Origin: Candidatus Woesearchaeota archaeon
Lineage (GTDB): Archaea; Nanobdellota; Nanobdellia; SCGC-AAA011-G17; GW2011-AR17
Direction of reading: 5' to 3'
NCBI GenBank assembly: GCA_964372745.1
Contig: CAYJSK010000001.1
Coordinates: forward strand, 1-27,461
DNA length: 27,461 bases
In this document: piece by piece, positions 1-27,461 of the stretch
Layout: the number at the start of each line of letters is the position of its first letter
How positions within the stretch are numbered: position 1 is the stretch's first letter
Notes under the pieces: generated by a model
Databases searched by the model: none
What the model saw: the letters and a program-made list of their open reading frames with translations, nothing else
What the model was told of the DNA's origin: nothing
Translations under genes and position numbers: made by a program

Positions 1-78
1 GGAGTTTTGGAACTGGTTTCCTAACTTTGCCCCATACTTGTCCATGACTTTTTGAAAACGAGGATCTATTGCTACCAT
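1..78 (-). CDS. 5' end of a gene running off the left edge; possibly a type II secretion system F (TadC-like) platform protein
   Basis: ATG at 78 with an in-frame TAA two codons upstream; open to base 1 (MVAIDPRFQKVMDKYGAKLGNQFQNS); TATATAAA-like box about 28 nt upstream on minus. The platform call rests only on a remembered resemblance of KYGxKhxxQ to DPANN platform N-termini. Confidence 0.4.
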   Translation of the reverse strand, partial: MVAIDPRFQKVMDKYGAKLGNQFQNS

Positions 79-159
79 CTTTTATGCTTTTTATAGGAAA
101 AGAAGTTTATATATCTTTAGGGAGAAAAGTTAATAAAGAAAAGGTTTATTTTTGCCTTT

Positions 160-897
160 ATGAATAGATTAGAATTCTTTGAAAATACGCCCATTTTTGC
201 TATGCTTCATTTGGCTGGAGAAGAACCTGTACGACAAGCATTAGATGAACTGACAATCTTTGAAGAAGAAGGTGTTGATGGAGTTATTGTTGAAAACTAT
301 CATGGTTCTGAAGAGGATGTTGTAAACACTCTGCTGAACATAAAAGAGAGAAGAACTTCCTTGCATGTGGGTGTGAATATTCTTCCAAATAATTATCAGA
401 AAGCACTTCACCTTGCAGATGCTTTTGCTTATCCTTTTATTCAGTTAGATTATGTTGCTGGGAGATACCTGGGAAATACAAAAGAGATATCTTTAGAACA
501 GTACCTTTCTTGTCGTGAGAATAGAAAAGACGTTCTGGTTTTAGGAGGAGTATGGCCAAAATACTATACTCCAGTAGAAGGATCAGATTTAGAAAGTGAT
601 TTACGTGAAGGGATGGAAAGAGCAGATGCTATCGTAGTTACAGGGGAAGGAACAGGTATGCAAACACCCAGCGATAGGATTTTGAAATTTAGAGAAGTGA
701 TTGGTGGTCATCCTCTTGTTATCGGTGCAGGCCTCACTCCTAGGAATGCATATGGGCAACTCATGATTGCAGATGGAGGAATTGTGGGAAGCTGCTTTAA
801 AGTAGATGAAGAGACGAGTAACCTTGTCGATAGAGGAAGAGTTCGTGCATTCATGGATGTTGTACTTGAAGTACGAAAAGAAAAAAAGGGATTATAA
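160..897 (+). CDS. BtpA/SgcQ family TIM-barrel protein
   Basis: MLHL, GVDGVIVENY, GVNILPN, ADAIVVTGEGTG, LVIGAGLT and ADGGIVGSCFK match the BtpA/SgcQ pattern. Confidence 0.85.
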   Translation: MNRLEFFENTPIFAMLHLAGEEPVRQALDELTIFEEEGVDGVIVENYHGSEEDVVNTLLNIKERRTSLHVGVNILPNNYQKALHLADAFAYPFIQLDYVAGRYLGNTKEISLEQYLSCRENRKDVLVLGGVWPKYYTPVEGSDLESDLREGMERADAIVVTGEGTGMQTPSDRILKFREVIGGHPLVIGAGLTPRNAYGQLMIADGGIVGSCFKVDEETSNLVDRGRVRAFMDVVLEVRKEKKGL

Positions 898-1446
898 CTT
901 TTTAATTTCTACAAGAAGAGTAGGATTCGTCATTTGTATATCATAATGGGATTTGTTGTGTTCTATAATTGTTTTTGCTCCGAGACTCTTTTCAAAGAGT
1001 TTTGCATCACTTAGGGGGACAAAGACATCGTCATCAGAGAATAATGCTGTAAACGTTTTACAATTTTCTTTTACTTTTTTGAAATCTATATTCTTTTCTA
1101 ACCAAGGCCGAGCTATTTCTTGTGACTCTCCACTTTCTTCATCAATAGAATCTAAGTGAAACCAGCCCGCAACAAAGAATACTGCTTGTACCTTTCGGTT
1201 TTGTGTTTGTAAATATCGCATAATTGTTTGACAGCCAATGCTATGGCCAATGAGAATTGTTTCTTCACCAGGTTTTACTTCTTTTTCTAAGGTTGCTACC
1301 CAATCTTTAATCATAGGTGTTATTGGATGGGGCATTTTTAAGGCTTTAACTTTATAGCCTAGCTTTTCTAATTCCTTTGTGAGCCAAGGAAACCAACAAT
1401 TTGTTGGAGAGCCATCCCATCCATGTACGAGGTATGCTTGTTTCAT
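892..1446 (-). CDS. RBBP9/YdeN family alpha/beta hydrolase
   Basis: HGWDGSPTNCWFPWL N-terminus, GHSIG nucleophile elbow, SDDDVFV Asp, C-terminal SHY His. Confidence 0.88.
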   Translation of the reverse strand: MKQAYLVHGWDGSPTNCWFPWLTKELEKLGYKVKALKMPHPITPMIKDWVATLEKEVKPGEETILIGHSIGCQTIMRYLQTQNRKVQAVFFVAGWFHLDSIDEESGESQEIARPWLEKNIDFKKVKENCKTFTALFSDDDVFVPLSDAKLFEKSLGAKTIIEHNKSHYDIQMTNPTLLVEIKKL

Positions 1447-1544
1447 TGTGTCTTTGTCCTTTTACAATACTCTTTTACTACTGTAGTTGCTAAGACTAAA
1501 GAAGAGTCAACAACCTTAAAATACTTTCCGGATTAAATTCTACT

Positions 1545-1667
1545 TTATACTCTTGTGGAATCATAGCCACTATTTTTTATTCCATCTTTATTGAACCATT
1601 CTTTCAAAGACTTTGCAATGACCATTGCTTTTCTTTTGTCTTTTCCAGTTGCTTGACGAATTTTCAT
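1545..1667 (-). pseudogene. 40-aa ORF resembling the N-terminus of a GNAT acetyltransferase (probably truncated)
   Basis: ATG directly abuts the SDR stop (TAA ATG); MKIRQATGKDKRKAMVIAKSLKEWFNKDGIKN resembles the GNAT beta1-alpha1 start (IRxAxxxD ... LxEWF); stops before the acetyl-CoA motif A. Confidence 0.45.
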
Positions 1668-2408
1668 TTAGCCACAGCCACCATCTACTTTAATCGTTGC
1701 CCCATTGATAAAGCTTGCATCATCTGATGCTAAAAAGAGCACAACTTTTGCTATCTCTTCTGGTTTCCCCATTCTTTTTACATAGATCTTTTCTATCTCT
1801 TCTTTGATAAAATCTTTAGGTAAATCTTTATTCATTTCTGTATCAATCCATCCTGGAGCAATGCTATTTACTTGTATATATGGTGCTAACTCTTTTGCGA
1901 GGTTTCTCGTTAGAAGGATTACTCCTGCTTTTGCAGCATCATAATCCGGACAACTTGTACTGAATGTATCAATACCATTTGTCGAAGAGATATTAATAAT
2001 TCTCCCATATTTTTGCTTTAGCATACTCTGATGAGCATACTTGCTACATAAAAAAACACCTACCAGATTTATCCCAAGAATTTTTTTCCACTCTTCGGCA
2101 CCCCTTTCAAAAAAAGGCTTGTCAACCACAAAACCTGCGTTGTTCACTAAGATATCAACTCTTCCAAACTTCTTCGAAGCCTGTTCAAACATAGACTTTA
2201 CTTGCTTTTCATCAGAAACATCACACTGTATAGCTATCGCATCAGATCCTATTTTCTTTATTGCTTCCACAACTTTCTCTGCTTCTTTTGTAGATTTAGA
2301 AGAATTTACTATTACCTTTGCCCCTTCTTGTGCAAAAAGTATTGCCGTTGCTCTTCCTATACCTCTACTTGAACCAGTTACCAAAACAACTTTATTTTTG
2401 AATTTCAT
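1668..2408 (-). CDS. SDR family NAD(P)-dependent oxidoreductase (FabG-like)
   Basis: TGSSRGIG, NNAG, NISS, YDAAK (YxxxK), VNSIAPGWIDT, VDGG; GGAGG SD overlaps the ATPase stop. Confidence 0.93.
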   Translation of the reverse strand: MKFKNKVVLVTGSSRGIGRATAILFAQEGAKVIVNSSKSTKEAEKVVEAIKKIGSDAIAIQCDVSDEKQVKSMFEQASKKFGRVDILVNNAGFVVDKPFFERGAEEWKKILGINLVGVFLCSKYAHQSMLKQKYGRIINISSTNGIDTFSTSCPDYDAAKAGVILLTRNLAKELAPYIQVNSIAPGWIDTEMNKDLPKDFIKEEIEKIYVKRMGKPEEIAKVVLFLASDDASFINGATIKVDGGCG

Positions 2409-2417
2409 TTTGTCCTC

Positions 2418-5400
2418 CTAACCCATTTGCTTCTTCCTCACTTCTCTCTTTAACCATTCTTCCCATTCAAATTTAATTCTTTTTACATCTCCAGAACCCA
2501 CTTCCGCTTGAACACTTTCCGTAATTCTATGAAACATATCATTACCTTGTAAACAAAACTCTGCTTCTAAAAGCTCAGGCATTTTCATCCTATTTGAATA
2601 CTCTACCAACATTTGTTTCAGATCCCCTCTAAGGACTATATTATCCCATATAGCATCCCAGTTCCCCACCCATTCTTTGACATTTGAAGCAATATTTTTT
2701 AAGATCTCAGATTCTCCATTCATTAATTCTGTTGTTGGTTCGAGTTTGTCAATTTTTGCATTGTAACGCATAAGATCTACAAAACCACGTTCTGCAACAG
2801 GATCTTCTTCCCATGCCTTTCGTACTTCTGTTATTTGCAAACATCTTCTCACTCTCTTCATCCCATCTGCTGATCGAATAGGATTACAAATAATAATTAT
2901 GTCTGTTGCCTTAAACGAAGTTCTTGGTACTTTCAAATCATTCGCAATTCTATCAAAAACTCCATATGGAGAGTCTGCGTGGATTGTTCCCGCAACAACA
3001 TTTGCAGAAGCACCAATACGCATTGCCTCGAAGAGTGCTAATGCCTCAGTATTATGGAGCATTATTCCACCAAAGCCACCTATAAAATTTTGACAAGGCT
3101 GCACAGAAAGATCATATACATATTCTTTCTCTGGTAACATTACTTCTTTTATTTCTTTTACTTCATCAAGATAAAAATCTCCTTGTACAAAAGCCTTTAT
3201 CCTCTCACTTGCCCATTCTGCTTCCCCTACTACCCTCTTTAAATAATCTTTCCCACATGAAGTGTATCTTCTGAGATGCCTATACTCTCTTTTAACTTTT
3301 ACATGTTCTTCTAGGATTTTGTGATCATAATCTACAGTGTTAAAGGTACTATGAGAAGTTTGTCTTTCTATGATCTCTTTAGAGTATTTCTTAAATGCCA
3401 CTTTTTCTAGGAATAACTGGATATATTTTCTTTGCTTAAAGACAACAACAAAAGACTCATGTTTTCCTATATCGGACATCGTTCCTTTCTCTAATCTTGC
3501 AATTATGCCCAAACAAAGGAGAAGATGCATAAGATCATCAGCTAAATCTTTTGAAACTGTGCTTGCAGAGATTTCATTTCCTGAAGATTTTGAGACTAAC
3601 TGACAACCATCTCCATCAAAATACCCTTTTAGAAATTCACAAATCTTTTCTTCAGATAAACCAAATACTATAGGAGGAACACGTTTTTCTGGGGCTATTC
3701 TTCCGCAAGCAAGTTTTTCTAAGAGAAGACCTAAAATTTTATTGTTTAAAACTATCTGTGTTGAAATGCCTAAGCCTTTCGTTTGCCTTACAAAGGGGTC
3801 TATACCAAATAGATTTCTAGAAAGAGAAATAATATCTTTTACAATGACAGGATTTCCATTTGAAAAAACAACTACAGAACTTTCTTTCTGAGTATATCCT
3901 TCAGAAGCATAATACCCTAGGAAACGACAGAAATCTTTTGAAATTTCTATTTCTGCTTCAATAGTTTTACTCGTTCCTTTTTTGATTTGAAAGGTTGTTG
4001 TATTATATGAATGATTTGCTTCCTTTGCTAACTCCTTAAATGTAGAAATAGGAATATTTGTATGCTGGATTCCTTTTCTTAAGTAGACGTAAATATCTGC
4101 ACTAGTATTTGCAATTTGAGAAGCTTTTTTCCAACCTATCTTAGAGATTATCTGCCTCAGATCTTCTTCATAGCCTTCTAATTTACATCCTTTATCTTCT
4201 AAAAGATCTATTATATTTAATCTATTGAGATTATTATAGCCAGAGGGTATTTTTTCTGGTATTATAATTTTGCTTCCTATTTTCAAATCTTTGCATTCAA
4301 TAGGAATTATTTGAAAATCTTTATGTGTAAAAAGACTATGGTCAGGTGTTACTGTTACTTTTCTTCCTGTCTTTGTTGTTACTTCTAATAATTTTTCTCT
4401 CTTGGGATGTTTTACAAAGGCTATAACTCTCTTTAGTTTAAACTTTAGATCTCTATCCATCGTTGGAACATACATCTCAGATATATCTCTCCCTTCTAAT
4501 TCTTGTATTGGAATCCTTTCTGTTTTTCCTTTATCCACAATGAAAACTTTTTCTGTACCACGAATAGAACTTCGAACTTCACCGACGATAAGTGCTGAAT
4601 CTCCCAACCGTAAGGAAGTTCTAATTCCTTCATCTGCTGGAACTTCAGAACCACTCTTTGATAATGCACCCCTCACTTTTAATGGTTGAATATTATAGCC
4701 TAATTTTCTCATTGCATCAACTGGAAGTTCTAGAGTGTTATGTGCAACAATATTATTCACAATAAAACTTTCATTTTCTGGAACAGAAATATCATACACA
4801 TATTTTTCATCTTTGGATACTATTTTGATCTCTTTTATCTTATCCCAATAAAGATCAGAAAAAGCAAGAGTCTCTAATTGTTCAGATAGTTCTACACAAG
4901 AAAAGATTTCTTTATTGATCGAGAATAACTTTTCTCTTCCACTATTATTCCCTCTGGGGATATAATTCCAAGAATTAAAATTTTTAGAAAGCTGAGCAAT
5001 TTTCCTTTTAAATGCTGTGGATAAAGGAATAATACCAGAACTCCCCTGTGTTGATTGTTTATTACAAAGTTTTTCTAAAAGGGATGATTTGTAGAACTGT
5101 AACACTCCTATATTTTGTTTAAACTCTCTTAAAGATTTGAGACTAGAAACTCTGCAAGGATAACATTTATCTGAATCTCTGTATTTTCCAATTCTAAAAA
5201 TAACCCCATAATAAAGAAGAAGAGTCTGTATATCTTTTAAGAACTGTTTTGAACAGAGACTTATTACAATTTCTTTTTCTGTAACACAAGCATCGCTAGA
5301 GAATATCCCTTTTAAAACAAAAGCTATTTGTTGCTTGGAAAGTCCAAATATCCAAGAAGGGATTCTTTTTGTGTATGCATCACCCTTCAATTCTAATATC

Positions 5401-7769
5401 TCCCTTAATAGGAATTTTAGTGTTCCTGAATTTATCACTAAAGTAAAGGCATCGGAATGATAATGTGTTGAAAAATCAAAACGACCAGCAATATTTTTTA
5501 CGATTCCAATTTCTTCCTTTGAACTCACAGACAGGAGTACAGAATTCTTATCATAACATCCATTTGCTAACCACAGTCCTAAGAAAGTGAGAAAAGAGTT
5601 ATCAAGAATTATCTCTATTGGCACCCATTGTGCATTTTTCCCATTTTTCCAATTTAAGCCCTTTAATTCTTTTACTGAAACACCTACAGAAACTAATTCA
5701 TAAAGAATTTTTCCAGGGATAAGACCCATACGAACCCATTTTAATATCTGGGATTTTTTGTATCCTAACTCTTCCCCTATTTGTTTTACACACTCTTGAT
5801 TTTTGCGTAGAAAAACCCGAAGGTTCTCTCCCTTAAAATATAACTCTGAGAATTTTTCTTTGTAGTCTAGAATATTCATTCTTTCTTTTAAAACATTATG
5901 ATTGGGGATTCTTCTAGGCACAGCTATAAAATCTCCTTCTTTTATTAAAGAGGGTTTAATCTCCCCTATACCCCCTTCCTCATTTAAGGAAAAAAGAGAA
6001 TGGTCCCCAGTCACTTCTATTTCTCTTCCTGTTGAAGTCTTGATGAAGTACATAGGTTTATCTACATTATGCCGAATAAACTTACTTGCTTTTGAGAAGA
6101 AAATTTTTCCCACTTTATTCATAGAAAGGACTTCAATATTGCTTCTGTTTCCTGTTACTTCATGACCAGTGAGATTATACCAAGATCCCTCTTTTTCCAG
6201 GATAGAATCTATAAGCTCAGCTATTTTTTGCTTTCTTATACTCCCTCCTTCTTTTACTAGGATTTCTGAATCACCACTCACACTATCTTCAATGGTCAAA
6301 ACCCGATATTTTCTCATAATTTCTAAGAGGAGAGCTCCCAAAAAACTCGACTTTCCTGAGCTTCTTGTCCCAGCAATCAGATGGGCTCGTGCACCTTCAA
6401 TAGTAAAACTAAGAAGACCAGCAGAAAGAGGAGTCATCATACCATTCTTGATGAAAAGAGGAAGTGTCCAAGGAGTATCTCTGTGTCGACGAAATGACAT
6501 GCCAAACCCATAAGGGTTGAGAGGTTTTCCAATGACTGATAATCGTGAACGAGATTTGGGAAGAATAATTTCTGTATCAAGAATAGGATTTGCTTCATCT
6601 AATGGGCGACCAGAAAGGAGACGAAATTTTGTTGTCCAAGATTCGAAGTCAGCAGTACTAGGAGTTATATTTGTGACACACTCTGCATGGTTTTCATGAA
6701 GAAGAAAAATAGGAACTTGGCCCATAGGAGAGTTTATCGTTAAGTCTTGTACTCTTTCATCTTCAAGAAGAAGCTCTACCACACCAAAGCCAATGGTGTG
6801 TCGTACAAGAATTTCTGCCATCTCGACAACTTCATCAGGGGTGAGAAGCATGCCTCGTTGTTCTGCAAGTTCTCGAATTAGATCTTTACTAATATTTGTA
6901 AAGGTTGTACGCATTTTTTCTGGATCGAGGAATTCTTCTGCTTGAGGTTGATGCTCTGAAATGACTTTTTTTGCAAGATCAATTAATTCAAATTTGTCTT
7001 CGGATATTTTGAATTCTGGAGGAGTTATATGGTACAGATTTTTAATTTCTGTTTGTGTTTTGTAGATTGCAACATCTGTAGAATTATTAATTTTGTATAA
7101 ATCCAATTGTTCTGCATCTAATGGTGGAGAAGTTGCAAGTTTTGCATACATAAAGTCAGGACTAATCGTTGGGCGAAATAATAATCGGTACACTTCTCTA
7201 TCTGCTTGTGTATACCCTGCAAGATATTCTTTTGACTGGAGAATAATTTTTGTTTTTTCTAATTGTGAAAGAATTTCTTCTAGAATTTGTGTGTAGAGAG
7301 CATAAGAGTTTTGTGCGTTGGGATCTTGTGTTGTCTTTTTGTTAATTGTTTCAGTCCTTAGTATTCTCTTGAGCTCAGCATAAGCTGCAAGAGGGTCTTG
7401 TTTTAGGAGATTAAATAGAAGGAATTGGATGGTGGAGAGTCTTTGTCCAAGAAGTTCTGGAGGATCTGTTGGAAGACCAATGTTTTGTAAAGAGGTTGCA
7501 CGTTTGCTCTTAAAAAAATAACTGTAAATGTTGGCAATCTCTACAAGCATTTGGGTTTGTTCATAGGTGTAGGCATATTTTCTTCTTTGGTGAAAAGTAA
7601 TACGTGCTGCTGAAGGATTTTCTACAAGCTTATCAATAGCATCCATCATGACAAGAGGGTTGTCTTCAATTGAGGGTGTGTAAGACTTGTCTTCATAGTT
7701 CATTTTAAGAACTTCTTCTCCTCCTTCTCGAATTATTTCTACTTGCTTTACCTCTTTTGTGTACACCAT
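2418..7769 (-). CDS. Type II/IV secretion system ATPase (CpaF/TadA/VirB11-like), 1783-aa precursor with two inteins; about 761 aa spliced
   Basis: Walker A GTRSSGKS; spliced junctions restore TIED|TLELP and LIVGEVRS|TEALALFEAM (Walker B); GTIHAD His box; long N-terminal extension. Confidence 0.92.
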   Translation of the reverse strand: MVYTKEVKQVEIIREGGEEVLKMNYEDKSYTPSIEDNPLVMMDAIDKLVENPSAARITFHQRRKYAYTYEQTQMLVEIANIYSYFFKSKRATSLQNIGLPTDPPELLGQRLSTIQFLLFNLLKQDPLAAYAELKRILRTETINKKTTQDPNAQNSYALYTQILEEILSQLEKTKIILQSKEYLAGYTQADREVYRLLFRPTISPDFMYAKLATSPPLDAEQLDLYKINNSTDVAIYKTQTEIKNLYHITPPEFKISEDKFELIDLAKKVISEHQPQAEEFLDPEKMRTTFTNISKDLIRELAEQRGMLLTPDEVVEMAEILVRHTIGFGVVELLLEDERVQDLTINSPMGQVPIFLLHENHAECVTNITPSTADFESWTTKFRLLSGRPLDEANPILDTEIILPKSRSRLSVIGKPLNPYGFGMSFRRHRDTPWTLPLFIKNGMMTPLSAGLLSFTIEGARAHLIAGTRSSGKSSFLGALLLEIMRKYRVLTIEDSVSGDSEILVKEGGSIRKQKIAELIDSILEKEGSWYNLTGHEVTGNRSNIEVLSMNKVGKIFFSKASKFIRHNVDKPMYFIKTSTGREIEVTGDHSLFSLNEEGGIGEIKPSLIKEGDFIAVPRRIPNHNVLKERMNILDYKEKFSELYFKGENLRVFLRKNQECVKQIGEELGYKKSQILKWVRMGLIPGKILYELVSVGVSVKELKGLNWKNGKNAQWVPIEIILDNSFLTFLGLWLANGCYDKNSVLLSVSSKEEIGIVKNIAGRFDFSTHYHSDAFTLVINSGTLKFLLREILELKGDAYTKRIPSWIFGLSKQQIAFVLKGIFSSDACVTEKEIVISLCSKQFLKDIQTLLLYYGVIFRIGKYRDSDKCYPCRVSSLKSLREFKQNIGVLQFYKSSLLEKLCNKQSTQGSSGIIPLSTAFKRKIAQLSKNFNSWNYIPRGNNSGREKLFSINKEIFSCVELSEQLETLAFSDLYWDKIKEIKIVSKDEKYVYDISVPENESFIVNNIVAHNTLELPVDAMRKLGYNIQPLKVRGALSKSGSEVPADEGIRTSLRLGDSALIVGEVRSSIRGTEKVFIVDKGKTERIPIQELEGRDISEMYVPTMDRDLKFKLKRVIAFVKHPKREKLLEVTTKTGRKVTVTPDHSLFTHKDFQIIPIECKDLKIGSKIIIPEKIPSGYNNLNRLNIIDLLEDKGCKLEGYEEDLRQIISKIGWKKASQIANTSADIYVYLRKGIQHTNIPISTFKELAKEANHSYNTTTFQIKKGTSKTIEAEIEISKDFCRFLGYYASEGYTQKESSVVVFSNGNPVIVKDIISLSRNLFGIDPFVRQTKGLGISTQIVLNNKILGLLLEKLACGRIAPEKRVPPIVFGLSEEKICEFLKGYFDGDGCQLVSKSSGNEISASTVSKDLADDLMHLLLCLGIIARLEKGTMSDIGKHESFVVVFKQRKYIQLFLEKVAFKKYSKEIIERQTSHSTFNTVDYDHKILEEHVKVKREYRHLRRYTSCGKDYLKRVVGEAEWASERIKAFVQGDFYLDEVKEIKEVMLPEKEYVYDLSVQPCQNFIGGFGGIMLHNTEALALFEAMRIGASANVVAGTIHADSPYGVFDRIANDLKVPRTSFKATDIIIICNPIRSADGMKRVRRCLQITEVRKAWEEDPVAERGFVDLMRYNAKIDKLEPTTELMNGESEILKNIASNVKEWVGNWDAIWDNIVLRGDLKQMLVEYSNRMKMPELLEAEFCLQGNDMFHRITESVQAEVGSGDVKRIKFEWEEWLKREVRKKQMG
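3051..4568 (-). mobile_element. Intein 2 (506 aa, precursor aa 1068-1573) with LAGLIDADG homing endonuclease
   Basis: Starts SIRGTEKVFI; block B TVTPDHSLF; EN motifs FLGYYASEG and FLKGYFDGDG; ends YVYDLSV...GIMLHN; +1 Thr. Confidence 0.93.
4737..6284 (-). mobile_element. Intein 1 (516 aa, precursor aa 496-1011) with probably degenerate LAGLIDADG endonuclease
   Basis: Starts SVSGDSEILV; block B EVTGDHSLF; EN motifs FLGLWLANG and LKGIFSSDA; ends YVYDISV...IVAHN; +1 Thr. Confidence 0.93.
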
Positions 7770-7861
7770 TTATGCCTCTAAGAGTTCTCAAGATTAAATA
7801 GCTTTCTTTTGTGTAGAATATAGAGCAAATATTTATTAAGACAAAAGCTTAGAAGAATAGT

Positions 7862-8290
7862 ATGGCGCAAGAGCAAATGCAAGTAGATTTTACTCAAGCA
7901 GTGAACGAACTTGCAAATAGACTGCGTATTCTTGAATCCAAACAAAGCTTGCTTTCTGAAAAACTTTTGGTTATGAATCAAAATATGATTGAAGAGTACA
8001 AAAAGGTTATGAAAGAAACAAAAGTTCTTGACATGGATATCAAAGATATGAAAAAAGATATTGCAAATGTAAAAAACATTGTGAGGCATCTTACGGAAGA
8101 AGCAGGAAAATTTGCAAAACAAAGTGACCTTAAAGTACTCGAAAAGTATATTAAGCTCTGGAGCCCTATGAACTTTGTTAGTGAAAAGAAAGTTGAGGAA
8201 ATGATTCATGCTGCATTAAAAGCACAGGAAGCAGTTCCAGTAAAGAGGCTCAAGAAAGACAATGCCGCAGACAGAGATACCAGTGAATGA
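7862..8290 (+). CDS. Coiled-coil hypothetical protein
   Basis: Heptad-rich (LANRLRILESKQSLL...; DLKVLEKYIKLWSPMNFV); TTTATTAA box about 23 nt upstream; divergent from the ATPase. Confidence 0.8.
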   Translation: MAQEQMQVDFTQAVNELANRLRILESKQSLLSEKLLVMNQNMIEEYKKVMKETKVLDMDIKDMKKDIANVKNIVRHLTEEAGKFAKQSDLKVLEKYIKLWSPMNFVSEKKVEEMIHAALKAQEAVPVKRLKKDNAADRDTSE

Positions 8291-8903
8291 TGCGCTGGCA
8301 TTATTGAATCAAGGTTTTAAGCGAGAGGAAATAACTCGAAGTTTGGAATCAAAAGGTTATAATCTTCAGCAAATCTCTGATGCTATTCATCAAGCAGAAA
8401 TAAAACAAGGAGTGAATGCAATGCCAGGACAACAAATGCAACAATCTGTAATGGATCAAGACTTAGATATCCCATTACCTGACCAAGGACCTGCACCTGA
8501 TCAACAACAAGCTCCGCAACAACAATATTCTCAATATCAACAACCACAACAGTATCAAGCTCCACCTTCGGTTAATTATGACCAGATCCAAGTATTGGTT
8601 GAACAAATTGTTGAAGAAAAGTGGAAAGAAATGATGCGAACCGTTGGAGATATTCCTGTTTTTAAAGCCCGAGTTAGTGATGATATGGAAGCAGTGAAAC
8701 AAGAGCTTCTTCGTACACAGAAAAGACTAGAAGATCTTCAAGTTGCTGTTCTTGGAAAAGTGAAAGAGTATAATGATAGTGTTCTTGGTATTGGAAATGA
8801 TATGAAGGCTCTTGAACAAGTGTTTAGTAAGATTATGGAGCCGCTTGTAAGCAATGTCAAAGAACTAAGTAAGATTACTGAAGAATTAAAGCAGAAAAAA
8901 TAA
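8262..8903 (+). CDS. Hypothetical protein: small N-terminal helical domain, Q/P-rich linker, C-terminal coiled coil
   Basis: Overlaps the upstream gene by 29 nt; QQQAPQQQYSQYQQPQQYQ linker; long amphipathic C-terminal helices. Confidence 0.8.
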   Translation: MPQTEIPVNDALALLNQGFKREEITRSLESKGYNLQQISDAIHQAEIKQGVNAMPGQQMQQSVMDQDLDIPLPDQGPAPDQQQAPQQQYSQYQQPQQYQAPPSVNYDQIQVLVEQIVEEKWKEMMRTVGDIPVFKARVSDDMEAVKQELLRTQKRLEDLQVAVLGKVKEYNDSVLGIGNDMKALEQVFSKIMEPLVSNVKELSKITEELKQKK

Positions 8904-8912
8904 TTTTCTTTT

Positions 8913-9461
8913 TTATGTTGCTGTTGCAGAAACAAAACGTATGATTAATGCAGCCATGCCCAAGAGGAAAAACATCCCTAGAACTTTTGGTGTGAAAATA
9001 ATTTGACCCACATTTTGTACAAGGTCGCCACTGCCATCAGTACTTTCTCCAGCAGTGATGTCATGTATTTGTTCTCCATATACTTGCGTAAAAGCATATC
9101 CAAAAATGCCAATACACACAACAAGAATCGCCCAGACCACCACTAGGTTAGGTTTATCACCCCCAAATACAGATGCAATAAAGTCTGCTTTGACACCCAT
9201 GAAGATAAAGATGAGGATCAAAAATAAAAGGAAAATAAGGAAAACAACAAACCAAGGCGTTGCTAAAGAAATGATTTGTGTTAGTTCTGGGACAAGAATA
9301 AATAAAATACCTATCGTAAATGCAATCACGAGATTTGCAGCTTTATTTCCAGGGAAGAATTGAACTTTTTCTAGAAGCGCCCAAAGAATAACTGTTACAA
9401 AAATGAATACGAAAAAGGGAAGGAAGTACTCAAGAATTCCTACGTCTAAAAAGGTCGCCAT
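8913..9461 (-). CDS. Multi-pass membrane protein, paralog 3 of tandem triplet
   Basis: DVGILEYFLPFFVF...LEKVQFF...KAANLVIA motif; about 5 hydrophobic helices; TAA-ATG abutment with paralog 2. Confidence 0.85.
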   Translation of the reverse strand: MATFLDVGILEYFLPFFVFIFVTVILWALLEKVQFFPGNKAANLVIAFTIGILFILVPELTQIISLATPWFVVFLIFLLFLILIFIFMGVKADFIASVFGGDKPNLVVVWAILVVCIGIFGYAFTQVYGEQIHDITAGESTDGSGDLVQNVGQIIFTPKVLGMFFLLGMAALIIRFVSATAT

Positions 9462-10031
9462 TTATTTTTTTCCTCCGATATCGTTTGGAAGATCTTTAAT
9501 AAATTTCCATAAAGAATTTTCTTTTTTATCATCAGAGTCTGAAGTAATGTACATAAAAAATGCGAAAAATATCAAAAGGCCAATAATGAAATTCCAATCT
9601 CCACTAGAGAAGTTTAACCATGAAGGGAGTTCTAAACCGAGAGCACCTGAAGAAGTTAAAAATGCGAAAATAATTGCCCCCATAGTGAGAAGAATACCTA
9701 TACCACCTAAAGCACCAGTAAAACTCGTATTTTCTTTGTTTAATAGAATCCCTAGGAGTAAGAGAGTAACTACGATAATAATAGATATGAGAGAAATCTT
9801 TGGTAAAAAAGTATTCATCACTTCAACAATGGATGCTGTTCTTACCACAAGAAAAGCCATAACTACTGCAATCACTGCATTGAAATTCTTTCCTTTCTCT
9901 CCAAAAATTTGAATTTTTTGAAGAATTGCAAAGGTAATGGTAAAAACTAATAAAAATGGGAGAGCAACTTCATAAAATCCTATATCTTCCAAACCAGACA
10001 TGAAATCTTGAAAACTGAAACTTGTTGCCAT
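9462..10031 (-). CDS. Multi-pass membrane protein, paralog 2 of tandem triplet
   Basis: DIGFYEVALPFLLVF...LQKIQIF...KNFNAVIA motif; TAATG 1-nt overlap with paralog 1. Confidence 0.85.
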   Translation of the reverse strand: MATSFSFQDFMSGLEDIGFYEVALPFLLVFTITFAILQKIQIFGEKGKNFNAVIAVVMAFLVVRTASIVEVMNTFLPKISLISIIIVVTLLLLGILLNKENTSFTGALGGIGILLTMGAIIFAFLTSSGALGLELPSWLNFSSGDWNFIIGLLIFFAFFMYITSDSDDKKENSLWKFIKDLPNDIGGKK

Positions 10032-10573
10032 TATGATTTTGTCTCCGTACCTGTGTTAAACACGAAACCCACTACTGCTGCAACGATACCCAGGAATACT
10101 GCAATAATGAATACATCCTGCCCACGACCAGTGAAATAGTCATAAATGGGTTCTAACCAACCAAAGGAATGGAAAAAGATTGCAACAATGGATATAACAA
10201 AAATTATTGCAAGAGGAGTTTTCCAACCACCAAACATTTCCATGAAATTAAATTCTTCTTTACTTGAGGAGAATGCACCTATGAGCATGAGGAAAGAAAC
10301 TATTGCTGTCAATACCAAGGCAACAATGGGAAGAGATTCTTGAAATGAAGTAATAATTTCTTTTGCAGCGAGAACGAAGAATGCTATGACAAATGCAACC
10401 ATGGCATTAATATTTTTTTTGGGAAGTTGTTTTTCTCCTTCTGTACCAAATATTTTTGTCTTTTCCAGAATACCAAAAACGATTGTAAACACCAATAAAA
10501 AGGGTAAAATGACATCGAAGAAGCCAAAATCTTGAAGCAACTCAACTGCATCACCCAAAACAGTTTCCACCAT
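10031..10573 (-). CDS. Multi-pass membrane protein, paralog 1 of tandem triplet
   Basis: DFGFFDVILPFLLVF...LEKTKIF...KNINAMVA motif; TTTATAAA box about 26-34 nt upstream. Confidence 0.85.
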   Translation of the reverse strand: MVETVLGDAVELLQDFGFFDVILPFLLVFTIVFGILEKTKIFGTEGEKQLPKKNINAMVAFVIAFFVLAAKEIITSFQESLPIVALVLTAIVSFLMLIGAFSSSKEEFNFMEMFGGWKTPLAIIFVISIVAIFFHSFGWLEPIYDYFTGRGQDVFIIAVFLGIVAAVVGFVFNTGTETKS

Positions 10574-10627
10574 ATTGTTGTTAGCATAGCATATTGAGAT
10601 TTATAAATGTATCGTTAGAAATTGTAG

Positions 10628-10651
10628 AAAAAAATATTTAAAAGAAAAAAA
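10628..10651 (-). terminator. Probable oligo(T) terminator of the PRC-barrel gene
   Basis: Two T7 tracts on minus (10628-10634, 10645-10651) just after the TAG TAA double stop. Confidence 0.4.
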
Positions 10652-10657
10652 TACTTA

Positions 10658-10927
10658 CTAGTCCATAGATTCCTCATAATTTGGAACAGCATTTCGAGAA
10701 ATAATCATTACATCACCAACGGCTTTTACCAATTGATGAGGAACCACTACACCTCTTGCTCCACCTAAGATTTTAGATAAGTGGGAATTTTTGGTAGCTT
10801 TGATTCTCCACCCAGCAACTTTATTGCTTGTGAGAACAGCTTCTTCGACATCTCCGAAATAATCACCTGCATCGGTGAATACTTGCATATTATAAATTTC
10901 AGTTACATTTCTTGTTTTTAAGGACAT
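10658..10927 (-). CDS. Stand-alone PRC-barrel domain protein (CdpB-like candidate)
   Basis: IYNMQVFTDAGDYFGDVEE ... VVVPHQLVKAVGDVMII is the archaeal PRC-barrel pattern; GGAGG SD upstream. Confidence 0.85.
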   Translation of the reverse strand: MSLKTRNVTEIYNMQVFTDAGDYFGDVEEAVLTSNKVAGWRIKATKNSHLSKILGGARGVVVPHQLVKAVGDVMIISRNAVPNYEESMD

Positions 10928-10988
10928 TCTGCTTGCCTCCCTAGAAGACAGATAATCTTTTAAGTGTTTAAATACTTTTCTTTACTCT

Positions 10989-11687
10989 ATGATAGAATAT
11001 AAAAATCTTATATTGGTTGGGACATCTCATATCTCTCCGGAAAGTGTCGCTTTAGTGAAGAAAACGATACAGGACAGAAAACCAGGCTTTGTAGGTGTAG
11101 AATTGGATAAGGGAAGGTTACAAGGTTTACTCCAGCCAGAGAACAGAAAGAGAAAAAGAATGAGTTTTCAAGAATTTAAGAAATTGGGGGCTTCTGGTTT
11201 TGTTTTTGCTCTCTTTGGTGCATGGATTGAAGAAAAGCTAGGAAAAATGGTGGGGACGAAACCTGGAGCAGAAATGAAAGCAGGTATTCATGAAGCTGCA
11301 AAGATTGAAGCAAAAATTCTTCTTTTGGATCAAGAGATAAGCATTACCATCAAAAGGTTGTTTAAAGTACTCACTTATAAGGAGAAATTTCGTTTTGCTG
11401 GTGATATTGTTAAGGGCTTATTAGGGTTTGGTGAGAAAGTTAGTTTTGATCTACGAAGTGTTCCTCAAGAAGAACTTATTGACAAACTGGTTGAACAAGT
11501 GCGAGGACGATATCCTAGCGTGTATAAAGTGCTCATTGAAGAACGAAATGTGTTTATGGCAAAAAGAATACAGCATGCAATGCACAAATATCCTGATACT
11601 TGTATTGTTGCAATTGTAGGTGCTGGACATCAGAAGGGTATTTATGAGATTCTTACAAACGTTTCTTCGCCTTCTTCTTCGTCTTAG
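10989..11687 (+). CDS. TraB/GumN (Tiki/TraB superfamily) protein
   Basis: LVGTSHIS, VGVELDKGR, PGAEM, LLDQEISIT, LIEERN, IVGAGH. Confidence 0.88.
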   Translation: MIEYKNLILVGTSHISPESVALVKKTIQDRKPGFVGVELDKGRLQGLLQPENRKRKRMSFQEFKKLGASGFVFALFGAWIEEKLGKMVGTKPGAEMKAGIHEAAKIEAKILLLDQEISITIKRLFKVLTYKEKFRFAGDIVKGLLGFGEKVSFDLRSVPQEELIDKLVEQVRGRYPSVYKVLIEERNVFMAKRIQHAMHKYPDTCIVAIVGAGHQKGIYEILTNVSSPSSSS

Positions 11688-12246
11688 CTTTTTTTGTTAC
11701 TCTTTTTTTCTTTGTTTTCCTCTTTACTTTTGAAGATACTTTTTGTATTGACAAGATTTTTTCTTTGGGCTTTCTATAGAAAAGAGCTAAAATAATACAT
11801 ACTAAGACCAGGCATAAACCAATAATCCAATACACTAAGTTAGAAGACTGTTCATCAGAGGGAGCTAATTGCCGAGATTTTTGGTCTCGAAATGGGACCC
11901 TTTTTCCAAAATCCATTTTTTCTCCGTCTACTTCAATCACACCAGATACTGTAATAGATTTTACTCGATCAGTGGTATAATCTTCAAAAATAGGACTAAT
12001 ATCCACTATTATGAGCACTTTATCTCCTTCTGTTTGTAACTTTACATCTGCAGTATACGTATCAGAAATTGTTTCACTCTCTACTGTTGCTTTCACTTCT
12101 GTTACTTTTATATCTAAGCTTTGTAAACCTGTAACTTCAAGGATAACTTCAGATTTAGAGAAGGAATTTACTCCTACTTCATAGGCTGCTACAGAGAATA
12201 TTTGCAATGTTATAAGAAAAATTATAAATAGTGCTAACCTCTTCAT
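11653..12246 (-). CDS. Exported protein with signal peptide, C-terminal TM anchor and Lys-rich tail
   Basis: MKRLALFIIFLITLQIFSVAA signal; LVYWIIGLCLVLVCIILALFY TM; KVKRKTKKKRVTKKAKTKKKAKKRL tail. Confidence 0.8.
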   Translation of the reverse strand: MKRLALFIIFLITLQIFSVAAYEVGVNSFSKSEVILEVTGLQSLDIKVTEVKATVESETISDTYTADVKLQTEGDKVLIIVDISPIFEDYTTDRVKSITVSGVIEVDGEKMDFGKRVPFRDQKSRQLAPSDEQSSNLVYWIIGLCLVLVCIILALFYRKPKEKILSIQKVSSKVKRKTKKKRVTKKAKTKKKAKKRL

Positions 12247-12355
12247 TCTCTCATAGCAGAGTGTTTTGCTTTATAAGCTTTTTTAAAGTTATTTTCTCTT
12301 ATGAACATTCCATCCTCACAAAGATTTTAAATACTTTGAATAATTTAGTAAAAAG

Positions 12356-13150
12356 ATGTTTACGAAAAGAGAACTCTTTGCATTATTAGTTACTATTCTT
12401 GTCCTTAGTCTTGCTATTGGTTTTGACGATGGAAGTGAAACGTTTACATGGGGGTATTGGCTGGGAAACCTCTTTATTGTATTTCTGATGGTTGTCATTT
12501 CCTTTACTGCACAACAAATAGCACATAAAGTTGTTGCTCGAATGAATGGTTTTGATACAGAATATGTTCCATGGGGCATACAAAGTTTTCGTTTTACTCC
12601 TATGAGCCTTATGGGAAGAACAAAAAATAAAGCATTTCCACGGACTATTTCTTTTTTTGGGAAAGAATATCTCATGCACTCTTTCCCCTTGGGGCTTGTT
12701 CTTTGTCTCTTTGTGACATTGATTAGTAATGGACAACTTTTTTTCTTAGCAGTAGGGCAATATAATTTGCTTTTGAAAAAATCTTCACGCTTCGGAAGAA
12801 AGTTTCTAGAAGTGACGAACTATGAAGAAGCGAAAATTGCACTCGCTGGCCCTATGGCAAACATTATCTTAATGATCATTGGAAAACTTCTTAATGCTTA
12901 TGGAAGTTTTGATACTTTTATTCTCTTGAATGCTATGCTTGCATTATTTCACATGGTTCCTTTTTCTACACTCGCTGGAACGAAAATTTATTTTGGATCA
13001 CGATTGCTCTATGTTTCAAGCTTAGTTTTTATGATCTCTATGGTAGTCCTTGCCTATACTGTGAGTACTATCCCTATGCTTTTGATTAGTCTTGTTAGTC
13101 TTTTTATTGGTGGTACATTGTATTACTATTATAATTATTTCAAAAACTAA
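12356..13150 (+). CDS. M50/site-2 protease homolog with degenerate active site
   Basis: QQIAHKVVA in place of HExxHKxxA; IALAGPMAN retained; FHMVPFSTLAG in place of FNxxPxxPLDG. Confidence 0.75.
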   Translation: MFTKRELFALLVTILVLSLAIGFDDGSETFTWGYWLGNLFIVFLMVVISFTAQQIAHKVVARMNGFDTEYVPWGIQSFRFTPMSLMGRTKNKAFPRTISFFGKEYLMHSFPLGLVLCLFVTLISNGQLFFLAVGQYNLLLKKSSRFGRKFLEVTNYEEAKIALAGPMANIILMIIGKLLNAYGSFDTFILLNAMLALFHMVPFSTLAGTKIYFGSRLLYVSSLVFMISMVVLAYTVSTIPMLLISLVSLFIGGTLYYYYNYFKN

Positions 13151-13413
13151 AAGAAACTAAATATTCCCTTTTGTATAAGCCATAATGCAGCAAGAGCGCT
13201 CAAGGCTGTATGTGCAAAGCCCATAAGTGCAAAAACAAAGACTCCGGCAACACAAAGATCAAGAATACTTGCAATGCTGTTTAAGAAAGGGAGAGATTTT
13301 ATGATTAAATAGATGGCAAAAAAGCCTATAAGCATGGGCCCCCAGCTGAAATTTAAAGTGAAAATACTTAGACCTGCAAGAATATCTAATATACCTAATA
13401 CTATAACAATCAT
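13147..13413 (-). CDS. 88-aa membrane protein (start reassigned from 13647)
   Basis: The hydrophobic region begins at MIVIVLGILD; the extended ORF overlaps Hef antisense; ATTAATAAA box about 25-30 nt upstream of 13413. Confidence 0.72.
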   Translation of the reverse strand: MIVIVLGILDILAGLSIFTLNFSWGPMLIGFFAIYLIIKSLPFLNSIASILDLCVAGVFVFALMGFAHTALSALAALWLIQKGIFSFF

Positions 13414-13454
13414 ATGCTTAGTCAAAAAAAGACCCTTTATTAATCTTATGCCCG

Positions 13455-13488
13455 TGGACAAATGGCAAGTGTGCGCGCAGGATTTATA
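13455..13488 (+). repeat. 34-bp GC-rich intergenic element, copy A, ending in a TATA-like box
   Basis: TGGACAAATGGCAAGTGTGCGCGCAGGATTTATA; 29/34 identical to 27281-27314; TTTATA lies 24 nt before the Hef ATG. Confidence 0.85.
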
Positions 13489-13512
13489 AGGCCTTGAAAA
13501 ATATTTTTTAAC

Positions 13513-15711
13513 ATGTACCAGATAAAAGAGTTCACTCCACGCTTGTATCAGCAAACTATTCTCAACACAGCTGTACGAGCAAATACACTGATTTGTTTGC
13601 CTACTGGAAGAGGAAAAACAAAAACAGCATTGATGGTTGCAGTTCATAGGCTCAATAATTTCCCTAACTCTAAAATTATCTTTCTTACTCCTACAAAACC
13701 ACTTGCGGCACAGATTGCACAGGAGTTTCGGGACTGTTCAAATATTCCTTGTATACACGCTTTTACAGGCGAAATGAAACCAGAAGAGAGAGAAAGATTG
13801 TTTAAAGAAGCACAGGTTGTGGTGAGTACTCCTCAAGGAATGAGTAATGATATTATTAATCGAAAAATTGATTTGAAGCAAGTTTCAGCAATTATTTTTG
13901 ATGAAGCCCAGCATGCCGTTCAAAACTATGATTATGTGTGGATTGCAAAACAATATCACAAAGTTTCTCCTTATCCCAGAATCCTTGGTCTCAGCGCATC
14001 TCCAGGATCAGATTTAGAAAAAATTACAGAAGTATGTCAAAATCTTTTTATAGAGGACATTGAAGTGCGTTCCGATGATGATCCTGATCTTAAACCTTAT
14101 GTACAAGAAACAGTGGTGGAGTATGTTCTTCTGGAATTACCTCCAGCATTCAAAGAAGCAAAAGAGTATTTACACATATGTTCTAAGAAAAAGCTTAAAC
14201 TACTCAAAGAACTCGGAGCAATGGATTCTGTTATGCAAGCAAGCAAGACTCAGTTGCTTGGTATGCAAAAAGATATGCAAAAGAGACTTGCACAGGGGGA
14301 AAGAGATCCTGAAGTCTGGCAATCGCTTTCTCTTCTCGCAGAAGCAATGAAGATACAATTTGCACAAGAACTGTTTGAAACGCAAGGAGTCAGTGCTGCA
14401 TATGAATATATGCAAAGGCTCTATCAAGAAGCAGAAGTGACCAAGGTCAAAGCTACAAAAAACTTGGTTATTGACCCAGACTTTAAGACTGCATACTATA
14501 AAATTACACAGCTCTTTGAGAAAAAAGTAGAACATCCGAAATTTAACAAGCTTCTCTCCATCGTTGAAGAAGAAAGTAAAAAGTGTAAAAAAATTCTGAT
14601 TTTTAATAACTTTCGAGACTCTGCAATGAAATTAAAGAATAACATCAACCTCATATCAGGGGTTAAATGCGAACTTTTTGTGGGGCAAGCGAAGAAAAAA
14701 GGAATTGGCATGACACAAAAAGCACAAATACAGATGTTGGAGGACTTCAAAGCAGAAAAATTTAATGTAATTATTGGGACTTCTGTCGGTGAAGAGGGAA
14801 TAGATATTCCAGCTGTAGATCTCATTATTTTTTATGAGCCAGTACCATCTGCAATTCGCACTGTACAAAGAAGAGGAAGAACAGGAAGGATGGAAAAAGG
14901 AAGAGTTATTGTTCTTGTGACAAAAGGTACACGAGATGAAGCATATCGATGGACTGCACACCACAAAGAAAACAGAATGCATCGTGTTTTGAAAGATTTA
15001 AAAAACAAGTTTAGCCTCCAAAAAGCACCTGAACAACAATCGTTACAAGAATTCTCAACAGCTTTGAAAATCTATGCTGATGCACGAGAAAAAGGCTCTG
15101 GTGTTATCAAATATCTGGTTGACCAAGGAGTAGATGTTCATATGCAAAACCTGGATGTTGGAGATTTCTTGGTTTCTGAGAAAGTAGGAATTGAAAGAAA
15201 AGAAATTAAAGATTTTGTGGATTCACTCCTAGATAAAAGGCTCCTTTCACAAGTGAAGGCATTGAAAGAGACTTTTGAAAAGCCTCTGCTTATTATTGAA
15301 GGGACGGATGATCTCTATTCTGTTCGAAAGGTACATCCTAATGCTATTCGAGGAATGCTTGCGTGGATAGCTATCGACATGAAAGTACCTATTATTTATA
15401 GCAAAGATTTTCGCGATACCGCAGAACTGCTTATTACAATAGCACGAAGGGAACAAGAAGAAAGAACTGGAGAGTTCAGTATTCGAGGAGAAAAGAAACC
15501 TCTGAGTACCAGAGAGCTTCAGGAGTTTATAGTTGCCGGTCTGCCAGGAGTGGGAACACAGCTTGCACAAAGTCTTCTAAAGGAGTTTGGAAGTGTGAAA
15601 AATGTTATTAACGCTTCAGAAGAAGAGCTGAAAGATGTAGAAAATATAGGCAAGAAAAAAGCTATAGAGATACGAAAAGTTCTTGATGAAGATTACAAAG
15701 AAAAAAATTAA
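13513..15711 (+). CDS. hef: Hef (FANCM-like SF2 helicase plus ERCC4/XPF nuclease plus HhH)
   Basis: LPTGRGKT, FDEAQH, LSASP, TSVGEEGIDIP, QRRGRTGR; GDFLVSEKVGIERKEIKD nuclease motif; LPGVG and IGKKKA HhH. Confidence 0.93.
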   Translation: MYQIKEFTPRLYQQTILNTAVRANTLICLPTGRGKTKTALMVAVHRLNNFPNSKIIFLTPTKPLAAQIAQEFRDCSNIPCIHAFTGEMKPEERERLFKEAQVVVSTPQGMSNDIINRKIDLKQVSAIIFDEAQHAVQNYDYVWIAKQYHKVSPYPRILGLSASPGSDLEKITEVCQNLFIEDIEVRSDDDPDLKPYVQETVVEYVLLELPPAFKEAKEYLHICSKKKLKLLKELGAMDSVMQASKTQLLGMQKDMQKRLAQGERDPEVWQSLSLLAEAMKIQFAQELFETQGVSAAYEYMQRLYQEAEVTKVKATKNLVIDPDFKTAYYKITQLFEKKVEHPKFNKLLSIVEEESKKCKKILIFNNFRDSAMKLKNNINLISGVKCELFVGQAKKKGIGMTQKAQIQMLEDFKAEKFNVIIGTSVGEEGIDIPAVDLIIFYEPVPSAIRTVQRRGRTGRMEKGRVIVLVTKGTRDEAYRWTAHHKENRMHRVLKDLKNKFSLQKAPEQQSLQEFSTALKIYADAREKGSGVIKYLVDQGVDVHMQNLDVGDFLVSEKVGIERKEIKDFVDSLLDKRLLSQVKALKETFEKPLLIIEGTDDLYSVRKVHPNAIRGMLAWIAIDMKVPIIYSKDFRDTAELLITIARREQEERTGEFSIRGEKKPLSTRELQEFIVAGLPGVGTQLAQSLLKEFGSVKNVINASEEELKDVENIGKKKAIEIRKVLDEDYKEKN

Positions 15712-16328
15712 CAAGCAATGTAAATGCTTACTGTTTGATCTGCTTCTGAGCCATCTGTCATGGTGATGCTTTCTCCATTAATATCCATGGTTTCACCAAC
15801 AGAGATGAGCTCTTTCTTACCCCCTACAGAGATTTGTGCTGCAAAGTCTCCTGCAAGTTTTAAGATCACTTCTCTTCCATTATGGTCATAGCTCTCATCT
15901 AAAGCAAGAGTAATTTCATTTTCTGAACCACAAGGATCAGATTCTTCTACAACTTCTTCTACTATTTCTACTACTGGTTCTTCAACAACTACTTCTTCAG
16001 TTATATTTGTTACTAGTTCTGTAGTATTTTCTACAGGAGTTTCAACAACAGGGACTGCAAGTTCTTCCGTCACCACCTCTTTTTCCCCAGAAAGATCTAG
16101 CACAACATTCCCTGTTATTGCTCCTGTAAAAAATAATAGACCTAAGATAAGAATTCCTCCTGTGATAAAACCAAGGAAGGACATTAAGAATAAATCTTTT
16201 TTTGAAATAGAATCATGAGAAACTTTTGCTTGAGCATTTTTAGGTTGAGGTTCTGTTGCTGCAGACCGAAAAGGACGAAATGAATCTGAACTCTCTTTTG
16301 AAGCACTCCCCACATCTTTTTGTTTCAT
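15708..16328 (-). CDS. Membrane-anchored hypothetical protein with Glu/Val-rich stalk and C-terminal beta domain
   Basis: TM at about aa 46-70 followed by ITGNVV; EEVVVEEPVVEIVEEVVEE linker; two Cys in the distal domain. Confidence 0.7.
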   Translation of the reverse strand: MKQKDVGSASKESSDSFRPFRSAATEPQPKNAQAKVSHDSISKKDLFLMSFLGFITGGILILGLLFFTGAITGNVVLDLSGEKEVVTEELAVPVVETPVENTTELVTNITEEVVVEEPVVEIVEEVVEESDPCGSENEITLALDESYDHNGREVILKLAGDFAAQISVGGKKELISVGETMDINGESITMTDGSEADQTVSIYIAC

Positions 16329-16365
16329 TAAAATTTTAACAAGCTGAATTCCTATTTAAACTTTT

Positions 16366-16485
16366 TTATTCTCTATCCATCATAATGACTACTGTTCCTT
16401 GATATCCACAACTTTTGCAAAAATATATCCCAGTGAATGGATCTCTATCGATAAAACTCTGTTTACATTTAGGACAAAATAACAT
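16366..16485 (-). CDS. 39-aa zinc-ribbon microprotein (not in ORF track)
   Basis: MLFCPKCKQSFIDRDPFTGIYFCKSCGYQGTVVIMMDRE; CPKC and CKSCG knuckles; start overlaps the thpR 3' end by 17 nt. Confidence 0.8.
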   Translation of the reverse strand: MLFCPKCKQSFIDRDPFTGIYFCKSCGYQGTVVIMMDRE

Positions 16486-16999
16486 TTTCAATGGTTTCAT
16501 AGTGTGGACCGTTCTTTGTTAATTCTGATTTCATTAATTGGTAAGAAGAAATGACAAATGACTTTTTTTCAAGGTTTAAAGATTTGATGGAATTGTTGAA
16601 GTCTTCTTTCCTCCGAATAGATTTAATTCTTCCCAAAGTGAGATGCGCTTGGAACTTTTGTTCACCCGGAAAAGAGGAGAGAAGTTGTGCATCAATCTTT
16701 TGTTGGAGAGAAATTACAGATTCTTCAGGGTTTACTGCTAGCCAGATTACCGTTGGATCTTTTGCATTTGGAAAAAATCCTATATCCCCTAAAGTGAGTT
16801 TTAGTGGGGCGTGATGTACTTTCATTTGTTCTTTTATCTTAGGAAGATCTTTCTCTTGTACTTCCCCAAGAAACTTTAAAGTGAGATGCAGATTCTTTTT
16901 GGATACCCAAGTAATCTTTGCTTCTTTTACTTTTAATTCTAGTTCAAAGAGGTAATCTTTGATTTCTTTGGGGAGATCTGCTGCTAGGAAGAGACGCAT
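16469..16999 (-). CDS. thpR: RNA 2',3'-cyclic phosphodiesterase (2H, LigT/ThpR)
   Basis: MRLFLAADLP start; two HxT motifs (NLHLTLKFLG, AHLTLGR). Confidence 0.93.
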   Translation of the reverse strand: MRLFLAADLPKEIKDYLFELELKVKEAKITWVSKKNLHLTLKFLGEVQEKDLPKIKEQMKVHHAPLKLTLGDIGFFPNAKDPTVIWLAVNPEESVISLQQKIDAQLLSSFPGEQKFQAHLTLGRIKSIRRKEDFNNSIKSLNLEKKSFVISSYQLMKSELTKNGPHYETIENVILS

Positions 17000-17031
17000 G
17001 ATTAGAAAGAAGTCTTTCCTCTATATAAAAA

Positions 17032-18051
17032 TTAGCTATATGTTGTAGAGGCTATTTTTTCTAAAGTCTTGCGTTTTTCTTGAATGGGCTTTAGGAGATT
17101 ATTAATTTCTTTTGCAAGCGCAGTTTTCAAATCTAAAGGATGAAGTTTCATTTCTGCAAAATCTTTCTCTATATCTTCATAGTTCATGTATTTTACATTT
17201 CCACCGAATTTCTCTGGACGTTCTACAATAAACGCTTCCCCACGATCTCCTTTTATAACCATAATTACATATTTTGTAAAAGCTAAAATTCCATTATCTT
17301 CTATAACACCTTCAGCACACTCTGCACCTTTGATCTTCTTTGTAATTGTTTCTTCATCATCTAAAAGATCAATTTTCGTTTTAGGATCGGAAGCAGACAT
17401 TTTCTTTCCTACAAGCCCAGGAATCAAAGGCGTCATTACTTCTATTCTTGGTTTGTATCCTACATGATGTAGGCTCTCACGAGCGAACATAAGAATCTTT
17501 CTTTGGTCTATTCCTCCATATTGAATATCAACAGAAAGATGTTCTTCATCGAGCGCTTGCATTATAGGATAAATAAGGCCGCTTAACTTAGGATTATCAC
17601 CAAACTTTACCACTTCTGCTGCAGCCCTCTTACAATCATTAATTGTTACTGCTGTTGACATTTTGAGAATATCATAAAAATATTTTTCCTTCATTTGAAA
17701 AGAAGAACCCCTGACTATTTCAAAATCTTTTATATCTGCACCAATACATTCAAACATCAAAGGAATTACTATTTTATAATATTCATACCTTTTATCTAAG
17801 GTTTCCCAAGCTGTTCCATCTAATGCACCATGAATGTCTGCAAGAAGAAGTTTTACTTTGAAACCAGCTTTTAGAAAATCGGATAGTTTGAGAACCCAAA
17901 CAAAATACCCAATATGAGGTCTTCCCGTAATTGCAGTCCCTAAGTATACTGAAGGCTTCTTTTTTTCTTGAAGTAATTTTCTTAATTCTTCTTCTGTAAT
18001 AACTTCTTGCGTATTTCTTGTTACCAGCTGTAAGCGTTTCTCTACGTCCAT
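17032..18051 (-). CDS. tyrS: Tyrosine--tRNA ligase, archaeal type
   Basis: HIGY (HIGH), LLADIH, YPIMQALD, GGIDQRK, KKMSAS (KMSKS), LHPLDLK. Confidence 0.96.
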   Translation of the reverse strand: MDVEKRLQLVTRNTQEVITEEELRKLLQEKKKPSVYLGTAITGRPHIGYFVWVLKLSDFLKAGFKVKLLLADIHGALDGTAWETLDKRYEYYKIVIPLMFECIGADIKDFEIVRGSSFQMKEKYFYDILKMSTAVTINDCKRAAAEVVKFGDNPKLSGLIYPIMQALDEEHLSVDIQYGGIDQRKILMFARESLHHVGYKPRIEVMTPLIPGLVGKKMSASDPKTKIDLLDDEETITKKIKGAECAEGVIEDNGILAFTKYVIMVIKGDRGEAFIVERPEKFGGNVKYMNYEDIEKDFAEMKLHPLDLKTALAKEINNLLKPIQEKRKTLEKIASTTYS

Positions 18052-18087
18052 ACAAAGAAAAAATATTCTAAAATTTATAAAACTATC

Positions 18088-18795
18088 CTACACAGACATT
18101 GTGGCTAATTCTGCTATTTTCTCTAAAGGCGATGTTTGTTCTTGTTGTTTTATGGCAATTCCTTTTCTTCTATTTACACGATCTCTGTGATTTGTAGATG
18201 CGAGAATTTTTCCATCTTCATATATACGAATGTCACCAGACTCTTCACTTAAGGTTACTACTCTGATCCCTTTATGTTTATAGGAAGCAACTATTGCAGA
18301 AGTATGTCGCGTTCCTACTTCTTCTGAGAAGCCTAAGAGTTTTGCAGGATTTTCATTTTTTCCCAGTTCTCTTTTCCTCTCTCTTAAAAGCCCCCTTGTA
18401 TCAAGATTGATTAACTGTGCACCAACACGGACAACTTTCCCTGCATTATTCACCACAACTGCACCATCACAGTTCCCAATGTCTTTGAGAAGCTGAGGCA
18501 TAACTTTTGCAAAAGGTTTACCGAGATATTTTGTTGCTATACCTGTGACACCATTGTGTGTATCTTTTAAATTTTCTTCTGGCATGCCTAGAAGAACAAG
18601 GTAGGCTGGTTTTTTAGGGGTATCAAATTGGACATAACTGACAAAACGACCAAAAACTCTACTCACAGAAGCAGCTGCATGTTTACAGTCATAACTTAGC
18701 CCATAGTGCTCTTGTCTTATTTGGTCTATTTCCTTGACTGTGCGTAAAAGCAAGCCTTTCATAGAATTTCTTTTTTTTCTCTTTATAGCCATCAC
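18088..18795 (-). CDS. DisA_N/diadenylate cyclase domain protein (ATG start probably at 18792)
   Basis: CDGAVVV, GTRHTSA, VVTLSEESGDIRIYEDG; GGTGA SD upstream. Confidence 0.82.
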   Translation of the reverse strand: MMAIKRKKRNSMKGLLLRTVKEIDQIRQEHYGLSYDCKHAAASVSRVFGRFVSYVQFDTPKKPAYLVLLGMPEENLKDTHNGVTGIATKYLGKPFAKVMPQLLKDIGNCDGAVVVNNAGKVVRVGAQLINLDTRGLLRERKRELGKNENPAKLLGFSEEVGTRHTSAIVASYKHKGIRVVTLSEESGDIRIYEDGKILASTNHRDRVNRRKGIAIKQQEQTSPLEKIAELATMSV

Positions 18796-18881
18796 TCGTC
18801 ACCTTTTTAAATATCTTATATTGTAACGGAACAGTATTAAATTGTATCTCTTTCTTTTCCTGTAAAAAGATTACATTTATA

Positions 18882-18896
18882 TAGGTATTTTACCTA
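18882..18896. promoter_or_regulatory. Perfect 6-3-6 palindrome TAGGTA-TTT-TACCTA overlapping the TATA box of the Lrp gene; candidate autoregulatory operator
   Basis: TTTATATA at 18876-18883, palindrome 18882-18896, ATG at 18909. Confidence 0.6.
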
Positions 18897-18908
18897 AAAA
18901 AGATTAAA

Positions 18909-19892
18909 ATGAAAGAATTTTCTCAAAAAGATCTTCAACTTCTTTATGAAATAGATCTTAATGCACGTACACCCTTGAATAAAATTGCTAAAAAAATGAA
19001 GATGAGTCAACAAGGAATACATTATAAAATTCAACAGTTTGAAGAAAAAAAAGTGATTCTTAACTATTATACGCTTATTGATTATATTTGTTTTGGATAC
19101 TCTTGTTATAAAGTCCTTTTTTCTTTACATCATGCAAAAAAAGAACAGAAGGATTTATTTTTACAAACACTCAAACAACATAGTTCTATTCTTTCTATTA
19201 CAGAGTTGGGAGCACATTATGATTATATGGTTTTGTTTGCACAAAAAAATGCTTCTCGTTGTACAAAAGAAATCCACACTCTTCTTACTCAGTTCCCACA
19301 GTTGATCAAAAATTATTCCATACTAACAAATGCTGTGAGTTATGAATTCAAAAGAAAATATCTTACAGAACATTCTTCACGTGCACAAAGTATTGTTCTT
19401 GGAGGAGATAGAGATATACACTCTATGGATATTATGACAATTAAAATTCTCAAGGAACTTTATGACAACCCTAGAATATCTTATGTGAAAATTGCCGCAA
19501 AACATGAAATAAGCCCAAAAACAGCTATTGCTAAAATACGAAATCTTGAAACAAGAGGGATTATCAAAGGCTATGGCGCAAACATCGATTGTTACAGTTA
19601 CAAATACCAGGCCTATAAAATTCTTTTAAAAACTTCTTCTGTTTCTAAACAAAAAGATGAAGAGCTTCTCAAATTTTATCGACAGCAAGAAGAGATTGTA
19701 CATGTTTCAAAAATATTTGGTAACTGGGACTATGAAATAGATGTTGAAGTTGCTTCATTGAAAGACTTTCATGCTTTTTCTATTCTTCTTCGGGCACATT
19801 TTGGAGAAATTATTCAACATTTTGATGTGTATCCCATTCTAAATAATTATATTACAAGTACAGTTCCTAAATCATTTTTTTTAGACCAGTAA
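18909..19892 (+). CDS. Lrp/AsnC family regulator with two tandem wHTH+RAM units
   Basis: LLYEIDLNARTPLNKIAKKMKMS...YKIQQFEEKKVI and ILKELYDNPRISYVKIAAKHEIS...KIRNLETRGII; GAHYDY and GNWDY effector-domain motifs. Confidence 0.88.
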   Translation: MKEFSQKDLQLLYEIDLNARTPLNKIAKKMKMSQQGIHYKIQQFEEKKVILNYYTLIDYICFGYSCYKVLFSLHHAKKEQKDLFLQTLKQHSSILSITELGAHYDYMVLFAQKNASRCTKEIHTLLTQFPQLIKNYSILTNAVSYEFKRKYLTEHSSRAQSIVLGGDRDIHSMDIMTIKILKELYDNPRISYVKIAAKHEISPKTAIAKIRNLETRGIIKGYGANIDCYSYKYQAYKILLKTSSVSKQKDEELLKFYRQQEEIVHVSKIFGNWDYEIDVEVASLKDFHAFSILLRAHFGEIIQHFDVYPILNNYITSTVPKSFFLDQ

Positions 19893-20231
19893 GGATATTT
19901 TTTCTGCTTTAATTTCGAGATTACAGTTATAATCAGATATTGTTCCAATAACTTTTACAAGAGTATTTTCTTTTACAAGAGTATTTTCATTTGTAAAGGA
20001 TATTACTGCTATTTCTCCAGTTTCATCTTTCATTTTTATAAGAGTTACTTCTTCATATTGTATTACAGAAATAACTTCTCCTTCCACCCTCACTGTTTTT
20101 CCTTCCATAGAATGATCTATATCAGCTATCGCAACAAGATCATAGTTTACAAAAAAGGAAAGTATGAAAAGTCCGAGCACCCCTCCCATGGAAGTCGCTA
20201 CAGAAATATTTGAGAGTGTTTTTTCTTGCAT
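19881..20231 (-). CDS. Membrane-anchored OB-fold nucleic-acid-binding protein (start reassigned from 20345)
   Basis: N-terminal hydrophobic helix; GKTVRVEGEV, MKDETGEIAVISF, VKVIGTI, LEIKAEKI OB pattern; TTTATAAA box 20-29 nt upstream of 20231. Confidence 0.8.
   Translation of the reverse strand: MQEKTLSNISVATSMGGVLGLFILSFFVNYDLVAIADIDHSMEGKTVRVEGEVISVIQYEEVTLIKMKDETGEIAVISFTNENTLVKENTLVKVIGTISDYNCNLEIKAEKISLLV
19952..19988. repeat. Perfect 18-bp in-frame tandem duplication (ENTLVK x2)
   Basis: CTTTTACAAGAGTATTTT at 19952-19969 and 19970-19987. Confidence 0.95.
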
Positions 20232-20275
20232 ACGTTTTGAGAGAAAAATGTTTTTATAAAGACTCTGCAAAAAAT

Positions 20276-20292
20276 TCCGGAAGATTTCCGGA
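20276..20292. promoter_or_regulatory. Perfect 7-3-7 palindrome TCCGGAA-GAT-TTCCGGA (box C1)
   Basis: Centred between the divergent TATA-like boxes of the OB-fold and nuclease genes (15 and 16 nt gaps). Confidence 0.7.
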
Positions 20293-20336
20293 TTTTCTTC
20301 ACAAGCACTTATTAAAGCAAAAAATCTTAGAGGACT

Positions 20337-20924
20337 ATGAAACATTTATTCTTAATCTGTATCGTTTTTGTTAGTGCTTGCACTGTACAAGGAGAATTTG
20401 GAAGTTCCTATATTGTTCATGATGTTATTGATGGAGATACATTAGACATAGACCTAGGAAGAATACGACTCTCTGGCATTAACACTCCAGAAACAGGAGA
20501 GTGTTATTATAAAGAAGCAAAAGAAAAGTTAGAAGAACTTGTTTTGTATCAGGAAATTTTTCTTGAAGAAGAGATTACTGATACTGATAAATATGGAAGA
20601 TTTCTTCGTTATATCTACACCAATACTACTTTTATTAATGGATACCTTGTTGAAGAAGGATATGCAAAGGTGTATGATAAGTATAATGAAACTACAAAGT
20701 ATTATTTTGAGCTGAAAGAACTTGAAAAGAAAGCACAAGAAGAACAACTAGGAGTTTGGTCTTGTGTGAATATACAAAATGATTGTTTGTATGTTGCAAG
20801 TAAAAACTCTAATATTTATCACAAGCCTGAATGTAAATGGGCTAAAAGAATTAAGCCAGAGAACTTGATTTGTTTTCACTCTGAGGATGAATTAGAAGGT
20901 TATAGCCCTGGAAGTAGTTGTTAA
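20337..20924 (+). CDS. Thermonuclease (SNase) lipoprotein with C-terminal Ada-like metal-binding domain
   Basis: Lipobox VSA-C; VIDGDT, IRLSGINTPE, DKYGRFLRY; YVASKNSNIYHKPEC...GYSPGSSC. Confidence 0.88.
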   Translation: MKHLFLICIVFVSACTVQGEFGSSYIVHDVIDGDTLDIDLGRIRLSGINTPETGECYYKEAKEKLEELVLYQEIFLEEEITDTDKYGRFLRYIYTNTTFINGYLVEEGYAKVYDKYNETTKYYFELKELEKKAQEEQLGVWSCVNIQNDCLYVASKNSNIYHKPECKWAKRIKPENLICFHSEDELEGYSPGSSC

Positions 20925-20941
20925 CCCGGAGGATTTCCGGA
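20925..20941. promoter_or_regulatory. Palindrome box C2, CCCGGAG-GAT-TTCCGGA
   Basis: 15/17 identical to C1; begins immediately after the nuclease stop, upstream of the permease gene. Confidence 0.65.
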
Positions 20942-20955
20942 GCTTTAAATACTTT

Positions 20956-20972
20956 TTCGAAGAATTTCCGAA
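20956..20972. promoter_or_regulatory. Degenerate palindrome box C3, TTCGAAG-AAT-TTCCGAA
   Basis: 12/17 identical to C1; 31 bp from C2; TTTAAATA lies between C2 and C3. Confidence 0.45.
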
Positions 20973-21017
20973 AAAAATATACCCTCTTTTATTAAGAGAT
21001 CTTTCCTAAGAGAAGAT

Positions 21018-22202
21018 ATGTTTCTTGAAATCACACTTGCAACTGTATTTGGAATACTTTTAGGAATTATTACAGGAATTATTCCAGGAGTGCATGTAAA
21101 CCTTCTCTCTGTGTTCATCCTTTCTCTTTCCCCAATGCTTCTTCACTATTTTTCTCCTTTAAGTTTAGCTAGTTTTATTCTTGCTATTGCCATTACCCAC
21201 ACTTTTGTTGATGTCCTTCCTAGTACTTTTCTTGCTATTCCTGATCCATCCCAAGCATTTGCTCTTTTTCCCTCACATAAGCTTGTTCTTGAAGGCAAAG
21301 GCTATGAAGCAATATTTCTCATTCTTGTAGGAGCATTAGGAAGCCTTCTCTTTAGTTTTCTTTTTCTTCCTCTCTTCTTTTTTGCTACGGAATGGATTTA
21401 TCCTTTCTTACAAAAAAGTATAGGATGGATTCTTCTTTTTGTTTGTCTTTTTCTTCTCTTTAAAGAAAAAAATAGACTTTGGGCTACAATTATCTTTCTT
21501 CTTTCTGGATGTCTTGGTCTTATCGTTTTTTCTCTTCCTTTAGAACAAGGACTCTTTCCTCTCTTCTCAGGACTTTTTGGTGTGAGTGCATTGATTCTTT
21601 CTTTGCAACAGACACATGTTATACCTCCACAAGAAAAATCACATCCAGAACTTAAAGAAGTCTATAAAGCCATTCCTTGTGCAAGCGTTATTGGATGGAT
21701 TGCGAGCTTTATGCCTGGATTAGGACCTGCACAGGCAGCAAGTATAGGCACAAGTATTATCAAACTTCATGAAAAGAGTTACCTTGTTTTGATCGGAGGA
21801 CTTTCTACAGTGAACATGCTTCTCTCTCTATTGAGCTTTTACCTTTTTGAGAAAACACGAAATGGAGCAATTGCAAGTGTTGCTCAATTCTTCCACATCG
21901 ATTTTTTTTCTTTGCTTCTTCTTCTTTTTGTTTGTTTAACAGCAGGAGGCTTTGCGTGTTTTCTTACACTTTTTCTTGCACAAAAATTTTCTTTATGGAT
22001 CCCTCAGCTACCTTACCGGAAAGTTTCTCTTGCTGTTATCTTTTTTATTAGCATTCTGGTTATTCTTCTTACAGGCTGGTTAGGTTTGCTTATTTTTCTT
22101 GTGAGTATTACATTAGGTATGCTTCCAGAAATAAAAGGAGTCACAAGAAGCCAAATGATGGGTTGTTTACTTTTACCTGTACTGTTATATTTTTTATTGT
22201 AA
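21018..22202 (+). CDS. Tripartite tricarboxylate transporter permease family (TctA/DUF112, archaeal type)
   Basis: GIITGIIPGVHVN, THTFVDVLPSTFLAIPD, PSHKLVLEGKGYEA, second repeat ASFMPGLGPAQA; about 11-12 TM. Confidence 0.82.
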   Translation: MFLEITLATVFGILLGIITGIIPGVHVNLLSVFILSLSPMLLHYFSPLSLASFILAIAITHTFVDVLPSTFLAIPDPSQAFALFPSHKLVLEGKGYEAIFLILVGALGSLLFSFLFLPLFFFATEWIYPFLQKSIGWILLFVCLFLLFKEKNRLWATIIFLLSGCLGLIVFSLPLEQGLFPLFSGLFGVSALILSLQQTHVIPPQEKSHPELKEVYKAIPCASVIGWIASFMPGLGPAQAASIGTSIIKLHEKSYLVLIGGLSTVNMLLSLLSFYLFEKTRNGAIASVAQFFHIDFFSLLLLLFVCLTAGGFACFLTLFLAQKFSLWIPQLPYRKVSLAVIFFISILVILLTGWLGLLIFLVSITLGMLPEIKGVTRSQMMGCLLLPVLLYFLL

Positions 22203-22233
22203 AAAAAAAGAAAGAGACTCTTAGAAAGACTAT

Positions 22234-22335
22234 TTACTCGTCATCCCAATCATCATCTTCATCATCAAACCCATCATCATCCATATCATCATCGTCTTCT
22301 AATTTGTATAAAGGTTGTTGTAAGAGATCTTTCAT
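22234..22335 (-). CDS. 33-aa hyperacidic microprotein (start reassigned from 22560)
   Basis: GGAGGAG SD just upstream of ATG 22335; MKDLLQQPLYKLEDDDDMDDDGFDDEDDDWDDE; CTTAAATA box at 22380-22387. Confidence 0.65.
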   Translation of the reverse strand: MKDLLQQPLYKLEDDDDMDDDGFDDEDDDWDDE

Positions 22336-22441
22336 GATATCTCCTCCTGATTTTGTTGCGAGCTTGGTATCAGAATATCTATTTAAGCTTTCGCTTTTTG
22401 AATAGGGATGATTTTTAAATAATTCTCCCTTTACACTTGCA

Positions 22442-22963
22442 ATGGAAGAAGAAATGACGTTTACAGCAGTTCCAGAAGAAGAAAAACCACTCTGGAAGAA
22501 GATTTTTGTTGCCTTACTAGCATTATTTCTTCTCTTTCTTATCTTAGGATACTTTCTCATCCCTCTTGATATTCTTGCAAGCCTTATTGATAGTGAAACT
22601 ATTCATAATGGACTTGTAAAACAAGAAGTTTCTGTTTCTTTTGAAAATGAAAGCTATGAAGTCTTATTGGAGAAGTATAATAGCCACCTGAGTGAAGAGT
22701 TTAAAGTCTGTTTAATGGGAGTATACGATGGTGAATACCATGTTACTTCTGTGTATGATGTCGTGATGTATGAACAAGCATTTGATCATGTTGTTTCTGA
22801 AGCATGCCCGGAAGAGACACTTATTGCGCTGCATTCTCATCCCTACAGACAATGCCTTGCTTCTGCACAGGATCTCAAAACCTTAGAAAAGGCACAAGAA
22901 GTTAATCCAGATGCACTTATAGGTGTCATGTGTGAACCTGAAAGGTTTAGTTTTTATGCTTAA
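22442..22963 (+). CDS. Membrane-anchored JAB/MPN+ (JAMM) metalloprotease-domain protein
   Basis: TM at about aa 21-45; EEFKVCL Glu; exact H-S-H-x7-S-x2-D motif HSHPYRQCLASAQD at 22832-22873. Confidence 0.8.
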   Translation: MEEEMTFTAVPEEEKPLWKKIFVALLALFLLFLILGYFLIPLDILASLIDSETIHNGLVKQEVSVSFENESYEVLLEKYNSHLSEEFKVCLMGVYDGEYHVTSVYDVVMYEQAFDHVVSEACPEETLIALHSHPYRQCLASAQDLKTLEKAQEVNPDALIGVMCEPERFSFYA

Positions 22964-23229
22964 GCAAGGTCTCTATGTGTCTCATAGAGGAAGGCTGCTT
23001 GTTCATTATATTTTTTTATTGCCTTTGTCATTTGTTTAAAAATGTCAGTGGAGTTTATTTCTCCTTTTTTTGCAACCCAAGCATTCATCTCTTTACATAC
23101 TTTCTCACATATTTTTTCTGCTTCACTATGTTTCATTCGTGTACCTAGACACGCTGCATAACAGGAAGCATAGACTTTTCTTTCATCAAAATGTTCTTCA
23201 TGGCCTTTTCTTTTTACAATATGTTTCAT
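22960..23229 (-). CDS. Stand-alone ATP-cone domain protein
   Basis: MKHIVKRKGHEEHFDERKV...INSTDI matches the ATP-cone VxKRxG..FDxxK pattern; GGGGTGA SD. Confidence 0.8.
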   Translation of the reverse strand: MKHIVKRKGHEEHFDERKVYASCYAACLGTRMKHSEAEKICEKVCKEMNAWVAKKGEINSTDIFKQMTKAIKKYNEQAAFLYETHRDLA

Positions 23230-23233
23230 ATTT

Positions 23234-23944
23234 TCACCCCAAATTTATTGTTCCATTTGCTATGAGTATGAGTAACCAACCCATTGCGACTAATAGTAAA
23301 CCAATACATAAACGCATCATCCCCCTGTTCTCTTGTTTCCATTTCTTTACGTTGTAAAGACTTTTTCCTGAAACAACAAGCAAGAGTATAATGACTAATG
23401 GAGCAACAAAGATGATGTTGTATAAAATCAAAAGCATAAAGGCAGTAGCATCAAAGTACTGGGATAAAAGAGTAATAATTGCAAGATAAGGAGCTCCTGT
23501 GCATGGTAACTCTACTGCAGAAACAAAAGCTCCTAGAAACATTATTCCAAATACTGTTGTGCTAGTACTCAGATTATGCAACTTTTTTGCAAAGTACCCG
23601 GGAATTACAAGACTAAAGCCCTTCCCATACCAAAAATAATCTTTTATTTCTAAAATACCTGCAGCTATAATTAAAGCTCCCACACTTAATGAAATGTACT
23701 CTGTAACCCAGAGAGGAATATTTGCTAGGAAATACATTAAGCCAAGACCTGCAAGAAAATACACTGTAAACACGGAGAAAATGTATAAGGATCCAAGAAA
23801 AAGCATTCTTGATATTGATTTTCCTCCTCCAAGTAACACAGAAAGCATAAGAATCAATACGCCTATTGCACAAGGATTAATAGAATCTATTGCTGCTGTG
23901 GTGACTACTACCGTGAGTGTTGGAATGTATGCTTCAACTGCCAT
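23234..23944 (-). CDS. CcdA/DsbD-family transmembrane thiol-disulfide transporter
   Basis: AAIDSINPCAIGVL and AVELPCTGAPY redox Cys pair; about 6 TM. Confidence 0.85.
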   Translation of the reverse strand: MAVEAYIPTLTVVVTTAAIDSINPCAIGVLILMLSVLLGGGKSISRMLFLGSLYIFSVFTVYFLAGLGLMYFLANIPLWVTEYISLSVGALIIAAGILEIKDYFWYGKGFSLVIPGYFAKKLHNLSTSTTVFGIMFLGAFVSAVELPCTGAPYLAIITLLSQYFDATAFMLLILYNIIFVAPLVIILLLVVSGKSLYNVKKWKQENRGMMRLCIGLLLVAMGWLLILIANGTINLG

Positions 23945-24719
23945 GGGCCTCTCCTTTTTCTTCAGCTATTCTATAGGTCCCACAGATATGTTCTGTGCTT
24001 TCTTTCTCTTCTGCAAACTCAATAATGATACAGTCTCCTGGAGGAACTTGACTATATGGGGAAGGAATGTAATCTAGAAAATTTTCTACTTTGTTTTGTA
24101 TGACTCTTTCATTTTCTGTTTTGTATACAAAGACTTGTAAAAATCCATTACATTGTTTCCCATTTTCATAGTTTACAGCTCCCTCATTTGTCATCAGCGA
24201 TATAGCGCTGGAGCTTATTTCTCCCCCAACAGTCTCTATAAAATGTTGAAGATTTATTTTATCCATATCATCTATAACCCCTTCAATATGTATACGATCA
24301 TCATTATGTTCATGAAAAAGATTTGTTCCTATTTTATTTGAAAGGCCATCAGGATCCATAAGATTGAGTTTTTCCCCACATGCCCAAATTTCATAATCTG
24401 CGTGCCAATGGACGGGGCCAGAAGACTCTGCATTGAGATTCATATAAATCGTGGAAATAAGAAGAAATAGGGTTGTAAGGATTATAGGAATGATTAGGGT
24501 TAAGAAAACTAGTTTTTTCTTTTTCTTATAAAAATGAGAAAGAGATACTAAAATTAGAGCATTTGCTGAAGTTAAGCCAATAAGTACTAAGGATATTTTT
24601 GTTAAAACTTCAGGAGAAATAAAATCTTTTTTGTGTTCTTCTTCATGTGCAAAAGCTAGAGGAAGAATAAAGAGAATAAGAAATACATAAACAAATACTC
24701 TGATCACACTCTTTTGCAT
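23934..24719 (-). CDS. Exported/membrane protein with HWHAD and HEHxDxxIH motifs (start reassigned from 24836)
   Basis: Signal MQKSVIRVFVYVFLILFILPLAFA-HEEEH, two further TM, then a soluble domain with His motifs and 4 Cys; overlaps the ccdA-like start by 11 nt. Confidence 0.75.
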   Translation of the reverse strand: MQKSVIRVFVYVFLILFILPLAFAHEEEHKKDFISPEVLTKISLVLIGLTSANALILVSLSHFYKKKKKLVFLTLIIPIILTTLFLLISTIYMNLNAESSGPVHWHADYEIWACGEKLNLMDPDGLSNKIGTNLFHEHNDDRIHIEGVIDDMDKINLQHFIETVGGEISSSAISLMTNEGAVNYENGKQCNGFLQVFVYKTENERVIQNKVENFLDYIPSPYSQVPPGDCIIIEFAEEKESTEHICGTYRIAEEKGEAHGS

Positions 24720-24807
24720 TTTTCTTTTGGGAGTGTTAAGAATTAATAAAGTTTTTGTCCTTACGAAAGAAAAAGATTTATAAAGTTGAATGCTTGTTAT
24801 TTGTTGA

Positions 24808-25248
24808 ATGGCAGCAGCTGCAACAGAAACGTTCATTATTCTTCCTGCTATTGCTATGGGTTTGATTTTAGGGATTTATGAACTCTATTTATTAAAAGGT
24901 GATGAAGCCTTTCAAGGCTCACATTGGTTTAGTCATGGGCTCCATATTTTTCCTCTTCTGATTATTGCTTCCCTTGCATCCTTCAATATTAATTTCTTCC
25001 AACAAATGATTGGAGCATCTTTACCTGCACTCTTAGAAAATGATATTTTATTGCGAGTTGCAATTACCCTTGTAGTTACGGTTAAAGTTTACATTGGTTC
25101 AGCAGTCGTCCCTGGAGCTTCAGGTAGAGGAATGCATGAGAGTATTATACATTGTCTCATTATCGGTGCACTTATAGGAATATCTCCTTTCCTTTGGCCT
25201 TTTGTCGAACCAGTTGCACCAACATGGTTAGGTGGGAGTGGAGAGTAA
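24808..25248 (+). CDS. Four-TM membrane protein with His clusters
   Basis: Hydrophobic helices; GDEAFQGSHWFSHGLH and MHESIIH; TTTATAAA about 24 nt upstream. Confidence 0.75.
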   Translation: MAAAATETFIILPAIAMGLILGIYELYLLKGDEAFQGSHWFSHGLHIFPLLIIASLASFNINFFQQMIGASLPALLENDILLRVAITLVVTVKVYIGSAVVPGASGRGMHESIIHCLIIGALIGISPFLWPFVEPVAPTWLGGSGE

Positions 25249-25249
25249 A

Positions 25250-25633
25250 ATGGTAAAGAAAATTCAGGATTTAAAAGTAATTCTCTCCCAGATAGATGGG
25301 GAAAATATATCGGTCAGGATTGCTCTTCAAGAAAAACGGAACAAAAAACAAAGCACAAGAGCTGATGGAGATAATACTTCAATAGATAGACCCTTGAAGA
25401 CTATGATTGCCTTATGTGGGCAAGCTGAAACATATAATGGCCTTTTAAAATTTAAAGCTCCCAATTTCTATTCAAAAGATCTAAGTAGGTTCCAAGAGAT
25501 AATGCAAACACTCAAAAATAGGTTAACGGAAATGCTTAAAGAGGGAAATTTTACTAGCTTACAATCAGACACAAATCTTATTGAAAGGCTCGTTTCTACT
25601 TTAAGAAAGGATTATAAAGAAGAGCTAAGTTAA
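25250..25633 (+). CDS. Hypothetical protein (probable start 25250; 25232 possible)
   Basis: ATG 1 nt after the upstream stop with a GGAG SD; helical; no recognised motif. Confidence 0.6.
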   Translation: MVKKIQDLKVILSQIDGENISVRIALQEKRNKKQSTRADGDNTSIDRPLKTMIALCGQAETYNGLLKFKAPNFYSKDLSRFQEIMQTLKNRLTEMLKEGNFTSLQSDTNLIERLVSTLRKDYKEELS

Positions 25634-25980
25634 ATTTTTCTTGTCAAAAGTTTTTTCTTTGTATTATCCACTTTAGAAGTAAATGCAGAGGGTAGATCCA
25701 TATATTTCTCTTCAGGATCTTGTAACAAAGAAAGAAAATCTTCTTCAGCTTTTTTTAACTCTTGGTACAAACTAATGTATTGGTCGGTTCCAGAATGCAT
25801 TTTTGTACGTAAAGATTCAACGAGGGCTATTGCTTTGTCTACTTTTTTCATGTAGATCGTCTCAGGAGTAAGAAGTTTCTCTTCACGAGGTCTTTCCTCT
25901 CTTCTTGATTCATAAGTTCCTTGATAAGGAGTATTTTTGAGTTTTTCCAAACGTTCACGTACAGTTTCTGCCATAGCCAT
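25630..25980 (-). CDS. Hypothetical helical protein
   Basis: 116-aa ORF, charged helical composition, TTTTAAAA box upstream. Confidence 0.65.
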   Translation of the reverse strand: MAMAETVRERLEKLKNTPYQGTYESRREERPREEKLLTPETIYMKKVDKAIALVESLRTKMHSGTDQYISLYQELKKAEEDFLSLLQDPEEKYMDLPSAFTSKVDNTKKKLLTRKI

Positions 25981-26064
25981 TATTATGAGAAATGGTTTTT
26001 AAAAGGATTTCTCCTTTTGAGAATATGTATTTCTTTCATCTAAAACTTTTAATCTTTGCTCAAA

Positions 26065-26370
26065 TTATTTTATCTGAACTAAAACAGCTTGCATTTCAGT
26101 CTTTAGCTCTTGGGTAAGCAATAAAGACCTCTCTCCTCGACCAATATTTTCTTCAATATCAAGGATTCTTCCAAAAAGAAGTTCATTTCCTGTTCTTCCA
26201 TAGGTTTCTAAGGTTTCACGAACTCTTTGTATGGTTCCACGAGCCATCATTTTTTGATCTTGCTTTAAGTAGGATTCTAATTCATTTAGAAGGCGAACTG
26301 TCCATTCCAAGTCAAACTTCATATTTGCTTTTGCCATTGTATGCATTTTAAAAAAAGAGTTTATAACCAT
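26065..26370 (-). CDS. Hypothetical helical protein
   Basis: 101-aa ORF 12 nt downstream of the recombinase, same strand; true start may be a downstream ATG. Confidence 0.6.
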   Translation of the reverse strand: MVINSFFKMHTMAKANMKFDLEWTVRLLNELESYLKQDQKMMARGTIQRVRETLETYGRTGNELLFGRILDIEENIGRGERSLLLTQELKTEMQAVLVQIK

Positions 26371-26382
26371 TTCGAGGATCTA

Positions 26383-27231
26383 TCATTGATCTTTAATCCA
26401 GATATTCCCTGCTTTATCAAAAGCAAGTTTTCTTTGAAACTTTGAATTTTTAATATATATTTGTGTCGTTCCAATGTCACTGTGTCCTGCATAGGACTTT
26501 ATTGCAAAAGAATCAACACCTTCATCTGCCATATGCTGTAGGCGAGAATGACGCAACATGTGCGGATGCAAGTCCCTTTGAAGAAGCTCTTTCCCATACT
26601 TCTTTAAGTTATACCACACAGACATAGACTTTAAATGAAATACAGAATCATTGGGTGTTTGGATATTTTTTTCTTTGAGATGCTCTTGCAAGAGTTTTGC
26701 TGTTGTTTCTTGGATAAAAACAGTTCTGGGTTTCTTTCCTTTTCCTAATACTTGTACCTCTTTTGTTTGCAGATCAATATCCTTCAATTTTAATGAGGTC
26801 ATTTCTGAGACTCGTGCACCTGTATCATACAAAAAGCGAACTATTAATGCATCTCTAGGATTTTTTATATTCTCCACAAGGTAAAGAAGTTCTTTTTTGC
26901 TGAGGACTGATTGTGCAAGTTTCTCATCATCTGTTAAGGCAGAATGCGTATTTCGTTTGAAAGCAATAAGATCTTTGATTTGTTTCTCTTCATAGCCTTG
27001 AAATTTCAAGTAAATCCATAAGGTGTAATTTGCTAAGGGATAGTTTCGTTCTTTCAAATAAGGACTGTGAAGTTTTTTCAGAAAAGAAAGACTGCCGCCT
27101 TTTGGAGTCTCTTCTATAAATTTTACAAGGGTAGTAATCCCATACATGGTTTTCTCCCCAAGCTTCTTACCATTCTTTTTTTCAAAGCTATGGAGATACT
27201 CTTCAAATTCTCTCAGAGAGGATTCCTTCAT
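26383..27231 (-). CDS. Tyrosine recombinase (XerA/integrase family)
   Basis: LYDTGARVSE (R), GKGKKPR (K), HMLRHS (HxxR), AGHSDIGTTQIY (H, Y); full catalytic set present. Confidence 0.93.
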   Translation of the reverse strand: MKESSLREFEEYLHSFEKKNGKKLGEKTMYGITTLVKFIEETPKGGSLSFLKKLHSPYLKERNYPLANYTLWIYLKFQGYEEKQIKDLIAFKRNTHSALTDDEKLAQSVLSKKELLYLVENIKNPRDALIVRFLYDTGARVSEMTSLKLKDIDLQTKEVQVLGKGKKPRTVFIQETTAKLLQEHLKEKNIQTPNDSVFHLKSMSVWYNLKKYGKELLQRDLHPHMLRHSRLQHMADEGVDSFAIKSYAGHSDIGTTQIYIKNSKFQRKLAFDKAGNIWIKDQ

Positions 27232-27280
27232 GAATATAATTTAGTACACTGTGTATAAAAAGATTCCCCGGTTGGACAGC

Positions 27281-27314
27281 TGGACACGTGGCAGGGGTGC
27301 GCGGAGGATTTATA
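27281..27314 (+). repeat. 34-bp GC-rich intergenic element, copy B
   Basis: TGGACACGTGGCAGGGGTGCGCGGAGGATTTATA; 29/34 identical to 13455-13488; preceded by an extra TGGACAGC unit. Confidence 0.85.
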
Positions 27315-27461
27315 TAGGAGTTGTTTTTTGCAAGAAGGAAAAAGAAGGAGATTTTTTGAATAGAATAGTATTAGAGAGGCTATAGATCAAATTAAAATAA
27401 TATAAAGTATATAATCGAATTTGTCGACTGTTTTTTTGCCCAAATTAAAGCCCATTTTGAG

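What the first reader, a model, noticed from the sequence alone, without database searches (positions are those of the whole stretch)
2418..10573. Candidate uncharacterised DPANN envelope machine: secretion ATPase, coiled-coil pair and membrane triplet
Seen: an ATPase with a long N-terminal extension shares a 92-nt divergent promoter region with two overlapping coiled-coil genes, which converge on three coupled paralogous membrane proteins; no pilin or prepilin peptidase is recognisable in the window. Inference: these six genes may encode one motor/scaffold/membrane-ring assembly for host attachment or transfer. The linkage is positional only.
Basis: inference. Interest (0 to 1): 0.65.

Follow-up and report, generated by a model that had tools for sequence, protein, structure and literature searches.

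The report
Phylum-wide pilus-like machine with new parts
The six genes belong together, but they are one half of a type-IV-pilus-like machine kept by almost every member of the tiny-celled Nanoarchaeota; its membrane platform and a pilin-like gene lie just off the window's left edge, and the coiled-coil pair and three small membrane proteins are accessory parts with no recognisable relatives.

Summary
All six genes exist at the stated coordinates. The gap between ATPase and CC1 is 92 nt, CC1 and CC2 overlap by 29 nt, and the three membrane genes are paralogous and translationally coupled.

Two corrections:
- The 1783-aa ATPase ORF is long mainly because of two inteins (516 and 506 aa). The mature protein is 761 aa, with a real N-terminal extension of about 230 aa.
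- The machine is not platform-less. A 716-aa divergent T2SSF-like platform gene follows the ATPase directly in 46-48 of 57 relatives. Here it starts at window 78-1 (minus strand) and continues on contig C71, followed by a pilin-like gene.

Linkage is strong. The full block lies upstream of the ATPase in 50 of 57 related loci. The ATPase extension was found in 295 of 301 genomes of the phylum and the membrane family in 79 of 81. Genomes that split the cluster break it at different points but keep neighbouring pairs.

The coiled-coil pair and the membrane triplet match no Pfam family or solved fold.

Best reading: a Nanoarchaeota-wide type-IV-filament-like system with lineage-specific accessory subunits. 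It is probably one of the 'CpaF/TadC/coiled-coil' loci outlined by Hamm et al. 2024. Its function, possibly host contact, is inferred only.

The scan noted the membrane-triplet/coiled-coil arrangement before, in two other genomes.

The parts
1..78 (-). First 26 codons of the 716-aa divergent T2SSF-like platform gene. The rest lies on contig C71:3358-5508.
   Evidence: window 1-78(-) matches aa 1-26 of the L006 platform (85% identity, E 1e-7), and C71 holds the full gene at 83% identity; the end of C71 and the start of the window align over about 95 nt with 2-3 mismatches; hhalign against a local T2SSF profile gives 95.4%, E 1.8e-8.
2418..7769 (-). Secretion-superfamily ATPase precursor (1783 aa; 761 aa after splicing).
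   Evidence: Walker A reads AGTRSSGKS, Walker B reads LTIED|T, and the His box reads GTIHADSP. The best solved relative is afGspE 2OAP, at E 4e-26 for the orthologue P0002.
6285..7769 (-). N-extein (aa 1-495). It includes the lineage-specific N-terminal extension (aa 1 to about 230) and runs through Walker A to the Walker B Asp.
   Evidence: AF2 of aa 1-235 gives pLDDT 88.6 and shows a small alpha/beta unit plus a four-helix bundle.
4737..6284 (-). Intein 1 (516 aa; Ser1, TGDH block B, HN end, Thr+1) with a degenerate LAGLIDADG domain.
   Evidence: Relatives L007, L017, L026, L047 and L085 carry an intein at the same site.
4569..4736 (-). Middle extein (56 aa).
3051..4568 (-). Intein 2 (506 aa; Ser1, TPDH, HN, Thr+1) with intact LAGLIDADG motifs.
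   Evidence: Relatives L022, L025, L056 and L059 carry an intein at the same site.
2421..3050 (-). C-extein (210 aa). It holds the His box and a Trp-rich C-terminal extension.
7770..7861 (.). 92-nt divergent intergenic region with one A/T-rich TATA-like stretch facing each gene.
   Evidence: read directly from the sequence. No promoter assay was done.
7862..8290 (+). CC1, a 142-aa soluble coiled-coil protein.
   Evidence: Alignment A5. Present in 52 of 57 loci. Stays next to the ATPase when the cluster splits.
8262..8903 (+). CC2, 213 aa: a small N-terminal helical domain, a Q/P-rich linker and a conserved C-terminal coiled coil.
   Evidence: Alignment A3. Present in 51 of 57 loci. Only generic coiled-coil hits. 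Weak similarity to CC1 (hhalign 47%).
8913..9461 (-). M1, a 182-aa polytopic membrane paralogue.
9462..10031 (-). M2, a 189-aa polytopic membrane paralogue.
10031..10573 (-). M3, a 180-aa polytopic membrane paralogue. The model shows about five membrane helices after an N-terminal amphipathic helix.
   Evidence: No Pfam, PDB or fold match. Found in 79 of 81 genomes.
10658..10927 (-). PRC-barrel gene. It neighbours the M operon only in some lineages and is not a core part.
   Evidence: Within 7 kb in 33 of 57 loci, and absent upstream of M3 in 16 more distant loci. M3 has its own TATA-like stretch, and a T-run follows the PRC gene.

Best explanation
The six genes are the motor side of a conserved type-IV-filament-like (T4F) machine found across the Nanoarchaeota.

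Shown:
- The ORF at 2418-7769 encodes a GspE/CpaF/FlaI-superfamily ATPase interrupted by two inteins.
- Once spliced it is a 761-aa protein with a private N-terminal module (a small alpha/beta unit plus a four-helix bundle) and a C-terminal extension.
- In most relatives it is followed in the same operon by a roughly 716-aa polytopic protein with a remote but significant T2SSF domain, and then by a 230-330-aa protein whose N-terminus looks like a class III (prepilin) signal.
- In this genus three unrelated genes were inserted between the ATPase and the platform. The platform gene therefore starts at window 78-1 and runs onto contig C71.

Inferred:
- The hexameric ATPase docks on the platform. 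Using ATP, it moves pilin-like subunits, cut by the A24 peptidase on contig C21, out of the membrane into a surface structure.
- CC1 and CC2 form a cytoplasmic coiled-coil pair that binds the ATPase's N-terminal helical module.
- M1-M3 form a small hetero-oligomeric membrane complex to which CC2 is tied.
- Together they would act as a scaffold or stator, as ArlX/ArlCDE do for the archaellum and PilMNO/GspLM do in bacteria.

What the structure does (host contact, adhesion or uptake) is not shown.
For: - ATPase family and inteins.
- Synteny: the block M3-M2-M1 / CC2-CC1 / ATPase occurs in 50 of 57 loci with at least 3.6 kb of upstream flank, at 48-77% ATPase identity. The window's own downstream genes are shared by only 1-2 of 80 loci.
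- Platform: a gene of about 720 aa abuts the ATPase stop in 46-48 of 57 loci. hhalign against T2SSF gives 95.4%, E 1.8e-8. PF00482 scores above its cut-off on 577-717-aa ORFs in other lineages, including the ORF next to the ATPase in G248.
- Own-genome platform copy.
- Pilin-like N-terminus: 16 of 30 genes after the platform against 68 of 998 background ORFs. The own copy begins MSWYNKKG followed by a hydrophobic stretch.
- Prepilin peptidase in the genome.
- Distribution: the ATPase N-extension was found in 295 of 301 genomes, almost always as a single match (this includes the unpublished G243 and G244, and is 293 of 299 without them). The M family was found in 79 of 81 genomes, usually in three copies.
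- Split clusters keep pairs: ATPase+CC1 | CC2+M in G012 and G060, and in G039 (where CC2 lies about 15 kb from the M genes); ATPase+CC1+CC2 | M in G036 and G248; ATPase | CC1+CC2+M in G058.
- All parts are retained, though dispersed, in a 490,885-bp genome.
- G029, G270 and G319 keep the A24 peptidase and this cluster, while no canonical T2SSF pair was found in them.
Against: - No physical interaction was tested and multimer modelling was not available.
- Every part is nearly universal in the phylum, so presence/absence profiles cannot tell them apart. Related genomes are not independent samples.
- The own platform copy scores only 12.5 bits on PF00482 (cut-off 25.2). Its assignment rests on one profile-profile hit over a single domain.
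- The pilin call rests on a motif only. No pilin family matched.
- CC1, CC2 and M1-M3 have no known relatives in any T4F system.
- A PRC-barrel gene next to the M operon in 33 of 57 loci could point to a different cellular role.
Confidence: 0.7

Rival explanations
1. CC1, CC2 and M1-M3 form a separate cell-envelope or cell-division module, perhaps with the PRC-barrel protein. They merely sit beside the ATPase/platform operon, and the shared gene order is inherited rather than functional.
For: - A PRC-barrel gene precedes M3 in 33 of 57 loci, and PRC-barrel proteins act in archaeal division.
- The M operon has its own promoter-like stretch.
- Universal single-copy retention fits a housekeeping role.
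- The ATPase N-module gives weak matches to MIT-type helical bundles (Z about 7).
Against: - PRC and TraB are missing next to M3 in the more distant loci, while CC and M stay beside the ATPase.
- When the cluster breaks, CC1 stays with the ATPase and CC2 with the M genes, at differing breakpoints. That pattern links the two sides.
- The window's own genes downstream of the ATPase (SDR, serine hydrolase, BtpA) are shared by only 1-2 of 80 loci.
Confidence: 0.15
2. One reading: a self-contained new machine in which the three membrane paralogues replace the platform and no pilus-type parts take part.
For: - The window holds no T2SSF, pilin or peptidase by Pfam.
- The canonical T2SSF pairs of these genomes lie elsewhere.
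- Three paralogues could match the symmetry of a hexameric ATPase; this is inference.
Against: - A T2SSF-related 716-aa gene follows the ATPase in 46-48 of 57 relatives and starts at window 78-1 here.
- A pilin-like gene follows it.
- The M profile against the T2SSF profile gives 0.7% probability.
Confidence: 0.05
3. It is a member of an already characterised archaeal system, either the archaellum or the Epd/System-1 pilus, and the extra genes are known accessories in disguise.
For: - Databases name orthologues 'FlaI' or 'CpaF/TadA'.
- System 1 is reported as common in Nanobdellati.
Against: - The FlaI model scores 120.7 bits against a cut-off of 550. The TadA-type model scores 122.9 against 373.
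- System 1 has two platform genes. This genome carries such a pair with its own ATPase on contig C70.
- CC1, CC2 and M match no ArlC/D/E/X or other family.
Confidence: 0.07

Closest known systems
DPANN 'Locus 1 / Locus 2' of Hamm et al. 2024 (PMC11291902): CpaF-like ATPase, TadC-like platform and DPANN-specific coiled-coil proteins
   Same: - Same gene content at the level described: a CpaF-type ATPase, a platform, and one or two DPANN-specific coiled-coil proteins.
- Reported in Woesearchaeota, Pacearchaeota and Nanoarchaeota, and the coiled-coil proteins were seen in proteomes.
- Here too the CC2 profile's best PDB hits are viral fibre and phosphoprotein coiled coils.
   Different: - Identity with their loci could not be checked, because their sequence tables are not held.
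- In the text available here the paper does not describe the three paralogous membrane proteins, the ATPase extensions, the inteins or the near-universal single-copy distribution.
Archaeal type IV filament systems (Makarova 2016, PMC4858521; Sivabalasarma and Albers 2026, PMC13705601)
   Same: - Core of secretion ATPase plus T2SSF platform, with a class-III-signal protein and an A24 peptidase encoded elsewhere in the genome.
- ATPase and platform lie adjacent, as reported for Nanobdellati.
- System-specific N- and C-terminal ATPase extensions have been proposed to dock accessory proteins.
   Different: - The platform is too diverged for Pfam in this genome.
- The accessory set (CC1, CC2, M1-M3) matches no described subsystem component.
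- The system occurs in about 98% of sampled genomes of one phylum.
Archaeoglobus fulgidus GspE (2OAP), Caulobacter CpaF and Sulfolobus FlaI
   Same: The ATPase core aligns with all of them: P0002 aa 237-637 against 2OAP aa 47-423 at E 4e-26, CpaF at 1e-22 and FlaI at 2e-14. All nucleotide-binding motifs are present.
   Different: - There is an extra N-terminal module of about 190-230 aa and a longer C-terminus.
- Scores fall far below every curated equivalog cut-off.
- The window's copy carries two inteins.
Scaffold/stator sets of related machines: ArlX or ArlCDE (archaellum), PilM-N-O (T4aP), GspL-M (T2SS)
   Same: The proposed role is the same: coiled-coil proteins that tie the ATPase to the membrane part of the machine. 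This is an analogy only.
   Different: - There is no sequence or fold similarity.
- CC1 and CC2 have no membrane segment.
- M1-M3 are small proteins with about five membrane helices, with no counterpart in those systems.

Membership tests
Secretion ATPase superfamily (T2SSE, PF00437; GspE/PilB/FlaI/VirB11) | Walker A, Walker B/Asp box and His box in the RecA-like C-terminal domain | tested here: met
   AGTRSSGKS; LTIED|T-LELP rejoined after intein 1; GEVRS|T-EA rejoined after intein 2; GTIHADSP. These positions are invariant or nearly so in A1.
Secretion ATPase superfamily (T2SSE, PF00437; GspE/PilB/FlaI/VirB11) | Significant match to the family model or to solved members | tested here: met
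   - Intein-free orthologues carry PF00437, and G319's copy scores 66 bits.
- P0002 against 2OAP gives E 4e-26.
- The window ORF itself is missed by PF00437 because the inteins split the domain.
Archaellum ATPase FlaI/ArlI (NF058587) | Score above the curated equivalog cut-off | tested here: not met
   120.7 bits against a cut-off of 550 for P0002; 77 bits for the window ORF.
T2SSF platform family (PF00482; GspF/PilC/TadB-C/FlaJ) | Homology of a cytoplasmic helical domain to the T2SSF domain | tested here: met
   hhalign of 46 orthologues against a local T2SSF alignment gives probability 95.4%, E 1.8e-8, over 129 columns. The same region (aa 470-585) gives the weak Pfam hit.
T2SSF platform family (PF00482; GspF/PilC/TadB-C/FlaJ) | Pfam gathering score | tested here: inconclusive
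   - The own copy scores 12.5 bits against 25.2, and 8 of 38 orthologues give E down to 0.003.
- ORFs of 577-717 aa in other lineages pass the cut-off, including the one beside the ATPase in G248.
T2SSF platform family, applied to M1-M3 | Any detectable similarity to T2SSF | tested here: not met
   hhalign of A4 against the T2SSF alignment gives probability 0.7%. There is no Pfam hit.
Type IV filament (T4F) system | ATPase and platform genes adjacent | tested here: met
   They abut in 46-48 of 57 relatives. In this genus three genes separate them.
Type IV filament (T4F) system | Subunit with a class III (prepilin) signal peptide | tested here: inconclusive
   A [KR]G motif followed by a hydrophobic stretch occurs in 16 of 30 genes after the platform, against 6.8% of background ORFs. 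The own copy is shown. No pilin model matched, and no dedicated prepilin-signal predictor (FlaFind or similar) was available.
Type IV filament (T4F) system | Prepilin peptidase (A24) in the genome | tested here: met
   PF01478 scores 61.2 bits on contig C21. It is also present in G029, G270, G057 and G319.
Type IV filament (T4F) system | An assembled surface filament | not testable with these tools
   This needs microscopy of a cultivated member.
Class 1 inteins with LAGLIDADG endonuclease | Nucleophile at position 1, TxxH block B, terminal HN, nucleophile at +1, and host length restored on removal | tested here: met
   - Intein 1: Ser496, TGDH, HN, Thr1012.
- Intein 2: Ser1068, TPDH, HN, Thr1574.
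- PF14890 at 6e-51 and PF14528 at 4e-27.
- The exteins sum to 761 aa, the orthologue length.
Hamm et al. 2024 DPANN coiled-coil-protein loci | Sequence identity of CC1/CC2 with their CCP orthogroups | not testable with these tools
   Their Dataset 13 and the NAR1_03220 and NAR1_01690 sequences are not held. Only gene content could be compared.

The most novel reading that the evidence does not exclude
This is the one pilus-like machine that every nanoarchaeon keeps, even at 0.49 Mb. Its private parts (the CC1/CC2 pair, the M1-M3 membrane complex and the ATPase N-module) would adapt a type IV filament core into the apparatus that makes or services the contact with the host cell, through attachment or the uptake of host material.
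Probability: 0.25. Interest if true: 0.8.

Novelty: new variant of a known kind. Interest (0 to 1): 0.55.

Why it matters
Nanoarchaeota, including Woesearchaeota and Pacearchaeota, are abundant, mostly uncultivated, and thought to live attached to hosts. How they attach and feed is unknown.

This work defines a nearly universal, usually single-copy gene set of at least eight genes:
- the ATPase;
- a diverged platform;
- a pilin-like protein;
- two coiled-coil proteins;
- three membrane paralogues.

The set survives in the smallest genomes of the phylum. Two complete single-contig genomes have the sizes I recall for the cultivated Nanoarchaeum equitans (490,885 bp) and Nanopusillus acidilobi (605,887 bp). 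If that identification holds, the system can be tested directly by proteomics, cryo-tomography and pull-downs.

The work also adds three protein families with thousands of members and no annotation to the parts list of archaeal type IV filament systems. It further shows that Pfam-based censuses will miss both this platform and intein-split ATPases.

Tried and rejected
- **M1-M3 as a split or reduced T2SSF platform:** rejected (hhalign 0.7%).
- **Fold of M3** (AF2, pLDDT 76): Foldseek best E 2.1. VIA-wide best Z 6.7, within the noise for helical models. Scattered FliP/Q/R rows had TM about 0.2. No assignment was made.
- **Fold of the ATPase N-module** (pLDDT 88.6): best hits were the Dicer Hel2i helical insert (Z 10.1) and MIT-type bundles (Z about 7). 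I treated this as a common helical arrangement, not homology.
- **CC1 and CC2:** only generic coiled-coil matches in Pfam, NCBIfam and PDB. The ESM Atlas returned only unnamed archaeal clusters.
- **PRC barrel and TraB as core parts:** rejected (33 and 32 of 57 loci; absent in distant loci).
- **Archaeal secretion and membrane-remodelling predictions of Makarova 2015:** these concern different systems.
- **Distribution outside the phylum:** not resolved. The genome search reaches only to the phylum, and every protein-search list was filled by Nanoarchaeota hits.
- **Exact identity with the Hamm et al. loci:** could not be established.
- **Unused tools:** The search of protein representatives and the metagenome scan, because their top-ranked lists would again be filled by close relatives.
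Full report
**1. What is in the window**

- a 1783-aa ORF at 2418-7769(-);
- CC1 at 7862-8290(+);
- CC2 at 8262-8903(+), overlapping CC1 by 29 nt;
- M1 at 8913-9461(-), M2 at 9462-10031(-) and M3 at 10031-10573(-).

The gap between the big ORF and CC1 is 92 nt and has an A/T-rich TATA-like stretch facing each gene. M3 and M2 share TAATG, and M2 and M1 abut as TAAATG. CC2 and M1 converge with 9 nt between their stops. The three M proteins are paralogues: BLASTP gives E 8e-21, 8e-7 and 3e-5.

**2. The ATPase is long because of two inteins**

Pfam and NCBIfam find two intein splicing domains and two LAGLIDADG domains inside the ORF.
- Intein 1 spans aa 496-1011 and has Ser1, TGDH, a terminal HN and Thr+1.
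- Intein 2 spans aa 1068-1573 and has Ser1, TPDH, a terminal HN and Thr+1.
- The three exteins are 495, 56 and 210 aa, which sum to 761 aa. That is exactly the length of the intein-free orthologues, which are up to 92% identical.
- Relatives carry one intein or none, at the same two sites.

The spliced protein belongs to the GspE/CpaF/FlaI secretion-ATPase superfamily. The orthologue P0002 aligns to Archaeoglobus GspE (2OAP) at E 4e-26 over aa 237-637, to CpaF at 1e-22 and to FlaI at 2e-14. It scores far below every curated equivalog, for example 120.7 bits against 550 for FlaI.

A real N-terminal extension of about 190-230 aa remains. AlphaFold2 on 75 orthologues gives a confident model (pLDDT 88.6) of a small alpha/beta unit followed by a four-helix bundle. 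Its structural matches are the Dicer Hel2i insert (Z 10) and MIT-like bundles (Z about 7). Both are within what helical bundles give by chance.

**3. The genes are linked in relatives**

A scan of species-representative genomes returned 80 loci, nearly all titled Woesearchaeota or Nanoarchaeota, with 48-77% ATPase identity. Among the 57 loci with at least 3.6 kb upstream of the ATPase:
- 50 carry the whole block M3-M2-M1 (same strand as the ATPase), then CC2-CC1 (divergent), then the ATPase;
- by gene, the counts are CC1 52, CC2 51, M1 51, M3 50 and M2 49.

The window's own downstream genes (SDR, serine hydrolase, BtpA) recur in only 1-2 of 80 loci. General gene order has therefore decayed at this distance. 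The PRC-barrel and TraB genes beside M3 are present in only 33 and 32 of 57 loci and are missing in the more distant ones. They are neighbours, not core parts.

**4. Distribution**

- The ATPase N-extension alone (aa 1-225) was found in 295 of 301 genomes sampled across the phylum, spanning 96 families and almost always as a single match. Two of these genomes, G243 and G244, are unpublished; without them the count is 293 of 299.
- The M profile was found in 79 of 81 genomes, mostly in three copies.
- In five of the smallest genomes, every family is present.
- A single-contig genome of 490,885 bp keeps the ATPase, CC1, CC2 and one M gene, all dispersed. From memory, that is the published size of Nanoarchaeum equitans.
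- A genome of 605,887 bp keeps ATPase+CC1+CC2 together and the M genes 150 kb away. From memory, that is the size of Nanopusillus acidilobi.

**5. How the cluster breaks**

In genomes where the block is split, the breakpoints differ but neighbouring pairs survive:

| Arrangement | Genomes |
|---|---|
| ATPase+CC1 apart from CC2+M | G012, G060; in G039 CC2 lies about 15 kb from the M genes |
| ATPase+CC1+CC2 apart from M | G036, G248 |
| ATPase apart from CC1+CC2+M | G058 |

This chain (ATPase-CC1, CC1-CC2, CC2-M) is the best available sign that the parts depend on each other. Presence/absence cannot discriminate, because every part is nearly universal. Related genomes are also not independent.

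**6. The missing platform is not missing**

Clustering the genes downstream of the ATPase showed a roughly 720-aa polytopic membrane protein abutting the ATPase stop on the same strand in 46-48 of 57 loci.
- Pfam does not recognise it at normal thresholds. The own copy gives E 0.15, and 8 of 38 orthologues give E down to 0.003, always over the same region.
- A profile of 46 orthologues aligns to a T2SSF profile built from this phylum at 95.4% probability, E 1.8e-8.
- PF00482 passes its cut-off on 577-717-aa ORFs in other lineages, including the ORF directly after the ATPase in G248.

In the window's genome the gene lies on contig C71, at 83% identity to the L006 copy. Its first 26 codons are window 78-1 on the minus strand. 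The end of C71 and the start of the window align over about 95 nt with 2-3 mismatches. In this genus BtpA, a serine hydrolase and an SDR lie between the ATPase and the platform. L006 also holds BtpA and the serine hydrolase there, but carries a GNAT gene where the window has the SDR.

The next gene on C71 (314 aa) begins MSWYNKKG followed by a hydrophobic stretch. A motif of that kind occurs in 16 of 30 genes following the platform, against 68 of 998 background ORFs. The genome has an A24 prepilin peptidase on contig C21.

A canonical ATPase with two ordinary T2SSF genes sits on contig C70. The window's system is therefore a second, distinct one. In G029, G270 and G319 no canonical T2SSF was found, although the peptidase and this cluster are present. 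Because these are metagenome-assembled genomes, absence is not proven.

**7. The accessory proteins**

- The M proteins are not T2SSF relatives (hhalign 0.7%).
- The M family has thousands of members, all 'hypothetical' and without Pfam domains. No Pfam or PDB sequence match was found.
- The AF2 model of M3 (pLDDT 76) shows an N-terminal amphipathic helix and about five membrane helices, with no convincing fold match.
- CC1 is a coiled coil of roughly 130 aa with a conserved C-terminal 'KYINLW.P..FVT' motif.
- CC2 has a small N-terminal helical domain, a Q/P-rich linker and a conserved 110-aa coiled coil.
- CC1 and CC2 are weakly similar to each other (hhalign 47%) and match only generic coiled coils.

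**8. Comparison with the literature**

- Hamm et al. 2024 reported two conserved loci in cluster-2 DPANN, including Woesearchaeota, Pacearchaeota and Nanoarchaeota. The loci encode a CpaF-type ATPase, a TadC-type platform and DPANN-specific coiled-coil proteins resembling viral attachment fibres. The authors suggested a role in host interaction. The present system fits that outline and is probably one of those loci, but the sequences needed to prove it are not held.
[quoted passage not shown] They also propose that system-specific ATPase extensions dock accessory proteins.
- In the texts I could read, none of these papers, nor Makarova 2016, describes the membrane triplet, the chain of linkage or the near-universal single-copy distribution.

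**9. Verdict**

The interpretation needs revising, however. This is a type-IV-filament-like system with a diverged platform and a pilin-like subunit, plus five accessory proteins of unknown fold families. It is not a platform-less new machine, and the ATPase's size is mostly inteins. How the accessory proteins work, and what the machine does for the cell, remain inferred.

Noticed in passing
L047:1174-3693, L057:6680-9572, L070:7894-9472: In three related loci that lack the CC/M block upstream of the ATPase, the divergent neighbours are a bacterial-type prolipoprotein diacylglyceryl transferase (Lgt, E 1e-75), an unassigned 264-aa gene and, in L047 and L057, a CN-hydrolase that could be Lnt-like. 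Lipoprotein-maturation genes of this type are unexpected in archaea.
   Followed up: partly
window 3051-4568 and 4737-6284; L007, L017, L022, L025, L026, L047, L056, L059, L085: The two intein sites, after TIED and after GEVRS, are each occupied sporadically across relatives. Only the window's copy among those examined holds both. Whole-genome hits show ORFs of about 1265-1966 aa in other genomes.
   Followed up: partly
window 1-100 and G000 contig C71 end (L104:3570-3668): Contigs C71 and C1 overlap by about 95 nt with 2-3 mismatches and then diverge. The assembly probably broke on strain variation inside the platform-BtpA intergenic region.
   Followed up: yes
window 160-2408: BtpA, a serine hydrolase and an SDR sit between the ATPase and its platform gene in this genus. 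L006 also has BtpA and the serine hydrolase, with a GNAT gene in place of the SDR. In most relatives the two genes abut.
   Followed up: yes
G029, G270, G319 (whole genomes): No canonical T2SSF gene was found in these three genomes (100%, 94% and 93% complete), yet all keep an A24 prepilin peptidase and the ATPase/CC/M cluster. The diverged system may be the only filament machine they have.
   Followed up: partly
L104:2-316 (G000 contig C71): A further small gene after the pilin-like gene encodes an N-terminal hydrophobic anchor (MSDAPTSAISPLLIIIVIFVVV...). It may be another filament or membrane subunit, but it is cut by the locus end.
   Followed up: no
window 26383-27231: A tyrosine recombinase (phage-integrase family, E 1e-31) lies near the right end of the window.
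   Followed up: no

Follow-up and report, generated by a model that had tools for sequence, protein, structure and literature searches.

The GC-rich element found twice in the window (the whole stretch of DNA analysed here, 27,461 nucleotides) is the upstream half of a special type of promoter and is fused to the TATA box. The explanation of the whole that we favour, with about even confidence, is a RadA/Hef-centred repair regulon box that would depend on an activator and be linked to DNA damage. Its parts differ in strength: the box is very probably the control site of a regulon; given such a site, the factor reading it is somewhat more probably an activator than not; and whether DNA damage provides the signal is evenly balanced. 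The first-pass annotation of the sequence had offered three alternatives, and the presence of the box at repair genes across relatives favours the one that proposed a regulator site for DNA repair and recombination genes.

Two box copies in the window

The window comprises the entire contig C1 of a Woesearchaeota MAG (G000; 1.06 Mb, 156 contigs, 35.6% G+C). Direct reading confirmed the annotated pair: positions 13455-13488 (copy A) and 27281-27314 (copy B) are equal at 29 of 34 positions without gaps, lie on the plus strand in intergenic DNA, and share the 3' end AGGATTTATA. The match had been judged unlikely to arise by chance, and the controls agree. In an all-against-all scan of the window, A and B were the sole direct pair with at least 29/34 equal positions, compared with none in 10 Markov-1 controls. 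The consensus proposed in the annotation matched the window twice, at A and B, and never in 100 dinucleotide shuffles.

Copy A (13455-13488, +) is fused to the core promoter of hef, and the same architecture precedes the hef orthologs of relatives. It consists of the tandem half-sites TGGACA/TGGCA (13455-13467, +), the GC core GTGCGCGCAG at the BRE position (13471-13480, +) and the TATA box TTTATA (13483-13488, +). The downstream gene encodes a helicase-nuclease of 732 aa (13513-15711, +; Pfam DEAD, Helicase_C, ERCC4 and HhH) that matches the NCBIfam Hef equivalog with 851 bits (cut-off 610). The TATA box of copy A ends 24 nt before the hef ATG (13513), and the modal distance among 246 ordinary promoters of the same genome is 22-24 nt; TTTATA is thus at promoter distance, as had been noted. 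Copy A would drive hef from an mRNA that is predicted to be leaderless, with the ATG 24 nt past the TATA box. On the opposite strand, a small membrane-protein gene (~88 aa from an internal ATG; 13147-13413, -; assigned by sequence reading) has its own TATA-like box at 13436-13443 (-), 11 nt from the start of copy A. This divergent start (…caatcat…) upstream of hef is kept in same-genus genomes.

Copy B occupies 27273-27314 (+), including an additional upstream half-site TGGACA (27273-27278, +), the two half-sites at 27281-27293, the GC core at 27297-27306 and the TATA box at 27309-27314. It faces the contig end, which is 147 nt away. An assembly artefact, raised as a possible objection to the second copy, does not explain it, because independent contigs from 4 runs in 2 studies cover 27183-27461 with 0-1 differences and extend 140-438 nt past the window end. 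The arrangement of box and recombinase gene is also present in 5 related genomes (G003, G004, G007, G009 and G010). The neighbouring gene encodes a XerA-like tyrosine recombinase of 282 aa (26383-27231, -; Pfam Phage_integrase), for which the best NCBIfam model, XerA_Arch, scored under its cut-off (147.5 vs 220). Copy B does lie upstream of the recombinase gene, as annotated, but it is oriented away from it. The recombinase has its own TATA box at ~27255-27260 (-), 23 nt ahead of the ATG; ~12 nt separate this TATA box from the first half-site of copy B.

Among recombinase orthologs, the box drives the gene directly in G005 and G008 and stands beside the recombinase promoter, facing away, in six genomes of the genus. 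G002, G006 and G019 have recombinase orthologs without the box, but with another conserved element in common. In G009 and G010, the box equivalent to copy B drives a zinc-finger protein gene. In the window, copy B would drive a transcript past 27314, and at ~12 nt from the recombinase TATA box it may also influence the recombinase. The predicted transcribed region after copy B (27315-27461, +), which runs to the end of the window, contains no ORF of at least 60 aa and gave no Rfam match.

Both copies sit between two divergent TATA boxes, 11-12 nt from that of the opposite-strand gene (13436-13455; 27255-27273), and the box may act in both directions, towards the small membrane protein and the recombinase as well. 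A separate conserved element, GTATATAAT...TGTCGAC / TATCGACGATAAA, lies at 27376-27420 of the window and also at ~300-345 of L005 and in L266 and L268-L270 (in G005, G002, G006 and G019). In several genomes, with or without the box, it is located at a distance of 100-190 nt from where the XerA-like recombinase gene starts, and it is a candidate dif/att site of the recombinase. A 9-codon ORF follows copy B (27356-27385; L005 240-269), with a TTG start behind GGAG and the product MNRIVLERL; it differs from its counterpart on contig C91 by synonymous changes only (AAT/AAC, ATA/ATC, GAG/GAA).

Box promoters in the genome and among relatives

The box can be described as ~28 bp of GC-rich DNA in which 2-3 GGACA/GRCA half-sites in tandem precede a (GT)GCGCGCAG core, in fixed register to the TATA box. 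An ungapped PWM detected exactly 9 copies in G000 (45-59 bits) and nothing else above 12 bits. A spacing-tolerant search added 3 diverged copies, giving a total of 12 vs 0 in the reversed-genome control. All 12 copies end in a TATA-like hexamer (TTTATA, CTTATA or TTTAAA) in fixed register and are co-oriented with the downstream gene, the ATG of which follows the TATA box by 23-25 nt, or by 47-54 nt with a Shine-Dalgarno sequence. When relatives are included, the ATG is 22-26 nt after the TATA box or follows an SD-bearing leader.

One of these copies has a close counterpart in the window: C91 (L005) 236-345 is ~97% identical to 27352-27461, the promoter parts being ~80% identical, and in run X2 a variant contig, 96% identical, has the C91 version of the box at its end. 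The C91 box is probably the allele of copy B in a co-existing second strain, and G000 therefore has at least 11 distinct box loci. The repeat common to C91 and the last ~110 nt of the window is probably the reason why contig C1 ends there.

In G000, the box precedes hef (C1; equivalog-level match), lhr (C126, continuing on C30), and LAGLIDADG-type genes on C27 and C58, with one more on C31 (motif read) and probably another on C84. The remaining box genes encode an HTH/Mrr-like protein (C92), a 187-aa protein without family assignment (C11), a Bro-N protein (C144) and a 148-aa winged-helix protein accompanied by an Mtq2-like methyltransferase (C138). The Hjc gene of G000 is without a box; box membership is fluid between genomes.

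The G000 copies have pairwise identities of 0.53-0.71 only inside the ~40 nt that end at the TATA box and of ~0.3 elsewhere; no inverted repeats bracket them, and some subfamilies have ~15 nt in common upstream of the box. With similarity confined to ~40 nt and bracketing inverted repeats not found, a MITE or IS terminal repeat was ruled out. Random placement or an origin as IS/MITE ends, which the first-pass annotation had named as evidence against a regulon, is likewise not what was found, the copies being fused to TATA boxes and co-oriented with genes. "Dispersed small repeat", the second of its alternatives, holds as a bare description and fails as an explanation.

We then scanned all GTDB species representatives. 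Several exact hits per genome occurred only in Candidatus Woesearchaeota MAGs. The remaining exact-pattern hits were singles, nearly all of them bacterial and mostly in GC-rich genomes, where they are taken as chance. The fixed pattern was found in 16 of 60 relatives (17/61 with G000) vs one hit for the reversed-pattern control. A sequence-only profile built from 48 box instances (R1) matched 33 of 36 genomes of the same family, with 2-13 matches per genome, and also some genomes of other families. An IMG/VR viral contig (L115) carries an exact match to the box pattern at 6143-6165; it could represent a virus or provirus hosted by these archaea that makes use of this promoter type. Full-text literature searches returned no description of the box element.

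In 108 box loci fetched from relatives, the first downstream ORF was classified with Pfam and NCBIfam. Of the 127 boxes sampled, ~36, from at least 6 genera, precede LAGLIDADG-type genes and ~15 precede TnpB/OrfB_IS605 genes. Bro-N proteins follow 9 box promoters, the C92-type protein 5 and SD-led microproteins ~8. Hef and Lhr are among the recurrent box-driven families, as is a protein of ~85 aa (7 genomes, 5 genera), and single cases include Hjc, Nre (Nre_N + Nre_C), a DHH/DHHA1 protein (RecJ-like), KilA-N and an integrase. Most box-driven genes are selfish nucleases (LAGLIDADG, TnpB), and the term "repair regulon" names the conserved core and not the majority. A scan of the genome and its relatives for an association with repair genes, as suggested in the annotation, gave a positive outcome: hef, lhr, the radA operon, Nre, Hjc, the RecJ-like gene and the recombinase carry the box.

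Two loci stand out by their conservation. In front of the hef orthologs, which have 54-100% protein identity, a version of the box is retained ~24 nt before the ATG in most of 30 genomes, and the flanking DNA differs. R1 scored 22 hef promoters at E <= 0.003, with 15 of those 22 being part of its training set. Of 61 genomes, 54 have a single copy of the ~85-aa gene. At 30 of its loci, none of them in the training set, R1 gave 20 hits, 18 of which are co-oriented and 23-112 nt upstream; by eye, the box precedes the gene in 22 of 24 family genomes. The next gene encodes RadA in 21 of 21 genomes, at a spacing of -8 to +23 nt. In G000, radA is on C122, and since this contig begins at ~residue 126 of RadA, the box of the radA operon and the small gene would fall in an assembly gap. 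The AF2 model of the ~85-aa protein (pLDDT 87.6) has four strands and one helix, and its best solved Foldseek matches were Borrelia Pur-alpha, PC4 and Whirly. These matches are weak (E ~4e-3, TM ~0.5), and the modelled Pur-alpha/PC4-like, putatively ssDNA-binding fold serves as a lead only. The ~85-aa, 148-aa, 187-aa and 457-aa proteins had no Pfam or NCBIfam match, and the Atlas gave uncharacterised clusters only.

On the evidence of these sequences, the conserved core of the regulon would consist of hef and the [Pur-alpha/PC4-like]-radA operon; lhr, Nre, Hjc, the RecJ-like gene, the XerA-like recombinase and Bro-N appear to belong to it variably, and nuclease genes of the LAGLIDADG and TnpB types seem to have joined in large number.

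Several features of these loci were observed in addition. On C122 (1-3402), the radA gene of G000 is split by insertions of ~1.35 and ~1.45 kb (tblastn pieces 1-270, 1624-1809 and 3265-3402), which are presumably inteins, and several relatives have open frames of more than 500 aa at radA. The leader of the [PC4-like]-radA operon (L293, L303-L310, L312) contains a conserved AAAAAAT[CG]CGAAAGGAAGGTG just before the ATG in several families; this stretch could serve as an extended ribosome-binding site or as a regulatory motif of the leader. In relatives, the box also drives SD-led micro-ORFs of 40-48 aa (M-x-RTS-x-SY...) at L126, L145, L137, L012, L013, L167, L149 and L134. Their loci encode a conserved "...IFSxQLxxLP.E" peptide, in-frame or past the stop in a shifted frame, and more small ORFs overlap the stop (TAAAATG). 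The micro-ORFs appear to form a small-protein operon within the regulon.

Promoter architecture and competing explanations

In the 246 ordinary promoters of G000, A makes up 48-68% at the BRE positions -7 to -3, and 9.1 ± 2.4 G+C occur in the 28 nt that precede the TATA box. Box promoters instead have GCGCAG at the BRE position and 16-20 G+C in the same 28 nt, with the normal geometry kept. The distal half-sites vary by genus (TGGACA..CGGCA, TGGACAC.GGACA, GAGTGACA, ACTTGCCACTCGACA) and are common to unrelated genes within a genus, the pattern expected of a trans-acting factor that co-evolves with its sites. All per-genus consensus boxes contain the TGCGCGCAG core. Box identity was 0.476 for different genes of the same genus vs 0.435 for the same gene in different genera, which suggests a modest concerted change of the sites within a lineage. 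Purines and pyrimidines alternate along the core (for example ACGTGTGCGCGCA; 13468-13480 in the window), over up to 14 nt in the copy on C27 and over 7 nt in copy B; by composition this run is Z-DNA-prone, within AT-rich DNA.

We propose that one sequence-specific DNA-binding factor binds the box and, as an activator, would recruit TFB/TBP and switch the gene set on together. Activation is the likelier mode because box promoters are without the canonical A-rich BRE. The signal would be DNA damage or replication stress, resulting in an SOS-like response; this is suggested by the gene content, namely radA, hef, lhr, Nre, Hjc, the RecJ-like gene and the protein with the ssDNA-binding fold.

TFB and TBP are generally single genes in the genomes checked and no spare Orc1/Cdc6 was found; we postulate a separate sequence-specific factor. 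A dedicated TFB paralog was rejected, as nearly all genomes have one TFB gene, including G005, G013 and G027, which are 100% complete. A dedicated TBP paralog was not supported (one TBP gene in 4 of 5 genomes checked), nor was an Orc1-2-like paralog: one Orc1/Cdc6 (Cdc6_C-bearing) gene was present in 4 of 5 genomes checked and none was found in G005. The 148-aa protein is modelled by AF2 as a winged helix with a long C-terminal helix; 57 of 61 genomes of the order carry it in a single copy, with 51-100% identity. It was rejected as a constant autoregulator, with a box in only 5 of 30 genomes and weak fold hits to generic wHTH proteins. In G000 (C138, L197, 140-1092), the stop of its gene overlaps the start of the HemK2/Mtq2-type methyltransferase gene. 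The C92-type HTH/Mrr-like protein was found in 7 of 61 genomes, some copies being broken, and Bro-N proteins form a multi-copy family that was not found in some box-bearing genomes; neither was retained as the regulator. A box precedes 14 of the 26 Bro-N copies examined.

The Pur-alpha/PC4-like gene is near-universal and under the box, but it was not found in G005, which is rated 100% complete. We regard it as rather unlikely that this protein, encoded before radA, reads the box as an autoregulated ssDNA-binding factor that senses ssDNA or melts the GGACA-repeat strand. Such a factor would switch on recombination, fork repair and the resident selfish nucleases.

The same regulon could also be run in the opposite sense, with the box as a repressor operator of LexA-like logic: a factor over the BRE would block TFB until damage removes it. 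Many archaeal repressors bind over the BRE/TATA region, and the bacterial SOS response is itself a repressor model. The GC core is exactly at the TFB contact position, immediately upstream of the TATA box, and a box over the BRE fits a repressor equally well. The promoters would, however, still lack the A-rich BRE of the 246 ordinary ones and hence be expected to be weak even when de-repressed, and the distal half-sites reach ~28 bp upstream of the TATA box, the usual location of archaeal activator sites. We also know of no LexA-like self-cleaving regulator in archaea, and consider repression possible at less than even probability. Quite improbable, in our view, is a promoter cassette spread by selfish nuclease genes of the LAGLIDADG and TnpB/IS605 types, with host genes acquiring the box through chance insertions and sharing no regulator. 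The share of such genes among the sampled boxes speaks for it, two TnpB copies in G050 have common flanks beyond the box, and the ~15 nt shared upstream of the box in some G000 subfamilies fit as well. Yet the box is conserved across genera and families at the orthologous, single-copy, chromosomal hef gene and PC4-like-radA operon, box versions track genus and not gene family, and in G000 the copies lose their similarity ~40 nt away from the TATA box and have no inverted repeats.

The box might also be a core-promoter variant or structural element without a dedicated factor, such as a GC clamp, a supercoiling-dependent Z-DNA-prone tract or a strong constitutive promoter type. The alternating core GTGTGCGCGC (7-14 nt), the rigid TATA register and the single TFB and TBP genes are in keeping with this. 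It is nevertheless hardly probable, as conserved tandem half-sites with genus-specific sequence fit a protein that reads sequence and not a structural need, the length of the alternating tract is not conserved, and the box is found only before genes that form a functionally coherent set. A replication or segregation cis-element located in promoters (an origin recognition box or a dif/att site), the third alternative of the first-pass annotation, draws on the copy beside the XerA-like recombinase gene; moreover, long asymmetric sites are what Orc1/Cdc6 proteins recognise, and in Sulfolobales damage genes are under the control of one such paralog (PMC6061795). It was not supported and is very improbable: the box occurs at 11 or more dispersed loci per 1-Mb genome, always oriented with TATA box and gene, Orc1/Cdc6 genes are as scarce as described above, and, as a dif/att site, the other conserved element of the box-free recombinase orthologs in G002, G006 and G019 is the better candidate. 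A structured RNA motif or small-RNA gene, which a GC-rich island within AT-rich DNA may call to mind, is barely conceivable. RNAalifold predicted 0 base pairs from 48 aligned boxes, so that the covariation suggested as a check did not materialise, Rfam and tRNA scans gave no match, and the box lies upstream of its own TATA box and thus outside the predicted transcript. An activator-dependent repair regulon box is the reading carried forward below.

Comparison with known regulons and implications

The box resembles the bacterial SOS system, with its LexA box at recA, lexA and uvr, in that one short cis-element serves the main recombinase (here radA), a repair helicase/nuclease and mobile-element genes. 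The site shared by the main recombinase and repair genes (radA operon, hef, lhr, Nre, Hjc, DHH) is an SOS-type trait. DinD, a Bro-N protein, is an SOS member in E. coli, and Bro-N proteins carry the box here. In contrast to SOS, the promoters are archaeal BRE/TATA promoters, and the box is made of asymmetric tandem repeats and a GC core, whereas the SOS box is a palindrome. The LexA box lies over the -35/-10 region and the present box upstream of and over the BRE, where a repressor is no more likely than an activator. No LexA homolog was identified, nor is one known.

In Sulfolobales, a DNA-damage-responsive element, 5'-ANTTTC-3', is bound by the Orc1/Cdc6 paralog Orc1-2 (PMC6061795). That element is an AT-rich hexamer, unrelated in sequence to the GC-rich ~28-bp box, and serves ups, ced and tfb3, unlike the radA, hef, lhr and nuclease genes found here; a dedicated Orc1-2-like paralog is also missing from the five genomes checked. 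Close parallels in mode are TFB-RF1 of Pyrococcus furiosus, an activator with a site directly upstream of a weak-BRE promoter and demonstrated TFB recruitment (PMC5937170), and EarA of Methanococcus maripaludis, for which the same mode is implied (PMC5512572). As in these cases, the predicted regulator site is directly upstream of a promoter with a poor BRE, here one without the A-rich BRE. TFB-RF1 and EarA, however, control one or few operons (ABC transporter, archaellum), compared with 2-13 repair-themed promoters per genome in the Woesearchaeota. LexA-independent damage regulons in which an activator acts on a promoter-embedded motif are known from PafBC of mycobacteria (PMC6789036) and DriD of Caulobacter (PMC12340889), and DriD senses ssDNA (PMC12340889). 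Given the protein with the ssDNA-binding fold before radA, an ssDNA-sensing logic as in DriD is possible by analogy. The likeness to PafBC and DriD goes no further than analogy; these are WYL-domain regulators of bacterial sigma-factor promoters.

Whether archaea possess SOS-like damage regulons is an old open question, and DPANN archaea cannot be grown alone. For DPANN archaea, we know of no damage-response network. The Orc1-2 circuit of Sulfolobales is the only archaeal damage network described so far (PMC6061795). The conserved promoter box points, at the level of genome sequence, to an undescribed SOS-like gene circuit in Woesearchaeota, and it differs from the known analogues in sequence, lineage, gene content and BRE-replacing architecture. 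A single cis-element links radA and hef with lhr, Nre and Hjc, and also with homing-endonuclease-like and TnpB genes by the dozen, in promoters where a predicted regulator site replaces the BRE. The box is a computable marker for the regulon in metagenomes and a concrete bait for finding its regulator. If the Pur-alpha/PC4-like protein were that regulator, it would represent a new type of archaeal damage-response regulator, nearer to the eukaryotic PC4/Pur-alpha/Whirly co-activators than to LexA or Orc1-2. With the box promoters, one can also test whether selfish nucleases couple their expression to the recombination response of the host, which would supply the repair machinery that they need.

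Follow-up and report, generated by a model that had tools for sequence, protein, structure and literature searches.

JAMM/MPN+ enzymes are the textbook cytoplasmic erasers of ubiquitin-like tags and, to our knowledge, every one that has been characterised biochemically works either in the cytoplasm or inside a target cell. DPANN archaea depend on other cells and do so via their surfaces, and we know of very few annotated surface enzymes in these organisms. A woesearchaeal gene in the stretch of 27,461 nucleotides analysed here (the window) raises the question of what a JAMM protein held in the membrane would act on, and on which side of it. An active site predicted to lie outside the cell would imply either an extracellular substrate with a ubiquitin-like (Ubl-like) extended tail or isopeptide bond, or a new envelope function. 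We infer the topology, disulfides, zinc binding and peptidase chemistry discussed below, and put at roughly 0.6 the probability that the protein is an (iso)peptidase that faces outward, is braced by disulfides and acts on an envelope substrate close to the membrane.

The complete coding sequence occupies positions 22442 to 22963 of the forward strand (stop codon included), exactly the coordinates given in the original prediction, and encodes a membrane-anchored JAMM/MPN+ protein of 173 residues, P0001, that is conserved in 67 species-level loci. One gene caller had placed the start at M5 (169 residues), but the homologs align from M1. A TATA-like box, TTTTTAAATAA, was read directly from the sequence at positions 22412 to 22422 of the same strand, about 25 nt 5' of the ATG at 22442, and is taken as a putative promoter on the grounds of archaeal promoter geometry. 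Given that the homologs align from M1 and that TTTTTAAATAA lies at this distance upstream, the sequence suggests that translation starts at 22442 (M1), not at M5, on a leaderless mRNA made from the gene's own promoter. The protein starts with a predicted cytoplasmic tail (residues 1-20, positions 22442-22501) that is acidic and ends in K15...K19-K20. It is followed by a single transmembrane helix, predicted to be a signal anchor (residues 21-42, 22502-22567), which was located by Kyte-Doolittle hydropathy and appears in the AlphaFold model as a helix over residues 17-39 with pLDDT 90-98. A short juxtamembrane helix with conserved G/S47 and S51 (residues 43-51, 22568-22594) connects the transmembrane helix with a minimal MPN+/JAMM catalytic domain (residues 62-173, 22625-22960), which was assigned from fold, profile and structure matches. 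All these features lie on the forward strand.

The AlphaFold model of P0001, built on an alignment of 133 sequences, had a mean pLDDT of 95.4, and its top Foldseek matches were all JAMM enzymes, namely the Caldiarchaeum Rpn11 homolog, AMSH/Sst2, Rpn11, BRCC36 and CSN5. When the model was compared in an all-against-representatives structural search (VIA-align), the Z score for Rpn11 was 11.3 (rmsd 2.3 Å over 108 residues) and those for PfJAMM1, Cap3, AfJAMM and RadC 2QLC were 11.2, 10.1, 8.8 and 7.3, respectively. The family profile matched Sst2 in the PDB with an E-value of 1.7e-5 and also matched AMSH-LP, Rpn11 and AfJAMM, with the motif in register. P0001 alone matched Pfam Prok-JAB with an E-value of 0.06 and 13.7 bits (the cut-off being 25 bits) and gave no match in an NCBIfam search. 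Of the 133 relatives, 61 matched the same Pfam model at E ≤ 0.01, the best of them at 1.9e-6, and a precomputed annotation as PF14464 exists for two relatives. Because the profile, model and structure matches at the family level agree, and despite the weak single-sequence Pfam score, residues 62-173 are modelled as a minimal, peptidase-type MPN+ domain. An MPN fold had been presupposed by the original prediction, and structure prediction (AlphaFold, Foldseek, VIA) returned one. On the predicted fold and the complete motif, P0001 would be a member of the JAMM/MPN+ superfamily (MEROPS M67; the Pfam clan with JAB, Prok-JAB and RadC).

The intact E...HSH-x7-S-x2-D motif that had been reported was found again. 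It consists of the predicted general base E86 (codon at 22697-22699) and the segment H131-S-H133-P-x3-C138-x2-S141-x2-D144 at positions 22832-22873, in which the H131-S-H133 codons fill 22832-22840 and the D144 codon ends at 22873; H131, H133 and D144 are the predicted zinc ligands and S141 the predicted oxyanion serine. In the alignment of the 133 relatives, which has a mean column identity of 26%, the residues E86, C90, G93, H131, P134, C138, S141, D144 and C164 are invariant (133/133), C122 is kept in 132 sequences and H133 in 131. Since the active site is thus under strong purifying selection, the family is read as an enzyme and not as a pseudoenzyme, with activity predicted.

The side of the membrane on which this domain lies was judged from three features of the sequences. 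The best hydrophobic 19-mer of P0001 spans residues 21-39 (mean Kyte-Doolittle value 2.98) and there is no second such stretch; K19-K20 directly precede it, so that the single transmembrane segment preceded by KK was correctly described, and there are no K or R residues within 15 residues C-terminal of the helix. All relatives have kept a single strongly hydrophobic helix (median hydrophobic span 22 residues). Over the family the mean number of K+R within 15 residues was 3.4 for the N-terminal flank versus 1.15 for the C-terminal flank, the former exceeding the latter in 119/133 members and the order being reversed in only 4, and in most members KK, KR or RK abuts the helix on its N-terminal side. 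The second feature is the N-terminal tail, with a family median of 27 residues and 5 K/R. Several members have tails of 50-70 residues that are highly basic or of low complexity, and since basic tails of this length without a signal peptide should not cross the membrane, they point to an N-in orientation. Thirdly, two clusters with 75% mutual identity carry a GGACT/AIG2-like domain of about 115 residues before the helix (Pfam E 2e-18), again without a signal peptide. One is a GGACT (PF06094)-TM-JAMM fusion of 278 residues (L001:5001-5837), a single called gene on a 387-kb groundwater contig, and the other is represented by P0114. A GGACT domain without a signal peptide should stay in the cytoplasm, which argues for N-in/C-out. 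All three sequence arguments (flank charge, N-terminal tails and GGACT fusion) agree, and the predicted N-in/C-out topology, which was also the original reading of the protein as outward-facing, is supported.

The main rival to this reading is that the domain faces the cytoplasm (N-out/C-in) and that P0001 is a membrane-tethered desampylase or Ubl-processing JAMM. It keeps this rank because the source genome has no soluble JAB: no other JAB-like gene was detected in the 1.06-Mb, 93.5%-complete genome, which does encode one E1-like ThiF, at a contig end, and a P0001 working in the cytoplasm would close this evident gap. The similarity of P0001 to PfJAMM1 is also as high as that to Rpn11. The location of the characterised JAMMs, given at the outset, also speaks against an outward-facing domain, and AfJAMM is a cytoplasmic JAMM that has a disulfide of the C138/C164 type. 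P0001 itself has a short N-terminal tail with a net acidic charge; tails of this kind can sometimes be translocated, so in principle this one could cross the membrane. The orientation would, however, run against the positive-inside rule in the 119 members mentioned above, and the basic tails and GGACT domains of relatives, which have no signal peptide, would have to be translocated. In addition, no ThiS/MoaD-type Ubl was found in the genome, where the sole match to the ThiS model (PF02597) was the TGS domain of a 639-residue RelA/SpoT-like ORF, although small divergent Ubls can escape such a search. A Ubl or E1 neighbour occurs in 0 of the 67 loci, among whose 121 direct neighbours no ThiS/MoaD, ThiF or E2-like protein was found, so that P0001 does not belong to any recognisable Ubl module. 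Finally, the soluble JAB paralogs found in the phylum branch apart as a clade of their own and lack the cysteine quartet described below. Taking both sides together, we regard a cytoplasmic active site as unlikely.

P0001 contains four cysteines, all C-terminal of the helix: C90 (codon at 22709-22711), C122 (22805-22807), C138 (22853-22855) and C164 (22931-22933). They had been noted as possible disulfide partners, and we propose the two pairs C90-C122 and C138-C164. C138 is the 'semiconserved' JAMM cysteine, at position H+5, S-3, which corresponds to C74 of AfJAMM, and C164 is placed on the strand after the S/D helix as is C95 of AfJAMM. In the crystal structure of AfJAMM a C74-C95 disulfide joins the HxH-to-Ser loop to the strand after the helix (PMC300881). 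At the other two positions, eight soluble Nanoarchaeota JAB paralogs have F/Y/L (position 90) and L/F/A (position 122), hydrophobic residues as expected of positions that are in contact, and none of the eight has the cysteine quartet. The weak matches of the phylum scan comprised soluble JABs of 140-167 residues lacking a hydrophobic helix, a single RadC-like protein, and two additional lineages with an anchor, L081/L082 (L081:324-836 and L082:319-831) and L095 (L095:349-879, with P0192-P0195). Both lineages are membrane- or signal-anchored and about 20% identical to the main family. All four cysteines are retained in L081/L082. Within the L095 lineage every member has C90 and C122; three also have both C138 and C164, while P0192 has lost these two together and has P and H there instead. 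Because the cysteines are gained and lost pairwise and AfJAMM provides a precedent, the pattern fits two predicted disulfides and lends support to the earlier idea.

A small maximum-likelihood tree, made without outgroups from other phyla, placed the anchored lineages on one side of a branch with 99/97 support and the eight soluble Nanoarchaeota JABs on the other, so that within the phylum P0001 did not group with ordinary soluble JABs. The split is consistent with a single origin of anchoring together with the cysteines. Genes for disulfide formation were also considered, the source genome encoding VKOR and a CcdA-like gene lying 0.3 kb downstream of the JAMM gene. VKOR was detected in 52/100 genomes with the family and 111/301 without it (52% vs 37%; odds ratio 1.85 with kinship ignored). 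Since only 52 of the 100 family-carrying genomes have a detectable VKOR, it is not a required partner and its co-occurrence was rejected as support for the disulfides; linkage of a CcdA-like or VKOR gene within 6 kb, seen in about 7/67 loci, was likewise too rare to be used.

The preferred reading of P0001 as an outward-facing (iso)peptidase can be put as a series of predicted steps. The 20-residue cytoplasmic tail and the one transmembrane helix would hold the MPN domain at the outer face of the membrane (type II), where the C90-C122 and C138-C164 disulfides would stabilise it extracellularly. By homology with AfJAMM, Rpn11 and AMSH, Zn2+ would be bound by H131, H133 and D144 (PMC300881). The zinc-bound water would be activated by E86, and the tetrahedral intermediate would be stabilised by S141 as in AfJAMM and Rpn11. 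An extended small-residue tail fits into the narrow groove of the JAMM fold (PMC3239186), and the bond cut would most likely be an amide bond (peptide or isopeptide) at the end of such a tail in a membrane-proximal envelope substrate. Instead of desampylation in the cytoplasm, the outcome would be that a surface protein or cross-link is matured or released.

An improbable variant of the same topology is an extracellular isopeptidase that would cut γ-glutamyl/ε-lysyl-type cross-links of an envelope polymer, or remove an unrecognised extracellular Ubl-like tag. The polymer might be the archaeon's own surface layer or the pseudomurein/peptidoglycan of a tightly apposed host. The γ-glutamylamine cyclotransferase family, GGACT, acts on γ-glutamyl-ε-lysine, and the rare GGACT fusion would then be a Rosetta-stone link from cleavage outside to recycling inside. 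If true, this would be the first JAMM chemistry outside a cell in DPANN host or envelope biology.

Whether the domain stays attached to the cell depends on the fate of the hydrophobic segment, which might be a cleaved Sec signal peptide that releases a soluble JAMM exoenzyme able to reach host surfaces. Signal peptides, too, have an N-region such as this one with KK and then a hydrophobic core, and in the L081/L082 lineage the hydrophobic region is shorter and V-T-G comes next. The median hydrophobic span of the family is, however, long for a signal peptide, and P0001 has no small-residue -3/-1 cleavage motif after the helix. The conserved juxtamembrane helix 43-51 is confidently modelled and packs at pLDDT 94, which suggests that it is part of the mature protein. 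Given the length of the span and this helix, an uncleaved signal anchor is favoured and cleavage appears quite unlikely. With an uncleaved anchor the tether is very short, the MPN domain beginning about 20 residues past the helix, so that the predicted catalytic domain would stay only a few nanometres away from the membrane of the cell itself. This weakens the suggestion, made in the original prediction, of an action at the host interface.

The least probable of the readings considered, and in our view a very unlikely one, is that the domain faces outward and is no peptidase, being instead a RadC-like JAB that acts on nucleic acids or nucleotides in a scavenging set with a surface SNase nuclease and a TctA-like permease. 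The JAMM gene sits between the TctA-like permease gene and a convergent ATP-cone gene, with the SNase and TctA genes just upstream, and a RadC JAB model was weakly matched by 9/133 relatives. Iyer et al. (2011) make the case for nucleic acids or nucleotides as substrates of some JABs (PMC3239186). The RadC structure, however, scored well below the Z of 10-11 reached by peptidase-type JAMMs, and the nuclease activity of RadC is itself unproven. The TctA/SNase neighbourhood was moreover restricted to close kin, TctA being a direct neighbour in 3/121 cases. Clustering of 910 ORFs from 69 loci gave no conserved neighbour recurring beyond the closest relatives, and a Pfam search of the 121 direct neighbours returned scattered tRNA synthetases, transporters and regulators. 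A Cap3-like defence role was rejected given that the PADLOC JAB and NCBIfam Cap3 models gave weak, generic JAB matches only and that no CD-NTase/Cap2 operon was present in the window or among the direct neighbours in the 67 loci.

Several other features of the surroundings were recorded. Directly after the JAMM gene, positions 22960-24836 of the reverse strand hold genes for an 89-residue ATP-cone protein, a 236-residue CcdA/DsbD-like membrane protein and a 300-residue exported His/Cys protein with HWHAD/HEHNDD motifs. This trio is missing from the otherwise syntenic AR17-type relatives L002-L004, which indicates an insertion or a deletion. At the distant locus L001 the GGACT-TM-JAB gene is followed, some 3 kb downstream, by a VKOR gene and a DsbD_TM/SfLAP gene. 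Between the TctA and JAMM genes of the window there is a gene for a hyperacidic microprotein (22234-22335, reverse strand). It is kept in the same-genus genome G029 (L079, about 2720-2830), in which the JAMM gene is missing and a 350-bp spacer shows an Asp/Glu-rich reading frame. Elsewhere in the source genome there is a stand-alone GGACT gene (G000:C82:4285-4662), and the 639-residue ORF mentioned above (G000:C11:11811-13730, reverse strand) has an N-terminal RelA/SpoT-type HD region in addition to its TGS domain. Long RSH-like proteins are unusual in archaea, and the ORF may reflect bacterial gene transfer.

There were 41 close relatives of P0001 and at least 215 clusters at 50% identity, all from Woesearchaeota/Nanoarchaeota, and the family is thus restricted to this clade. 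The 67 loci in species-representative genomes, which were recovered with a 24-sequence alignment as query, are labelled Woesearchaeota, Nanoarchaeota or Nanoarchaeia with a few exceptions, which we took to be mislabelled metagenome-assembled genomes. In an even sample of 401 high-quality genomes from the phylum, a strong full-length match was present in 100, nearly always as a single copy and across many families. One Nanoarchaeota genome has two tandem anchored copies, one full-length and one more divergent (G353:C3:665571-666592). In G029 the gene is absent from the syntenic interval between TctA and the next gene, and a search of this site found no gene remnant. Spread over many families yet absent without a remnant from a genome of the same genus, the anchored JAMM gene is old but dispensable. 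No longer or fused form above 303 residues was found, which is weak evidence. Pfam and NCBIfam have no model dedicated to the family, and one JGI record names a member 'proteasome lid subunit RPN8/RPN11'.

No description of the anchored JAMM family or its architecture was found in the literature searched, in line with the original prediction, whose author did not recognise the architecture as described. Present in about a quarter of the sampled Nanoarchaeota genomes, the family makes the surface biology of DPANN approachable, and its small, defined and easily expressed ectodomain is a tractable point of entry. It would also be a clean natural example of cysteine pairs arising together with the predicted export of an otherwise cytoplasmic fold.

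Among the known systems that resemble P0001, CBASS Cap3 is structurally similar (Z 10.1); Cap3 is soluble and cytoplasmic, whereas P0001 is without CD-NTase/Cap2 context. Identity with RadC-like JABs was rejected on the same Z score comparison as above (7.3 versus about 11 for the peptidase type) and because the N-terminus of P0001 is a membrane helix and not an HhH domain. According to Zhang et al. (2012), the prokaryotic JAB domains known before their study were all intracellular; the Tox-JAB toxin domains that they describe were the exported exception and are the published case of JAB domains leaving the producing cell (PMC3482391). Tox-JABs differ in being the C-terminal cargo of large RHS or secretion-system proteins, with immunity genes, and in their proposed action, possibly as nucleases, within target cells (PMC3482391). 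P0001 is a stand-alone protein of 173 residues with no conserved neighbour in the 67 loci and no DUF4329 match, and a Tox-JAB identity was rejected.

The best structural and profile matches were Rpn11, AMSH, CSN5 and BRCC36 together with the Caldiarchaeum Rpn11 homolog (6FNO), and the catalytic residues are identical. The eukaryotic JAMM deubiquitinases differ by their Ins-1/Ins-2 insertions, by acting in cytoplasmic complexes and by binding ubiquitin, and their identity to P0001 is only 15-22%. The archaeal enzymes AfJAMM (AF2198, 1OI0/1R5X), PfJAMM1 (5LD9) and HvJAMM1 share with P0001 a minimal MPN domain, about 110 residues long, that lacks the eukaryotic insertions. All are soluble cytoplasmic proteins whose substrates are SAMP/Ubl conjugates, whereas P0001 has a predicted N-terminal signal anchor and no Ubl partner was found in its genome or neighbourhood. 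An archaeal desampylase of the HvJAMM1/PfJAMM1 type is an unlikely identity for P0001, given the conserved hydrophobic helix, the predicted N-in/C-out topology and the split from the eight soluble Nanoarchaeota JABs. With AfJAMM the E-x45-HxH-x7-S-x2-D spacing is identical (E22 to H67 in AfJAMM, E86 to H131 in P0001) and C138 of P0001 falls at the disulfide cysteine C74, and to this arrangement P0001 adds the proposed pair C90-C122.
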